Shown: positions 1-64,000 of the stretch, piece by piece
How positions within the stretch are numbered: the first letter of the stretch is position 1
Layout: every line of letters starts with the position of its first letter
Origin: Candidatus Latescibacterota bacterium
GTDB taxonomy: Bacteria; Latescibacterota; UBA2968; GCA-2709665
NCBI GenBank assembly: GCA_965203805.1
Contig: OZ241917.1
Location: 3,168,001-3,232,000 of the forward strand
Direction of reading: 5' to 3'
DNA: 64,000 bases
Program-made: the position numbers and the translations under genes
The notes under the pieces: generated by a model
What the model was told of the DNA's origin: nothing
The model's input: the letters and a program-made list of their open reading frames with translations, nothing else
The model's database searches: none

Positions 1-900
1 GTGAAGGTTCATTTCCGTCATGACCTTGTAAAGCGTGGAAATATAGAGCGGTACGACGGGAATAGCCGCGCTGGATTGGGTGACCACGGCCTTGTTTACC
101 GAGACGTGAGCGCTTCCGTCTTTCTTTTTCAGCCGGTTGTCCAATTCCCTGGCCGTGGCTTCCAGGTGCGTTTTCGCTCTCCCGATGGTGCCCTCCCTGT
201 ACAGCGGCCGGGTCAGCTCCGGGCCAATATATGTGAAGGCGACCGTTCGCACGCCCTCTGAAAGCACGTCGGCGGCTTCAAGTGCCCGAATCCACAGCTC
301 CCAGTCTTCGCCTCCCATTACGGCCACGGTATTGTCGATCTCGTCTGCATTGGCCGCCTCGATGGCAACTTTCGAGACGACGCCCGTGCGGACGTCGACC
401 GTTTTGCCCGTGTAGGGTTCGCCCACAGGTTTGAGTACGGAGGTGTGTTGCGTTCCTGTATGGGGGTGCGTGCGCCGCGGCGATGCCAGGCTGTATATCA
501 CGAGGTCGACCTCTCCCAGGTCTTCCTTGATGGCGGAGATGGTCTGTTCCTTGATTTCATCGGAAAACGCGTCTCCGTTGATGCTCTTCGAATAATGACC
601 CGCGTCTTTTGCGGCGCTTTCGAAGGCGACCGAATTGTACCATCCCGCCGAGGCCGTGCGATTCCGCAAGGCCGGCCTTTCAAAGAAAACACCCACGGTC
701 CCGGCGCCTCCACCGAAGCAGGCGGCAATCCGGGAGGCCAGACCGTAACCGGTCGATGCGCCGACAACCAGGACGTTCCGGATGCCTTCCACGGGAGGCT
801 GCTGCCTGACCCAGTCGATCTGTTCCTGGACATGCCGCGCGCATCCGACCGGGTGGGCGGTCGTGCAGATATAGCCTCGAATTCTGGGTTTGATGACCAT
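1..900 (-). CDS. fabV: Enoyl-ACP / trans-2-enoyl-CoA reductase FabV (3' end runs off the window)
   Basis: Manual translation from ATG at 900: MVIKPRIRGYICTTAHPVGC...VLVVGASTGYGLASRI...SINGDAFSDE...YSLASPRR...VMGGEDW...YIGPELT..LY..GTIGRAK. These are FabV signatures. Missing from the ORF track because it has no stop in the window. Confidence 0.93.
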   Translation of the reverse strand, partial: MVIKPRIRGYICTTAHPVGCARHVQEQIDWVRQQPPVEGIRNVLVVGASTGYGLASRIAACFGGGAGTVGVFFERPALRNRTASAGWYNSVAFESAAKDAGHYSKSINGDAFSDEIKEQTISAIKEDLGEVDLVIYSLASPRRTHPHTGTQHTSVLKPVGEPYTGKTVDVRTGVVSKVAIEAANADEIDNTVAVMGGEDWELWIRALEAADVLSEGVRTVAFTYIGPELTRPLYREGTIGRAKTHLEATARELDNRLKKKDGSAHVSVNKAVVTQSSAAIPVVPLYISTLYKVMTEMNLH

Positions 901-929
901 GGAACCGTCCTCTTTCGCCTATCAGGTTT

Positions 930-2330
930 TTATGTGGCGGGTCTTGTCTCTGTCCAGGGCGCGATCGTCTCGAGGGCGGCCGAGGCGCGCAGCACGCCCG
1001 CGTCGTCGCGCCAGCGCCCGACAATCTGCAGTCCAACCGGCAGTCCGTCGCCTGCAAAGCCGACTGGTACGGTGGCCGCCGGCTGGCCCGTGACGTTGAA
1101 CGGATACGTGAAAGCCGTCCAGCCGAGATAGCTGGTGGGATGCCCCGCGATATCGCCGGGATGGTCGTTACCCGCGGTAAAGGCTGTGACGGGAAGCGTG
1201 GGGCTGAGAAACAAGTCGTAGGCTTCCATGAATTCACGCCAGCCGTGGTAGTAGTCGTTGCGACGCGCGTACGCGGTTGCCAGCTCGGCGCCGGAGACGC
1301 CCCGGCCTCCATCGATCACGGCGACGAGGCCGGCGTCCAGAAGGTCGCGGACTTCGTTCAGGTTGTCCTTGAATACCCCGGCGAACGAGGCGGCCCAGAT
1401 CGTGTCGGCGAGATCCCAGGGGTCGGGCAGACCGGGATGGGCCTCTTCGACGTGACAGCCCAGTTCCTGAAACCGGGCCGCCGCCGCCGCCGCGACCCTT
1501 TGGACGTCGGGGTCGATCCGGGCGTACCCGAGGTCGGGAGACCATGCAATGCGCAGGCCGTCGATATCGCCCTCCATTTCGCTGAGATAATCGGTCGTAT
1601 CCGGCAGCGACAGGCGGTCCATGGGGTGGGCGCCGGCCATGGCCGTGAGCATCATCGCGGCATCCTTCACCGTCCGGGCAATTGGACCCGCGTGGGAGAG
1701 CAATTCGACCACACTGGCAGGGTATTGTGGAACACGGCCCCAGGACGGTTTGAGACCGTAAAGGCCGCAAAAGCCGCACGGGATGCGGATTGAGCCGGCG
1801 CCGTCCGTTCCCTGTGCGATCGGACCCAACCCCAGTGCGACGGCTGCCGCCGCGCCGCCGCTGGACCCGCCAGCCGTACGGCCGTACTTCCAGGGATTGT
1901 GCGCCGGACCGTTCACGCGGTTTCCGGAGTCTCCCTTCCAGCCCAGTTCGGGAGTGGTGGTCTTGCCAAGAAGGACCATCCCGGCATCGTCGAGGCGTTC
2001 CGCAAGCGGCGCATCGTAATCCGGCACCCAGTTCCTGTAGAGCAGGGACCCCCGCGCGGTGAGGATACCCTTCGTGGGGGTGAGATCCTTGAGCGATCCG
2101 GGGATGCCGGCCAGCGTCCCGGCGTTTCCCGCCATATATGCGCGTTCGGCGCGAATTGCCTGTTCGAGGGCGTGTTCGTGAGTAACGGTGACGTAGGGAT
2201 TGTAGACGGGATTGAGCCGTTCAATCCGGCGCAGCAGCGCTTTCGTGACTTCGACGGGCGAAAGCTCCCGCTTCAGATACAGATTGCGCAGTTCGTACGC
2301 TGAAAGATAGCAGAGATCGTCTGATGTCAT
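930..2330 (-). CDS. Amidase-signature family amidase (GatA-like)
   Basis: SLKDL, GGSSGGAAAAVA and GTDGAGSIRIP Ser-cisSer-Lys amidase signature. Confidence 0.9.
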   Translation of the reverse strand: MTSDDLCYLSAYELRNLYLKRELSPVEVTKALLRRIERLNPVYNPYVTVTHEHALEQAIRAERAYMAGNAGTLAGIPGSLKDLTPTKGILTARGSLLYRNWVPDYDAPLAERLDDAGMVLLGKTTTPELGWKGDSGNRVNGPAHNPWKYGRTAGGSSGGAAAAVALGLGPIAQGTDGAGSIRIPCGFCGLYGLKPSWGRVPQYPASVVELLSHAGPIARTVKDAAMMLTAMAGAHPMDRLSLPDTTDYLSEMEGDIDGLRIAWSPDLGYARIDPDVQRVAAAAAARFQELGCHVEEAHPGLPDPWDLADTIWAASFAGVFKDNLNEVRDLLDAGLVAVIDGGRGVSGAELATAYARRNDYYHGWREFMEAYDLFLSPTLPVTAFTAGNDHPGDIAGHPTSYLGWTAFTYPFNVTGQPAATVPVGFAGDGLPVGLQIVGRWRDDAGVLRASAALETIAPWTETRPAT

Positions 2331-2956
2331 CCCGCCGCTCCGGGTTCTCTAAAACGCGGATCCGGGGTTGCCGGCGTTGGAGAGAAGAGGTCTCCCGCAA
2401 GCGCAAGCAATTGCGCGACCAGGCGGTACGAAATGCCCCAGAGGACACGCCCGCCGGGACCCGGCAGATCGATGGTGGAAAAGAGGCGTTCCGCGTTGTC
2501 GATCCGGAAGCTGCGCCTATGGTGTCGTCTGGCGTCGGCGAGTTCGCCAAGTCCGACCCAGAAAGCCTCTTTCACTTCGTCGTTCGGATGAAGCCGGCCC
2601 GTGGATCCGACGCAGTAGACGAAACCCGACACGAGGACGGGGAGGGTGGCGCCGGTGACGTCGTCCAGGCGTCCGAGGTACTCGGCGCGCCCGAGATCCA
2701 GGCCGACTTCCTCTCGCGTCTCGCGCTCGGCGGCAAGGCGCGTGCTCGCGTCGAGGCGGTCGACCCTCCCGCCGGGGAACGCGACGTGGCCCGACCACGG
2801 ATCGTCATCGCGCTGCGACCGCTCGATAAAGAGAAGCTGAACCGCTTCCTCCTGTTGATGCAGTACCATTGCGACGGCGGCGCGGATCCCGTCTCGTGAG
2901 GCCAGACACGGCTTGTATCCAGCCAGAACCCGGCGGATGTCCGCGATCGAAGTCAT
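2327..2956 (-). CDS. Nudix hydrolase, CoA pyrophosphatase-like
   Basis: AAVAMVL...WSGHVAFPGG plus Nudix box AAERETREEVGL; LWG motif; overlaps the amidase start (ATGA). Confidence 0.88.
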   Translation of the reverse strand: MTSIADIRRVLAGYKPCLASRDGIRAAVAMVLHQQEEAVQLLFIERSQRDDDPWSGHVAFPGGRVDRLDASTRLAAERETREEVGLDLGRAEYLGRLDDVTGATLPVLVSGFVYCVGSTGRLHPNDEVKEAFWVGLGELADARRHHRRSFRIDNAERLFSTIDLPGPGGRVLWGISYRLVAQLLALAGDLFSPTPATPDPRFREPGAAG

Positions 2957-3387
2957 GAGGGTCTGGACTTTCGATATTGGTGGTATATCAGAAATCCAAG
3001 GCCGAAGCCCGCGTTGATCAGCACCGGGATGCGGTATATACTGACCACGTCGTACCTGAACACGGCGCCCGATGCGCCCGCGGAGACGATCAGAAACGAC
3101 AGGACGATCAGGGGTTTGCAGATTGCCGGCGGCACAAACGCCGCCGTTACGATAGCCATGAGCGCCGAATGGAAGATAAAGAACCCGGCGTAGCCGTTTC
3201 GGACCGCCATCGCGAACTGCCAGTCGTACCGGTATGCCCAGACCAGGTAGACGTGGGCGACGGCAACCAGCGCAACTAGGGCGATGGCCGGGCGGCTGCA
3301 GGCGCCTTTGGCGACGAGTGCCAGGTTCGCCGAAAGGCCGAGATACCCGAGAAAAGCGAGCAGAAACGTGAAGTTTTCAAGCGTCAA
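2953..3387 (-). CDS. Hypothetical integral membrane protein
   Basis: About 5 hydrophobic segments; stop overlaps the Nudix start. Confidence 0.7.
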   Translation of the reverse strand: MTLENFTFLLAFLGYLGLSANLALVAKGACSRPAIALVALVAVAHVYLVWAYRYDWQFAMAVRNGYAGFFIFHSALMAIVTAAFVPPAICKPLIVLSFLIVSAGASGAVFRYDVVSIYRIPVLINAGFGLGFLIYHQYRKSRPS

Positions 3388-3617
3388 GATGAGGCCTGTG
3401 CCGGCAACGGTGAATCAGGGCGCAGGTATCCGTACCGGTGGAGAGCGGACCGGCAGGGTGCGCTGAAACCGTGAAAGGATATTGTACACCGGGGCGGGTT
3501 GGCCGGGGGTGCGGGAAGGCCGTCAGGAATTTTGAAACGGCTTCTCAGGGAATGGGATAGAATCCGGGGGCGCGCCGGCGCGGTGAGATTTCCCGCCGGT
3601 TCTCTCGCTTTGTGCCG

Positions 3618-4832
3618 TTATTCTCCGGTATCAACCGGGTTCTTGATCCGGTCGATCTTGTCCTCGCAGTACTTTTTGAATTTTCGATCTCTCAGACCCC
3701 TCTGGTAGGCCCGTATCGCTTTGTCCTTCCAGCCCTGCGGCCGCCACGCGTCGTATACATCGCCGATAATGACGTACGCCGGCACGCCGAACGTTCTGCT
3801 CGACGTGGCTCTCCGGGCGTTGTTCAGCGCATTCTGGTACTGTTTGAGTTCGAAATAGGCGTCCGCCGCCCGGTACTGGGCTTCGCTGTCTCTGGAATTC
3901 AGCGCGAGCGCCTGTCGATAGGCCGAGACCGCACTCTGGTAGTTCTTCCCCAACGCGTGGGAATATCCCAGCGCCGTGTAGATTCTGACCTTGTCTCTAT
4001 TGGTGGGCGCCACCGCAACGGCTTTTCTCAGCGTAGCGACGGCCCTCGAATGTTGTTTTGTTCGGTTGTATACGACCGCGAGGCTGCGATAGGCGTTGAT
4101 GTTCTTCCCGTCCTTGCAGTTCGGATCGCTGTCGATCGCCCGATTGTAACTCCGGATTGCCCGGCTGTTTCTCTTGGTAACCCGATACAGGTCGCCAAGC
4201 TGTCTATGGGCCTTGGCGTATTGGGGGTTGAGCTCGACGGCCGTACCAAAGGCATTCTCCGCCTGTTTGTATTTTCGGGCTTGTCTGGCGGCCAGGCCGA
4301 GATTGTAGTAATTGGTGGCGTCCGTCGGATCGAGCTGCGTGGCGTTTTCGTACTCCTCGATGGCCTTCCTGTAGTTCTTGCGGATGAGGAACGCCCTGCC
4401 CTGCCGCGCATAGGCCGCTTTCAGGAGTTGCCGGGCGCGGCCGTCCTCAAAATTGCCGTCTAGGTTCAGGACCGCCTTAAACGCCGCCTGCGCTTCCTTG
4501 TATTTTTTCAGGTTGTAATAAAGGTTGCCCAATTCATAATGCGCTTCTACGTAGTCCGGCTTTACCGAAGTCGCCATCCTGAAGTTGCTGATGGCCTTGT
4601 CGGTATCCTTCAGCTTCTGGTAGGTCTTGGCGATGCCGCGATAGGCCTGGGCGTTGTTGCCGTCGAGTTTGACCGCATCTTCGAATGCCTGGAGCGCCTG
4701 CTGATATCGCCTTTTTTCGAAGAGGGCCTGACCGGCGTTGTATTTTTCCGCCGATTCGGGAGCCACCTGGGCCCATGCCGGCTGACAGAATAGAAGACAC
4801 AGAAGCAGGGGTAACGACTGTCGACAACGCAT
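3618..4832 (-). CDS. Exported tetratricopeptide-repeat protein
   Basis: Signal peptide ending AWA-Q; multiple TPR motifs (AHYELGNLYY, YYNLGLAA, A..AF..AV.LNP). Confidence 0.88.
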   Translation of the reverse strand: MRCRQSLPLLLCLLFCQPAWAQVAPESAEKYNAGQALFEKRRYQQALQAFEDAVKLDGNNAQAYRGIAKTYQKLKDTDKAISNFRMATSVKPDYVEAHYELGNLYYNLKKYKEAQAAFKAVLNLDGNFEDGRARQLLKAAYARQGRAFLIRKNYRKAIEEYENATQLDPTDATNYYNLGLAARQARKYKQAENAFGTAVELNPQYAKAHRQLGDLYRVTKRNSRAIRSYNRAIDSDPNCKDGKNINAYRSLAVVYNRTKQHSRAVATLRKAVAVAPTNRDKVRIYTALGYSHALGKNYQSAVSAYRQALALNSRDSEAQYRAADAYFELKQYQNALNNARRATSSRTFGVPAYVIIGDVYDAWRPQGWKDKAIRAYQRGLRDRKFKKYCEDKIDRIKNPVDTGE

Positions 4833-4885
4833 ATCCGGTGATCCTCTCGATAGTGCTGGTTAACGTGAAAGCGAATTGCAGACCG

Positions 4886-4916
4886 ATAATATTGCCAATT
4901 TCAATGTTGATGTCAA
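4886..4916 (-). promoter_or_regulatory. Possible sigma70 promoter for the TPR gene
   Basis: TTGACA at 4916-4911 followed by an AT-rich -10 region (TATTAT at non-optimal 19-bp spacing). Confidence 0.35.
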
Positions 4917-4995
4917 CCGCTTTGGACATGCGGAAAGGCCACCACCGGTTGTGTGATGGCCTCCGCGGAACTGAAACGTAATGGCTCGGGTCTAA

Positions 4996-5186
4996 CTTTG
5001 ATTCGCAATTTTTCGGTAACGTTAAATCGAATAAATGCAAGTTAATAAAGGCGATTAAACGTCTGATTTCCAAGATACTTCAGGTCACTGGACGTGAAAC
5101 AAAAAAATGTCCATTTCGACGAACTTTTCGGCCCAATTCGGAAGGTTTCGTCGCGTCGCCGAGATGCTGCTTTTGTCGAATTGAGG
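4996..5186. mobile_element. MITE-like element, family A (IS1380-like ends), flanked by a CTAA duplication
   Basis: CTAA|CTTTGATTCG...CGAATTGAGG|CTAA; ~140 bp clearly homologous to 53164-53305. Confidence 0.65.
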
Positions 5187-5858
5187 CTAATCGTGCAGCT
5201 TGAATCGGATGCGTTGGGTCATCCAGACGTTTACGGGTTTATCGTTCTGGATGGCCGGCTTGAAAACGAACTGTCTGACCGCATCGATGGCCGCCTGCCT
5301 GAATATCTCCTGGCCCTTCAATACCGAGACCCTGTCCGTGCGCCCGTCTTTGCGCACCATAAACTTGACGAATACATTGCCTTCCAACCCTGCTTTTCGC
5401 GCTATTTCGGGGTATTTGGGGCTGACCGCCCTGATCTGCACAGGCTTCTCCTCCACGCTCCAGAACTCCATCACTTCTTCTTCCATCGGTGCTTCGGTAG
5501 CGCCCGGCGGCGGGGGCGGCAGGTCGACCGGGGCCTGATCCAGGTCGAGGTCGGTCGTTTCGATGGTTACATCGTCCGGCACGTCTTCGCTCTCGGTTTC
5601 GATCGGCATGGCCGGCCGCGGGGGCGGCGGCGGGCGCTGAATCTGCCGTGTCTCCGGAATTTCTTCCATCTGGATGATGATCTGGTCTTTCTTCCCCGCC
5701 GAGGCCCGTATATCGAACGTGGGGAAAAGGATAGCCATAAAAAGGTGCAGCGCGCAGGAAATGCCGACAGACGTCCAGAAGACTTTCGGATAACGCCGTC
5801 TGAGGTCGTGCTCCGGGTATTTCCGACGGACGATGTCCTTTCCTTTGATATAGGCCAT
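5187..5858 (-). CDS. tonB: Energy transducer TonB
   Basis: N-terminal TM helix (SCALHLF), Pro-rich linker, C-terminal domain YPEIARKAGLEGNVFVKFMV...FKPA; start chosen at MAYIKG. Confidence 0.9.
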   Translation of the reverse strand: MAYIKGKDIVRRKYPEHDLRRRYPKVFWTSVGISCALHLFMAILFPTFDIRASAGKKDQIIIQMEEIPETRQIQRPPPPPRPAMPIETESEDVPDDVTIETTDLDLDQAPVDLPPPPPGATEAPMEEEVMEFWSVEEKPVQIRAVSPKYPEIARKAGLEGNVFVKFMVRKDGRTDRVSVLKGQEIFRQAAIDAVRQFVFKPAIQNDKPVNVWMTQRIRFKLHD

Positions 5859-5863
5859 ATGGG

Positions 5864-6274
5864 TTACCTCTCCCGATCCGTGGCAAAGTTGACGCGCAGC
5901 GCGTCGGCCTTGCGAAGTTCCTCGATCACTTCGGAAACCAGCCCGTAGGGCGCCCGTGTATCGCACTTCAGGGAAACGATGAGACGCGGGTTCTGCACCC
6001 GGCGTTCGTAGAAAATGGGCGCAACCTGGTTTACCTGGGCGATTTTGTCGTCGATATAGACCTTCCGGTCCGCGGAGATCCAGACGTAGGACACGTGCCG
6101 GCGCGTCTTGATTTCCTCGACCTTTTCAGCCCTGGGCAGCACGATACCGGTGACCCGATAGCGGACGAAAACCGTCGTGACCATGAAAAAGATCAGCAGG
6201 AGAAAGGCGATATCTGCCATTGAACCGGTCGGAATGGACGAATGCACCCCGGATTTTTTCGAAAAATCAGCCAT
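5864..6274 (-). CDS. exbD: Biopolymer transport protein ExbD/TolR
   Basis: SMADIAFLLLIFFMVTT motif. Confidence 0.92.
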   Translation of the reverse strand: MADFSKKSGVHSSIPTGSMADIAFLLLIFFMVTTVFVRYRVTGIVLPRAEKVEEIKTRRHVSYVWISADRKVYIDDKIAQVNQVAPIFYERRVQNPRLIVSLKCDTRAPYGLVSEVIEELRKADALRVNFATDRER

Positions 6275-6302
6275 GCTGAAGGTCTCCTGTTGCCGGACGG
6301 GC

Positions 6303-6719
6303 CTACTTTTCCGGGGATGCTAGAGAGATCCGCGTTGCGCCGGAGAGCTTGATCTCATCCAGAACGTCTATGAACGCGTTATAGGGCGTTTCCTCGTCGG
6401 CCTTGAGTGAAACGATCAGCTTGTCGTTTTCGCTCAGGCGCCGCTCGATGTCGGCGCGCAGCTGGCTCAGCGGCATTTCCTGTTCCAGGTTGATAAGGAT
6501 ATCCCCGGCGGCATTCACCCAGACGTTGCAAATATTCTTCTTCTGGATCTTCTTGTTTTCTCCGGCGGGCGGAAGCTGCATCCCGATGCCCTTGTCCTGG
6601 TTCATTGTGGTGGTCACCAGGAAGAAGACGATCAGCAGAAACGCAATGTCCGCCATGGACGAAGTCGGTATATCGGGATTGGATTTGTTCCGCCGTGCCA
6701 GAACTGGCTTGTTTGCCAT
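6303..6719 (-). CDS. exbD: Biopolymer transport protein ExbD/TolR (second copy)
   Basis: SMADIAFLLIVFFLVTT; KADEETPY. Confidence 0.92.
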   Translation of the reverse strand: MANKPVLARRNKSNPDIPTSSMADIAFLLIVFFLVTTTMNQDKGIGMQLPPAGENKKIQKKNICNVWVNAAGDILINLEQEMPLSQLRADIERRLSENDKLIVSLKADEETPYNAFIDVLDEIKLSGATRISLASPEK

Positions 6720-6722
6720 AGC

Positions 6723-7349
6723 TTATTCTCCCGCGGGCGTGTCGTAGCCGGCCTGGATCAGTTCGTCGATGAACTGAGAGGAGCTTTCCTGCATATCGAT
6801 GATGATTTTATCGATCTTGGAGACGAACAGGTTGTGAAGCGCCTGAATCGGAATGGCGATAACCAGGCCGGAGGCGGTGGTGATGAGCGCCTCGGAAATA
6901 CCGGCCGCCACGATACTCGGCTCGACGTCGCCGGCCTTTGCGATGGCGTCGAAGGCGCTGATCATACCGCTCACGGTCCCGAGGAACCCGAGCAGCGGGG
7001 CGATATTGGCCACGGTGGACAGCCATACCATGCCTTTTTCCAGAAAGGCCATTTCGATGGCGCCAGACTCTTCGATGGCCTTTTCGACGTGTTCGATCCC
7101 TCGATCGAGACGAAGAAGGCCCGCATGGAGGACCGAAGCAACCGGGCCTCGATGGCTCGCGCAGACTTCGGCGACGCCTTCCGGCCCCCGTTGTTTGAGC
7201 GCTTCCTGAACCGCGGTGAAGAATTCCCGGGTATCAATTGAAGACCGCCACAGCGACCAGAAACGTTCGATACTAACCGCGATACCGAAAAGCAACATCA
7301 GCAGTAGCGGGTGCATAAAGGGCCCGCCGTTGACGTAAAGTTCAACCAT
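6723..7349 (-). CDS. exbB: MotA/TolQ/ExbB proton channel
   Basis: APLLGFLGTVSGMI...GISEALITTASGLVIAIP. Confidence 0.92.
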   Translation of the reverse strand: MVELYVNGGPFMHPLLLMLLFGIAVSIERFWSLWRSSIDTREFFTAVQEALKQRGPEGVAEVCASHRGPVASVLHAGLLRLDRGIEHVEKAIEESGAIEMAFLEKGMVWLSTVANIAPLLGFLGTVSGMISAFDAIAKAGDVEPSIVAAGISEALITTASGLVIAIPIQALHNLFVSKIDKIIIDMQESSSQFIDELIQAGYDTPAGE

Positions 7350-7535
7350 GCTTCAATCCCCCAGTTGACGATGTGAATGTTCGCTGCGGTGGAATAATGC
7401 GCGCCTGATGCGCAGGCCGCCGACAAACGTCCGGGACTCCGCTTTGGATTCCGGACCGTCCGCAAGCCTCGACGTTCGGAATTTTACAGCGACGAAAAAC
7501 CGAACGTCCGTGGCATATCCAGAGACCGGCAAACC

Positions 7536-8738
7536 TTATTTTTTGCCTTCGATATCGACCTCCTCCTCTTTCTTCTTCTTGAAGAATTCAATTTTCTTTT
7601 TCTCCTCCTCGGACATGGGAGGGTCGATTTCGTCGATCATCCGCTTGGCGTTTCCTGCCCAGAGTGGATCCTTACCGGCCTTCTTGAACCATCTCAGCGC
7701 GCTGACGGAATCCCGGGCGGCATTGGACTTCTTCCACCTTTTGTAATGGTATTCTCCCCGCATGTAGTTGAATTTTCCATTTCCCGGATCCAGTCTGAGC
7801 CCTCTGTCCACCAGGCCGATATCGCCGGTCATGTCGGCCAGTTGCTCGACGACGCTGAGGTTGTCGGGCTGAATCCTGATCATCTTTCTCAGCAGGCCGA
7901 TCTGAAACCGCCTGGATTTTCCGAGCTGTTTACCCAGTGTGAGCAGCTGGTCCAGATAGAGAAAATCCTCCGGGTTGTGGGCGTGGAGTTTCTCGTATGC
8001 GCTGAACGCCTTCCGGTCCATGCCCAGCCGGCTGTACATCCTGGCGAGATTGTCCAGAGTCGCATAATCTTCCGGGTTCAATTCAAGAAGCCGTTCCATC
8101 TCTTTCAGGGCTTCGTCTTCGTCGCCCATATGCAGGGTGAGTTTTGCGATCGCATCCTGGACGTCGGGGTTATTCGGCTCCAGTTCGCCCCAGCTGCGGG
8201 TGTGCTTCAGCGCCGATTCGTAATCCTCGATTTCTATATTCAGAGCGACCAGTTCATGCAGGTACTGGATCTGCTGCTCGGGTTTCCTGGCAATTGCGAG
8301 AAGCTTTTCGTAAACTTCGATTGCCTCCTCGAGCATTTGTTCCTGTTTGTAAAGCTGGCCAAGGTAATATAAGGAGTTTCGCGCATTGGGACCCGATGGA
8401 TTCAGCTCGATCGCTTTCTTGAACCAGTCGATGGCGTCCCGGGGTTTTTCCGTCTCATTGTACAGCTTGCCCAGATAGTACGCGGTCTGGGCGTTCCGGG
8501 AATTGAAGTCCCAGGATTTCGTCAGCTGCAGGAGCGCGTCTTCGTATTGTTTGTTATCCAGATATCGCTTGCCGAAATAAACGTGTTTCCTCGACATCGC
8601 ACTGGAGTCGACGGGCGCCTCTCGCGGCTTCTGATCATCCTTCTTCGACTTTCTTCTGGCATCGGCCGGCGAAAACAGACCCAGGATCAGGAAGCCGCAG
8701 AGAAAAATGGTGACGCCGTCCGCAAGCCTGAATTTCAT
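7536..8738 (-). CDS. Exported tetratricopeptide-repeat protein
   Basis: Signal peptide (ADA-RR) and TPR motifs (AYYLGKLY, LYYLGQLY); start at MKFRL after a GGAG RBS. Confidence 0.85.
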   Translation of the reverse strand: MKFRLADGVTIFLCGFLILGLFSPADARRKSKKDDQKPREAPVDSSAMSRKHVYFGKRYLDNKQYEDALLQLTKSWDFNSRNAQTAYYLGKLYNETEKPRDAIDWFKKAIELNPSGPNARNSLYYLGQLYKQEQMLEEAIEVYEKLLAIARKPEQQIQYLHELVALNIEIEDYESALKHTRSWGELEPNNPDVQDAIAKLTLHMGDEDEALKEMERLLELNPEDYATLDNLARMYSRLGMDRKAFSAYEKLHAHNPEDFLYLDQLLTLGKQLGKSRRFQIGLLRKMIRIQPDNLSVVEQLADMTGDIGLVDRGLRLDPGNGKFNYMRGEYHYKRWKKSNAARDSVSALRWFKKAGKDPLWAGNAKRMIDEIDPPMSEEEKKKIEFFKKKKEEEVDIEGKK

Positions 8739-8838
8739 GACATTCACTCCTCGGCGGGACAACCGCACACTTCCGCCGATTCCACGTAAATCGCTGGCAT
8801 CAAGACGTATAGACAACTGTAGCACTTAGAAACATAGA

Positions 8839-8867
8839 AATCTAACGAATAGGAATTTGGATGTCAA
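8839..8867 (-). promoter_or_regulatory. Sigma70-type promoter for the TPR/exb/tonB operon
   Basis: TTGACA-17 bp-TAGATT on the minus strand. Confidence 0.6.
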
Positions 8868-8989
8868 GGCAAAATCCATACGCATTTATTACGATTCTAT
8901 TACGAATACAACGCTCGGGACGGCAGGAAGATTGACCCGCGCCGACTCGATGGAGGCGCCGGAAGCACATTCCGTAAAACGCGCCCTCG

Positions 8990-9262
8990 GAAGCTGTCAT
9001 AATGCTCCCGGTGCGTTCCCGGGCGCCAGCGAAAACGCGGCGGTTATGAGGCGCGAGGGGCGCGCAGCGCCGACGGCCGGAACCGCCCGTATCCTGATGT
9101 ATCGAGGCTGCGCGCCCCTCGCCTCTCCAGGGTGGGTCCGGCCAACGACGACCGACCTGCCTGCAGTGCGGTACGCTGCGCGGGCAGGCGCTTTTGCAGC
9201 CGCCTGCCTTGCCTGCGGCAGCAGGCAGGCGCGAAGACCGCTGGAGGTTCTAAAACAGCTTC
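8990..9262. mobile_element. Structured MITE-like element, family B (IS5/IS1182-like ends)
   Basis: Terminal inverted core GAAGCTGT...ACAGCTTC; internal 16-bp inverted repeat gcgaggggcgcgcagc/gctgcgcgcccctcgc; shares gttccc...gcggcggttatgaggcgcgagg with 20470-20512. Confidence 0.55.
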
Positions 9263-9272
9263 TTAATGCCGG

Positions 9273-9301
9273 TTGACACAATGTGGCGAATCCGGTATAT
9301 T
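9273..9301 (+). promoter_or_regulatory. Sigma70 promoter upstream of guaB
   Basis: TTGACA-17 bp-TATATT. Confidence 0.7.
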
Positions 9302-9465
9302 GGGACACTTTCCATCGGAAAGACGAACGACCCTCGCGGACGCACACAGGAGTTTCCGATGCACAAGAGAATCTGGGCGCCGGTCCCTGCCGTTAAGGAC
9401 AGGTCTTCCCCGCGGCCGCTCACCTGCGCGCGGAGGAGGCGCCCGGCCTTGTAACGGGCAGCCGT

Positions 9466-9499
9466 GCAAACCCCTTGACACGTGTGTCAAGGGGTTTGC
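9466..9499. repeat. Perfect 16-bp inverted repeat in the guaB leader
   Basis: gcaaaccccttgacac-gt-gtgtcaaggggtttgc. Confidence 0.9.
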
Positions 9500-9567
9500 T
9501 GTATCCGGAAACGTCAGGACGGCCGTGGCGTGAAGTCGCCGGCACAAACAAACCAGGGGAGATATCA

Positions 9568-11040
9568 ATGGACAGATCCACGGAAAAAATCGCCAAAGAG
9601 GGACTGACGTATGACGATGTGTTGCTGATTCCCGGTAAGTCCGAGGTATTGCCCGGCCAGGTGGAATTGACGACGCAGCTCACCCGCGGGATCAGGCTGA
9701 ATATCCCTCTCGTCAGTGCCGCCATGGATACCGTTACCGAAGCCCGGCTCGCAATTGCACTCGCCCAGGAGGGCGGTATCGGAATTGTCCACAGGAACCT
9801 GTCCATCGAAGAGCAGGCCGAAGAGGTGGCCAAAGTCAAGCGGTCGGAAAGCGGGATGATCGTCGATCCGCTGACGCTTTCGCCGGACCATTATATCCGG
9901 GAAGCGCTGGAGATGATGTCCAAGTACCGGATTTCCGGCGTGCCGATCGTCGACGGCGGCAAAAGGCTGGTCGGCATCCTGACCAACCGGGACCTCAGGT
10001 TCGAGAAAAACGTGCACCGGAAGGTGTCCGAGGTCATGACGCACAAGGGTCTCGTGACGGCCAGGTTGGGCATCTCTCTTGAGGAAGCACAGGAAATCCT
10101 CCAGGAACATCGAATCGAGAAGCTGCCGGTTGTCGACGACAACGGCGTACTGAAAGGCCTGATCACCGTTAAGGATATCGAGAAGAAAATCCAGTATCCG
10201 CGCGCCTGTAAAGACCATCTCGGAAGGCTCCGCGTGGGGGCCGCGGTTGGCGTGGGACAGGATCTGGAGGCCCGTGTCGGAATGCTGGTCGACCGGGACG
10301 TGGACGTGATTGTCGTGGATACGGCGCACGGACATTCGAGAGGCGTTCTCGAGGCCGTCGAACGCATCAGGAATGCCTTTCCGGATACCGAAGTGGTTGC
10401 CGGGAACATCGTAACGTCCGAAGCGGCCCGGGACCTCATACTGGCCGGCGCGAATGCCGTCAAGGTGGGGATGGGGCCGTCGGCGAGTTGCACCACGAGG
10501 GTGATCGCCGGCGCCGGCGTGCCCCAGGTGTCGGCGATCATGGACTGTGCCGAGGTTGCGGAGAAAGCAGGTGTCCCGGTGATCGCAGACGGCGGAATCA
10601 CCCAGTCGGGAGATATCACCAAGGCCCTCGCCGCCGGTGCGAATTCCGTGATGATCGGATTCCTGTTCGCGGGAACCGACGAGAGTCCCGGAGAGACCGT
10701 GATCTATCAGGGACGGACGTTCAAGGTGTATCGGGGCATGGGTTCGCTGGGCGCGATGCAGCGTGGAAGCAGGGACCGGTATTTCCAGGGAGGCGTCGAT
10801 GCCAGCAAGCTGGTGCCCGAGGGAATCGAGGGTCAGGTCCCATACAAGGGATCGATTTCGGGTTTCATCTATCAACTCATCGGCGGATTGAGAGCGGGCA
10901 TGGGGTACTGCGGGACGAGAAACGTCGCGGAACTCCGGAGAAACGGTCGATTCGTGAAGGTGTCGTCGGCCGGCGTCCGTGAGAGCCACGCGCACGACGT
11001 GTCGGTAACGAAAGAGGCGCCGAACTACCGGCTGGAGTAG
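9568..11040 (+). CDS. guaB: IMP dehydrogenase with CBS pair
   Basis: [25 protein letters not shown], catalytic Cys loop SCTTR, ADGG, YRGMGS, RYFQ, VPEG. Confidence 0.96.
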
Positions 11041-11124
11041 AACCCCGGCCATCGGACCGAACGCGGCAGATGGTACGTTACATCTGCCGTTTCACATGGC
11101 TGGCGGGAGGCCCGGGAGGCGAAC

Positions 11125-12252
11125 GTGCACATCGATATCGAGGACATCCGGTCCCGGTTTCCGGTGACGCGAAACTGGATCTACATGAACCACGCCGGAA
11201 TCGCGCCGATTTCCGAGTGCGTCTACCGGGCAATGGACGACATGCTTTGCGACCAGACCCGAAACGGCATGGCGAACCTGTCCAAATGGGACGAGGTCTG
11301 TTCCAGGACACGCGAATCGGCAGCCCGCCTGATTGGCGCAACCGCATCGGAGATCGCCTTCGTCAAGAATACGTCTGAAGGTATCCTGACGGTTGCCAAC
11401 GGGTTGACATGGCGGAAGGGCGACAACGTTGTGATCCCCGATCGCGGGTTTCCGGCCAATGTCTACCCGTGGGTGAATCTGCATTCATCGGGCGTCGAAG
11501 TCAGACGCATACCCGAGGTTGACGGCCGCATCCCGCTGCGCGACTTGCTGAATGCCGTGGACGACCGGACCCGCGTCCTATCGGTGAGTTCGGTGGAGTT
11601 CGCGAGCGGATTCCGGCACGACCTCCGGAAGATCGGCCGATTCTGCAGGGAGCGGGGCGTTCTTTTTTTCGTGGACGTGATTCAGAGTCTCGGGGTGCTT
11701 TCCCTGGACGTGGAAGACGCTGGAGTCGATTTCCTTTCGGCCGACGCCCACAAGTGGCTTCTGGGCCCGGAGGGTGTCGGCGTCTTCTATTGCGCTCACC
11801 GCGCGAGGCCGCACCTGCGGGTGGCGAATCTGGGCTGGGCGAACGTCGTGGATCCGAGAGACTTCCTGTCGTACGATACCACGCTGCTGCCCGATGCCCG
11901 GCGATTCGAATGCGGCACACTGAATACGGTGGGTATCCATGGGCTCAGCGCCTGTCTCGAACTCCTTCATCGCGTTGGCATCGAACGGATCGAAGCGAGA
12001 GTGCTTTCGCTGACCGATCGGCTCTGTGCCGGCCTCGAGGAGAAAGGCTGCGACGTGCTCAGTTCGAGGGCTCCAGGCGAAAAGTCGGGCATCGTCGTTT
12101 TTCATCACGCCGCGGTTCGCACGGAAGCGATTTATCAGAAGCTCTGCGAGGCGAGGGTCGTATGCGCGATCCGTGGGGGTCGCATCCGGCTGTCGCCGCA
12201 TTTTTACAATACCGAAGAGGAAGTCGATCGCGTGCTGGGAGCGATTCCGTGA
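11125..12252 (+). CDS. Class-V PLP-dependent aminotransferase / C-S lyase-like
   Basis: YMNHAG, FFVDVIQSLG, ADAHKWLLGPEG (PLP Lys), RLSPHFYNT. Confidence 0.88.
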   Translation: MHIDIEDIRSRFPVTRNWIYMNHAGIAPISECVYRAMDDMLCDQTRNGMANLSKWDEVCSRTRESAARLIGATASEIAFVKNTSEGILTVANGLTWRKGDNVVIPDRGFPANVYPWVNLHSSGVEVRRIPEVDGRIPLRDLLNAVDDRTRVLSVSSVEFASGFRHDLRKIGRFCRERGVLFFVDVIQSLGVLSLDVEDAGVDFLSADAHKWLLGPEGVGVFYCAHRARPHLRVANLGWANVVDPRDFLSYDTTLLPDARRFECGTLNTVGIHGLSACLELLHRVGIERIEARVLSLTDRLCAGLEEKGCDVLSSRAPGEKSGIVVFHHAAVRTEAIYQKLCEARVVCAIRGGRIRLSPHFYNTEEEVDRVLGAIP

Positions 12253-12263
12253 AGAGGGTAAAG

Positions 12264-12297
12264 CAGCTTTCAGCCATTAGCTCTCAGCACTCAGCTT
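12264..12297 (+). repeat. Degenerate 7-bp tandem repeats (cagc-tyt type); inverted counterpart at ~12529-12560
   Basis: cagctttcagccattagctctcagcactcagc versus gctgattgccgacggctgactgctgattgctg. Confidence 0.6.
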
Positions 12298-12591
12298 AAA
12301 CCCGTTTACGATACGGCATCGCATTATGAGTCAGGGATAACTGCGACGGGAGGTGGGAAACCCCAGGAGTTTGGGAGACGATAGAGAGAAACGGTTAGAC
12401 TGGCAAGAAGAGACAAATGGTCGGGAGATGTGAGAAAGTAGACGGGAGAAGGCCACACGACCTGGCACCGGCATTGCGGTGTTGTGTTTGCAAGGTTTGT
12501 GGTGTTTGGTCTTCGGTCTTTGTTTCAAGCTGATTGCCGACGGCTGACTGCTGATTGCTGCTCTTCCTGGTGATAGGGGAGACTGGTGAGT

Positions 12592-13011
12592 ATGATTGGA
12601 AATGTCGCCGAAGGGGTCGAGGATGTTCTGGACGCATTGGAACACGCCGTGATCGACGGGGATTCCGATGCGTTGGGAATGATCCTGGCCGAAGACGTCA
12701 GCGCATTTTTTTCGGGCGGCGACACACCGGTCCGGGGACGACAGGCCGTCCTTGCGACCTGGATACGACACTTCAGGCGATGGTCCGACGTGCGAGTCCT
12801 GCGACGAGAAACGATGATTGAGTCCCGTGGTAACGTGGCGTGGGGGCACTTTCTGTGGGATGGCGAAGGCAGGATGGGCACGCAACGCTACAGGCTGGAA
12901 GGCGAGCGGTGGACCGTGGTTCTGCGATTCGAGGACGGTTGCTGGCGGTTTGTACAGATGCATTCATCCATGGCTTACGGAAACTGGGAAGCGCACCGGG
13001 TCGACGGATGA
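12592..13011 (+). CDS. NTF2/SnoaL-like (DUF4440-type) protein
   Basis: D.DALG..LAED...GRQAV...RWTVVLRFEDGCWRFVQMHSS pattern. Confidence 0.8.
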   Translation: MIGNVAEGVEDVLDALEHAVIDGDSDALGMILAEDVSAFFSGGDTPVRGRQAVLATWIRHFRRWSDVRVLRRETMIESRGNVAWGHFLWDGEGRMGTQRYRLEGERWTVVLRFEDGCWRFVQMHSSMAYGNWEAHRVDG

Positions 13012-13017
13012 AAAAGC

Positions 13018-13066
13018 AGTGGATAGTGGTCAGTGGTCAGTGGTCAGTGGTCAGTGGATAGTGGAG
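13018..13066 (+). repeat. 7 x 7-bp tandem repeat AGTGGTC/AGTGGAT
   Basis: agtggat (agtggtc)x4 agtggat agtggag; reverse-oriented relatives at 17726-17758 and 57737-57762. Confidence 0.85.
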
Positions 13067-13194
13067 ACCTCGCCTCACCGCCCGGACCTATCCCCCCTGC
13101 CTGAAGGAAAGGTGGAGGCATCGTCAGCCCGGCGGCTTCCTCAGGATGTCAGCTACGGCGAGACGACGGAAACCGACTGTGAAAGAGGGTCGCG

Positions 13195-14319
13195 GTGGAG
13201 GAATTGCCGGAGACGATTCTGCAATTTGGCGGAGGCAGCTTTCTCCGGGCGTTCGCCGATGTATTCGTACATGAAGCGAACGCCGGCGGTGAGGCCGTGG
13301 GGCGGGTTGTGGTGGTTCAGTCCACCGGGGGCGACCGCGCGGCGCTGCTGAATGCGCAGGGCGGTCGCTATCACGTGGTTGTGAGGGGGTTGGCGGACGG
13401 CGTTGAAATCGACAACACCCTCGCGGTTCGGAGTATCAGCAGGGCGCTGCCGGCGAAATCCGAATGGGCCCGGGTGATCGAGGTCGCCCGGGCGCCGGCT
13501 CTGCGCATGGTGATCTCCAATACGACGGAAGCGGGGTATGCGCTCGTCGACAACGACCGACCCGGATTGCCCCGGTCGTTCCCCGCCCGGCTGCTCTGCG
13601 TTCTTCAGGCGCGGTACAGAGCCGGTCTGCCGGGGCTGGCGGTGCTGCCCTGCGAACTGGTGGCGCCGAACGGCGAGTTGCTTCGGGACCTGGTGCTCTC
13701 CCAGGCCGACGCCTGGCGTCTGGATACAGGGCTCAGGGACTGGATCCGGCGGGACGTGCGATGGGTGAACACGCTGGTGGATCGAATCGTCAGCGGCAGG
13801 CCGGCGTCCCACCCGCTCCTGGAATCAGACGGGTTGCTGACGGCAGCGGAGCCGTTTGCGCTATGGGTGGTCGAGGCGCAACCTGGCGATCTCTTCCCGC
13901 ATCCCTGCATCCGGTTCGTCCGCGACGTGCGACCGTATGCATTGCGGAAGGTGCGCATCCTGAACGGCGCGCATACGGCGCTGGTGTGCAGGGCGCTGCC
14001 GGAGGGGTTGCGGACGGTCCGGGAGGCGGTCGGGAATCCGGTGGTCGGACGGTGGCTGAGGCGCCTGGTTTTCGAGGAAATCGTACCCACGCTTCAGGAT
14101 GCCGTGGAAGATGCGGGGGGATTTGCCGAACAGGTGATGGAGCGATTCGCCAATCCCTTCCTGGACCACCGGCTCGAGGATATCGCGCTGCATCACGAAG
14201 AGAAGGTACGCGTCCGCCTGACGCCGACCTATCAGGCTTTTCTGAAGGCATTCGGGCGGCCGCCGGAGTTGCTGGGGAACATAATCGCCCCCTACCTGGA
14301 GGAGAGTAAAGATGGATAA
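13195..14319 (+). CDS. uxaB: Mannitol-dehydrogenase family, tagaturonate/altronate reductase-like
   Basis: ILQFGGGSFLRAF, ISNTTEAG, LPCEL, NTLVDRIV, EPFALW, KVRILNGAH, RFANPF. Confidence 0.8.
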   Translation: MEELPETILQFGGGSFLRAFADVFVHEANAGGEAVGRVVVVQSTGGDRAALLNAQGGRYHVVVRGLADGVEIDNTLAVRSISRALPAKSEWARVIEVARAPALRMVISNTTEAGYALVDNDRPGLPRSFPARLLCVLQARYRAGLPGLAVLPCELVAPNGELLRDLVLSQADAWRLDTGLRDWIRRDVRWVNTLVDRIVSGRPASHPLLESDGLLTAAEPFALWVVEAQPGDLFPHPCIRFVRDVRPYALRKVRILNGAHTALVCRALPEGLRTVREAVGNPVVGRWLRRLVFEEIVPTLQDAVEDAGGFAEQVMERFANPFLDHRLEDIALHHEEKVRVRLTPTYQAFLKAFGRPPELLGNIIAPYLEESKDG

Positions 14320-15541
14320 GGCGGCACTCCTGGGCGGAACCCCCGTCCGATCCGAACCGTTTCCGTCCTGGCCGCAGTCGGACGGGCGCGAACTGGATCA
14401 TTTGCGCGAGGTCCTGGAAACCAGCCTCTGGGGAGGCACGATCCATGGTCCGAGGGTAACGGCGTTCTGCGATGCTTTCGCGGAATATTCGGATGCGCGG
14501 CACGGCGTGGGGATGGGCAGCTGTACAGCGGGGCTGGAGCTGTCCCTCCGGGCATTCGGCGTCGGACCGGGGGACGAAGTCATCGTCCCGGCGTACACGT
14601 TCATCGCAACGGCGCTGGCGCCGCTGGCAGCGGGCGCCGACGTCGTCTTCGTGGATATCGATCCCCGGACGTTCTGTGCAACGCCGGAGACGATCGAGAG
14701 CGCGATTTCCTCCCGCACGAAAGCGGTGATTCCCGTGCATTTCGCCGGTCACGCCGCGGACGTGGAAGGCATTCGGTCATTGGCGGACAGGTATGGGCTG
14801 AAAGTCGTATGGGACGCGGCGCATGCCCACACATCCGGATGGCGGGGCAGGATGCTTGGCGGTTTGGGCGACGTGGCGGTTTACAGTTTCAATCACGCCA
14901 AGAACCTGACGTGCGGCGAGGGCGGGATTGTGACCACCGACGACGAAGCGCTCGCGGACTTCCTGAAATTTACGCTTTCGACGTTTGGAAGGAAGAAAGG
15001 CCGGCCCTGGTACGAACATCACCATCTGGGATTTTCCGATCCGCTGACCGAGTTTCAGGGCGCGATTCTGCAGGCGCAGTTCGAGCGTCTGGAGGAGCAG
15101 AACCTCAAGCGCGAGGAGAATGCCAGGCTGCTGATACGAGGCCTGACGGAGATTGACGGCATCGATCCGCCAACCCTCTCTCCGGACGTCACCCGCCACG
15201 GCTGGCACGTGTTTGTGATGAGATATGACGCGGAAGCCTTTGGGGGGCTGCCGAAGGAGACCTTTCGCAGCGCGCTCGAAGCGGAAGGCATCCCGAACGG
15301 CGGGTATACGTATCCGCTATACGACAATCCCATGTTCGACACTCAAACGGGCGAGGTTGCCGGCGCACAGGGCAGGTGCCGCGTGATGCCCTGTCCGGTA
15401 AGCGAATGGGCGTGCCGGGACGGCGTATTCAATATCGCGCAATCGGTGTTGCTGGATGAGCCCGACGGCATGGACGATATCGTGGCCGCCATCGAAAAGG
15501 TGAAAGCCAATGCCGGCGCGCTTCTGGACTGGAAGGAGTGA
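14312..15541 (+). CDS. DegT/DnrJ/EryC1/StrS aminotransferase
   Basis: GDEVIVPAYTFIATA, VHFAG, DAAHAH, SFNHAKNLTCGEGG. Confidence 0.92.
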   Translation: MDKAALLGGTPVRSEPFPSWPQSDGRELDHLREVLETSLWGGTIHGPRVTAFCDAFAEYSDARHGVGMGSCTAGLELSLRAFGVGPGDEVIVPAYTFIATALAPLAAGADVVFVDIDPRTFCATPETIESAISSRTKAVIPVHFAGHAADVEGIRSLADRYGLKVVWDAAHAHTSGWRGRMLGGLGDVAVYSFNHAKNLTCGEGGIVTTDDEALADFLKFTLSTFGRKKGRPWYEHHHLGFSDPLTEFQGAILQAQFERLEEQNLKREENARLLIRGLTEIDGIDPPTLSPDVTRHGWHVFVMRYDAEAFGGLPKETFRSALEAEGIPNGGYTYPLYDNPMFDTQTGEVAGAQGRCRVMPCPVSEWACRDGVFNIAQSVLLDEPDGMDDIVAAIEKVKANAGALLDWKE

Positions 15542-15544
15542 ACG

Positions 15545-16360
15545 ATGGCGGAGAAGGTTGCTCTGACGCTGTCCCAGCGATTTCATTTCGACACGTACGG
15601 ATACGTCCTGCTGGAAGACGCGTTGACGGAGAACGAGGTGGAACGGATGAAAGCGGCTCTGTACCGCCTGAAAGCCAACCCGGCGGCCGCGCCGCAAGTG
15701 TACGCTCGACCGAGGGGCGACCATCACGTGCTGTTTGGAAATCTCGTGGAGTTCGACCCCGCCCTGTTGGCATACGCGTCCCATCCCGGGCTGATTCCCC
15801 TGGTGGAAGAGGTGGTGGGCGGGGCCGTGCGGCTGGAGGAGACAGAGGCGATCATCAACCGGCGGGATCCGAACGCGGATCCGGACCAGCTCCGGAAACG
15901 CCGGACCAACCCCACCGGTTTCCACAGGGGAACGACGGCGACCTGGGGCTGCTATACGGAGCAGGACCGGCATCACTGTGTCTTTGTGAAGACGCTCGCA
16001 TACCTGACGGACGTGGGGCCGGATGACGGCGGCACCTGCCTGATTCCCGGCGGCCACCGGCTGACGTGGCCCCGCGAGGAAATGGTCCGGGCGGCCATGG
16101 ACGACGAGCGGCTGATCCATCAGGTCGAGGCCAGGGCCGGATCGGTACTCCTGTTCGGGGAGTCGTTGATTCACAGCACCACCGCGATTCGGAGCGATAG
16201 GGAACGGGTGATTCTGGTTGCCGGATACACGCCGCCGATGCTGCGGGAGTGGATGGGCAACGAAGTGAGTCCCGATTTCGTCGCGAGCCTGCCCGAATCC
16301 ATACGCCCGTTGATTTCGGGCAGCGACAGCTGGAACTGGCGGCGGAATTACAAACACTGA
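15545..16360 (+). CDS. Phytanoyl-CoA dioxygenase (PhyH) family protein
   Basis: FDTYGYVLLEDALT, YLTDVGPDDGGTCLIPGGH, AGSVLLF..SLIH; the first metal motif reads FHRG rather than HxD. Confidence 0.85.
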   Translation: MAEKVALTLSQRFHFDTYGYVLLEDALTENEVERMKAALYRLKANPAAAPQVYARPRGDHHVLFGNLVEFDPALLAYASHPGLIPLVEEVVGGAVRLEETEAIINRRDPNADPDQLRKRRTNPTGFHRGTTATWGCYTEQDRHHCVFVKTLAYLTDVGPDDGGTCLIPGGHRLTWPREEMVRAAMDDERLIHQVEARAGSVLLFGESLIHSTTAIRSDRERVILVAGYTPPMLREWMGNEVSPDFVASLPESIRPLISGSDSWNWRRNYKH

Positions 16361-16387
16361 CATCGATTTTTGCGAGGAGTTCTCACC

Positions 16388-17131
16388 ATGGCGGACGAGC
16401 GCGTATTTGTAGGGGATTTGACCCGGACGGAATTTCGACGGCGGATGGAATCGGGGACGATTGAAGCGGCGATCGTCCCGACCGGCGCCACCGAGCAGCA
16501 CAACGAACACCTGGAAATGATCCACGACGCGTTTCATGTGACCCACGTCGCGGAACAGGCCGCCAGGCGGCTACATCCCCGGGTTGTGGTGGCGTCACCC
16601 GTAAGCATTGGCGTGTCGGAGCAGTGGATGGCGCATATCGGGACGCTGACGGTTCGGCCCGAAATCTTCTGCGAGTACGTTTACGACGTGTGCGATTCGC
16701 TCCGGCGGGCGGGTATCGGGAATATTCTGATTCTGAACGGCCACGGGGGCAACGTGAAACCGATCATGCGCCGCATAGACGAGTACCGGGAGCGGTTGGG
16801 CGTGAATCTCCGGTTTCAGTCGTACTGGGACGTGTACGATCCCGCGCTGGTCTTTTCGACCATGGAGGCCGGACGCCTTCCCGGACACGCCTGTGAATAC
16901 GAAACGTCGACGATGTTGGCGCTGGCGCCTGAGCGGGTGCACGCGGCGGAGATGGTCAATGAGGCCGCGAGGCTGGCAACGAAGGAAAAAGGAGAACGGC
17001 TGCTCGGTCCGGCGATTGAGGGTGTTGCGGACGTGCTGCGCAGCATGATTGCAGGAGAGGCGGTGAACAGGCCTCCGGTCACGTACGTGGACGGGCAACG
17101 CATTCACATGGTAACCGGCGACCCGGCCTAG
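16388..17131 (+). CDS. Creatininase / creatinine amidohydrolase family
   Basis: PTGATEQHNEHL, LNGHGGN, HACEYETS. Confidence 0.88.
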   Translation: MADERVFVGDLTRTEFRRRMESGTIEAAIVPTGATEQHNEHLEMIHDAFHVTHVAEQAARRLHPRVVVASPVSIGVSEQWMAHIGTLTVRPEIFCEYVYDVCDSLRRAGIGNILILNGHGGNVKPIMRRIDEYRERLGVNLRFQSYWDVYDPALVFSTMEAGRLPGHACEYETSTMLALAPERVHAAEMVNEAARLATKEKGERLLGPAIEGVADVLRSMIAGEAVNRPPVTYVDGQRIHMVTGDPA

Positions 17132-17143
17132 GTTTTGTCGCGG

Positions 17144-17165
17144 AAAAATTGGAGCCGCCCGGGGG
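17144..17165. repeat. att-like duplication of the tRNA-Thr 3' end (22 bp)
   Basis: aaaaattggagccgcccggggg identical at 17144-17165 and 17458-17479. Confidence 0.85.
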
Positions 17166-17167
17166 AC

Positions 17168-17407
17168 TCAAGGTTTATTCAACGTCAAAATGATAGTGAC
17201 AGCCGTTCCGATATTGGCAATGAGAACCGTTGTCAGCAGGCCGACAAGCCATTTGAAGTTGCTGTTGATTCGATTTTCGATGTTCGTAAAACCGCCGTCC
17301 ATGCGGTTGTCCATGTTGTTCAATCGGTTGTCGATACTATTCAGTCGGTGGCTGATCTGTTCAACAATCGCTTCCATGGCGGCGACGAGGCTTTCAATAG
17401 AGGGCAT
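17168..17407 (-). CDS. Small coiled-coil protein with C-terminal TM helix (DUF1640/CCDC90-like)
   Basis: Heptads RLNSIDN/RLNNMDN/RMD, then FKWLVGLLTTVLIANIGTAVTIIL. Confidence 0.7.
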   Translation of the reverse strand: MPSIESLVAAMEAIVEQISHRLNSIDNRLNNMDNRMDGGFTNIENRINSNFKWLVGLLTTVLIANIGTAVTIILTLNKP

Positions 17408-17463
17408 GTACTATGTGTTCTTTGTGCCGGCGATGGGCGGCCAGTGTATGACCATCCAAAAAT

Positions 17464-17538
17464 TGGAGCCGCCCGGGGGGTTCGAACCCCCGACCTACGG
17501 ATTACAAATCCGTTGCTCTACCACTGAGCTAGGGCGGC
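17464..17538 (-). tRNA. tRNA-Thr(TGT)
   Basis: GCCGCCC acceptor stem, D arm AGCTCAGTGGTAGAGC, anticodon arm ACGGA-TTTGTAA-TCCGT, GGTTCGAA T loop, encoded CCA. Confidence 0.96.
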
Positions 17539-17819
17539 TTGAATTCACGTACTGCCAAGTAAATAACATTAGAAACTACAAAACACGCGAAAAAAACGAA
17601 AATCCGAGACTGAAATCAACTGCCACTCGAGACCAAAACCACAGTGTTGCATTTCAGCCTCATAAGATCCGGATGTCGCCTATTTGCCGCTACCGGGTAT
17701 AAATGGAAGCCGACGCCTGCTCTTTCTGACCACTGTCCACTGTTCACTATTCACTGCTTCCGGCAATTTTGAAATGAACGCCAGGGCGGTGATACGGCCC
17801 GGATGGCGTTCGCGGTCCA

Positions 17820-19232
17820 TCATGACCGCTTCCAGACCGTCCCTTCCGGTGTGTCCTCCAGCGTGTAGCCCATTTCCGTGAACCGGTCCCGGATCTCGTC
17901 CGCCCGAGCCCAATTCCTCTCCTTCCTCGCCTGGTCGCGTTCCGCGATCAGCACCGCAAGGTCCTCCGGAAGTTCCTCCTCCCGGACGTCGTCTGCAGCC
18001 CCGTCGAAAACCCCCAGGACCTGATCGATCTCATCCAGAAAGCCGTCGACCAGGCCGGCGCCGTCCCGGTCCATTCGTCCCGCACGGAGCTGATCCTCCA
18101 CCGCATTTACCATCTCAAACACGGCGCTCATCGCGCGCGGCGCGTTGAGATCGTCGTCCATATAGGCGACGAACCCCTCGCGAGCCGCGTCGACTTGCGA
18201 CGTCACGTCCTCCCCTCCGCCCGTCCGCGTGACCTCGCTCAGCCTGCGCCTGAAATTGTCCAGCCTTCGCATGGTATTCCGTGCGGCGTCAAGGACTTCC
18301 GCGGAGAAATTGAACGCGGTACGGTAATGATTGCTCACCACGAGGTACCGGAAAGCGCGCGCGTCGTCCGGCGTATTCACGATATCCCGCACGGTCAGGA
18401 AATTGCCGAGGCTCTTCGACATTTTTTCGTCGTCGACGTTGATATGCGCGCCGTGCAGCCAGTAATTGACGAAGCGTTTTCCCGTGACCGCCTCGCTCTG
18501 CGCGATCTCGTTCTGATGGTGCGGAAAAATCAGATCCACCGCCCCCGCGTGGATGTCGATGGTTTCTCCCAGATATCTGATGGACATGCACGAGCACTCC
18601 ATGTGCCAGCCCGGCCTTCCCTTGCCCAGGTCCGTATTCCAGAACACGTCACCGTCATCCGGTTTCCACGCCTTCCACAGCACGAAATCCCGCGCGTCCT
18701 CCTTGTCGTATTTGTCCGTATCCACGCCGCTGGCCCCGGTCTGCAGCCCGGAAACATCCAGCTGCGCCAGCTCGCCGTACGAAGGAAAGCGCCGTATTGA
18801 GAAATACACGGAGCCGTTGTGTACGTACGCATAACCGCCTTCGATCATCCGCGAGATCATCTCCACCATTTCGAATATGTGGTCCGTGGCCCGCGGCGTG
18901 TGATCGGCCGGGAGGATGTTCAACGTCTCCATATCCTCGAAAAACGCTGCCGCGTATCGATCCGTGAGCGCCTTCAGCGTTGTCTTTGCGTCGCGCACTT
19001 TACCGATAATATTGTCGTCCACGTCCGTAATGTTCATCACGTGGCAGACCCGATAACCCCGATAGGTCAGATAGCGCTTTATCAGGTCGAAAACGATGAA
19101 TGTCTTGAAATTCCCGATGTGGGAATAGTCGTGAACCGTCGGCCCGCAGCTGTAGAACGTGACCCGGCCCGGACGGATCTCCTTAAAAGCCTCTTTTTTC
19201 CGGGTCAGACTGTTGAATAGTCGAATGGCCAT
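17820..19232 (-). CDS. cysS: Cysteine--tRNA ligase
   Basis: YSCGPTV, HIGN, NITDVDD, GRPGWHMEC, FPHHQNE, KMSKS; start at MAIRLFNS. Confidence 0.96.
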   Translation of the reverse strand: MAIRLFNSLTRKKEAFKEIRPGRVTFYSCGPTVHDYSHIGNFKTFIVFDLIKRYLTYRGYRVCHVMNITDVDDNIIGKVRDAKTTLKALTDRYAAAFFEDMETLNILPADHTPRATDHIFEMVEMISRMIEGGYAYVHNGSVYFSIRRFPSYGELAQLDVSGLQTGASGVDTDKYDKEDARDFVLWKAWKPDDGDVFWNTDLGKGRPGWHMECSCMSIRYLGETIDIHAGAVDLIFPHHQNEIAQSEAVTGKRFVNYWLHGAHINVDDEKMSKSLGNFLTVRDIVNTPDDARAFRYLVVSNHYRTAFNFSAEVLDAARNTMRRLDNFRRRLSEVTRTGGGEDVTSQVDAAREGFVAYMDDDLNAPRAMSAVFEMVNAVEDQLRAGRMDRDGAGLVDGFLDEIDQVLGVFDGAADDVREEELPEDLAVLIAERDQARKERNWARADEIRDRFTEMGYTLEDTPEGTVWKRS

Positions 19233-19240
19233 TGACCTTC

Positions 19241-19290
19241 CCTCGTCCTCTCGTTCCCTCGTCTTCTCGTCTTCTCGTCCCCTCGTCCCG
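19241..19290. repeat. 8-bp tandem repeats (ctcgtcyy) between ddl and cysS
   Basis: cctcgtcctctcgttccctcgtcttctcgtcttctcgtcccctcgtccc. Confidence 0.7.
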
Positions 19291-19308
19291 GAACCCTGTC
19301 GCACGCGC

Positions 19309-20421
<1,113 letters not shown>

Positions 20422-20442
20422 CCCGGACGATTGTAGATTCTT

Positions 20443-20520
20443 GAGAACTGTTTTGAAATTACCGGCGAGTTCCCGAGCGTGAACGAAAGAGCGGCGGTTA
20501 TGAGGCGCGAGGAACGCGCT
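20443..20520. repeat. Truncated copy of MITE family B
   Basis: gagaactgttttgaaa end plus gcggcggttatgaggcgcgagg shared with the 8990-9262 element. Confidence 0.55.
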
Positions 20521-20526
20521 CAGTCA

Positions 20527-21213
20527 TCAGGATTTGTCGGATTCTGATTGTGTTGGCTCCCCCGGATCCTGCGGCGCTGACCGGCGCTTCTTCCTTCGCC
20601 ACAGCCAATACCCGATCCCGCCCGCCGCCATCAGCACGAGAATCACACGGTTATAAGCCCGGAGCACGTCGACCACGAGCCCCCAGTTTTCGCCCACCTT
20701 CAGTCCGAAATACACCAGCAGGCTGTTCCAGAGCAGTGTGCTGAGTACAACGTATACGGACATTCGAACCGGGTGTATCCGGCTGATGCCGGCGACGATT
20801 CCGACAAATGCCCGTACGGTGGGCAAAAACCGGTTGAAGATCACAATCCGATCGCCGTACCGCGAAAATCCCGCCTCCACCCGGCCCAGGTTCTTTTCCG
20901 TGAGAATCCGGGACTTGAAGCCCAGAAAAAACGCGCGCCCCTTCCAGTACGCCACCGCGTAAACCAGCAGACACCCCAACGTGCTGCCCAACCACATCGC
21001 CAGATAAGCCGGCACCAGCCGTACAATGCCCATACCGGCCAGATACGCGCCGAATACGATCAGGGTATCTCCGGGAATCGGCGGTATCAGATTCTCCAGG
21101 AAAGCGCCGAGGAACAAGATGAAACAGATCAATTCCGGGGACTGATCGTTCAGGTACGCCAGAAACTGTTCCCATGCCTGCGAAAGGAAAGCAAGATCGA
21201 ACGAAAAATCCAA
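20527..21213 (-). CDS. DedA family membrane protein
   Basis: ENLIPPIPGD, F.RYG...NRFLPTVR. Confidence 0.9.
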   Translation of the reverse strand: MDFSFDLAFLSQAWEQFLAYLNDQSPELICFILFLGAFLENLIPPIPGDTLIVFGAYLAGMGIVRLVPAYLAMWLGSTLGCLLVYAVAYWKGRAFFLGFKSRILTEKNLGRVEAGFSRYGDRIVIFNRFLPTVRAFVGIVAGISRIHPVRMSVYVVLSTLLWNSLLVYFGLKVGENWGLVVDVLRAYNRVILVLMAAGGIGYWLWRRKKRRSAPQDPGEPTQSESDKS

Positions 21214-21223
21214 CCGACCCTCC

Positions 21224-22432
21224 TTAACAGCCCGCGGCGCCTTTTCCGTGGTCGACGATCCCGGCCCCAGGCGAGACCAGCGCGACCGCCTGAGCGGCGA
21301 TTCCCTCTTCCGCGCCCGCGAATCCCAGGCCTTCCGTCGTCGTTGCCTTCACCGACACGCGTTCCACCGCGATGCCGAGGGCTCCGGCCATCTTTCCCCG
21401 CATGTCGGAGATGTACGGGGCAAGCTTCGGGCGCTGCGCGATTACGGTAGCATCCACGTTGATAATCTCGGCCCCGGCGTCATTGACCAGGCCCGACACC
21501 CGCTTCAGGAGAACCAGACTCGAAATTCCGGCATACGCGGGGTCCGCGTCGGGGAAGTGACCGCCGATATCGCCCAGACCCATCGCACCGAGAACGGCAT
21601 CCGCAACCGCATGAGAGATCACGTCGGCGTCGGAGTGCCCCTGAAGTCCCCGGTCGAACGGGACCCTCACCCCGCCCAGAATCAACGGCCGGCCGGCCGC
21701 GAGCCGATGGACGTCGTAACCCTGCCCCGCTCGAAGGTTCACGTTTGCGGCACCGGCTCTGGATCTCAGGATCGATTCTGCCATCGCCAGATCCTCCTGC
21801 GCCGTGATTTTCAGATTGTCTTCCCGGCCGGCGACCACGTGTACCGGGGCGTTCAGCCGTTCGACGAGCGAGGTGTCGTCCGTACCCACGTATCCCGACC
21901 GGGCCGCCGCCTCGTGCGCCCGCCGCAATATTGACGCGCGAAACGCCTGGGGCGTCTGGACCCGCCACATCCGCGACCGGTCCAGCGTCTGCAGCACGCG
22001 CCCGTTTTCGATCTCCTTGACCGTATCCGTTACGGGCGCGCCCAGCACCGCCGAGCCCTTCTCCCGCGCAAGATCGATGACCGCGTCGATCTGTTCGGGC
22101 AGAATCAGCGGCCTCGCCCCGTCGTGGACCGCGATGACGCTCGCGTCGACCGGCACCGCACCGAGTCCCTGCGCAACGGAATCCTGGCGCCGGGCCCCGC
22201 CTTTCACGACGGCGGCGACCTTCCGGATGCCCCACCGGCGGACCAGGTCGCGGCATCGGTCCACGCGATCCGACAGCGAGACAAGCACCACGCGGTCGAC
22301 CTGACGCGCGCGTTCGAATGCCGCCAGGGCATGGGCGAGTACCGGACGCCCGGCCAGGCTCAGGAACTGCTTGGGCAGGCCGTCCCCCATCCGGCGGCCG
22401 GAGCCCGCGGCAAGCAGGATTGCATAGACCAT
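21224..22432 (-). CDS. ispDF: Bifunctional IspD/IspF
   Basis: LAAGSGRRM...PKQF, HDGARP, QTPQ; GYDVH, HSDAD, KATTTE. Confidence 0.96.
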   Translation of the reverse strand: MVYAILLAAGSGRRMGDGLPKQFLSLAGRPVLAHALAAFERARQVDRVVLVSLSDRVDRCRDLVRRWGIRKVAAVVKGGARRQDSVAQGLGAVPVDASVIAVHDGARPLILPEQIDAVIDLAREKGSAVLGAPVTDTVKEIENGRVLQTLDRSRMWRVQTPQAFRASILRRAHEAAARSGYVGTDDTSLVERLNAPVHVVAGREDNLKITAQEDLAMAESILRSRAGAANVNLRAGQGYDVHRLAAGRPLILGGVRVPFDRGLQGHSDADVISHAVADAVLGAMGLGDIGGHFPDADPAYAGISSLVLLKRVSGLVNDAGAEIINVDATVIAQRPKLAPYISDMRGKMAGALGIAVERVSVKATTTEGLGFAGAEEGIAAQAVALVSPGAGIVDHGKGAAGC

Positions 22433-22460
22433 AATGACCGACCGATCCCTGGAAGCTGTC

Positions 22461-23498
22461 CTATAGAATCAGCATCGCGTCGCCGTAGCTGTAGAACCTG
22501 TACCGCTTTCGCACCGCCTCTTCGTACGCCTGCAATATGAATGCCCGTTCCGCAAATGCGGAAACAAGCATGAGCAGGGTCGAACGGGGCAGATGAAAAT
22601 TGGTGACCAGCGCATCAACGAGCTTGAACCGGTACGGAGGATGGACAAATAACCGGGTCCAGCCGGACCCGGGATTCAGCGTCCAGCGATCCCGGGTTCG
22701 CAACGCCGACCCCTCGAGCGCGCGTACGGTCGTCGTACCCACCGCCACAACGCGCCCTCCACTCCCCCGGCACGCATTCACCTTCGCCGCGGTTTCCGGG
22801 CCGACCTCAAAGTACTCCGCATCCATTTCGTGGCGCCGGGGATCCTGCACTTCCACGGGTTTGAACGTACCGGGCCCCACGTGAAGCAGCAGGGGGACAA
22901 TTTCGACACCGGACGAACGGATCCGGTCCAGGAGGTCGGTCGTAAAGTGCAGTCCCGCGGTGGGCGCCGCCACGGCTCCGGGGGTTCGCGCGTACACCGA
23001 CTGATATCGTTCCCGGTCCGTCGGGTCCGCTTCCCTTCTGATATACGGCGGCAGCGGGATGCGCCCCTGGCTCTCGAGAACCCTTTCCAGCGTTGCAGCG
23101 CCCTTGAACCGGACCATTCGTCGGCCGGAGGGCAGAACCTCCGTCACTTCCGCAACAAGGTCCGCGTCCTGAAAGGCCACTTTCGCCCCCGCCCGAAGAC
23201 GACGGCCCGGACGCGCGAGAACTTCCCAGCAATCTCCGTTGCGGCGAACCAGCAAGAGCTCCACGGCCCCGCCGGAGCCGGGACGGTACCCGTTGAGGCG
23301 CGCTGGAAAAACGCGCGTTTCGTTGACGACCAGACAGTCTCCCGGACGCAGAAAGTCCGGAAATGACCTGAACACCGCATGGTCAATCCGCCCGGCTCTC
23401 CGATCCAGCACCATCAGACGGGCGCCGTCCCGCTCCGAGGCCGGGAACTGGGCGATCAGTTCCTCCGGCAGCTCGTAATCGTATTCGGCGAGATTCAT
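22461..23498 (-). CDS. queA: SAM:tRNA ribosyltransferase-isomerase
   Basis: YELPEELIAQ, PLPPYI, AAPTAGLHF, HVGPGTF, TNFHLPRST, YSYGDAM. Confidence 0.96.
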   Translation of the reverse strand: MNLAEYDYELPEELIAQFPASERDGARLMVLDRRAGRIDHAVFRSFPDFLRPGDCLVVNETRVFPARLNGYRPGSGGAVELLLVRRNGDCWEVLARPGRRLRAGAKVAFQDADLVAEVTEVLPSGRRMVRFKGAATLERVLESQGRIPLPPYIRREADPTDRERYQSVYARTPGAVAAPTAGLHFTTDLLDRIRSSGVEIVPLLLHVGPGTFKPVEVQDPRRHEMDAEYFEVGPETAAKVNACRGSGGRVVAVGTTTVRALEGSALRTRDRWTLNPGSGWTRLFVHPPYRFKLVDALVTNFHLPRSTLLMLVSAFAERAFILQAYEEAVRKRYRFYSYGDAMLIL

Positions 23499-23512
23499 GC
23501 AACCCGATTGGA

Positions 23513-23737
23513 TTAACGCCGGGAAATGAGGTTCAGGACCACGGTCAGGACGATGCTGACCGCAATACACGTCACGATCGGGAAATAGAGGCTGAATCCC
23601 TCCCGGCGAACGACGATATCTCCCGGAAGCCGCCAGGGAAAGGAGATCCTGTTCCCGATCCACAACAGGAAGCCGACCGCAAACACCAGAATCCCCAGAA
23701 TCATCAGGACCCTGCCAAAGCCGGTAAACTCGCTCAT
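23513..23737 (-). CDS. DUF2905-type small membrane protein
   Basis: RLPGDI...FPIVTCI motif; a usual queA neighbour. Confidence 0.85.
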   Translation of the reverse strand: MSEFTGFGRVLMILGILVFAVGFLLWIGNRISFPWRLPGDIVVRREGFSLYFPIVTCIAVSIVLTVVLNLISRR

Positions 23738-23791
23738 GACGACGACCCCTCAGAGAAGCCAGAACTTAAGGAATTCTCTACCCGGCGTCAA

Positions 23792-23946
23792 CAGTCCGTT
23801 GAAAAAGTCGCTCTGCAGGCGAGGCATTGTGGCCGAAGACAAGGCGCGCGACCGACGCAAAAAAAGCAAAAACGTGAAACACGCCGCACCGCAGCGGTGG
23901 GCCGTTTCACGTCTGGCGTTCGGCTTGCGGCGATTTTCACGGCGTG
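23792..23946. mobile_element. Degenerate MITE-like element (IS1182-like ends)
   Basis: Imperfect terminal inverted repeats cagtccgttgaaaaagtcgc ... gcgattttcacggcgtg; internal aaggcgcgcg motif resembles family B. Confidence 0.35.
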
Positions 23947-24971
23947 AAGACGACCTTCAACGCCTCCATATTCTCCGCCGCAGCGAATCCCTGTTCCCAT
24001 TCCGAAAGCGGCAGCCGATGCGTAATGATGGGATCCACGTCGATCTTTCCGTCGGCAATCATCCAGATGGTCTTGTCCCAGCTTGCATATTCAGTCGACA
24101 TGTTGAAATAGAGCGTGACGACCTTGGTCATTGCCGCGTCCCAGTCCAGTTGCACGGGCCGCTTGCCGGTAAGGCCGATTGCGCATATCCGGCCCCACTT
24201 GCACACGAGATCGACGGCCTGGGCGATGGCAGGCGGCGCGCCCGAGCACTCGATGACCAGATCGGCGCCTTTTCCATCGGTCAATGCCATGCAGCGCTCC
24301 ACCGGATCCTCCTCCGCGAAATTCACCACGTGGTCGACGCCCAGCCTGCGCGCCGTGGCCAGGCGCAATTCCTCGTCCGCCGGCGCGCCCACCATCATCA
24401 CCTCCCTGGCGCCGGCCACCCGGGCGACCTGCGCGGCCAGCAGTCCGATCGGGCCAGGACCCAGTACCACCACGAAATCGCCCACCTCAATCGCCTGCCG
24501 ATCGATGATATCCGTGACCGTATTGGCCGCCGGTTCAACCAGCGCCCCCTGCTCGAAACTCATGTGATCCGGTATGCGATGCAGCAGGTTCGTGGGATAT
24601 TTCATATATTTCGTGAAAGCGCCGTCTATCCCCCACCCGGGAGACCTTTTCGCCAGGCAGTTCTGGATATGCCCTTTTCGACAAAGGAAACACTTGCCGC
24701 AGTGCAGCGTATGCGGTTCGCCAACCACACGGTCTCCCGCTCTCCAATCCGTTACGGCCCGTCCGACTTCGACGATTTCACCCGAAAACTCATGACCCAG
24801 GACAACCGGCGGCCAATAAGGAAACGTGTCGTGTTTCACGTGCACGTCCGTGCCGCAGATACCCGCCGCCCGGATTTCGATCAGGACCTCCTCGTCCGTA
24901 ATCTCGGGCTCCGGCACGTCGCGCAATTCCAGAAACCCGACGCCTCGTTCGGTCTTGACAACCGCATCCAT
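23937..24971 (-). CDS. Zinc-dependent MDR dehydrogenase (sorbitol/threonine DH-like)
   Basis: GICGTD, GHEFSG, CGKCFLC...C, GPGPIG. Confidence 0.92.
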   Translation of the reverse strand: MDAVVKTERGVGFLELRDVPEPEITDEEVLIEIRAAGICGTDVHVKHDTFPYWPPVVLGHEFSGEIVEVGRAVTDWRAGDRVVGEPHTLHCGKCFLCRKGHIQNCLAKRSPGWGIDGAFTKYMKYPTNLLHRIPDHMSFEQGALVEPAANTVTDIIDRQAIEVGDFVVVLGPGPIGLLAAQVARVAGAREVMMVGAPADEELRLATARRLGVDHVVNFAEEDPVERCMALTDGKGADLVIECSGAPPAIAQAVDLVCKWGRICAIGLTGKRPVQLDWDAAMTKVVTLYFNMSTEYASWDKTIWMIADGKIDVDPIITHRLPLSEWEQGFAAAENMEALKVVFTP

Positions 24972-24989
24972 AATCCGCTCCTATCTTAA

Positions 24990-25018
24990 CCTTGATTCGT
25001 CATTTTTCGGGGACGGGA
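24990..25018. repeat. Left end of MITE family A
   Basis: TTAA|ccttgattcgtcatttttcgg, matching 53164 and 4996; no matching right end found. Confidence 0.55.
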
Positions 25019-25086
25019 AGTTTTCACCTGAACCCTTCACGCCGCAAAATCCCGCGAAAGGCACCCGTCCGAGACACGAATTCCCC

Positions 25087-25115
25087 TTGAATTTCGGGGG
25101 TCGATACTGTATAAT
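25087..25115 (+). promoter_or_regulatory. Sigma70 promoter directed toward dinG
   Basis: TTGAAT-17 bp-TATAAT. Confidence 0.6.
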
Positions 25116-25126
25116 CCACAATCGAA

Positions 25127-25318
25127 TCAGCCGCAATCCAGACAACGAACCTCGTCAAAAATCCGATCCTGCTCATCCGGTTCGTCGATTGAAAAATTCA
25201 CGAGGCACCTTACGGCCTTGGAAGCGTCTTCCAGACGGTATCGGGCGGCGACCTCTTCCAAAAACGCCATCTGGTGAGTTTCCAGCTGGATTTCGAAGGT
25301 CTGTTTTTCCTTGAACAC
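25127..25318 (-). CDS. Small hypothetical protein (possible ribbon-helix-helix fold, C-terminal CxxC)
   Basis: GGAGG RBS and GTG start; FEIQLE...SKAVRCLVNF...RCLDCG. Confidence 0.65.
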   Translation of the reverse strand: MFKEKQTFEIQLETHQMAFLEEVAARYRLEDASKAVRCLVNFSIDEPDEQDRIFDEVRCLDCG

Positions 25319-25513
25319 GCCAGGGCCTCCATGCGAATTCGGATTCCACCGTGTGAACTCAATATTTCCACGTATTCGACGGTCCATGATAGGATTTCCA
25401 CAGCGCATTGTCAATGGAGATTCAACTTCCGGCACCCTCTTTTTCCGGAACAGCCGGTACCCTGCGCGACGTATCGAAATCGAAACGTCCGCTGATCGCC
25501 GGCTCCCGAATTC

Positions 25514-28372
25514 ATGTCCATACTCGAATCTTTCATCGCCGTTGACCTCGAAACCACCGGGCTCGAACCACCCGCCGCCGAAATCCTGGAAATCGGCGCG
25601 GTGCGTGTGGATAACGGTCAGATCGTCGATCGTTTCCAGACGTATGTCAAACCCGTGGGCGCCATCCCGGAAGAAACGACGCGGCTCACCGGGATCACGG
25701 CAGCCACGGTCCGGGATGCGCAGCGAATCGACACCGGTATCGAGGAATTCCGGAGTTTCGCCGCCGAACGGCCCCTCATTGCCCACCACGGTCGCTTTGA
25801 GTCCCGGTTTCTAAACGCCTTGAACCGTTTCCCCGACGAGGTTTCGGTACACAGCGTGCGCGAACTCGCCCGCGCCGCGGCGCCCACCCTCCGCGACCAC
25901 CGCGTTGAGACCCTCGCCGGAACCTTCTCCGTTCAATGCGACACGCCCTATAAGGCGCTTTCCGACGCGGAAACCCTGGCGGGGATTTATCTCAATCTGA
26001 TTGAACTGCTCCGGTCCGTTTCTCTGGAACTCAAGCAACAGATGCTTCGATTGGTGCAGGGCACGCAGTCGGACCTGCTTCCCATCCTGGTCGAGTTGGC
26101 CGGCGAAGGCGTGAGGAAAGAATTCCTTGCTCCCAAGCCGGGCGGAGGGCTGCCGGACGCCCCGTTGTTCAACGCAGGCGGGGAGACGCCCAGGATCCAA
26201 AGCGAGCCGTCCGACCGTCCGCTTGACGTCAAGGCAGTCTGCGAGATGCTCGAACCCGGCGGTTGCTTCGAGGAGGAGGTCGCCGGGTACGAATACCGTC
26301 CCGAACAGGTCGAAATGGCACAGGCCGTAACCGAAGCCATCAACAACGGACGCCACCTGGCCGTGGAAGCCGGCACGGGCGTGGGCAAGTCGATCGCCTA
26401 CCTCGCGCCGGCCATTCTGTATGCAATGAAGAACAGCGTAAGATTCATCGTGTCGACCAACACCAAGAACCTCCAGGAGCAGCTTTTCTATAAGGACCTG
26501 CCCGAACTGGCGGCGATTCTGGACGTGCCCTTCCGCTACGCCCTGCTCAAGGGTCGCAACAACTATATCTGCCTGAACAGGTGGGCGTCCGTTCTGGACA
26601 ATCCGGACGCCAGCCTCACGCCGAACGAACGCATCGGCGCGCTGCCGCTGGTGCTCTGGGCGGAGACCACCAAGACAGGGGACGTCACCGAGAATACGGG
26701 TTTCAACCCGCAGCGGCTTGCAAGCCTGTGGACGAAAATCTGCTCCGACTCGGGCTTCTGCCGAAGCCAGCGTTGCCGCAACAACGGCCGGTGTTTTGCC
26801 AACAACATCCGCAGGACCTCCGCAAAAGCGCATCTGGTGGTGATCAACCATTCATTGCTCTTCTCCGATCTGGTCACCGAAAACGCCATCCTCGGCGAGT
26901 ACTCCCACCTTGTCCTGGATGAAGCCCACAACCTGGAGAAGGTCGCCGCGCACTATCTGGGAACGGAGCTGAGCGTATGGCGGGTGAAGAACCTTACCGA
27001 TCAGCTGTGCGGACCGGGTTCGTCGGATGCAGGGACTCTGCCCGCCCTGAAACACTGGATCGCCGCCGCGGATCCGGAACCTGCAACGGCGAAAGCCTTT
27101 GACGCCGGCATCAAATCCGCGACGACTTCGGTTCAGGAACTCTGGCTGAGGGCGCGGACCTTTTTTGAAGACCTTACCCAACACCTTCTGAAACAGGCCG
27201 GCGCGCCCGGAAGCGCCCACAGGGAAAAGATCCGATATCGACCGGGGGAGTCCACCTTCGAGGCCGCGGCCGAATCGCTGAACCCGTTTGCGCTCGCTCT
27301 GGGTGAGTTGTGCAGCCGCCTCAAGGACCTTTCGGACTGGCTTCGAGACCTGCCCGGGCACACCTTTATCAATCAGGACGAGATCAATCACGAACTGGAA
27401 GGGTGCATCGAGACCGCCCGGACCATTCTGGACGATCTGAACGACCTCATTGCGGCAAACGACGAGAACGCCGTCTACTGGCTGGAATTGCCTGGGAAGG
27501 AAAGGAGCGCCGACACCCGCCTCTTTTCCGCTCCTCTGGATGTTTCGGAGATGTTGAACGGCGGGCTGTACGACGGCAAATCAACGATCGTATTTACGTC
27601 CGCCACGCTGGGAATACGCGGCAAACTCACCTATTTCCTCCGGCGCATGGGCCTCGAAACCATGCCCGAGACCCGCCTCCGGACCCTCTGTCTGGGCTCC
27701 CCGTTCGACTACGGGAGACAGGCTCTGGTGTGCACCCCGCGCTTTATGCCCTCGCCCAAATCCGCCGATTATCAGCAGGCGGTGGACACGCTGCTGCACG
27801 AGCTTATGCTCAGGACGAAACGGGGCACGCTGGCCCTCTTCACCTCGTACAGGATGTTGAACCGCACCTACGATACCATTAAGCCCGACCTGCACACCAA
27901 CGGCGTACTCGTGCTGGGACAGGGTATTGACGGATCCCGCACGAATATCACCGATCGGTTCAAACTCGAAAAAACCGCCATGCTGCTGGGTACCGACAGT
28001 TTCTGGGAAGGTATCGACGTACCCGGCAACGCGCTTCAGGTCCTGGGCATTGTACGTCTGCCGTTCGCCGTGCCGTCCGAACCTCTTGTTGCCGCCCATA
28101 TCGAGGAAATTGAAAAGCAGGGCAAGAATGCGTTCCTGAATTACTCCGTACCCGAAGCCATCCTGAAATTCCGGCAGGGTTTCGGTCGACTCATCCGCAA
28201 CAGGACCGACCGGGGCGCGGTCGTCGTGCTGGACAGCCGGGTACTCAGCACCCGATACGGCCGGGCGTTTCTGGAAGCCCTTCCCGTGGGGCATCGCACT
28301 TTCAACACCAGGGAAGAAATGATCGGCGCCATCGCCGCCTGGTTTGACGAACCAAACGGAACAAACCATTGA
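25514..28372 (+). CDS. dinG: DnaQ-exonuclease-DinG helicase fusion
   Basis: DLETTG exonuclease motif; EAGTGVGKS, KGRNNYIC, Cys cluster, DEAH, FTSATL, FWEGIDVPG, QGFGRLIR. Confidence 0.92.
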   Translation: MSILESFIAVDLETTGLEPPAAEILEIGAVRVDNGQIVDRFQTYVKPVGAIPEETTRLTGITAATVRDAQRIDTGIEEFRSFAAERPLIAHHGRFESRFLNALNRFPDEVSVHSVRELARAAAPTLRDHRVETLAGTFSVQCDTPYKALSDAETLAGIYLNLIELLRSVSLELKQQMLRLVQGTQSDLLPILVELAGEGVRKEFLAPKPGGGLPDAPLFNAGGETPRIQSEPSDRPLDVKAVCEMLEPGGCFEEEVAGYEYRPEQVEMAQAVTEAINNGRHLAVEAGTGVGKSIAYLAPAILYAMKNSVRFIVSTNTKNLQEQLFYKDLPELAAILDVPFRYALLKGRNNYICLNRWASVLDNPDASLTPNERIGALPLVLWAETTKTGDVTENTGFNPQRLASLWTKICSDSGFCRSQRCRNNGRCFANNIRRTSAKAHLVVINHSLLFSDLVTENAILGEYSHLVLDEAHNLEKVAAHYLGTELSVWRVKNLTDQLCGPGSSDAGTLPALKHWIAAADPEPATAKAFDAGIKSATTSVQELWLRARTFFEDLTQHLLKQAGAPGSAHREKIRYRPGESTFEAAAESLNPFALALGELCSRLKDLSDWLRDLPGHTFINQDEINHELEGCIETARTILDDLNDLIAANDENAVYWLELPGKERSADTRLFSAPLDVSEMLNGGLYDGKSTIVFTSATLGIRGKLTYFLRRMGLETMPETRLRTLCLGSPFDYGRQALVCTPRFMPSPKSADYQQAVDTLLHELMLRTKRGTLALFTSYRMLNRTYDTIKPDLHTNGVLVLGQGIDGSRTNITDRFKLEKTAMLLGTDSFWEGIDVPGNALQVLGIVRLPFAVPSEPLVAAHIEEIEKQGKNAFLNYSVPEAILKFRQGFGRLIRNRTDRGAVVVLDSRVLSTRYGRAFLEALPVGHRTFNTREEMIGAIAAWFDEPNGTNH

Positions 28373-29841
28373 ATCCACAGGGCGTGACATCCATCAAGGA
28401 GCCCCTGGCGAAGCTGCTCGCCCAGGTGCCGCAGATAAACCACCCGCTGATCGGCCATGCGTATCACCTGGCAAACGCAAGCCACGAAGGACAGCACCGC
28501 GACGAGGGGCAACCGTTTATCACGCATCCCATCGCCGTGGCGCTCATCCTGGCATCCGAACTCGGCTTCGCCAGAGACACGGAAATGATCTCCGCCGCCC
28601 TGCTCCACGACGCCGCGGAAGACTCCGTGCTCACCCCGGACGAGGACATCCTGCCCACGTTCGGCGCGCGGGTCACCGAACTGGTAAAGGGCGTAACCAA
28701 AGTTGACGAACCCGGCACTCGCAGCCGGTCCGCGCGCCGTTCCGCCACGCTCCAGCGCCTCTTCACCGCGGCGCACCGGGATTCGCGAGTACTTATCCTG
28801 AAACTCGCCGACCGTGTACACAACATGCGCAGCATCACGGGTATCAAGGACACCAAACGACAACATCGAATCGCGCAGGAAACCATCGACGTCTACGCGC
28901 CGCTTTCCCGTCTGCTGGGCATGGACCGTATACGCAGGGAACTGGAAGACCGCAGCTTCGGCTGCCTGCACCCCAGGGTCTTCGACCAGCTTGTCCGTCT
29001 CACGCAAGGGGGTCCGCCGCAATCCTATCTCGACTTTCAGACCGAGATGCGCGATATTATCACGGACAACGGCATCCGCACCCGCATCCGCCTGCAAATG
29101 AAGAGTCTGAGGAGCATCTACGGCAAGGCCATCGGCGCCCGGTCCGGGGAGTCGCCGCTTCCGGCAGACAACGTCCACGACCGGTACACCGTCATTGCGA
29201 TCACGTCCAGTCGTTACACCTGCTACAGAACGCTCGGAATCATCCATCACAGGTTCAACCCGCTGATGGACGGGATCAAGGACTTTATCGCCCTGCCAAA
29301 ACGGAACGGTTACCAGGCGCTGCAGACAACCGTCTTCCACAAGGGGCAACGCTTTGAAGTCGCGATCCAGACCCCTTCCATGTACAGAATGGGAGAGCTG
29401 GGCGTCGCGACTCTGCGCGGCGGGGAACTCCAGGAAGAGCGGCGGACCCGGTGGCTTCAGGAACTGGCCGAGTGGCACGAACACGGCGGTTCCGGCGTTC
29501 ATTTCCTGGACGAAGTCAAACGCATGCTCTTTGTCCACGAAATGGCCGTTTTCACGCCCAACGGCGATCCGATTATTCTGCCGGAGGGCGCAACCCTGGC
29601 TGATTTTGCTTTTGCCGTCCATACGGACCTGGGTCTCCACTGCATCGGCGGGCGCGTCAACGGCAAACCGGCATCGCGCTTTTCGGTTCTGAACTGGGGC
29701 GATACCATTGAAATAGATACCACGCCCCACCAGCAACTGAAACGCAGCTGGCTGCGATACGTAAAGACCTACCGCGCACGCCGCCTGATCCGCCGTTACA
29801 TCGCCCGGGCGGAGTCATCCGGCGAACAGATTATCGAGTAG
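28369..29841 (+). CDS. RelA/SpoT homologue (HD + degenerate synthetase + TGS)
   Basis: HPIAVA, LLHDAAED, KLADRVHN; KDFIALPKRNGYQ; TGS VFTPNG..LPEGAT..DFAFAVHT. Confidence 0.88.
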   Translation: MNPQGVTSIKEPLAKLLAQVPQINHPLIGHAYHLANASHEGQHRDEGQPFITHPIAVALILASELGFARDTEMISAALLHDAAEDSVLTPDEDILPTFGARVTELVKGVTKVDEPGTRSRSARRSATLQRLFTAAHRDSRVLILKLADRVHNMRSITGIKDTKRQHRIAQETIDVYAPLSRLLGMDRIRRELEDRSFGCLHPRVFDQLVRLTQGGPPQSYLDFQTEMRDIITDNGIRTRIRLQMKSLRSIYGKAIGARSGESPLPADNVHDRYTVIAITSSRYTCYRTLGIIHHRFNPLMDGIKDFIALPKRNGYQALQTTVFHKGQRFEVAIQTPSMYRMGELGVATLRGGELQEERRTRWLQELAEWHEHGGSGVHFLDEVKRMLFVHEMAVFTPNGDPIILPEGATLADFAFAVHTDLGLHCIGGRVNGKPASRFSVLNWGDTIEIDTTPHQQLKRSWLRYVKTYRARRLIRRYIARAESSGEQIIE

Positions 29842-29941
29842 CCGGGAATCCGCTTCCGAACGAATGATACGCCGTCCGGCTCGCCGATTTCGTTCGAGCG
29901 TCCTTCTTTGATGTTGATCTGAATGCCCCGGGAGTCATGCC

Positions 29942-30283
29942 TTGATTTTCCGCCTCTTCCTCGTCGCGGCGCTGGTGGCCCTCACCGCCTGCGGCCGCGA
30001 CGCCGAACGCCTGCGGACTGAGATCGCCGGGCAGGAAAAGAAAATCGTCGAGGCAAGGACCGTTTTTCAACTCGAACAAAAGCGCATGGGCGAGTTACGG
30101 GACAGCCTCGAAATCAACATCCGGCGGAATGTCGAACTGAAGTTGGACTCGACCACCGCCGCGTCGATCGAAAAGGAACGCCTGGAACTCCAGGGGACGA
30201 TCGTCGAAGCGGCGAAACGCAACCTGCACAGCCAGCAGGAATTCCTGGCCCTCCTGAAAAAACGTCTCCAGGACCACAGATAA
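29942..30283 (+). CDS. Hypothetical coiled-coil lipoprotein
   Basis: Lipobox LTA-C followed by a charged helical region. Confidence 0.7.
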   Translation: MIFRLFLVAALVALTACGRDAERLRTEIAGQEKKIVEARTVFQLEQKRMGELRDSLEINIRRNVELKLDSTTAASIEKERLELQGTIVEAAKRNLHSQQEFLALLKKRLQDHR

Positions 30284-30418
30284 TCCCGTCGTCGCGCGCG
30301 ACGGTCGTTCCATAGCACCGGGGATCTCGTCGCGTACGCCGCAACGGCGCAATCTGTTTTTGCGAAGCCGCCGTCCTTCACTCCACGGTGCTGAATCGAC
30401 CTGCGTTCGAGGTTCAAT

Positions 30419-32668
30419 ATGAAGATCCCGATCAAAGAAATCACGGTTGCGAACCGATTCATCTATTATTACGCCAATTTTAAGGAACGCTTCTACGGCT
30501 ACGTCCTCCGCCGGGACGGCCGCAACATCCCCGACGAGCACTACGCGGGACGCTTCAAAGAATCCGGTGTATCGGCGCGTTCTCACCCCGGAAAAGTGTC
30601 ATCCCGTCCCACAACCCGACGCAGGTGGCGGGAACTGCGTCCTCCGCTGCCGCCGGAAGGACGGGAAACCCTTGCGGAAACCGAACCCGGAGAAATCGTG
30701 CTCTTTCTGTATCGTAAGCGCCTGATGCTGGGGACTTTTTCTCATCGGGTCTGGGGAACCCGGATCTGTATTGCCGCGGAGGACGGGAGGCGCCTGATTA
30801 TTCGAAGAAACTCCCTGGTCTATCTTACCGGCGTCGGCATTACGGACAATCCCGACTTTCTGCGGTCCTACGGGGCGTCTGTACGCGCGCTTGCAAGACA
30901 CATCGACCTCGGGGAAATCTGGAACGTGTTCAAGGACGACCAACCCGTTATTGAAATCTCTGACATCGGCGCGCTCTATTGGGGCGACGACCCCGACCCC
31001 TCACGCTGGCTAGCCCTCTTCATTCACCTGGAATCCGACTGCGCTTATTTCGTAAGGACACGATTGTACACTTATCGTCCGCTCGAAACGCATGAAGTCA
31101 GGAACCGGATCGACCTTCTGGCCGGCAAGGAGACGCTGATTCACGAGCTGCAGGAATTCCTCCACTGGCTCGGAGAGGACGAGGAGGGTTACGATCCGAA
31201 GACGCTTACCGGAAGGCAGCGGAACTGGCTGGAACAGATCAGACAATACGCGCTGTGGGGTTCCGAATCGAAAAGCGCCGGGGACGCGCGAAAGATGCTC
31301 AGGAAGATTTCCTTCGTGAAGGGCGATCTTCAGCGGCACGCGTTCGAACTGATGGTCAGGAAACGCATCTGGCGTCCGGACGAGAACCTGGATCTCCTCC
31401 GGTCGGACCTCTCACCCGACTTTCCGTCCGACGTCCTGAAAGAGGCCGAGGCTGTCGACCTGCCGCGAATCCTGAGAGGCAGGCGAAGACTTCGCCGCGC
31501 GTCTTTCTGCCTGCAGACGGGTTCCGGGGACGATCCCGAACTCGCCTTTTCGCTCAGGCGCCGGTGGCGGGGCGGATACGAACTCGGTGTCCACGTTCCC
31601 GATATTGCGGCCTGCGTACCCGCCGGATCCGCGCTGGACCGGTCGGCTTCGGACCGGCTGGCGACGCTCCGGCTGCCCGACCTCACCATCCCCATGCTGC
31701 CGGAGCGTATCGCAGACGACGTCGGCCGGTTCGATGTGAAGCAGCGTCGACCCGCGCTAAGCCTGTTCTGGAAGCTGGATCGAAATCTGAATTTCGGAAA
31801 CGTGCGCATTGTCCTCTCGTCGATCAGAATTCGAACCCGTCTTTCCGCAGATGAAGTCGAAAACATCGATGCGGGGGAACGCCGTCCGCTGGCCGGCCGC
31901 CTGCGGATCCTGAGCCGCCTGACAGACTCCCTCCGCGAACAGCGTCTGCGTCGCGGCGCATTCGAGGACTTCGGCCGCACCCGGGTCGAGGCCGGAAGCG
32001 GAGCGACCCTCATCAGTCGGACCGACCCCGCGGACCCCGCATACAGAATTCACCACGAGCTGGGCCTTCTTGCGGCGGCTGAACTGGGGACGTGGTGTGT
32101 ACGTCACGACATCCCGGCCATTTACATTGCCCAGGACGGCGTCGAAAACCGCCGCGAACTGGACGGAATCAGCCATTCAATTGTACGACGCCACGAAATC
32201 CGCCGCCAGTGCCCTTACCCGAAATTCAGCGCCGAACCCGCCGCCCATTACGGATACGGGATTCGAGCGTGCTGCGCGGCCGTCGCTCCCGGCGATCGCT
32301 ATCCGGACCTGATGGTCCAGAGACAGATCGTCCATCATCTGAACACCGGGGGCCCGCTTTACACGGTCGATGAACTTAACCTCGTCCGCTACCGGGCGCA
32401 GGAAGAACACGCGCACCATGTCAGCCTTCGCTCCCGCCACGAACGTCGCCTCATCCTGAACCGGCTTGCCGCATCCGCGGACCGCACGCTTTCCGCTGTC
32501 GTGCTCCATCCCCGGCGCGACGGCGCGCTGGTTGAACTTACGGAATATCCTGTCAAAACCCTGATCCAAGCGCCGCGACCCGTAAACCCGGGCGACGTCC
32601 TTCAGCTTCGGGTCAACGGCATTGACCGCTGGCGCTGCGACCCCCATTTTCTTGTATTGCAGACATAG
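30419..32668 (+). CDS. RNB-domain (RNase II/R-like) protein with degenerate active site
   Basis: LGVHVPD, TL.LPD..IPMLP, RPALS, RYPDLMVQRQI, C-terminal S1-like domain; exact start uncertain. Confidence 0.8.
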   Translation: MKIPIKEITVANRFIYYYANFKERFYGYVLRRDGRNIPDEHYAGRFKESGVSARSHPGKVSSRPTTRRRWRELRPPLPPEGRETLAETEPGEIVLFLYRKRLMLGTFSHRVWGTRICIAAEDGRRLIIRRNSLVYLTGVGITDNPDFLRSYGASVRALARHIDLGEIWNVFKDDQPVIEISDIGALYWGDDPDPSRWLALFIHLESDCAYFVRTRLYTYRPLETHEVRNRIDLLAGKETLIHELQEFLHWLGEDEEGYDPKTLTGRQRNWLEQIRQYALWGSESKSAGDARKMLRKISFVKGDLQRHAFELMVRKRIWRPDENLDLLRSDLSPDFPSDVLKEAEAVDLPRILRGRRRLRRASFCLQTGSGDDPELAFSLRRRWRGGYELGVHVPDIAACVPAGSALDRSASDRLATLRLPDLTIPMLPERIADDVGRFDVKQRRPALSLFWKLDRNLNFGNVRIVLSSIRIRTRLSADEVENIDAGERRPLAGRLRILSRLTDSLREQRLRRGAFEDFGRTRVEAGSGATLISRTDPADPAYRIHHELGLLAAAELGTWCVRHDIPAIYIAQDGVENRRELDGISHSIVRRHEIRRQCPYPKFSAEPAAHYGYGIRACCAAVAPGDRYPDLMVQRQIVHHLNTGGPLYTVDELNLVRYRAQEEHAHHVSLRSRHERRLILNRLAASADRTLSAVVLHPRRDGALVELTEYPVKTLIQAPRPVNPGDVLQLRVNGIDRWRCDPHFLVLQT

Positions 32669-32708
32669 CGGAAAGCGCGAGCGAGTGACGGACAAAGAGG
32701 AGACCCGA

Positions 32709-34274
32709 ATGAACGAAGACTCGGCATTGATCGCACATTGGAGACTGGACGGAGACTGCCGGGACCATGCAGGCGCCAACCACGGCGAGAATCACGGCGT
32801 GACGTTTTCCCCTGACGGCGCCGGGTTCAACGGCCGCGGCGCCCACGTCCTGGTGCCCTCCGCCCGATCGCTGGAACTCGGCAAGGGTGACTTTTCCATA
32901 TCGGTCCACGCGCATACGGACGAAATCCTCGACGATGTGCCGGGGGACATCCTGAGCAAATACGACCCGGACGCACGGACGGGCTTCAACTTCGGTCTCG
33001 CGAACAACGCGGGCGTCACCGCTGCCCAGGCGAACTATCGCCACCTTCATTTCGGGATCGACAGCGGTCACGTCGGCGAATGGATCGACTGCGGGCGCCC
33101 CGGAAACAACCTGCGCGTCTACTCCCTGTGCGTTTTCGACGGTGATCTGTACGCCGGAACGTTCGAAACCGGCGCGGACGAGTCGGGAGGCGTCTATCGG
33201 TACGACGGAGACTCGGGATGGATCGACTGCGGGCACCCGGACAGGTGCAATACCATGGCGTCGCTGTGCGTATTCAACGGAACCCTCTACGCGGGTTCCT
33301 CCCGCTACAAGGCCGGCGGGTCCGCCCTTCCGGAATCCGAGAACCTGAACCCGGGAGGAAATATGTTCAGGTACGAGGGCGGCTCCGACTGGACGCCCAT
33401 CGGCCACCTGGAAGGCGCGGATTCCTGTGCAGGCATGGCCGTTTACCGGGGCGAACTCTATGCCATCCCCCTCTACAGCCAGGGCGTATTCCGCTACGAC
33501 GGCGATGACGTCTGGAGCCACTGCGGCACCCCCGGGCGGCGGATGATGTCCCTGGGGGTGTTCAACGGCGACTTATACGGCGCAGGGAACGAAGGAGGAG
33601 GTGCCGGCGGCGTCTTCCGCTACGACGGCGGAACCGGTTGGGTCCACGCCGGCGGTCAGGAGGGCGTGACCCAGGTCTATTCCTTCGCCGCCCACAACGG
33701 CAGACTCCACGTGGGCACCTGGCCGGAGGGCAAGGTCTTCAGGGACGACGGCAACGATCCGTGGACCTGCGCCGGGCGACTTGGCGAGGAAATGGAAGTC
33801 ATGGCGATGGCCGTGTACAATGGAAAACTCTACGCCGGCACCCTGCCCCTGGGCCAGGTGTATCGTTACGACGGAGGCGACACGTGGACCCTGACGGGCC
33901 AGCTCGACACGACTCCGGACGTCAGATACCGGCGCGTCTGGTCCATGGCCGTCTACCGGGGAAGACTGTTCGGAGGCACGTTGCCCTCCGGACGCGTCTA
34001 CGCGCTGGAGGCCGGCGCAAACCTGAGCTACGATCACGAACTGGCGCCCGGATGGCGGCATCTCGCGGCCGTCCGGCAAGGCAGCCGCCTCCTCCTCTAC
34101 GTGGACGGAGAGCAGGTCTCCAACTCGACGACCTTCGACCCCAGGCAATTCGACCTCACGAACGAAATGCCTCTAAGGATCGGCGCCGGCGCGGTCGACA
34201 CCTTCAACGGGCGGCTCAGGGACCTTCGTCTCTATGGACGCGCGCTCACCGCGGCGGAGATTGCGAATCTGTAA
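32709..34274 (+). CDS. LamG/ConA-like domain with an inserted 7-repeat beta-propeller
   Basis: LIAHWRLD...FSISV (N-terminal half); HLAAVR..LYVDG..FNGRLRDLRLYGRALT (C-terminal half); 7 repeats S(L/M)xV(F/Y)xGxLYAG...YRYDG. Confidence 0.8.
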   Translation: MNEDSALIAHWRLDGDCRDHAGANHGENHGVTFSPDGAGFNGRGAHVLVPSARSLELGKGDFSISVHAHTDEILDDVPGDILSKYDPDARTGFNFGLANNAGVTAAQANYRHLHFGIDSGHVGEWIDCGRPGNNLRVYSLCVFDGDLYAGTFETGADESGGVYRYDGDSGWIDCGHPDRCNTMASLCVFNGTLYAGSSRYKAGGSALPESENLNPGGNMFRYEGGSDWTPIGHLEGADSCAGMAVYRGELYAIPLYSQGVFRYDGDDVWSHCGTPGRRMMSLGVFNGDLYGAGNEGGGAGGVFRYDGGTGWVHAGGQEGVTQVYSFAAHNGRLHVGTWPEGKVFRDDGNDPWTCAGRLGEEMEVMAMAVYNGKLYAGTLPLGQVYRYDGGDTWTLTGQLDTTPDVRYRRVWSMAVYRGRLFGGTLPSGRVYALEAGANLSYDHELAPGWRHLAAVRQGSRLLLYVDGEQVSNSTTFDPRQFDLTNEMPLRIGAGAVDTFNGRLRDLRLYGRALTAAEIANL

Positions 34275-34370
34275 GTACCGCGGTTGGAAATTGCGGCCGG
34301 CATTCGTGCGGTCCGCCGAAGCGACAGGCGTGGAACCCGCGTACCAGCCGAAACCTCCGGGAGAACAGTC

Positions 34371-35696
34371 ATGTTAAGAGCAGGCGCATCCAGGGTCAAC
34401 ATCACCCCGTTTCTGGGCGGACCGATGGCCGGTTACGGGGCGCGCGACCGGGGCAGCGAGAGTATCCACGACGAACTGCATGCGAAGGCCCTGGTGCTGG
34501 ATGACGGAAGCACCAGAGTCGCGTTGATTACCACCGACCTCATCGGTATCGAACGGGAATTCGCCGAGCGCGTCCGCGGGCTCGTCGAGGAGCGGGCAGG
34601 CATTCCTCCGGACGGGGTCTGGATGTGCGGGTCCCACACCCATTTCGGGCCGGCCGTCAGCACGCGCCGGAAGGACGGGGACGATGCGGACGCATTTGAC
34701 AGGTCTTACGCGGAGGTGTTGGCCGCGAAACTGTCCACGGCCGTACAGCTCGCGCACAACCGGCTTCGCCCCGCCCGGCTCGGCGCCGGCGGCGCCCTCG
34801 CGGAAGGCATCAGCTACAACCGCCGGCTCATCCGGCACGACGGCAAGGTGGAAATGAGCCTCACCCTGCCGCCGCCTTACGAGGGTCTGAAGTTCGGTCC
34901 TGTCGACACGGAAGCGGGCCTGCTGAAAATAGAAGGCGACGACGACGGCGAGTCCATCGCATCCCTCGTCAACTTCGCCTGCCATCCCGTCTCCAGCACC
35001 GACCGTATGTATGAATTCACCGCCGACTATCCGGGTTACGCCATGGACCTGATCGAGTCCGTGGAAGGCGGCATCTGTCTCTTCGCCCTCGGGTGCGCGG
35101 GCAATATCGTTCCCATCCAGCGGCAGGGCCGTTCCAAACGCCAGGTCGGCCTGTCTCTCGGGGGTTGCGCGCTGAACGCGCTCCAGTGGATTCGGACAAC
35201 CGGCCAGGTCCGCATCCGTGCCGCCAGAAAGTCGATCGAACTGCCCCTGCGCAGATTTCCCACGCCCGCGCGAATGGAGCGGCAGATTGCCGAAGCGGAA
35301 GCCGCGCTCGCCGTCGCGCGTGAACGGAAAGCGCCGTCGCGCGAGATCACTGAACGCAGGGAGGCCCTGGGCCTTGCCAGAAGTCTGCCTCAATGGGCCG
35401 AACGATTCGACAGGCGGAAGACGCGAACCACGGAAATCCAGGTGTTCTGGCTTGGCGACGTTCCGTTGATCGGGCTGCCGGGCGAAGTCTTCGTTGAACT
35501 CGGACTCCGGATCAAGAAAGCCCTGGATGCCGATCCGGTCCTGGTTGTGAGTCTCAGCAACGACAGCGCCGGGTACATTCCGGTCCGGCGGGCGTACCGG
35601 GAAGGCGGCTACGAATCCCGCGTGTCGCCTTACGCCCCCGGCTGCGGCGAGCACCTCGTGAAGGAAGCGCTGGCTCTCGCCGAATCGATTCGATAG
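34371..35696 (+). CDS. Neutral/alkaline ceramidase-like hydrolase
   Basis: NITP, HDELHAKAL, SHTHFGP, NRR, NFACHP, GCAGN, LPGEVF, GGYE. Confidence 0.85.
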   Translation: MLRAGASRVNITPFLGGPMAGYGARDRGSESIHDELHAKALVLDDGSTRVALITTDLIGIEREFAERVRGLVEERAGIPPDGVWMCGSHTHFGPAVSTRRKDGDDADAFDRSYAEVLAAKLSTAVQLAHNRLRPARLGAGGALAEGISYNRRLIRHDGKVEMSLTLPPPYEGLKFGPVDTEAGLLKIEGDDDGESIASLVNFACHPVSSTDRMYEFTADYPGYAMDLIESVEGGICLFALGCAGNIVPIQRQGRSKRQVGLSLGGCALNALQWIRTTGQVRIRAARKSIELPLRRFPTPARMERQIAEAEAALAVARERKAPSREITERREALGLARSLPQWAERFDRRKTRTTEIQVFWLGDVPLIGLPGEVFVELGLRIKKALDADPVLVVSLSNDSAGYIPVRRAYREGGYESRVSPYAPGCGEHLVKEALALAESIR

Positions 35697-35760
35697 CTCT
35701 CAAAGGGCAGGCAATCACCAACCCGCGCCACCGGGCGGGGCGCAGAACAGGACAACGCTT

Positions 35761-37074
35761 ATGTCGATCGTCACATCTCTGTTTCTCTTCGTAGTCGTCC
35801 TGATCGTAACGAGAACCCGTGCGGAGGCCGCCGAAGTCACCCTTTCGGCGGGCGCGGCCCGAACCGACGTCACGCCCGACCCCGCGATGCCCAACTGGGT
35901 GGACGGCAGCCCCTATGACGGCGTTCTGGACCCGCTCGCGCTGCGGGGACTCGTACTATCGGACGGCTCCACGGAATTCGCACTGATCTGCTGGGACCTC
36001 ATCGACGCGACGGAGGAGTGTGTGATCGACGTGCGCCGGGCCGTCCACGGCGCAACGGGCATCCCGGAACCCCACGTCCTCGTGGCCGCCTCGCACACCC
36101 ACTCTTCGCCCCGGTCTCCGTTCGCCGCGTCCACGTTTCCCGGCCGCCGGAGCGCAGTTCTGAGAGCGATTCTGGACGATCCCGTTTTCCGGGCATGGAG
36201 CGAACGGCTGCCGGGACAATGCGCCGACGTCCTCAAACAGGCTCAGGACCGCCGGCAACCCGTCACCCTGAACATCGGACGCGCGAATGCCTCGGAATGG
36301 CTGTTCAACCGGAGGCCCCTCGATCCCGACGGCAACGTCGTTACCATGTTTCGGCCCAGGGATCCGCACGCGTTGCCGGACGGCCTGCGTTTCGGAACGC
36401 TGGACCCCACCCTGACCGTCCTCTCCCTTCAGAACGCCTCGGGCGCAAACGTCGCCACCCTTTACAGCGTTCCCTGCCACCCCGTCTCCATCTATCCCCA
36501 CCACCGCGGCGTCTCGGCGGACTGGCCCGGGCCGGCCAACGAGCGGGTCTCGGAAGCCCTGGGCGGCGAGACCTTCTTCCTGCAGGGTTGCGCGGGCGAC
36601 GTCGTTCCCGTCATGCGAGGGGAAGAGTCGCGCGCGGAAATGGCCCGTTTCTTCGCGGAACGGGCCATCGCGGCGGCCCAGAGTTCCCACTCCCTGCCGT
36701 CGTCGCCGCTGAAAACCGCAACCTGTGTCGCCGGCCTGCCGCTCACCCTCGACGCGAGAAAGCAAGCCGGCGCCGACGTCCGGCCGGTCGAGATTCAGGT
36801 GGTCGTCTGCGGACCCTTCGGCCTGGCCGTGATTCCCGGAGAACCCCTCAACGGGCTCGCGCGTGAGATACAGGCGCGTTCACCCCTGCCCCACACGCTT
36901 GTCATGGGATACGCCAATGGGCGCGGCGTGAGCTACGTGGGACTTCCCGGAGAAAAAGCCAGGGGCGGATACGAAGCAGGGGCGGGGCAGGGTACCGAAG
37001 AAGCCGGCGACTTTATGATCCGGACCGCCGTTCGGCTTCTGCAGGAAACGGTTGACGGCACTTCAGAGGGTTAA
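35761..37074 (+). CDS. Neutral ceramidase-like hydrolase with signal peptide
   Basis: DVTP, SHTHSSP, NRR, CHP, QGCAGD, IPGE, GGYE. Confidence 0.82.
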   Translation: MSIVTSLFLFVVVLIVTRTRAEAAEVTLSAGAARTDVTPDPAMPNWVDGSPYDGVLDPLALRGLVLSDGSTEFALICWDLIDATEECVIDVRRAVHGATGIPEPHVLVAASHTHSSPRSPFAASTFPGRRSAVLRAILDDPVFRAWSERLPGQCADVLKQAQDRRQPVTLNIGRANASEWLFNRRPLDPDGNVVTMFRPRDPHALPDGLRFGTLDPTLTVLSLQNASGANVATLYSVPCHPVSIYPHHRGVSADWPGPANERVSEALGGETFFLQGCAGDVVPVMRGEESRAEMARFFAERAIAAAQSSHSLPSSPLKTATCVAGLPLTLDARKQAGADVRPVEIQVVVCGPFGLAVIPGEPLNGLAREIQARSPLPHTLVMGYANGRGVSYVGLPGEKARGGYEAGAGQGTEEAGDFMIRTAVRLLQETVDGTSEG

Positions 37075-38026
37075 ACGACGAACTCCCAGAGATGGCGTCG
37101 ATCATCTCCATCGTCTTCACCGCATCGTCCATACTGCAGGCCGGGAACGGAAGTGCGCCTCCATTCCCGACCCATCTCAAGAACGTGCGATCCTGCTGAT
37201 AGAATCCTGGCTTGTACCGGCGATCAAAGTCATCCCCTTCGACGTTCTCAGGCTGTACATCCCTGCGTTTGATCGTTGCGGACTGCCCCGGAGCGGACGT
37301 GAAGGTAACCCCGTTGCCACGCACTTCCACACGGTGCCCTCCCGGAGCGAACCAGTCCATAGAGGCACGCCCGACAGCCCCGCCCGCGAAGGTCAACAGC
37401 GCCGAACAGCAGTCCGGCATGGGACCTTCCACCGTGTGGTGCATCGGCTGGACGCTCGCCACGTCACCTCCGAAGAATCGCAACAGGTCCAGGGCGTGGA
37501 TGCCGTTTGCTACGCTCCAGCGTTTCAGGACCTCTTCCGGAAATTTCGGGTTTACCCGGACCCGCTGGATATCTTCGTGGGCGTCAACAGTGACACTCTG
37601 AACCGGCCCGGATTCGAGGATCAGCTCCCTGCCCTTGAGAAGCGTGGAATAGAACCGGCGATTTACACCCACCATCGCCGGCGTATCCGCCGCTCGCGCC
37701 AGATCGGCCAACGCACGGGTCTGGGACGTATAGAGGCCGGGAGGCTTTTCCAGAAAGGTCGGGATACCGGACCGAATGAAGTCTGCGGCGACCGCCGCGA
37801 CCTGGAGAACACTCACGAGAACGAAGACGGCGTCGGGCCGATCCCCTTCCAGAAGGCTCTCGTGCGAGTTCAGGCGATTCGGCACGCCGAACCGCGCTCC
37901 AGTCTCTTCCAGAACGCGGAGGTTGGTGTCCACAAGCGTCGTTACACGCCCCTCGCGAAGGTCGGTGAGTACTTCCAGGTGCCTCCGGGCGATGTTTCCC
38001 GCTCCGATGACCGCAATGTTCAGCAT
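37013..38026 (-). CDS. Gfo/Idh/MocA oxidoreductase
   Basis: IAVIGAGNIA, LEKP, NRRF, GIHALD. Confidence 0.88.
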   Translation of the reverse strand: MLNIAVIGAGNIARRHLEVLTDLREGRVTTLVDTNLRVLEETGARFGVPNRLNSHESLLEGDRPDAVFVLVSVLQVAAVAADFIRSGIPTFLEKPPGLYTSQTRALADLARAADTPAMVGVNRRFYSTLLKGRELILESGPVQSVTVDAHEDIQRVRVNPKFPEEVLKRWSVANGIHALDLLRFFGGDVASVQPMHHTVEGPMPDCCSALLTFAGGAVGRASMDWFAPGGHRVEVRGNGVTFTSAPGQSATIKRRDVQPENVEGDDFDRRYKPGFYQQDRTFLRWVGNGGALPFPACSMDDAVKTMEMIDAISGSSSFNPLKCRQPFPAEAERRSGS

Positions 38027-38230
38027 CTGGTCCTGTTTCCTGTTAACATTGCATTCTATGATGCACTGTTTAGGTGACCACCGGTCGCTTTGAGGCGGTG
38101 AGACGGGAGACGTGAGTCACGGGAGAAGAAGCCCTTGCCCGATGTTTTATCCTTTCTTGCCACCGGCACCAGAAGAAACCTCGCAAGGCAGGTAATCTCT
38201 AACCTCTACCCTCTCCCGTCTCCCCGCCGT

Positions 38231-38389
38231 TTATTCCTCTTCATCCTCAATTCGATGCTGTCGATCGATGGATTCGAAAAGGGATCTGACGTCGAAGAAT
38301 CCGCCGATGCCCACGACAACGGTGACCACCGCGAAGACAAGCAGTCCGAGAACGAGCACCGCGCCCCAGAAAGGAATCCAGAATGCCAT
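38231..38389 (-). CDS. Small membrane protein downstream of the symporter (52 aa)
   Basis: Manual translation MAFWIPFWGAVLVLGLLVFAVVTVVVGIGGFFDVRSLFESIDRQHRIEDEEE; starts 3 bp after the symporter stop. Confidence 0.7.
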   Translation of the reverse strand: MAFWIPFWGAVLVLGLLVFAVVTVVVGIGGFFDVRSLFESIDRQHRIEDEEE

Positions 38390-38392
38390 GGA

Positions 38393-39940
38393 TCAGGCCT
38401 CCTCTTCGCTGCGTGCGTGGTCGGGGAACAGGAGCGAGCCGAGAACCATCAGGACCAGCGCCAGCACGGTCGCGCCGAGGCCGATGTGCGCGCCTGTGAA
38501 CGCGTCCAGACCCAGGGCCCGCTTGACGGGCGTCAAACCGGCGACGGCGGCGGCGCCCGCGACAAGCGCGAGGTATGCGCCGGCGGTACTGGCGCGTTTC
38601 CAGTAGATCCCCGTGAGGAGCAGGGCGAACGCGCCGGTGAAGTAGATCGCGCCGCTCACCAGCATATAGTCCCAGAGGTCCTGGCCGAGCTCGTACCACA
38701 ACCCCCACACGAGCAGAAAAGCGCCGATGACAAAGATGAAGATCCGGGACAGCGTCAGGCGGGCGCGGGTGGAAAGGGTATCGCCGGTGGCGGGGGCGAC
38801 CACGTCGTGGGTAAGGACCGACGACCAGCAAAGCAGATAGCTGTCGTGGGTGGACATGAAAGCCGCCAGCAGTCCCGCCCCGATAAGGCCGATGAGACCG
38901 GCGGGGAGGATCTGGCTGAGAAACACGGGCATGGCCAGAAGGGTGAGGTCCGCATTCCCCGTGGGGCCGCCGCCTGGAGAGCAGAAAATCCCGCGGGTCA
39001 TCTCGTCCTGGTAGAGATAGACAAGAGCGCAGATGCCCAGAAACTGGGGCACCATGAACCGTATCAGAAAACCGATGGAGGACCAGGCGTAGAGTTTCTT
39101 CACCACGGACGCGCTCTCAGCGGCGCAGGCCCTCATCACCGCGGTCTGCCACACGGCGCAGGAGACGATCCCGGCGGTGAAGATCATCCAGACGACGTAC
39201 GACGGACCGAACCCTCCGCCCTCGTGGAGCGGATTGAACCCGGGCTCCCCGTGTATCGCCGCGACGGTGTCGACGATTGCCGACCATCCCAGCCTGTCCA
39301 CGGCGATCCCGCAGGTGAGAATGACACCCACGGAAAGCACGATAAACTGGACGTAATCGGTGATGACGACCGAAACCATCCCCCCGAGTATGGTATAGGC
39401 CAGAACCAGCAGGAGCATCACGGTCATGATCAGGGCGACCGCCGTGGGATTCGTGATCCCGGTCAGGCCGGCGACGAAGATCGCGCCCGCCTTGAGGAAC
39501 AGGCCCATGTTGAGGATGCCGGAAAGGGCGAGCAGCAGGCCGCCGAAGATACGGACGCCGCGGCTGAATCGCCTTTCGTAGAATTCGGGAATCGTCATCA
39601 CGCCCAGCTCGCGCAGCGGGACCACGATAAATCCGGTGAGGCCGACGATCAGGGTAACGATGCCGGCGATCAGGCCGATGTGAAAGGCCGCGAACCCGCC
39701 GGTGAATCCCTTCTGGGCGGAATACATGACGGTCACGAGCCCGAGTTCGCTGCCGATCATCGTGGCAACGGCCAGGTACGGTTTCAGCGAACGGCCGGCG
39801 ACAATGTAGTCGCTCATGTTGCGGATGTACCGGTTGGCATACAGGCCGATGGCGACGGTGCCCAGCATATACAGGCCGACTATCGCCCAGTCGACAGACC
39901 CGAAATTGGAACTGATGCCGGTCAGGAGATCGGCTGACAT
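38393..39940 (-). CDS. Sodium:solute symporter (SSS) family
   Basis: DYIVAGRSL, TIPEFYERRF, YTILGGMVSVVITD, LAAFMST. Confidence 0.92.
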   Translation of the reverse strand: MSADLLTGISSNFGSVDWAIVGLYMLGTVAIGLYANRYIRNMSDYIVAGRSLKPYLAVATMIGSELGLVTVMYSAQKGFTGGFAAFHIGLIAGIVTLIVGLTGFIVVPLRELGVMTIPEFYERRFSRGVRIFGGLLLALSGILNMGLFLKAGAIFVAGLTGITNPTAVALIMTVMLLLVLAYTILGGMVSVVITDYVQFIVLSVGVILTCGIAVDRLGWSAIVDTVAAIHGEPGFNPLHEGGGFGPSYVVWMIFTAGIVSCAVWQTAVMRACAAESASVVKKLYAWSSIGFLIRFMVPQFLGICALVYLYQDEMTRGIFCSPGGGPTGNADLTLLAMPVFLSQILPAGLIGLIGAGLLAAFMSTHDSYLLCWSSVLTHDVVAPATGDTLSTRARLTLSRIFIFVIGAFLLVWGLWYELGQDLWDYMLVSGAIYFTGAFALLLTGIYWKRASTAGAYLALVAGAAAVAGLTPVKRALGLDAFTGAHIGLGATVLALVLMVLGSLLFPDHARSEEEA

Positions 39941-40247
39941 AAGCAATACTCAGGGGTAGCCGGAAAAGTACACCGCCCTGGGGTGCTTTTCTTACACCCA
40001 GGGTGGAGGATTCACGCAAACCCGCGGTTCTGTCATATAACCGGTTGTATTTCAATAAGTTCAGCGAAGTATTATACGACAGCATTTAAAGAAATACGGT
40101 ATATGGCTTGTCACGATGATATTGCGTGGTTAGAAGGGATTCGGAGTCATCGCCTTAGCGCGGTAGAGTGAGCATTTGTCCTGCCTTTGGTTTTTATCCT
40201 GTCTATCCTGTCCATCCATGTGAGTTTGGGCCTTTGAATTGGAGAGG

Positions 40248-40865
40248 CTAAGGCCAGGTGGGCCGCTCCATCGAGAAAGAACCGTCGACGCAAACGTAGT
40301 CCAGGTACCCGAGACGCCCAACGGGTCTCAATGCCACGGTGTCGACGCGGCCATCCTTTATTGCCCAATCCGCAATATGAATGCCGATCACCTGACCGAA
40401 TACAACCGTGTTCGGATCGTCGGGAACGTCGGTCGGCAGGTCCACGGTACGGGTGTGGATACATTCCAGATGGACCGGACTTTCCGCCACGCGGGGAGGT
40501 TTTACGAGTTCTGACGGCGCCTGCGTGACGCCCGCGTACTCGAATTCGTCGACGTGTCCGGGCGCGGGCACGGCAGTGGCGTTCATTTGAGTTCGAAGCG
40601 CCCAGGTGGCGAGGTTGACCACGAATTCGCCGGTTTCCCGGGCGTTCTTTATCGAATCCTTCAGCCCGCCATGGGTGTGCGCGGTCGTTGCGGCGAACAT
40701 GACCTGCGGGGGCTTGTAGGCCACCGCGTTGAAAAACGAATAAGGGGCCAGGTTGACCGTACCCCGTGCGTCGATGGATGAAATCCATCCGATCGGTCGC
40801 GGCACGACGATGGCGTTGAAGGGATCGCGGGGCAGGCCGTGGTCTTCAGACGTTCTGTAAAACAT
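40248..40865 (-). CDS. Flavin reductase-like FMN-binding protein
   Basis: VPRPIGWISS, NLAPYSFFN, KDS..NA.ETGEFVVN, LEC. Confidence 0.9.
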   Translation of the reverse strand: MFYRTSEDHGLPRDPFNAIVVPRPIGWISSIDARGTVNLAPYSFFNAVAYKPPQVMFAATTAHTHGGLKDSIKNARETGEFVVNLATWALRTQMNATAVPAPGHVDEFEYAGVTQAPSELVKPPRVAESPVHLECIHTRTVDLPTDVPDDPNTVVFGQVIGIHIADWAIKDGRVDTVALRPVGRLGYLDYVCVDGSFSMERPTWP

Positions 40866-40878
40866 GCCCGGGATCTCC

Positions 40879-41880
40879 CTATTTCCATTTGAAAACGACG
40901 CCCAGCGCGTCTCCGGGATCGTCGGCGAGCATCGTGTAGATTTCCTGGCACTGTTCCGGATCCGCGACGTGGGTGATGAGGTCTTCGACGGGCAACTTGC
41001 CCGCTCCCATCAGGCGCATCACCAGCGCCCGGTCCCGTTCCTTCGCCCACCGGTAGTAGATGTGATCGGCCTCCGGCGTTTTGGGCTGGTGGGCGCCCAG
41101 GATGCTGACTTCCCTCAGATGCACGTCGGCCAGAAAATCCATGTCGACGGTACCGCGCGGGGAACCCAATGCGACCACACGGCCCGCCGTGCACGCGAGC
41201 CGGACGGCGGTGGGATAAACCGCGGGTTTTCCGGTCGCTTCGATCACGACGTTGGCGCCGTCTTCCACGCAGTGTCCGCCGACCGCGTCCCTGACGTCGT
41301 CCACGTCGCCGGGATTGATGCAGACACCGGCGCCGCGGCGACGCGCCGCGTCCAGGCGGAAACCGTCCAGGTCGACGGCGATCACCGGGAGGGCGCCGGA
41401 GAGGCGCGCGAGGGTCGCGGCGAGCTGACCGACGATTCCCAGGCCGATGACGACCACGACCTCGCCCAATTCGATGCGCGCCACGCGGATTCCGTGGATG
41501 GCGATTGCGCCCATGACCATAAAGGCGGCGGCCCGGGACGACACGGCGTCGGGTACCTGCCGATGGAACGACCTGGCGCCCGAGAGGACGGAATGGCTCG
41601 CGTGGTTCCCCTGTCCGGCAACGCGGTCGCCGGGGCGGATGCCCTCAACGTCTCTGCCGACTTCCAGGACCGTGCCGACGTTGCAATAGCCGGTGCCGCG
41701 GGGGAAACGGACCGGGTTACCGGGTTCGCCTCCATGCGTCCAGCCGTGGATCTCGGTTCCGACGCTGACGGCGGTGTACTCGTTTTCGATAAGCACACCG
41801 TCATCCGGTACAGGCCCGGTCTCGAAGGACGCGACTTCCATCCGGCGAATGCCGGGAATGAGGAGACGTCTGGCTTTCAT
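40879..41880 (-). CDS. MDR-family alcohol dehydrogenase-like
   Basis: SVGTE, GYCNVG, GDRV, GLGIVG, IEATG. Confidence 0.85.
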   Translation of the reverse strand: MKARRLLIPGIRRMEVASFETGPVPDDGVLIENEYTAVSVGTEIHGWTHGGEPGNPVRFPRGTGYCNVGTVLEVGRDVEGIRPGDRVAGQGNHASHSVLSGARSFHRQVPDAVSSRAAAFMVMGAIAIHGIRVARIELGEVVVVIGLGIVGQLAATLARLSGALPVIAVDLDGFRLDAARRRGAGVCINPGDVDDVRDAVGGHCVEDGANVVIEATGKPAVYPTAVRLACTAGRVVALGSPRGTVDMDFLADVHLREVSILGAHQPKTPEADHIYYRWAKERDRALVMRLMGAGKLPVEDLITHVADPEQCQEIYTMLADDPGDALGVVFKWK

Positions 41881-41966
41881 CTGCAAGTCCTTTCAATATG
41901 GTCGATCGCGGACGCAACGGGAAATGGTGACGGGCGCGGGATCCCGCCTGCCGGCGGGCGCGGTTC

Positions 41967-43004
41967 CTACGCCTGCCCGAGGTCCAGGGTCTCGCGGAAG
42001 AGTCGAAGGAAGTTGCCGCCCCAGACCTTGCGGATTTCGTTTTCCGAGAGGCCGCGGGCGAGCATGGCGCGGGTGAGCCGCACGAGCTTTGAGACGTCTC
42101 CGAAAACCGGAGTAGCCGAACCCATGCCGTCGTAGTCGGAGCCGACGGCAACGTGGTCGATGCCCACCAGGTCCGCCACGTAACAGATATGGTCGACCAT
42201 TCGATCCACGGAAGGGTTTTCCGGATCGATAAAGCCCGGGAGAAACGCAATGCCCATCACCCCGCCGGCCCCGGCCAGCGCCCTGAGTTGATCGTCGGTC
42301 AGGCAGCGCCAGTGGTTGCAGACGGAGAAGGCCGCGGTGTGGGTCATCGTTACCGGGAGCGAAGACCGCTCCAGAACCTGGTAGAAAGCCCTGTCGTTAA
42401 TATGGGCCAGGTCCGTGATGATGCCCAGCCGGTTGCTCTCCTCAAGTACGGCTCTGCCAAAGTCCGTCAACCCGCCGGCGCTTCCGCGTTCCCGTTCGCG
42501 GTCTTCAGGCGTGCACGGCCCGAACGGACTCCTGCTGCCCTGCAGCAAGGAGGGGTCGTCGCCGCCTTCGCCGTGGGTGATTCCGATGCAGCGAATTCCC
42601 AGGCGGTGGTAAAGACGCAATGTGTCCATTTCTCCTTCCAGCCAGCGCCCGGCGCCTTCGATCGTAAGCAGGATGCCGATCTTGCCGGTTTTTCTCGCCC
42701 GTTCAACATCCCGTGACGAGAACACCAGCATCAGGTCATCGGGATATCGCTCCACCGACGCCAGGGTCTGTTCCAGGGTAACCCGGACGTTTGCCGTGGG
42801 GCCGTTGCCGATCACGAAAAAGCCGGCGTCGAACCCGCCTTCTTTCATCCGGGGAATGTCCATATGGTAGGCATCGTCCCGTTTTTTCAGGTCCATCGGA
42901 CGTTCGCCCCGGTGCACGCGCTCCACGGGCGTGTCGTTGTGGCCGTCGACGATCAGGCACCTGTCGTGGACCGCCTGCGCTTCTTCAAGGGTGATTTCCG
43001 GCAT
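41967..43004 (-). CDS. Membrane dipeptidase (M19) family
   Basis: DGHND, IEG, DLAH, GSDYDG, GGNFLR. Confidence 0.9.
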   Translation of the reverse strand: MPEITLEEAQAVHDRCLIVDGHNDTPVERVHRGERPMDLKKRDDAYHMDIPRMKEGGFDAGFFVIGNGPTANVRVTLEQTLASVERYPDDLMLVFSSRDVERARKTGKIGILLTIEGAGRWLEGEMDTLRLYHRLGIRCIGITHGEGGDDPSLLQGSRSPFGPCTPEDRERERGSAGGLTDFGRAVLEESNRLGIITDLAHINDRAFYQVLERSSLPVTMTHTAAFSVCNHWRCLTDDQLRALAGAGGVMGIAFLPGFIDPENPSVDRMVDHICYVADLVGIDHVAVGSDYDGMGSATPVFGDVSKLVRLTRAMLARGLSENEIRKVWGGNFLRLFRETLDLGQA

Positions 43005-43074
43005 GACGATTTTCCTCTGCTGAACGTGGACGTTGAGGTTCCGGCGGGCTGGACATGCGCCGCTGCAGGACGGA

Positions 43075-44397
43075 CTACGGCGGATCGACGGGTACTTTCC
43101 GGTTCTTGGGGACCAGCGGATCGTACGTGAAACCGTCGGAGCGTTTTTCGAACTCCGCGCGCGCCTTCTTCAGGAGATCCGGATCCCTGCAGAGATCGAC
43201 CGCACTTCCGGCGAATACCTTCGCTGTCTGCCGGATCGCGCGCTCGGCGAAAGGCAGGGCGGCCTGCGCGGCCATGTCCCGGTGGTGGCCGGGCGTACCC
43301 TTCGCGTAACAGACCATCTCGAAGCGACCCAGGGGCGCCAGCCATGAAACATTGTCCTCGTCGGTAGACCCCCTGCCCTGCGAGCCGCTGCCCTTGCCGA
43401 TCTTCGTATTGAATCCCTTCTTGTATCCCAGGGCCTCGGCGCGCTCCCGGTCGGCTTCCGTGGGTTTGGGCGGCCCGAACAGTTTCAGATTCTCTCGAAC
43501 GATTTCACACATCGCCTTGTTGGGCAGACGGGGGTACACCGCGGTGATGCGCGACCACTTCATCTTCGTGTCCGTGGCTCTGGCCGCGCCCCGTGCGCAT
43601 CCGGTGAGACGCTCGCGCACGCCGTCGACCTGCTTGCGGTCTTTCCCCCGCACGAAGTACCAGATTTTCGCATAGGCCGGAACCACGTTGGGCGCGTCGC
43701 CTCCATCGCGGATCACGGAATGGATCCTGACGTTCTCGGGGACATGCTCCCGGAGATAGTTGGCGGCAATATCCGTGAGCATCACCCCGTCCAGCGCGCT
43801 GCGGCCCCGGTGGGCCGACGCCCCGTGGGCGGTACGGCCGAAGAATTCGTAGACGACGGAGTCCAGCGACGATCCGCCGAAATTATTGACGCCGGAAGTG
43901 TCTCCCGGATGCCAGGCGAGGCAGGCGTCCAGGTCCCGGAACGCGCCGTCGCGGGCCATATAGACTTTGCCGGCCAGCGTCTCTTCCGCCGGGCAGCCGT
44001 AGTAGACGATTTTTCCGGATGTACCGGTCGATTCGAGAGTCTTCGCAGCGGCGACCGCACCCACGGCCGGGGCAACGCCCAGGAGATTGTGGCCTCAGCC
44101 GTGACCCCATTGCCCCTCCTCGGGGCCGCAGTTGGGCAACGCGTCGTATTCGCCGAGCATCCCGACCGCCGGTTTACCGGCGCCGCTGGCCGCGCGAAAT
44201 GCCGTGGGGATATTCTTGAACGGGAACTCGACGTCGAAGCCGCGCGAGGCCAGGTAGTCCGCGATGGCCCGGGAGGATTTGACCTCCCGGAAGGGCCGCT
44301 CCGCCCACGCGTGCACCCGGCGGGAGAGGACCCTGGCGCGTTTTGACTCTGCGGCGACGGCGCGATTGACGAGACTCTTTTTTTCTTTTGGCTTCAT
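43075..44397 (-). CDS. M20D/AbgB-like amidohydrolase with in-frame TGA at the metal-binding Cys (putative selenocysteine, codon 101)
   Basis: ORFs 44095..44484 and 43075..44064 are in the same frame and separated by one TGA: EYDALP...GHG-TGA-GHNLLG. Downstream GCPAEE, WHP, GRSALD, NVVP and GSTD motifs are intact. Confidence 0.8.
44065..44094 (-). promoter_or_regulatory. Candidate bacterial SECIS element
   Basis: After the UGA: GGCCACAAUCUCCUGGGC-GUU-GCCCCGGCC; the apical loop starts with G, 18 nt after the UGA. Confidence 0.5.
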
Positions 44398-44452
44398 GAG
44401 GTTCCCCTTTCCATCCTGTCCATGTTTATTCCGAATTCTTGTACCGAATGCA

Positions 44453-45541
44453 TTAAGGGTTTGCGACGGCATCGGCCACCGCATCGCCCGCCTCGCGCGT
44501 CCCGGCGGCGCCGCCCAGGTCTGCAGGGTGGTTCTTAGGACTCTCCAGCGTTCGATCCACGGCGCGGTCGATCGTCTCCGAGGCGGCGGTGGCTTCGGGA
44601 TCGTTGCGGCGCGCGCCCAGCCAGGACAGCATCATCCCCGCGGACAGGATCTGAGCCATGGGGTTGGCAATACCCTCCCCCGCGATATCGGGTGCGGTGC
44701 CGTGGGACGGCTGAAAGACGCCGTAGCGGTCCCCCACGTCCGCGGACGGCGCCATCCCCATTCCGCCGATGGTGGCGGCGGCCAGATCGGAGATGATATC
44801 CCCGAACATATTTTCCGCGACGACGACGTCGTACCAGCCTGGGTTGCGCAGTTGGTACACGGTGAATGCGTCCACGTAGGCGTAGTCCCGTTCGACGTCG
44901 GGATAGGTCTCCGCGACCTCGTCGTAGATCTGCCGGAAGAACGCCATGCTCTTCAGAATGTTGGCCTTGTCGACCGAGGTGACGCGGCTGGCGCCGTCCG
45001 CGGGCGCCCCCTTCCGCTGCCTCGCGATTTCAAAGGCGTACCGGACGATCCGCTCGGTCCCGGCGCGGGTGATCACCATGTTGTCCACGGCGAGGCTGTC
45101 GCCGACGCGAACCCCGGCGCCGCGGGAGGCATAGAGGCCCTCTGTATTCTCACGCAGGATGACGTAATCGAGCGGCGGATCTCCATCGAGAAGCGGAGGC
45201 ACGCCGCGGTATTTCTTGATGGGCCGGATCCCGGCGTAAAGGTCCAGTTCGAAGCGGAGTGTCAGTTGGGGTGCGATTTCCGTGCCGTCGGGAAAGCGGA
45301 CGTCCGGATCGCCGGCCGAGCCGAAGAGCACGGCATCGGCCTGTTTGCAGGCTTCGAGCGTGGATTCCGGGAGGTCTTCGCCGGTCTCGGCGTAACACCC
45401 CGCGCCCACCGGATGTTCGGAAAACGTGAATCGAAGATCGGGATGCGGCTCCTCCAGGGCGAGGAGCACTTTGAGCGATTCCGCGACCACTTCCGGGCCG
45501 ACGCCGTCTCCGGGGAGCACCGCGATGTTGTACGTTGGCAT
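44453..45541 (-). CDS. Isopropylmalate/tartrate beta-decarboxylating dehydrogenase family
   Basis: LPGDGVGPEV, RENTEGLY, VDKANI, NMFGDIISD, HGTAPDIAG. Confidence 0.9.
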   Translation of the reverse strand: MPTYNIAVLPGDGVGPEVVAESLKVLLALEEPHPDLRFTFSEHPVGAGCYAETGEDLPESTLEACKQADAVLFGSAGDPDVRFPDGTEIAPQLTLRFELDLYAGIRPIKKYRGVPPLLDGDPPLDYVILRENTEGLYASRGAGVRVGDSLAVDNMVITRAGTERIVRYAFEIARQRKGAPADGASRVTSVDKANILKSMAFFRQIYDEVAETYPDVERDYAYVDAFTVYQLRNPGWYDVVVAENMFGDIISDLAAATIGGMGMAPSADVGDRYGVFQPSHGTAPDIAGEGIANPMAQILSAGMMLSWLGARRNDPEATAASETIDRAVDRTLESPKNHPADLGGAAGTREAGDAVADAVANP

Positions 45542-45551
45542 TCCCGTCCTT

Positions 45552-46730
45552 TCAGATTATGGCGTTCCGTGAAGGGCGGCGTGGGCGCTGGCGATCGTGG
45601 ATGCCGATGCGGAATCCGCCCGCTGACTTCACGCCCCGTTCCAGGACGTCCGGTTCGACGTCGAATCCCGCGCCGGGCGTTTCAGGGACGACCAGCCTGC
45701 CGTTTCGCATCCGCCATCCGTCCAGGACGATGCCCGGCATGTCCGCGGGGGCCGCTTCCAGGAGGCTGAAGTTGGGAATGGACGCGGCGAAATGGGCATG
45801 GGCGTACCGTTCGATGACGCTGCCCCAGCAATGGGGGGCGCACCTCGCGCCCCAGGGTTGGATACGGTCGGCGATGGCTTTCCACCGCGTCAGCCCCTTG
45901 TTTCGGAAGTCGTGCTGCACGATATCGATCCATCCTCTTTCGACCATATCGAAGAAGTCGGGCGGAGGCGGCCCGGATTCGCCGTCGGCCACGAGCGTGT
46001 GGTAGCCTCTCCGGTCAATGGCTTCCTTAAAGGCCTCGTTGAACGCCCGGTCTTCGGGAAAGGGTTCTTCGAACCAGTAGATCCCCGCGTCCCGGCAGCG
46101 TTCGAGAATGTCCAGCGCGATATTGAGCGTGGCGCCGTTGTTGGCGTCAACGAGAATTTTCGCGTCCGGTCCCGCGGCTTCCCGGACCGCGTGGATCACC
46201 AGTACGTCCCTGTCCGTGCCTTCGCGAACCGGCATCCAGCGCGCGCCGCGCCCGATCTTGATTTTGAAATTGCAGTAGCCGGAATCGCGGCCGACCTTGA
46301 CTTCCTCGTGGAAGATTCGCCGCGCCCCGTCGTCTGCGGTTCCCAGGTCGTCAATGTAGATGGAACCGTCGTAGAGTTCCACCTCTCGGGCGCCGCGCGC
46401 GCCCAGGAGCTTGAAAAGGGGCGCCCCTTCACATCTGGCGGCCAGGTCCCACAGAGGCAGATCGATCGGCGCGCCATCGGCGGTCGACCCGCCCGGTAGT
46501 TCAAAGAGCGCCGAGGGGCGCATTCCGAGCAGTGCTTCGGCGCGCTCCCTGCCAATGGCGGACCAGCCGATACCCACGGCGCCGCCCGTGGTGCAGATGC
46601 GCACGACCGGATCGGTGACGGCGGGACCATGGACGCCGATCCGGGCATTGGATCCCACGACGCGCGGGCGCTTTCCGTGCAGTACGACCTTTTCGATCCT
46701 GGCGATCGGGTCGGAAAAAGCAATTGACAT
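45552..46730 (-). CDS. Mandelate racemase/enolase superfamily protein
   Basis: DLPLWDL, KIKIG, VDAN, WFEEP, DGE, PHCWG. Confidence 0.85.
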   Translation of the reverse strand: MSIAFSDPIARIEKVVLHGKRPRVVGSNARIGVHGPAVTDPVVRICTTGGAVGIGWSAIGRERAEALLGMRPSALFELPGGSTADGAPIDLPLWDLAARCEGAPLFKLLGARGAREVELYDGSIYIDDLGTADDGARRIFHEEVKVGRDSGYCNFKIKIGRGARWMPVREGTDRDVLVIHAVREAAGPDAKILVDANNGATLNIALDILERCRDAGIYWFEEPFPEDRAFNEAFKEAIDRRGYHTLVADGESGPPPPDFFDMVERGWIDIVQHDFRNKGLTRWKAIADRIQPWGARCAPHCWGSVIERYAHAHFAASIPNFSLLEAAPADMPGIVLDGWRMRNGRLVVPETPGAGFDVEPDVLERGVKSAGGFRIGIHDRQRPRRPSRNAII

Positions 46731-46849
46731 GAAGGGTTTCCGGGATCCGGGTTGGGTGTACGATCCGGTAAAGTAAGCCAAAAACCAGGGGTTGGAAATC
46801 AAAAAAGCCGGCGTCACAGGGCGCCTCTATCGCACACGGCATTTAGGTC

Positions 46850-46878
46850 TTGACGGACGCTACAAGATGTAGTACTTT
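46850..46878 (+). promoter_or_regulatory. Sigma70-type promoter upstream of smc
   Basis: TTGACG-17 bp-TACTTT. Confidence 0.5.
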
Positions 46879-47110
46879 TCAGACACCGCAACGGATTATT
46901 CCCCAATCTGTTGCGTATTCCTCACCTCCCCATCTCTCCCCGTCTCGTTCTTATATTCGCGATACCGTATTCATAGCGAACGTCCCCGCGGTCCGGGCGG
47001 CGGCACGTGGGACAGGAATGGTTGTCGTTCCTGCCCTGCGGCCGCGCCTCCTGGTTTCCTTGCGTGCGCCCGTACCGGCCGGATGTTTGTGTCTTTCAGG
47101 AGGCTGCGCC

Positions 47111-50100
47111 TTGCATCTTTCGCGACTGACGGCATTGGGCTTCAAGTCTTTCGTACAACAGCTGGACCTTTCGCTTCAGAAAGGCATCACCTGCGTTGTC
47201 GGCCCGAACGGCTGCGGTAAATCCAACGTGGTGGATGCGCTGCGCTGGGCGCTGGGCGAACAACGGGTCCGGTCGCTGCGCAGCAACAATATGGAAGACG
47301 TGATTTTTTCGGGTACGCGAAACCGGAAACCGCTCGGCATGGCGGAGGTATCGATCACCATTGACAATGCGGAGCGGTTTCTCTCGACCGATTATTCCGA
47401 AGTGACCGTGACCCGCCGGCTGTTCCGGTCCGGAGACAGCGATTACCTTTTGAACAAGGTTCCCTGCCGGTTGAAGGATATTCAGAATCTGCTGATGGAT
47501 ACGGGGCTGGGCGCACACGCCTATTCCGTGATCGAGCAGGGAATGATGGACGAGATCATCAGCGACAAGCCCGAGGAACGGCGGCGGCTGTTCGAAGAGG
47601 CGGCGGGTGTGACCCGGTACAAGGTACAGCGCCGGGCTGCGTGGAACCGTCTGGAGTCCGTCCGGCGGGACCTGGAGACGGTGGATGCCGTCATGGGGGA
47701 AATCGAGCGGCAGGTGAAGTCACTCGCCCGTCAGGAGCGGAAGGCCCGCCTTTACAGACAGTTTGCAGACCAGATGAAGGACCTCGACGTCCGGCTGGGA
47801 CGCCACCGGTTCTTTCGGATGTCCGAAAGGTCCCGTCCCATCGCGGACGAGATGGCTCTTCTGAATGAGGACGTCGGAGTTGCCGCCGGAGAAATCGCCC
47901 GCCTGGAGGCGCGGCTGGAAGCCGTCCGGACGGAACTGGCGGAGCGCGATCAGGCGCTTGCGGAAGCGAACGCGGAAGTGAGCAGACAGAGTCAGCTCGT
48001 GCATCGGAAAGAAACGCATATCGCGGTCGCTCAGGAGAGAATCCGATCTATCGACACCTTCCTGGAGCAGGCCGACCGGCGGAAGGGGGTCATGGCGGCG
48101 CGGCTGGATACGGCCGAAAGGGAAGCGGCGGCGTCGGCGCGGATGGGAGCGGAGGCGCGGGAAGCATTGCAGCGGGCGGAAGGGGAACTGGAGACCGAGC
48201 GAGGCGAGCTGGAAGCGACCAACCAGGCGCTGGACGCACGGCGAACCCGCGCCGACGAAGAGAGAACCCAACTGATAGCCGCCCTGGGCGAAATCAACAA
48301 GGGAAGCGGCCGGTTGGAGCGCGAACGTGCGCGGCTGGAGGGAATTGCGAAACACCAGGCCCGCCTCGAAGCCGACGCAAAGCAGTCGGCGCTCCGGAAA
48401 GCGGAGGCGGACGACTCCGGACGGGAGGCGGAACGGCAGATCGACCTCCTGGAACGCGAGATTGAAGGAAAGAGCCGGCTGAGAGAGACACACGCCGCGG
48501 AATACGGTCAGCTGCTCGAACAACAGGAAGACCTGACCGGGGCGCGCAGCCGCCTGCTGGCCAGAAAAGAGGCCGACGACGCGCGGGTTGGACTTCTGAA
48601 AAGGCTTCGGGAAGGATTCGAGGGGTATTCGAGCGGCGTCCGCGCGCTGGCGGTGGACTCTCCGTTTGCGGACCGCGTGCGCGGGGTGGTTGCGGACCGG
48701 ATCGACGTGGACGGGCGGTACGCGATCGCCATCGAAGCCGCCCTCGGACGCGCGCTGGAATGTCTGCTGGTGGATGCGTCCGCCGACGCGATAAAGGCCA
48801 TAGACTACCTGAAATCGGGGGACCTCGGATCGGCGGCGTTTCTGCCGCTGGATTCGGTTTCGAACGGTAACGACGCCTCCTGGACGCCGCCGGATGCGGA
48901 CGGCGTGGCGGGCAGGGCTTCGGACCTGCTGCACGGCGAGGATTCTCCGGTGCACGCGCTGCTTCGCCGGACGCTCGTGGTGAACAACGCCGAAACCGCA
49001 GTTGGGCTGTTGGGAGAAACGCGTACTCGCGGTGTGGACGTGGTTACCGAGAACGGCGAGTTGTTCTCGGCCGACGGCACGATATACGGCGGGAAGGCGG
49101 CCGACGGCGGCACGGGCCTGATCGGGCGCAGGCAGGAGATCGAAACGCTGGAAGCCAACCTGTGCGCTACCGCCGCCGACCTGCGGGCGCTGGATGCGGG
49201 ACTCGAGGAAACCGCTGCATCCCTGGTCGAGACTCAGGCGCTTATCGACCGGACCGACGGGATTCTGGCCGACCTGAACAATCGCCTGGCGACGCATCGC
49301 CGGGACTTTCAGATCGCGCAGACCGAAGAGCAGCGACAGTTGCGGATGGGGGTGGACCTGCAGGAGGAAATCGCGGCTGCGATGAACGACGAAACCGGGC
49401 TTCGAGAAACGATCGCTTCCGAGGAGGCGGAACTCGGCGTGCTTCAGAAACGCCGGGAGCAACTGGAAGCGGCGGCGCGCAAGGCCGACGTGGCGCTTCG
49501 GGAGCGCGAACATCAGCAGCGGGCCGAACAGGACGCGGTTTCCAGGAGGCTGGTGGAGATCACTTCACTGAAGGGCAGCGTGGACCGGCACGAACGCGAA
49601 GAGCAGACGCGGACCCGGGACGCGGTCGAAACCAACCGGGAAATGAAACGACTGGCCACGGACTGCGATGAACGGCGGACGGAAAGGCTCGACCTGGAAA
49701 AGGCCGCCCGGGAATCCGAAGAGGAGCTGGAGCGCCTGCATCGCACGCAGGACGAACTGGAAGCGAAGCGGGACCGTCAGGCGGAGCGGCAGCAGGCGTT
49801 GTTGACGGATACCCGGAAGCTGGAAGAGGAAGCGCGGGACAAGAACCGCCAGGCGAATCAGAACCGGGACCGTCTGGTTGAACTACAGGGCGAACTGGCG
49901 GAATTGAAGACGGGATCCGAAGCGTTGCACGCTCGAATTCTGGACGAATACGAGGTGGACGTCGGGGAGGCGGGCGCATTGGACGATCCGGAATTCGATG
50001 AAGACGCGACCGAAAAACGGGCAGGCGAGCTACGCGAAAGGCTCCGCCGGATGGGTCCGGTCAATCTCGCCGCCGTGGAAGAATACGAGGACCAGAAGAG

Positions 50101-50707
50101 CCATCACGAGTTTATGGCCAAACACAGGAGCGATCTGCTCGAAGCGGCGGAAACCCTTCAGCGGACCATTTCCCGGATCGACCGCACCGCCCGCGGCCGG
50201 TTCATGGCGACCTTCGATCAGATTAAAGAGAATTTCCGGAACACGTTCACGGCATTCTTCGAAGGCGGCCAGGCGGATCTCCTGATGCCCCCGGACGAAG
50301 ACCCGCTGGAGGCGCCGCTGGAAATCATCGCCCGGCCCAGAGGCAAGCGGCTCCAGCACATCAATCTGCTTTCCGGGGGAGAGCGGGCGCTGACCGCGAT
50401 CGCGCTGTTATTCGCGATCTACCTGGTCAAGCCCAGCCCGTTCTGCATTCTCGACGAGGTAGACGCCCCCCTGGACGACGCCAACGTCACCCGCTTCGTA
50501 CGGGTGCTCAAACGGTTCGCGGCCGACACGCAGTTCATCGTGGTGACCCACAACAAGGTCACGATGGATGCGGCCGACTGCCTGCATGGCATTACAATGG
50601 AAGAGCCGGGGGTCTCCAGGCTGGTATCGGTCAGGCTGGACCACGAGACCCCGGGCGGCAACGGGCAGGCGAACGCGGTGGCGGAAACCACGGCCGCGGA
50701 CGATTGA
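47111..50707 (+). CDS. smc: Chromosome segregation protein SMC
   Basis: GFKSF, GPNGCGKSN, coiled coils and hinge, LSGGE, LDEVDAPLD; TTG start after AGGAGG. Confidence 0.96.
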   Translation: MHLSRLTALGFKSFVQQLDLSLQKGITCVVGPNGCGKSNVVDALRWALGEQRVRSLRSNNMEDVIFSGTRNRKPLGMAEVSITIDNAERFLSTDYSEVTVTRRLFRSGDSDYLLNKVPCRLKDIQNLLMDTGLGAHAYSVIEQGMMDEIISDKPEERRRLFEEAAGVTRYKVQRRAAWNRLESVRRDLETVDAVMGEIERQVKSLARQERKARLYRQFADQMKDLDVRLGRHRFFRMSERSRPIADEMALLNEDVGVAAGEIARLEARLEAVRTELAERDQALAEANAEVSRQSQLVHRKETHIAVAQERIRSIDTFLEQADRRKGVMAARLDTAEREAAASARMGAEAREALQRAEGELETERGELEATNQALDARRTRADEERTQLIAALGEINKGSGRLERERARLEGIAKHQARLEADAKQSALRKAEADDSGREAERQIDLLEREIEGKSRLRETHAAEYGQLLEQQEDLTGARSRLLARKEADDARVGLLKRLREGFEGYSSGVRALAVDSPFADRVRGVVADRIDVDGRYAIAIEAALGRALECLLVDASADAIKAIDYLKSGDLGSAAFLPLDSVSNGNDASWTPPDADGVAGRASDLLHGEDSPVHALLRRTLVVNNAETAVGLLGETRTRGVDVVTENGELFSADGTIYGGKAADGGTGLIGRRQEIETLEANLCATAADLRALDAGLEETAASLVETQALIDRTDGILADLNNRLATHRRDFQIAQTEEQRQLRMGVDLQEEIAAAMNDETGLRETIASEEAELGVLQKRREQLEAAARKADVALREREHQQRAEQDAVSRRLVEITSLKGSVDRHEREEQTRTRDAVETNREMKRLATDCDERRTERLDLEKAARESEEELERLHRTQDELEAKRDRQAERQQALLTDTRKLEEEARDKNRQANQNRDRLVELQGELAELKTGSEALHARILDEYEVDVGEAGALDDPEFDEDATEKRAGELRERLRRMGPVNLAAVEEYEDQKSHHEFMAKHRSDLLEAAETLQRTISRIDRTARGRFMATFDQIKENFRNTFTAFFEGGQADLLMPPDEDPLEAPLEIIARPRGKRLQHINLLSGGERALTAIALLFAIYLVKPSPFCILDEVDAPLDDANVTRFVRVLKRFAADTQFIVVTHNKVTMDAADCLHGITMEEPGVSRLVSVRLDHETPGGNGQANAVAETTAADD

Positions 50708-50774
50708 CCGCACAGGCCGGTAACCGATCGAGGGGGATCGAAGACACGCCAACAGCATCACGTCGGAAAATGCC

Positions 50775-50812
50775 AGAGGACCGGCCGCACTTGCGCTGCC
50801 GGTCCTCTTTTT
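50775..50812 (+). terminator. Rho-independent terminator after smc
   Basis: agaggaccggc...gccggtcctct followed by a T tract. Confidence 0.8.
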
Positions 50813-50864
50813 GCGTACGACGCCCTTCAGACGACGTTCGCCCGGGTGAGCCCGACGTCGCGGT

Positions 50865-52940
50865 TTAAACCGAACCCAGGCTCTTCAGGATCTTCGCGAC
50901 AATGGCATCCGTGTCGCGGATTCCGACTCCGGACAGCCGCTCCAGGATCATCCCCTGCGGGTCCACCAGGAAATAGGCCGGAATCCCGCGCACGCTATAG
51001 GCGCCGGTCGTCTTGGAACGCCATGCGCCCGCGCGCACGTGCACCCCTTCGATCTGATGGGTTTCGATGGCTTTGCGCCATTCGGCGTCGCTCGAATCCA
51101 GTGAGAGGTTGAGGAAAACCACCGGCTGACCGGCGGTTTCTTTCTTAATCCTTCTGAGATCGGGCAAGTTGCCGATACACGGACCGCACCAGCTTGCCCA
51201 GAAGTCCAGCAGCACGACCTTGCCCCTGAACTGGCTCAGCGATACGGGCCGGCCGTCCAGATCCTCCAGCGTGAAATCGGGGGCCGGACGTCCCGGCTGG
51301 AGGGCCATCGCCTTGTCCAGCGCCGCCTGGACCGGCGCGTTGTATTCGGGATAGGGATTGGTCGTCCGGTAGTCCCGCCACTTGCGACGGACCAGTTCAA
51401 AGCTGTTGCCGCCGTACTCGAAACTTCGGATCAATTCCCCGGCCAGAAACCAGTAAAGTACGCGCCCATTCAATTTCTTCTCGGCCAGCTCAATCCTGTG
51501 TGGAAGCCTGGGCATGGACCGTTTCCTGATTGCATAGATCGAATCCAGCTTCGCCTGCACCGCCTGCGGCAGGCCCAGACCCGTGAGGTCCAGCTTCCGG
51601 GACAGGCTGAGCGGCTGACGATTTTCGTACAGGGAGTCCAGATGCGCGACAAACTCCGGCGACGGGTCCAATTCCGACAGATCCACCATTTCCGACAACC
51701 TTTGCGTCTTGTGGATCGAATTCAATTGCCCTTCCATGTCCTTGCCTTCTTCTACGGGCAGCCGGAGAACCAGCGAACCGCCTGTGGTATCGATTTCCGG
51801 TTTTTTCAGCTTGCTTGAAGTCGTGATCCTGTACGATCTGCCACTCCTTTCGTAGAAGGAGTCGAGACGGGCGTGAGCTGCCTGGGGGACGCCCAATTTC
51901 GGCAGATCGATGATGTCGGACAGTGTGGATTTACGCCTGTTGTCATACAGCGAGTCAAGTCTGCCTACGACAGGTTTCGGCAGATCCGACGCACCCAGCC
52001 GGATCATTTTCGACAGCTTCGGATGCCACTCGTACCGCGCGTAGAGTGAGTCGAGTTTTGCGACGGTCTCCTCCCGAAGGTCCAGACTCGACAGATCGTA
52101 CTGATCGCTGAGCCTGTTGGACGGCGGCATCCTCATCATTTCCAGGTCCAGCGTCCGGATGAGGTAGGTACTGTACGTACCCATGCCAATTGCCTTTTCG
52201 TCCACCAGCGGGACCCGTTTCAGGAAGTCGTGGAATTCAGGCGGGATATCCGGGTTCTCGCGGCCGGTGGCGCGCCGGTAATTTTCCGGGTATGAAACCT
52301 TCAGAAAGGCATACGTGTAGTTGAAAAAGCGCGTCGCGTACTCGACGAATTCCGGCGAGAACGCGTATCTCGTTCGCCGCATCTCCAGGAATTCAAGCTG
52401 GTCCGTGCGCCACCCGTCCGCCAGGCGGGAGAAGGCTTCCGCGTCCATTTTCCTGGAGTCCCTGATTTCCTTCTGGAAGTCCTGGAACCGGGGGTACCAT
52501 TCGACAATAAACCGGCTGTTGTCCGCATTGTTTCCGCTGAACCGGAACGAGGTGTGGAGACGGCCGGGGTGGATTTTGATATGCAGTCTGTCGCCGGGTT
52601 CGACAAAGAAAACCAGCGAACCGGGCTTGAAGGCATACGACGCGGCCTGCCGCACCCACTTCCATGGGACGCTTCTGCTTTTGAAACTTCCCCTGACGAG
52701 GGTCCCGCGGACGACGGGAATCTCGAGCGCGAACCGGTTCCGGCCGTCCAGAGCCACGCGCTGCTCGGATTGTCGACCCAGTGCCCAGGGCGGGTCGTAA
52801 CGGAACGTGATCTCACGCGACGTGGGGTTGCGTACTTCGCCGGTGATGATCGCGACCGATGGCGGGCCGGTTTCTGACGCCGAGGCGAAAGTCGACATCA
52901 TCATGAAGGCCGCGAGGGTACTGACGAAAAGGTTATTCAT
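50865..52940 (-). CDS. Exported TlpA/ResA-like thioredoxin-domain protein with internal repeats
   Basis: Signal peptide; C-terminal APDFTL...DFWASWCGPC; five LSxxxDL...LDS(L/F/I)Y repeats. Confidence 0.88.
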   Translation of the reverse strand: MNNLFVSTLAAFMMMSTFASASETGPPSVAIITGEVRNPTSREITFRYDPPWALGRQSEQRVALDGRNRFALEIPVVRGTLVRGSFKSRSVPWKWVRQAASYAFKPGSLVFFVEPGDRLHIKIHPGRLHTSFRFSGNNADNSRFIVEWYPRFQDFQKEIRDSRKMDAEAFSRLADGWRTDQLEFLEMRRTRYAFSPEFVEYATRFFNYTYAFLKVSYPENYRRATGRENPDIPPEFHDFLKRVPLVDEKAIGMGTYSTYLIRTLDLEMMRMPPSNRLSDQYDLSSLDLREETVAKLDSLYARYEWHPKLSKMIRLGASDLPKPVVGRLDSLYDNRRKSTLSDIIDLPKLGVPQAAHARLDSFYERSGRSYRITTSSKLKKPEIDTTGGSLVLRLPVEEGKDMEGQLNSIHKTQRLSEMVDLSELDPSPEFVAHLDSLYENRQPLSLSRKLDLTGLGLPQAVQAKLDSIYAIRKRSMPRLPHRIELAEKKLNGRVLYWFLAGELIRSFEYGGNSFELVRRKWRDYRTTNPYPEYNAPVQAALDKAMALQPGRPAPDFTLEDLDGRPVSLSQFRGKVVLLDFWASWCGPCIGNLPDLRRIKKETAGQPVVFLNLSLDSSDAEWRKAIETHQIEGVHVRAGAWRSKTTGAYSVRGIPAYFLVDPQGMILERLSGVGIRDTDAIVAKILKSLGSV

Positions 52941-52979
52941 ACCTCAAGCCCTTTCAATTCAGATCCGGACATCAACGAA

Positions 52980-53159
52980 CCTCAATTTGCACAAACAGGC
53001 AATCGACAACCCGGTCAGATACGAAGAATTGGGCATTTCGACCCTGCATATCCGGCTATAGGGGTGGTTGTGGGAATCTCCAATCTGCGACATCGATTCG
53101 CCAATGATCTCGTGTGTAAATCCGTTTCAATTTCGCCAAAAAACAGAAACGAATCAAGG
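52980..53159. mobile_element. MITE family A ends in inverted orientation (different interior)
   Basis: CCTCAATTTG...CGAATCAAGG, abutting the next copy across CTAA. Confidence 0.5.
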
Positions 53160-53163
53160 CTAA

Positions 53164-53420
53164 CCTTGATTCGTCACTCTTCGGAGACGTTAATTCGAAG
53201 TTACGCAAGTGATTAAAGGTGATTTAACTGCTGATTTCTATGATCCTTCAGGTCACTGGGCGCGAACCGAAATGATGTCCTTCCTGACAACCTTTTCGGC
53301 CCGGTGAGGAAACAACTGCAGGGTCACCGCTTTGCCACACACGCCGCTTTGCGCGGTTACTTTTTGTGCCTTTTGTGCTTTTTGTGGCCAATTTTTCGGT
53401 TTTCTTTTATCAAATTGAGG
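53164..53420. mobile_element. MITE family A
   Basis: CTAA|CCTTGATTCG...CAAATTGAGG|TTAA; homologous to 4996-5186. Confidence 0.65.
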
Positions 53421-54539
53421 TTAAGGCGTGAAGATGAAAATCTGATCCGTAATCGACTCAGGAGAATGACCGCCATCCGTCGTCTTCAATCCGCCGGCGA
53501 TAACGACGCGGCCGTCATCGAGGAGCGTAACCGTCAACCCGGATCGCCACGGTCCTATGCTGTGTCCCGTAGGCGAAAATACCTGGGTGTCCGGATTGTA
53601 CAGTGCGATATTGCCGTTGTCCCGGTGGATGAAAAACACCCTGCCGGACGGCAGCAGCAGGGCGGCCAAGGGATCCATTACGGAAGTTCCGGCGGGCGAG
53701 AAGGTGTTTGTCTCGGGGTTGTAGATCTCGGGCGTCTGTGCGCGACGTCCGTCTCGCCTGTAGCCGCCGACGATCATTACCCTGCCGTCCTGAAGGAGCA
53801 CCGCCTTATGGCGTATGCGGTCGACCTGCAGGCTGCCCGCTTCTGAAAAGGCTTTGGTCGAGGGATCATAGATGAAATTCTGCCCCGGCAGCCATTCCCC
53901 TACGATAGGTTTTCCTCCAACGATCAGCACGCGGCCGTCCTTCAACAAAGTTGCCGTATGCAAAATTCCTGGATGGTCCATCGCGAATGTGTCGGAAAAT
54001 GTGCCTGTAGCGGGATCGAAAACACGCCATCGTCCACCCCCGGGGTGCCCGCTGATCAAAAGGACCTCTCCGTTGGGCAACAAGGTGGCAGTCCGGGTCC
54101 CGACCGAAAAGGGTGCGTCTGCAACGGCGTCGAATCTGCCGGAATGAGGATCGTACTTCTCAATGGGGAGTCTAAGAAAACCGGATATAATCAGAACCCG
54201 ACCGTCGGGAAGCAATATTCCGTGGTCCCTGCTGCGACCGGCGGTCAGGTCTCCCGTAGGCGTTGAGATCCCGGTTTCTGGATCGAAAATCTCCGCGCTG
54301 ACAAGAAGATCTTGCTCCACAACACCTCCTCCGGCAGGAGGTAGCGCCGCGTTGCCGCCGGTAATCAGGACCTTGCCATTCTGCAATAGTGCCGCGACAT
54401 GCAGATTCCGGGGGCGAGTCAAATTTCCAACCTCGTGGAGACCCCGTTCAAGGTCCGGCATCATCACCGAATCGCTTCCGCAAGCGCAGAAGTTCGTGAC
54501 GACAGACAGCGCTATAAGGAATCTGGCAATCATCTCCAT
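53421..54539 (-). CDS. Kelch / galactose-oxidase-type beta-propeller lipoprotein
   Basis: Repeats H.A.LL.DGRVLI.GG...IYDP; lipobox-like CAC. Confidence 0.88.
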   Translation of the reverse strand: MEMIARFLIALSVVTNFCACGSDSVMMPDLERGLHEVGNLTRPRNLHVAALLQNGKVLITGGNAALPPAGGGVVEQDLLVSAEIFDPETGISTPTGDLTAGRSRDHGILLPDGRVLIISGFLRLPIEKYDPHSGRFDAVADAPFSVGTRTATLLPNGEVLLISGHPGGGRWRVFDPATGTFSDTFAMDHPGILHTATLLKDGRVLIVGGKPIVGEWLPGQNFIYDPSTKAFSEAGSLQVDRIRHKAVLLQDGRVMIVGGYRRDGRRAQTPEIYNPETNTFSPAGTSVMDPLAALLLPSGRVFFIHRDNGNIALYNPDTQVFSPTGHSIGPWRSGLTVTLLDDGRVVIAGGLKTTDGGHSPESITDQIFIFTP

Positions 54540-54571
54540 TTCCCTGACTTAAGAGTCTGTGAGCGCGACAT

Positions 54572-54799
54572 CTACGCGACAGGGCTGGCGAACCGGTTCC
54601 GGCTGTCCAGACGCACGCGCTGCTCGGCCGGCTTCCCCAGGACCTGCGGCGAATCGTAACGGAACGTGATCTCCCGCGACGTGGGGTTACGCACTTCGCC
54701 GGTGATGATTGCGACCGATGGCGGGGCGCTATCGGCAGCCAAACAGACTGTCGAAGCGGCAAGCAGGACGAACAGAATAGTACCAAGCATGTTCTTCAT
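54572..54799 (-). pseudogene. N-terminal fragment of a TlpA-like paralogue
   Basis: PPSVAIITGEVRNPTSREITFRYD is identical to the start of the 50865-52940 protein; truncated after RNRFA. Confidence 0.8.
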
Positions 54800-54952
54800 G
54801 GCGCGGTCCCTCCGTTCGGGTTCCGGTTCAGTTGAAACTCGAAAACCATCCAGTCCCTCGGACAGGGTTCGACACGGCCGGAAGAACCAGAACAGAATCT
54901 ACAATATTTGCTCTGGTCATTGCAGTAATTGCGCGCCAGGCGACGAGATTAA

Positions 54953-56908
54953 TCAATCTATGCGCTCAAGTGTGAACGCGACCAATGGATCTTCTGTATC
55001 TTCATAGTCGAATAGATCCTCCGCGCTCGGCGAGACATCGGGGCGTGTGCCGTGAGCTTCATCGCCAGCTTTGGGAAATGCGGCGTAATACATCATTGCT
55101 GAAATGCCGAACTTAATCCCGCTCACCGGAAGTAAACCAGTCAAAGCATCGCCCGTGCTTTGCCTTCTCCCGCCTGTCTCTTCACCGATAAGTTGTCCCA
55201 GACCGTAATCCTTAGTAACTGCGGCAAACTCGGCTGCAGTCGAGAAGGTATGCGGGCCAATCAGCACATAGAGATCGCCCTTAAACAAGTCTTCGCGCCG
55301 TTGAGGCAATACAGAGTCGTCCGACTCCGAGATAATCATCCCGGTCAAGTCGCCGTAATGGGAGTATTCCGGATGCTGCTCAATCAGCAGGTCCGACACC
55401 TTAATGTCAACGCGAGACCACATCCTGAACGGCCTTTCTGTAAGAAACTCAAGCAAAAAAACGACAAGGTCGGGATTTCCACCACCATTTTGACGCACGT
55501 CAATTATGAGGCGGCGGGTTTTCTTCGCCCTCAATTCCCCAAATAGACCTGCTATATACGTCCTTCTATTGTCGGTATCAATGAAACTATCGCAATTGAA
55601 GTAGCAAGTATCTTCGTCATGATGGAAACAATGAAAGTCACCTGACCCATCCTTTTCAGGTAAGAGGTCGTCATATTCGCGTAGCGATATGAGATCAATT
55701 CGGCGTGTTGACGTTTTCTGTTTTTCTTCAAATCGCATCGTTACCGGACTGTCATTGAACGGCGCGCACCAAGCTACATGGAATCGTTGGTTCTCTACAA
55801 ATTGCGCAAGACGGTGAGCATCCGATTCACTGGAAATCCTGCATAACGCTCGTTGTAGAAAGTCGTTGAGTGGTTGATCGCCTATGGACAAAAGTGACTT
55901 CCCTTTCAATTCCTCCAAACCCGGAATCGCATCGTCTACGACCAATTCATTCAATCGCCGTCTCAACCGAAACGGGAACATCAGGGCATCGGGGTTGCCT
56001 GCATCGATCATATCAGCGGCAGGCATGACTTCAGTATGGCCATCCTGAATGCGGGCGGCGGCTTCCGCAAGAATGCCTGAGAGTTCGGCGTACGAAATAT
56101 GGCCGCGCGTTGCTTCTTTCCGCTCCAATCGAGAGCGAACTGATTTCTTTAGTTCCAGATAGTCTCCTCCTGCAATATGCCGCAATGGATAGGGATGAAC
56201 CCTCTCAAGTGTTGCGAAGAAATGGTCTGCATCGACTTGGCCATCGCTGGCGGACAAGACCAGCGGAGAGAAATCATCATTCAGATTCCCCCCATTGACG
56301 ACCTGATCTTGCTGTGTGACGAAAAACGTAAAGTTCAACCTTAAACTTTTCTTCATTTCGACCAGGACAGCCGGGTCTGGCGCGCAGAATGCCGCTACGT
56401 GCCCTTCTCCCAAGGGATTGTGCCCTACAGCCGAGAACCCGATTTCGCCCTCGCTTTCGACAAGACACTGCTGTTCCTCTTCTGATAGGCCAAATGGCGT
56501 ATCATCTAACGCAGCAAAGACAAGGTGGTTCGGCTTCGGATCGAACAAGCCGTACACCGCGTAATTTCCTTTCTCCAGACACGGGAGACAGTCTTTATCG
56601 TCCATGCTCCAAAAGGATACGCGTTGTATGGAACGAGGCTGCGACCATGCCCGCCAGTACTCCTTTAGAGCCTGGATCTGTTTATCCCATTGGTCGCAAT
56701 TGAAATCAAAAATGACAAATAGCGTATCGCCTGATTTTTCTAATACCCGTTCCATTGTGAACGCGGTCCGAATTGCAGATGAAGATTTCAATATGGCTCT
56801 CTCCGCTAAAATCCAACCACCCATGCTGGAATTACGTAACATTGGGTGCAAGCACGTTTTTGGGTTTGCAATGCCAGTGGCAATTGCGCGGCATTCTCCG
56901 GCCGTCAT
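54953..56908 (-). CDS. S41-family (tail-specific) peptidase; start uncertain
   Basis: LIIDVRQNGGG, VLIGPHTFS, LIGEETGG, G..PDV; visibly more AT-rich than the core genes. Confidence 0.8.
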   Translation of the reverse strand: MTAGECRAIATGIANPKTCLHPMLRNSSMGGWILAERAILKSSSAIRTAFTMERVLEKSGDTLFVIFDFNCDQWDKQIQALKEYWRAWSQPRSIQRVSFWSMDDKDCLPCLEKGNYAVYGLFDPKPNHLVFAALDDTPFGLSEEEQQCLVESEGEIGFSAVGHNPLGEGHVAAFCAPDPAVLVEMKKSLRLNFTFFVTQQDQVVNGGNLNDDFSPLVLSASDGQVDADHFFATLERVHPYPLRHIAGGDYLELKKSVRSRLERKEATRGHISYAELSGILAEAAARIQDGHTEVMPAADMIDAGNPDALMFPFRLRRRLNELVVDDAIPGLEELKGKSLLSIGDQPLNDFLQRALCRISSESDAHRLAQFVENQRFHVAWCAPFNDSPVTMRFEEKQKTSTRRIDLISLREYDDLLPEKDGSGDFHCFHHDEDTCYFNCDSFIDTDNRRTYIAGLFGELRAKKTRRLIIDVRQNGGGNPDLVVFLLEFLTERPFRMWSRVDIKVSDLLIEQHPEYSHYGDLTGMIISESDDSVLPQRREDLFKGDLYVLIGPHTFSTAAEFAAVTKDYGLGQLIGEETGGRRQSTGDALTGLLPVSGIKFGISAMMYYAAFPKAGDEAHGTRPDVSPSAEDLFDYEDTEDPLVAFTLERID

Positions 56909-57235
56909 TCCTAACTGGTTGATGACACAAAGATACCCAATATACGTTTAGATGCCGATGGGAATAATCCCACGACGGTTCAAAAACACCGGATATCAGG
57001 TCTTTTTCGAATTGCCGTTGCATTAGACGTAGGATTCCACGGGTTCGGGCTTTTCGGTAGATTAAATTTGGCTGAATAGCTTCAGGACGCGTCCGTTGGC
57101 CTTCGAAGCGTATCGGTCAGCGAAGGCCCTGACTGGACACCCCACTTCAAGGGTACCCAGCGCTCGTGTCAATGTCTGACTTTGGTTGATACGCACGGGT
57201 TCGATCTGTGATTCGCGACATGACATCCGAAAACC

Positions 57236-57266
57236 AAAAACGGCTGCCGATAAGCAGCCGTTTTTT
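57236..57266. terminator. Bidirectional rho-independent terminator
   Basis: aaaaacggctgc-cgataa-gcagccgtttttt. Confidence 0.8.
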
Positions 57267-57337
57267 GAAGTTGAAACATGTTGCCATTTTAGATCGCGCA
57301 GGACTGGCGATTCCTGGTGGAAATGACCCGGACAGAT

Positions 57338-57598
57338 TCAGCCGGATCCCAGGCTGTAAATGATCTCTTCTACAATTGAATGTGTTTCCGTCATCAATCT
57401 GATTCTGGATAACCGCTCGACAATCCGTCCATCCGGGGCCACCAGAAAATAGGCCGGAATCCCGCGGACATTGTAGGCCCGGGCTGCGCCGGTACCTGAG
57501 TTTCCGATACGTACATGCACACCTTCTATACTGTGTTTCTCGATTGCCTTGCGCCAGGCCGCATCGCTTGCATCCAGCGAGAGATTAAGGAAAACCAC
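57338..57598 (-). pseudogene. C-terminal fragment of a TlpA-like paralogue (no CxxC)
   Basis: VFLNLSLD.SDA.WRKAIE.H.IEGVHVR...VRGIPAYFLV matches the end of the 50865-52940 protein; in-frame stops upstream. Confidence 0.8.
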
Positions 57599-57791
57599 GG
57601 GTAGACAGGAGGCTCCTTTGCGGAATTATTACGGGGAGCACCGTATTGTTCACATCCTCCCACTCTTCTTTGGTTGGATCTGGATGTCGACTATTTGCTG
57701 CTCCTGAAAATAAATTGAGGCTGACAACTGCTCTTCCTGACCACTGTCCACTATTTACTGCTCCTGGTAATAGGCGCCCGTTTCTTCCGTG

Positions 57792-59621
57792 CTATTGAGA
57801 GTTATATTCGGACATCTTGCGTTTAACGAGATCTACCAATCCTTCGCCGCGCAGGTTTTTCGCGATGATCTCCCCATCGGGGGCAATGAGAAACGTGGTT
57901 GGCCACGCTACAATACCGTAAACTTTCTCGATTTCCTCGTTTGAAACACCGTTGGAATACGGAATCTCGCGAATTCTTATGGTATCTTCCAGGTCTCTTG
58001 GATTATCGTGAGCCAGACCAATGATCGTAAGGCCCCCGTCCGGGAATGATTGGTGGAGTTTCTTGAGATTTGGCAGTTCGTTTATGCAGGGTCCGCACCA
58101 GGTCGCCCAGAAATCAAGAAATACAAACCCCCCTCGGTAATCGGATAACCGCAACGAATCTCCTCCAACGGCCGGCGCCACGAATTCGGGTGCGGCACTT
58201 TCTTCTCCCAGTTCCAGTGCATTCGACATCCTTTCAACGCCGCTGCCCTGGACCGTCCTGGAATTCGGATATTTGCGAATCAGATAATTCAGAACGTTGC
58301 GCGCGGCAACTGCGTTTCCGTAATCCCGGAAATGTTGTGCCGCACGCCAGAGCAGTTTTTCCCCTTCACGTGAACCGGGCGGCAGGTTTCGTTCCTGCGC
58401 CACCAGAATGCCGGTAAAGAAAAAAGGCGGAACGTTGTATTTCTCGCTGAGATCCGGTGCGTGTTGTAGCCCTTCATCGAGGCGCAGATAGGTGATTGTA
58501 TCGTACGTCCTAAAGAAAATGGAATTCGGATCCATTTTCTTTGCCAACTGCGCCATCTGGCTAAAGTAGCTCTCGTAGACCGTACTCTGATAGTGCTCCC
58601 TTCTCTTTTCTTCGAACTCCTGTTTATTGTGTTTCAGACTTTGCAAACCCTTCATCGCTTCAGCGTGGGGATGAAATCTTTTCAGGAATTCAAATCTGAT
58701 TTTTACGAAGAGCTGTTCGAAATAAGCGGGGTATCGATTCGCAATTTCCCGGAATCTTTCTTCGCGCTCGATAAAGGCGGAAACGTCGTTCTCTGAGGAT
58801 TGGGTGGTGTCGCGTTTGCTGAACAGAACCTGCATGTTTTCTTTTTGGAAAGTGTAGATTTCATCCACAAGACTGGCGAAGGCAGTCTGGTGTTGTCCAC
58901 CTGAGAATTCGGCTCTTGAATCCCTCTTCGGCTGGACATACTGAGATGGATCAAAGATGATCTCTCCACCTTCGTAGATTGAATTGAATGTAACGAAACT
59001 ACGAGGGTTAGGAACTGCCTGGGAATGACTCAAGTCATAAACGTCGCTACCACCGTTACTTACGATAAACCTATACCCGTCACCGATTTTTACGGGATTA
59101 TCGCCTTGTAGAACCCACACGCTATCCTTCCTCACCATTTCAATCGCGCCCCACGGCCGCCATCGACAAAAGTCACCCCACAGTTTGACCCATTCAATGC
59201 CGGGTTTCAGACCGAAGGGTTCAAGATAAGCCGTCACATTTGCGTGCGTGTCGGCGTCAGGAACAAGCACCGACGTTTTTAACGTCTCATAACCGAAAGC
59301 GGAGATAACAAGCGTATACAGCCCGGGTTCCACGTCGAAACTAAATTCCGTAGTGTCTAGCGTCCTGGTGTTTTTCGGCCTGACGACAAAGGGCATCCAC
59401 GCCAATTTCAATTCTTCTATCCCCACATAAATTGAATCCGGAATCGCCTTGTCGTTAAACTTGACCGTCCCCGAAACAGTCGATCTGGAAGGCTTACGCT
59501 CTCCCGGTCGACCCGAGATTTCCAGGTCCGGCTCCTGCACAACAGACAGCAACGAGTCCGTTGACGCCGAAACGTCGCCGGAAAGGAAGAGGAAAAGTGC
59601 AGTAGCGATTCTCAATATCAT
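57792..59621 (-). CDS. Exported TlpA-like thioredoxin-domain protein
   Basis: Signal peptide; N-terminal beta-sandwich (PGLYTLVISAFGY); C-terminal DFWATWCGPC...PTTFLI. Confidence 0.85.
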   Translation of the reverse strand: MILRIATALFLFLSGDVSASTDSLLSVVQEPDLEISGRPGERKPSRSTVSGTVKFNDKAIPDSIYVGIEELKLAWMPFVVRPKNTRTLDTTEFSFDVEPGLYTLVISAFGYETLKTSVLVPDADTHANVTAYLEPFGLKPGIEWVKLWGDFCRWRPWGAIEMVRKDSVWVLQGDNPVKIGDGYRFIVSNGGSDVYDLSHSQAVPNPRSFVTFNSIYEGGEIIFDPSQYVQPKRDSRAEFSGGQHQTAFASLVDEIYTFQKENMQVLFSKRDTTQSSENDVSAFIEREERFREIANRYPAYFEQLFVKIRFEFLKRFHPHAEAMKGLQSLKHNKQEFEEKRREHYQSTVYESYFSQMAQLAKKMDPNSIFFRTYDTITYLRLDEGLQHAPDLSEKYNVPPFFFTGILVAQERNLPPGSREGEKLLWRAAQHFRDYGNAVAARNVLNYLIRKYPNSRTVQGSGVERMSNALELGEESAAPEFVAPAVGGDSLRLSDYRGGFVFLDFWATWCGPCINELPNLKKLHQSFPDGGLTIIGLAHDNPRDLEDTIRIREIPYSNGVSNEEIEKVYGIVAWPTTFLIAPDGEIIAKNLRGEGLVDLVKRKMSEYNSQ

Positions 59622-59804
59622 GGCCCAACCCGTACGGACTTGGACTTTACTGTTAGACTTCCGCGCAAAGTGCGTTCATGTTTCTTCATGCTATCAGCCA
59701 CCGAAAGGCGTTGAAATCCCCCACCGCATCAACCGTCGCCGGCCCTTCGACAAGCTGATGGCTGCGGCTGACTGTCGCGAAGCCGCGCTGGGAATGAGCT
59801 TGAA

Positions 59805-61829
59805 CTATTCCGATTTTCTGGGGTTCTCAAAGATGGCCAAGTGGTTGTTCAGAAGGGCGTAGATTCTGTCGCCTTTCACGATGAACATGTCACTCGCCAG
59901 GTGATTCATCAGAGTCTCTTTGTCGAATCTTTGGAGTCCGCGCAAATACGCGTCGTAGACCCCAATCCCCATTTTCTCCCGTGACGAAAAGGCGCCGTAG
60001 CGGGTTCTAACGTAGGTCTGAATGTCGCCCCCACGAATTGCGTATGCGGACCGTCCCAAGATGGTCATTCCTCTAGGAAGATGCGTCCAGGGTATGTAAT
60101 CGACCTCGACCGGATTTCTGGGGTCGCTAATGTCCACTACCGCGATTTCCCGTGGCAAGTGCCTCTCTATATAGGCTCTCTCCTGCCCAACGGAGAGTGG
60201 ACCCATTCCAGGCGGCGCAGGGACCACGTATTCCTGAAGCCCATCGGGTTCCAATTGCGCGATATGCTCTCCCGGCCCTCCCGCAGACATTATTCGGCGA
60301 AATTCTCCGACCATTTTCTCGTAATGAACGGCACGTCCGAACCGACGAAGTGAGATCCGACTCATTTCTCCGAAGGCTTCAGGATCGGACAGATCAAGGA
60401 CTACGAAATCATGGCCAAGCGTCAGAAATGCATGCGGCCCTGCGATGCGCATCGCCCATCCGTTGTTCCAGGCATGCTTCGTCGCCTCTTCAATAGGCAA
60501 GGCTTGGATTCTTTGGGGCGGACCGCCTTTTCGAAGGTCGAAACTGTGTAACTCCAGTTTGTCGCTTTGTAGCAAACCGACGTACAGGTGGCCATTCCAT
60601 TCGCCCCACCCCACAAGTCGGGGAGTGCGTCGCAGCCAGGGGGTTGGGCCCTTGGCGATTTGATGAAACATGCTCACGGCCTGTATGAGAGGGCGTCCGG
60701 ATTGGCTGAGATCAAACACGGCCACGCCTACGCTGTCCCGGACCTCGCCCCATACATAGGCACGCGGGCCGTACAGTGCCAAACGTTCGAACCGCCAGTC
60801 ATCCGTTTCCTTGCGACCCAACTCTGTCGGTGCCCGGGGGTCGGTCACATCCACTACACTCAGGCCTCGCTTCAGCAACACAACCGCCAGCCCGTCGTCT
60901 AACACCATATCCGCCGTGTCTGATTTATACTTGAAAGTACCCAACGGCTTTGCTAACCCGCGGGAGGATGGGACGGCATCGAATCCCATGACGGCAATAA
61001 CACCTACTATCGCGAGCGCTCCGACAACCCACTGAAAGCGCCCGCTCGCCTGCACTCCGAACACCCTGCAGGCGCAAACCAACGATCCGCCAGCCAACAG
61101 GATGGTTACCCCGGAACTGGCAAGTAAGAGGGATGAATCTAAAGCCTGACGGACAATTTCCTCGTCCGCCACTATGTCCGGAACCGTCAACAGCCTGAAA
61201 TAGAACACGGCAAAATCAGGAGCCAGCATCCTGCCAGCCATAATTAATACGAATACAATCCAGACGGCCATCAGGCTGCTCAATGCCGCCTTGAGCGGAT
61301 GGTCAGTTAGAGTGGAGGCAACTACGGCCCAACTGTAGGGAACCAGATAGAATGAAAACCACAACAACCACACCCTGATAAACCCTACGTCGGCCAGAAT
61401 TTCCCCCCAAGGGAGATACGTCCGCGCACTCAAGTCTATATCCAGAATATAACCGGTACGCACAAAGAACAATCCAGTCTCGGGCATTCCCACGAATACG
61501 CCGAACCAAAACGCCGCGACCACTACCGCCAGCCCCGCAGCTCCGACTGTGAACTGCACCACCAGAATCTTCCACGGAGCCTGCGGCCGACAAAGCAGGA
61601 AAGGCAGTGTCATTTGGCTCCGCTCCCGGGAAATGAAGTCCATTCCCATCAACACAGCACCTAAGAGTCCCACCAGGTGGCTCATGATCTGGACTTCAGA
61701 CCCGCCAGATAGTCCCCCTTCTGCACGTGCACACAACAGCCCGACAATCATCGCCAGCCCCGCGCACGCGACGACTTTGTAGGCGGATTCGCGGGCTTCC
61801 TTCCAGAATAGAGCGCCGATGGCGTTCAT
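59805..61829 (-). CDS. ABC-2-type permease fused to an LVIVD-repeat domain
   Basis: ALFWKEARE, ERSQMTLPFLLCRP, several TM helices; repeats LSVVDVTDP, FVVLDLSDP, IAVVDISDP. Confidence 0.8.
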   Translation of the reverse strand: MNAIGALFWKEARESAYKVVACAGLAMIVGLLCARAEGGLSGGSEVQIMSHLVGLLGAVLMGMDFISRERSQMTLPFLLCRPQAPWKILVVQFTVGAAGLAVVVAAFWFGVFVGMPETGLFFVRTGYILDIDLSARTYLPWGEILADVGFIRVWLLWFSFYLVPYSWAVVASTLTDHPLKAALSSLMAVWIVFVLIMAGRMLAPDFAVFYFRLLTVPDIVADEEIVRQALDSSLLLASSGVTILLAGGSLVCACRVFGVQASGRFQWVVGALAIVGVIAVMGFDAVPSSRGLAKPLGTFKYKSDTADMVLDDGLAVVLLKRGLSVVDVTDPRAPTELGRKETDDWRFERLALYGPRAYVWGEVRDSVGVAVFDLSQSGRPLIQAVSMFHQIAKGPTPWLRRTPRLVGWGEWNGHLYVGLLQSDKLELHSFDLRKGGPPQRIQALPIEEATKHAWNNGWAMRIAGPHAFLTLGHDFVVLDLSDPEAFGEMSRISLRRFGRAVHYEKMVGEFRRIMSAGGPGEHIAQLEPDGLQEYVVPAPPGMGPLSVGQERAYIERHLPREIAVVDISDPRNPVEVDYIPWTHLPRGMTILGRSAYAIRGGDIQTYVRTRYGAFSSREKMGIGVYDAYLRGLQRFDKETLMNHLASDMFIVKGDRIYALLNNHLAIFENPRKSE

Positions 61830-62074
61830 GGCTGTCCTCCTGATTCCGGCTGGACATAGGCGACGAAGGTCTCCTCCAAGCCCAGGTCCGTTACATCCAC
61901 GATGCGCCTGCCCTGCGCCTGGATGCGCGCGGCCTGTTGTTCGCCGGTGATTACCGCGGTCTCATGCTCTGTGGGTGCGCTTTCCAGGATGTAACAGGCG
62001 GTCGAAGCCACGAATATCGTGACTACGCCGCTAAAGTTCACTTTCGCCATGAAACCGTTTCCTTTTGAATTCAT
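61826..62074 (-). pseudogene. Chimeric remnant: exported-protein N-terminus fused to an ABC-ATPase-like C-terminus
   Basis: Hydrophobic N-terminus plus TAVITGE, then VTDLGLEETFVAYV; overlaps the permease start (ATGA). Confidence 0.5.
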
Positions 62075-62153
62075 CCTTCCTCAACGGGCCCGGGTGGATC
62101 TAACCTTCAGATTCAGCGTCATTCATATAATTGGACTCGACGGATTGCTTTTC

Positions 62154-64000
62154 CTACATCCTCGGGTTTTCGAAGATGGCCAGGTGGTTGTCCAGAAGGG
62201 CGTATATATGATCGCCCGCCGGGATAAACATATCGCGCCCACGCGGGGCTCCTCCCGTTCGTGGGTCGGATCGAAGAATGCCGGGGCCGAGGCGATAGGT
62301 AAACCGTGTCTTCAACCCGAGTGTCTCTCTACGCTTATACGCGCCGTAGACGGTCTTGCTGTATGTTTGGACCGATTCACCTCTGAGGGCGTAGGCGGAC
62401 TCTCCTTCGATCTTCATCAACGTTGGAAGACGCGTCCACGGGAGGTAGTCGACTTCCACCGGCTTCCCGGGATCGCTGATGTCCACGATCGCAATCTCGC
62501 GCGGAAGGGGTCGTTCGACATATGCCCGATCGTCCTCGACGGTAAGCGGCCCCAATCCGGACGGTGCGGCATGCGCGTACGCATGTTTACCGTGGAATTG
62601 CATCATCCGCTCGAACACCCGTGCAAACTTCGGACCCGCTTTCTCCTGTATCCTTGACAGGCGTTCAGGGACCTCTCCTGAAGCCAGTTGTCGATGGAAT
62701 TCCTGAACCATCGTCTCGTAACGGACAGAACGACCGAATCGACGCAGCGGCGTACGGCTCAAAATTGAGGGGCGACCGGAATCTGCAAGATCCAGAATCA
62801 TGAAATCGTGTCCAAGCGTGAGAAATGCGCGTGGACCCGCAAACTGTATTGCCCACTCGTCGCCCCAGGCATGTTTCACCGCCTCTTCGAGAGTCAATAT
62901 CTGAATTTGTCGCAGCAGGCCATCTTCTTGTATGTCAAAACTGTGCATTTCCACGAATTCATCCCGGATAAGCCCCGCGTACAGATGATTCTCCCATACT
63001 TCCCACCCTACCAGCCGGGGGACGCGCTTCAATAACGGGGTTGGGCCTTTCTCGATCGGATGCAACCGCATCTTCGCCTGCAACCGCGCGCGGTCCGGTT
63101 GGCTGAGGTCGAATATTACGACGCCCGCACTGCCGCGAAATCTGGCCCAGACGTACGCACGCGAGCCGGACAACGCCAACCGTTCGAGGCGCCACCCGCC
63201 CCCGCTGACCCGGCCGATTTGCACGGGCACCGAGACATCCGACACGTCCACGACGCTGAGTTCCCGATCGAGTAATACAACCGCCAGATCATCCTTCAAC
63301 GCCATGTCCATCACTCTTTCCTGGTAGCGCAGGCGTCCCAACGGCCGGTTGTGGGGATGCGGGTGAGGGTGTGGTGATCCAACGTGATCCATTCCGATGA
63401 GGACAACGGCGCAAATCAAAGCGATTCCTCCAAGCACCCACTGGAAGCGCCGTCGCAACTGCTCACTGCATACACGGCAGGACAGTGCCAGAATCCCGCC
63501 GGCCACAAGGACGGCCACCGCGCCCCTGGCAATCAGAAGAGAAGCGTCGAATGCCTTTCGAAGGATTCCGGCGTGGTCGTGCACGCCCACGGAGAACAGG
63601 AGCCTGAAATAGAATGCCACGATGGGCGGCCCCCAGTTCCACGCAATCATTATACATACGTACGCTACCCAGGCGGCGATCAGGCACGTGACCGCAGCCT
63701 TTAGGGGATGGTTGGCAAGTGTCGATACAAGCACGGACAGGGCATAAGGAATCAGGCTGACCAGGAACCATAGAAGTACGGTCCGTCCATACCCAACGTC
63801 AGCCAGAATCTCATCCGGCTGCCAGCTTGGCCACAGGATAAGAGACCGAGGCGGGAAGAAACCCAGTTTATCGATGAAATCTCCATCTATCGCCATATCG
63901 ATGAATACGCCGCCCCAATAAGAAGCCAAGACCACCAGAAGTCCGACAGCGCCCACGATAAATTTCGTCACCAGAATTTTCCACCAGACCAGGGGCCTGC
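62154..64000 (-). CDS. ABC-2 permease-LVIVD fusion paralogue (5' end outside the window)
   Basis: Collinear similarity to 59805-61829 (EILADVG, HPLKAA, AFLTLGHDF, LPREIA, NHLAIFENPR); frame open to the window edge. Confidence 0.8.
   Translation of the reverse strand, partial: RPLVWWKILVTKFIVGAVGLLVVLASYWGGVFIDMAIDGDFIDKLGFFPPRSLILWPSWQPDEILADVGYGRTVLLWFLVSLIPYALSVLVSTLANHPLKAAVTCLIAAWVAYVCIMIAWNWGPPIVAFYFRLLFSVGVHDHAGILRKAFDASLLIARGAVAVLVAGGILALSCRVCSEQLRRRFQWVLGGIALICAVVLIGMDHVGSPHPHPHPHNRPLGRLRYQERVMDMALKDDLAVVLLDRELSVVDVSDVSVPVQIGRVSGGGWRLERLALSGSRAYVWARFRGSAGVVIFDLSQPDRARLQAKMRLHPIEKGPTPLLKRVPRLVGWEVWENHLYAGLIRDEFVEMHSFDIQEDGLLRQIQILTLEEAVKHAWGDEWAIQFAGPRAFLTLGHDFMILDLADSGRPSILSRTPLRRFGRSVRYETMVQEFHRQLASGEVPERLSRIQEKAGPKFARVFERMMQFHGKHAYAHAAPSGLGPLTVEDDRAYVERPLPREIAIVDISDPGKPVEVDYLPWTRLPTLMKIEGESAYALRGESVQTYSKTVYGAYKRRETLGLKTRFTYRLGPGILRSDPRTGGAPRGRDMFIPAGDHIYALLDNHLAIFENPRM

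Follow-up and report, generated by a model that had tools for sequence, protein, structure and literature searches.

A predicted selenocysteine-containing M20D amidohydrolase encoded by Latescibacterota

We analysed a 64,000-nucleotide stretch of a Latescibacterota genome (the window) and find a gene for an M20D amidohydrolase of the HmrA/PM20D2-like branch. With a probability of about 90%, its UGA codon 101 is read as selenocysteine (Sec) and the enzyme is made at full length. The earlier note on this DNA had proposed a selenoprotein hydrolase. That proposal is supported by the Sec machinery of the genome, by recurrent TGA/Cys pairs, by purifying selection and by independent sequence. The host is a marine Latescibacterota bacterium.

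Results

A single reading frame contains an in-frame TGA

With TGA read as U, the minus-strand gene (Table 1) is translated into a single 440-residue protein, with U101 in the context QWGHG-U-GHNLLGVAPA. The corresponding minus-strand codons are CAA TGG GGT CAC GGC TGA GGC CAC AAT CTC CTG GGC GTT GCC CCG GCC. The two pieces in the table-11 ORF listing (44095..44484 and 43075..44064) share one frame. The earlier note had read them as one frame broken by a single TGA and had described the downstream motifs as intact, and the translation bears out both statements: CPAEE, AWHPG, GRSALD and RGSTDED are all found in it.

Table 1. Features of the predicted selenoprotein gene, its RNA element and its neighbours
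Feature	Position	Strand	Remarks
Selenoprotein gene (predicted), M20D amidohydrolase, 440 codons	43075..44397	-	Start ATG 44397-44395, stop TAG 43077-43075
In-frame UGA, putative Sec 101	44095..44097	-	Same column in 53 unique orthologous genes; Cys in all other homologues examined
H99-G-U101-G-H103, M20D HxCGH motif with Sec (predicted) for Cys	44089..44103	-	H99, C/U101, G102 and H103 invariant in 52 sequences
E138-E139, PAEE motif	43981..43986	-	Both invariant in 52 sequences
H163, WHP motif	43909..43911	-	Invariant in 52 sequences
H371, GTPGHH	43285..43287	-	Invariant in 52 sequences
Hairpin H1, GGGC-GUU-GCCC, 4 bp, loop from 18 nt after UGA	44070..44080	-	4/4 pairs invariant, 44 distinct sequences
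Hairpin H2, CGGCCGY-RGGU-GCGGUYG, 7 bp, loop from 32 nt after UGA	44052..44069	-	Conserved
M19 dipeptidase, downstream neighbour	41967..43004	-	Peptidase_M19 274 bits
Zn-dependent-dehydrogenase-like gene	40879..41886	-	ADH_zinc_N
Isocitrate/isopropylmalate-dehydrogenase-family gene, upstream neighbour	44453..45541	-	Iso_dh 307 bits
Enolase-superfamily (MR/MLE) gene, head of same-strand cluster	45552..46817	-	MR_MLE_C 137.5 bits

The TGA recurs at one column, and homologues carry Cys

Of 168 Latescibacterota genomes, 55 share the TGA at one and the same column (70–100% identity), and it is kept across three families of the phylum. A search of 61 relatives gave matches in 52 genomes, 49 of which have exactly one TGA, located at one column in all 49. 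Such sharing of a column is far beyond chance. The Sec-form set comprises 53 unique genes, each with 336–340 open codons behind the TGA. At this column, 52 unique genes from other lineages have Cys, as do 101 full-length database proteins. The TGA of the relatives and the Cys of more distant homologues thus constitute the Sec/Cys pairs expected of a bacterial selenoprotein. Among the species genomes there is a single Cys orthologue, that of G059.

The same TGA is present in a DNA contig assembled in an independent study. It is also present in a contig from an RNA library, a type of contig that does not by itself prove transcription. Of the RNA-library contigs, X18 stops 25 nt past the TGA, and X19 does not include it.

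At least 119 stretches match the pattern G-H-[GA]-TGA-G-H-[ND]..G. Among the 80 of them listed, the matches outside the Latescibacterota type are only chance matches, locus L181, which is of the same type as the Latescibacterota loci and is labelled Planctomycetota, and L176, a disrupted M20D gene in Priestia megaterium, in which a TGA at the same Cys codon is a plain lesion. The Priestia gene is the point in favour of reading the window's TGA as a nonsense mutation in a pseudogene, or as an assembly error. Such an origin is hardly credible for a TGA that occurs in 55 genomes, followed by intact frames under selection, and that was recovered independently.

Coding sequence on both sides of the TGA is under purifying selection

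Downstream of the TGA, dN/dS is 0.042–0.127 (14 pairs), indicating purifying rather than relaxed selection; upstream it is 0.026–0.248. An open frame and purifying selection 3' of the UGA, as expected of a selenoprotein, are therefore found in several species. The ten codons immediately following the TGA (GHNLLGVAPA) are invariant at the protein level, and at codons +1 to +5 all changes are synonymous in 53 of 53 genes.

These ten codons bear on the annotation that gene callers give, namely a split gene, with termination at the UGA and independent initiation of a 329-residue protein at GTG 44064. An in-frame GTG does lie 11 codons after the TGA, and databases hold 294–351-residue truncated fragments for the Sec forms of relatives. 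However, the protein is invariant between TGA and GTG, whereas synonymous changes are frequent and unrestricted in codons +1 to +5, so the interval is translated. In addition, both products of a split gene would lack His103 and the residue-101 ligand, and the structural model (see below) is one domain across the junction. We consider a split gene very improbable.

The host genome encodes the Sec machinery

All four components required of a selenoprotein-producing bacterium are present in the genome: selA (477 bits), selB (370.7 bits), selD (358.7 bits), which itself contains a TGA, and selC, as tRNA-SeC(tca). The same genome holds further candidate selenoprotein genes. UGA is the commonest stop codon, ending 1407 of 2494 long open frames (56%), and ARAGORN identifies tRNA-SeC(tca) as the sole UGA-reading tRNA among 51 tRNA genes. 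SelA is found in 54 of the TGA-form genomes. The 55th, G032, encodes a Sec-containing selD, together with part of SelB at the end of a contig. Because SelA is common in the class (131 of 168 genomes), its co-occurrence with the TGA form is weakly discriminating. In the Cys-orthologue genome G059 and its congener G055, no selA, selB or selD was found above the cut-off.

In principle, near-cognate decoding, or a suppressor tRNA that escaped notice, could let the ribosome read through the UGA with a standard residue (Trp, Cys, Arg or Gly). The inserted residue is not nameable from sequence alone, and both hairpins 3' of the UGA differ from the textbook single SECIS hairpin. Against this stand the absence of a second UGA-reading tRNA among the 51, the use of UGA as the terminator of most long frames, the Cys found in every non-TGA homologue, which is the classic Sec/Cys pair, and the occurrence of the Cys orthologue in a genus where Sec machinery was not found. 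We regard insertion of a standard residue as improbable, and decoding as Sec as the preferred reading.

A synonymously constrained RNA element follows the UGA

The RNA at codons +5 to +15 is under synonymous constraint and is able to fold into two adjacent hairpins, H1 and H2. Codons +6 to +13 form the most synonymously constrained stretch of the gene. When synonymous entropy is taken over 175 windows of eight codons, the minimum falls in the window that starts at codon +6 (0.06 vs a median of 0.734), and the ten lowest windows all start within +1 to +10. Fourfold-degenerate columns inside the element (7) differ from those outside (89), with Mann-Whitney p = 6.6e-6. Cys forms do not show this constraint: in L321 and L323 the GVAPAVGAV peptide is the same but is specified by other codons, and L070 has no H1.

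H1 is the hairpin that the earlier note had pointed out, with a loop G 18 nt after the UGA. Its loop variants are GUU, GUA and ACA, the last of which, without a G, occurs in one sequence. The two hairpins together pair 99.8% of cells, and the RNAalifold consensus consists of H1 plus H2. In H2, pair 30-45 is GC in 30 sequences, GU in 10, AU in 3 and AC in 1, and pair 35-40 is CG in 25 and UG in 19. Because covariation is weak, with a double-sided change at one pair only (3 sequences) and the observed score reached by 35 of 500 shuffles, the structure rests mainly on conservation. The GGCC/GGCC flank that the same note had described around H1 is present in the window and is not conserved among relatives (third base C in 29, T in 17, G in 6 and A in 1 of 53); the outer pairing was accordingly rejected. 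The 3' GGCC pairs instead within H2. A single 12-bp hairpin spanning both elements (loop GCCG) was also rejected, with 93% of cells paired, a mismatch beside the loop in 28 of 44 sequences and no compensatory change.

The element thus offers two conserved hairpins just 3' of the UGA with a G or GU in a small apical loop (GUU and RGGU), the feature expected of a bacterial SECIS element. In the same genome, the loops of selD, FdhA and SelW start 20–25 nt from the U of the UGA; the H1 loop is placed like those of selD and FdhA, and the H2 loop lies further away. H1 and H2 are both SECIS candidates, and the data do not tell the two apart.

The protein has the M20D fold and a complete ligand set

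The protein scores 183.9 bits with the TIGR01891 (M20D) profile (cut-off 153.75). It has the two-domain fold of M20D, with Pfam M20_dimer at residues 181–270 and best fold matches that are all M20D. The AlphaFold2 model has a mean pLDDT of 95.4 and a pTM of 0.92, with pLDDT of 94–97 around residue 101.

The best sequence matches among solved structures are HmrA of Staphylococcus aureus (3RAM; TM 0.82/0.92; E 8.5e-42, with profile 1.5e-81) and the human beta-alanyl-lysine / Xaa-Arg dipeptidase PM20D2 (7YH4, 8ZEL; TM 0.76/0.83; E 3e-33, with profile 3.8e-73), both M20D enzymes. The GH-x-C-GHN motif aligns residue for residue with GHACGHN of HmrA (3RAM) and PM20D2 (7YH4). Both enzymes have Cys where this gene has UGA, identity is 25–27%, and the present protein has about 45 extra residues.

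The residue 101 column is the only invariant Cys of the M20D family. Together with H103, E138, E139, H163 and H371, U/C101 makes up the M20D ligand set (Cys, His, Glu, His and His plus a general-base Glu), with Sec predicted in place of Cys. By their roles in the M20 family, we take E138 and E139 to be general base and metal ligand, and H163 and H371 to be metal ligands. A more distant M20D member, the N-alpha-acyl-glutamine aminoacylase CsAga of Corynebacterium (6SLF; TM 0.68/0.74; profile E 5.8e-19; identity 17–18%), has Cys, not Sec. According to a review, a cysteine bridges its two zinc ions (PMC11511702). From the family motif alignment, we infer that residue 101 is the counterpart of the bridging Cys of CsAga.

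Gene neighbourhood

The gene lies in a same-strand cluster headed by the MR/MLE gene (Table 1). Neighbouring genes between 36 and 51 kb of the window encode MR/MLE, Iso_dh, M19 and Zn-dehydrogenase-like proteins, an SSF symporter and a GFO/IDH/MocA oxidoreductase. Among the neighbours of the Sec forms, the Zn-dehydrogenase-like gene is conserved most widely: it is found at 59–98% identity beside most Sec-form loci, is weak or absent at L089, L090, L092, L094 and L107, and has no match beside any Cys-form locus (L097-L151). In the window's own family, the M19 and Iso_dh genes stay beside the Sec gene, and most loci have the MR/MLE gene at their edge. In a second family, M19 is missing from that position, and part of that family retains Iso_dh.

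In its operon, AbgB (p-aminobenzoyl-glutamate hydrolase subunit B) is accompanied by its partner AbgA, which is also an M20D subunit, and by a transporter. The name AbgB, which JGI gives to relatives, was considered for this protein and rejected, as there is no second M20 gene among the 36–51 kb neighbours. The host's other M20D paralogues are megabases away, and the Abg protein 3IO1 matches only weakly (E 5e-23).

Sec and Cys forms have been exchanged repeatedly

A tree of species genomes (104 rows, IQ-TREE quick) shows one Cys/Sec change (SH-aLRT 98). Addition of close metagenomic Cys forms (123 rows, FastTree) raises the number to five, at least three of them forced by well-supported branches, and the reading of a single Cys-to-Sec switch was withdrawn. 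As judged from these trees, close orthologues have switched between Sec and Cys several times. Because these interchanges occur among close orthologues and one hairpin sequence is common to all Sec forms, the data suggest one gain of Sec followed by reversions to Cys.

A second M20D subfamily carries the TGA

The pattern M-H-A-TGA-G-H-D gave 48 matches, 34 of which are intact CpsA/YxeP-like M20D genes of other phyla. These genes (L271-L318; Dehalococcoidia, Planctomycetota, Methylomirabilota and others) score 351–397 bits with TIGR01891 and have the TGA at the same Cys column, followed by a hairpin with a GGUC-type loop. They share 27% identity over 274 residues with the present gene but differ from it in motif (M-H-A-U-G-H-D), hairpin sequence and phyla. 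SelA is present in five of five tested genomes of this group.

Discussion

In the proposed mechanism, SelB carrying Sec-tRNA(Sec) would bind H1 or H2 and insert Sec at the UGA. The selenolate of Sec101 would then stand in for the bridging thiolate of Cys at the two-metal site of M20D, with His103, Glu139, His163 and His371 as the other ligands and Glu138 as general base. The enzyme would act on a dipeptide or an N-acyl amino acid, cleaving its amide bond, and would belong to a catabolic gene cluster. The likeliest reason for selenium would be resistance of the ligand to irreversible oxidation, or altered metal affinity or selectivity.

With few exceptions, the selenoproteins characterised so far employ Sec in redox catalysis. 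Sec is known as a metal ligand in hydrogenase and formate dehydrogenase. Known selenoproteins with a selenium-coordinated metal likewise depend on UGA decoding by SelB and a SECIS element, but they are redox enzymes or transport and metal-resistance proteins, whereas the present protein would have a hydrolytic two-metal centre without a redox step and Sec as a bridging ligand. The earlier suggestion that a Sec metal ligand in a hydrolase could be new thus stands for the hydrolytic two-metal centre and falls for the Sec metal ligand as such. No M20 enzyme is named in the main texts of the selenoprotein catalogues searched, and a Sec-containing M20 enzyme was not found in the literature searched.

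We think it likely that M20D includes an unrecognised class of selenoenzymes in which Sec bridges a hydrolytic, non-redox two-metal centre. This class probably arose at least twice, in the HmrA-like branch (Latescibacterota) and in the CpsA/YxeP-like branch (Dehalococcoidia, Planctomycetota, Methylomirabilota and others), and would have returned to Cys where the Sec machinery was lost; selenium would tune or protect the metal site and have no redox role. If so, a selenolate bridging the two metals of a hydrolase would widen the known enzymatic roles of selenium. An enzyme that occurs with either residue, was switched several times among close relatives and is found in two distant subfamilies would also be a natural Sec/Cys series in which to study the contribution of selenium to a metal site.

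In Latescibacterota, Dehalococcoidia, Planctomycetota and related groups, these genes escape both genome annotation and counts of the selenoproteome because the Sec forms are annotated as truncated fragments. The database label of the Sec-form genes is that of truncated "peptidase dimerization domain" fragments.

A conserved, predicted selenocysteine codon in an M20D amidohydrolase gene

The minus-strand frame runs from ATG at 44397 to TAG at 43075, and the TGA at 44097-44095 is its sole interruption, as the earlier note had read it. Translation table 11 splits the frame into two same-frame ORFs (44095..44484 and 43075..44064). With TGA translated as selenocysteine (Sec, U), the product is 440 residues long, U101 lies in the context QWGHG-U-GHNLLGVAPA, and every downstream motif that the earlier note described as intact is found. 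The protein is recognized as TIGR01891 "amidohydrolase" in NCBIfam (183.9 bits; cut-off 153.75), and its M20 dimerisation domain is recognized in Pfam. Judging from the sequence comparisons, we regard the gene as genuine and conserved, encoding a selenoprotein from a known enzyme family whose Sec residue takes an inferred metal-bridging position; we are highly confident of the predicted Sec decoding at codon 101.

The TGA recurs in relatives. Specifically, 52 of 61 relatives have a match at E <= 1e-30, and 49 of the 52 are full-length with exactly one TGA (70-100% identity), which falls in the same column in 49/49 (WGHG-U-GHNLLG). In a sample of 168 genomes of the phylum, 73 have a match at E <= 1e-60: 55 of these genomes carry a single TGA, one orthologue (67% identity) has Cys, and the remaining matches (<=46% identity) have no stop. 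Adding genome-contig loci brings the Sec forms, that is, genes with TGA at the residue-101 column, to 53 unique genes, all of which stay open for 336-340 codons past the TGA. Homologues without TGA have Cys in this column in every case (Kiritimatiellae, Planctomycetota, Lentisphaerae, Armatimonadota, Aminicenantes, Clostridia, Alphaproteobacteria), as do 101 full-length database proteins.

The dN/dS ratio (Nei-Gojobori, 14 pairs), which the earlier note had proposed computing for the part downstream of the TGA, lies at 0.042-0.127 there and at 0.026-0.248 in the upstream part. At the first five codons past the TGA, the amino acids (G, H, N, L, L) show 100% conservation while the synonymous sites vary freely, which excludes a separate protein starting at GTG 44064.

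The stretch is present in 20 of 22 listed runs, which come from seven studies and carry sponge, coral or marine-metagenome labels. The TGA is borne out by independent sequence: a DNA contig from another study (X4) spans 43166-44500 with seven differences that leave the TGA unaffected, and a 152-nt RNA-library contig (X20), of a kind that is no proof of transcription, reads across the TGA with 69 nt or more on either side, its differences lying outside the TGA and both hairpins described below. At position 44434, in the spacer that separates the Iso_dh gene from the start of the M20D gene, X4 and another RNA-library contig (X19) have one base fewer than the window, a difference that could come from strain variation or from an assembly error of one base.

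None of the 53 Sec-form genes stops at TGA (41 use TAG and 12 use TAA), although TGA closes 56% of the long open frames of the window's genome; this may reflect inheritance among related genes instead of avoidance. In a Priestia megaterium contig (L176), TGA also occupies this Cys codon, in an M20D gene that is broken into several frames and looks like a plain pseudogene, in contrast to the conserved Sec forms.

RNA element 3' of the UGA

Codons +6 to +13 are nearly invariant at third positions in the 53 genes (GGC 53, GTT 49, GCC 53, CCG 49, GCC 53, GGT 52, GCG 53). Of 175 eight-codon windows in the gene, the one starting at +6 ranks lowest in synonymous entropy (0.06; median 0.734), and the ten lowest-entropy windows all start within +1 to +10. 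Fourfold-degenerate columns inside the element (7) differ from those outside (89; mean 1.43 bits) with Mann-Whitney p = 6.6e-6, which overstates independence because the sequences are related.

The RNAalifold consensus of 44 distinct 63-nt segments consists of two adjacent hairpins, H1 and H2, with 99.8% of cells paired; H1 is the hairpin that the earlier note had pointed out. One long hairpin gave a poorer fit. One pair varies as GC 30, GU 10, AU 3, AC 1 and another as CG 25, UG 19; covariation support is weak, with the observed score reached by 35 of 500 shuffles. Two Cys-form loci (L321, L323) keep the peptide GVAPAVGAV with other codons at the element sites, and a third (L070) is without H1; these Cys forms act as a natural control and link the constraint to the UGA.

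Counted from the U of the UGA, the loop of H1 starts at 21 nt and that of H2 at 35 nt. In other genes of the same genome, loops after the UGA (selD GGUC, FdhA GGUC, SelW GUU) start at 20-25 nt. Either hairpin may be the SelB binding site.

Features with coordinates (window positions unless marked genome)
Feature	Position	Strand	Detail
H1	44080-44070	-	GGGC-GUU-GCCC
H2	44069-44052	-	CGGCCGY-RGGU-GCGGUYG
selD, candidate selenoprotein gene	genome C1:2775468-2776391, outside window		RTCG-U-AAKVSP; GGUC-loop hairpin 3' of UGA
Family match	genome C1:4220148-4220639, outside window		exactly one in-frame TGA
Family match	genome C1:294688-294960, outside window		exactly one in-frame TGA
Family match	genome C1:788555-789826, outside window		exactly one in-frame TGA
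Family match	genome C1:5088282-5088500, outside window		exactly one in-frame TGA
Family match	genome C1:5769297-5769452, outside window		exactly one in-frame TGA

Selenocysteine machinery

The window's genome (5.87 Mb, single contig) contains all four genes that the earlier note had suggested looking for: selA (477 bits), selB immediately downstream of it (370.7 bits), tRNA-SeC(tca) adjoining selB (ARAGORN), and selD (358.7 bits), which has one in-frame TGA of its own. Five further family matches, namely two AhpC/TSA, one molybdopterin (formate-dehydrogenase/FdhA-type), one Rdx/SelW-like and one AhpD-like, are likely additional selenoproteins. UGA is not reassigned in this genome: 1407 of the 2494 stop-to-stop frames with 400 or more codons end in it, and ARAGORN found no UGA-reading tRNA besides tRNA-SeC.

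SelA (E <= 1e-60) is present in 54 of 55 TGA-form genomes, and the one genome without such a match, G032 (430 contigs), carries a Sec-containing selD together with a partial SelB where a contig ends. With SelA in 131 of the 168 genomes of the phylum sample, this co-occurrence alone is weak evidence. The telling case is genus g14, to which belong G059, the only species genome with a Cys orthologue, and its congener G055: neither G059 (86% complete) nor G055 (90% complete) has selA, selB or selD above the cut-off. The genus looks to have lost the Sec trait, with Sec replaced by Cys in the G059 orthologue.

Two long open frames with AhpC/TSA-redoxin domains lie at 50865-52940 (-) and 57864-58196 (-) (691 aa, plus a 627-aa open frame). 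In the former, the redoxin domain is C-terminal, after ~540 residues without a Pfam match.

Sec/Cys history

In the species-genome tree, a branch with SH-aLRT 98 separates the 53 Sec forms from the other sequences, with one change. This single change is a sampling effect, as shown by adding Cys forms from metagenomes, which include full-length proteins of 70-76% identity. With 70 Cys rows, FastTree requires five changes, at least three forced by supported branches; a Sec clade of 25 rows has Cys forms P0002 and P0004 as its sister. Since all Sec forms share one hairpin sequence, the simplest reading would be one Sec gain followed by several reversions to Cys.

A Latescibacterota-type Sec-form gene (L181; 72% identity, same hairpin peptide) occurs in a MAG labelled Planctomycetota, and its placement may reflect mislabelling, binning error or gene transfer.

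Predicted structure and metal site

The AlphaFold2 model (52-sequence alignment) has a mean pLDDT of 95.4 and a pTM of 0.92. The folds that match it best are those of HmrA (3RAM; TM 0.82/0.92), human PM20D2 (0.76/0.83) and CsAga (6SLF; 0.68/0.74), and sequence searches agree. HmrA and PM20D2 have the Cys of their GHACGHN motif at the position of residue 101, which is the only invariant Cys of the 52-sequence alignment. Also invariant are H99, H103, E138, E139, H163, H191 and H371, which presumably have the metal-site roles known from the M20 family. By analogy with CsAga, an M20D enzyme described in a review as having two zinc ions bridged by a cysteine (PMC11511702), Sec101 probably serves as the bridging metal ligand, a structural role of which we are moderately confident.

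Genomic neighbourhood

The same-strand cluster comprises, in order, genes for an MR/MLE enolase-superfamily protein, an Iso_dh-family dehydrogenase, the Sec-M20D, an M19 dipeptidase, a Zn-dehydrogenase-like protein, a protein without Pfam match, an SSF symporter and a GFO/IDH/MocA oxidoreductase. Most Sec forms retain the Zn-dehydrogenase-like gene as a neighbour, and the M19 gene is retained in the window's own family only; no cluster neighbour was found beside Cys-form loci of other phyla, save a weak M19 match at L119. These neighbouring genes point to a putative role in catabolism of a peptide-like or N-acyl compound.

Relation to known selenoproteins

We found no Sec-containing M20 enzyme in the literature searched. 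The words "amidohydrolase", "M20" and "peptidase" are absent from the main texts, whose supplementary tables may list such genes, of a 2026 review with a family table (PMC13188914), BSepDB (PMC13326102), deep-Sep (PMC12013277), and the GOS (PMC2398784) and Sargasso Sea (PMC1088965) papers. The same look-up of terms was negative, with the same proviso on supplementary tables, for the main texts of the Olavius paper (PMC1976440), a 2022 review (PMC9312934), Peng et al. 2016 (PMC5029168), Zhang et al. 2006 (PMC1794560) and Haft's 2022 preprint; "hydrolase" occurs in these ten main texts only in one reference title of the Sargasso Sea paper. NCBIfam has no selenoprotein-specific model for either M20D subfamily, and Sec forms stand in databases as 294-351-residue fragments, one named "peptidase dimerization domain-containing protein".

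The second Sec-bearing subfamily emerged from a scan of species genomes for the pattern M-H-A-TGA-G-H-D, which gave 48 stretches (L271-L318). Intact genes (at least 90 codons before the TGA, at least 270 after, no other stop) account for 34 of them, in Dehalococcoidia, Planctomycetota, Methylomirabilota, Armatimonadota-type, Deltaproteobacteria, Bacteroidia and Clostridia MAGs. The genes are CpsA/YxeP-like (TIGR01891, 351-397 bits) and share 27% identity with the window protein, with the TGA in the same Cys column. In many of them the TGA is followed by a hairpin whose loop is of the GGUC type, and SelA is present in all five genomes tested.
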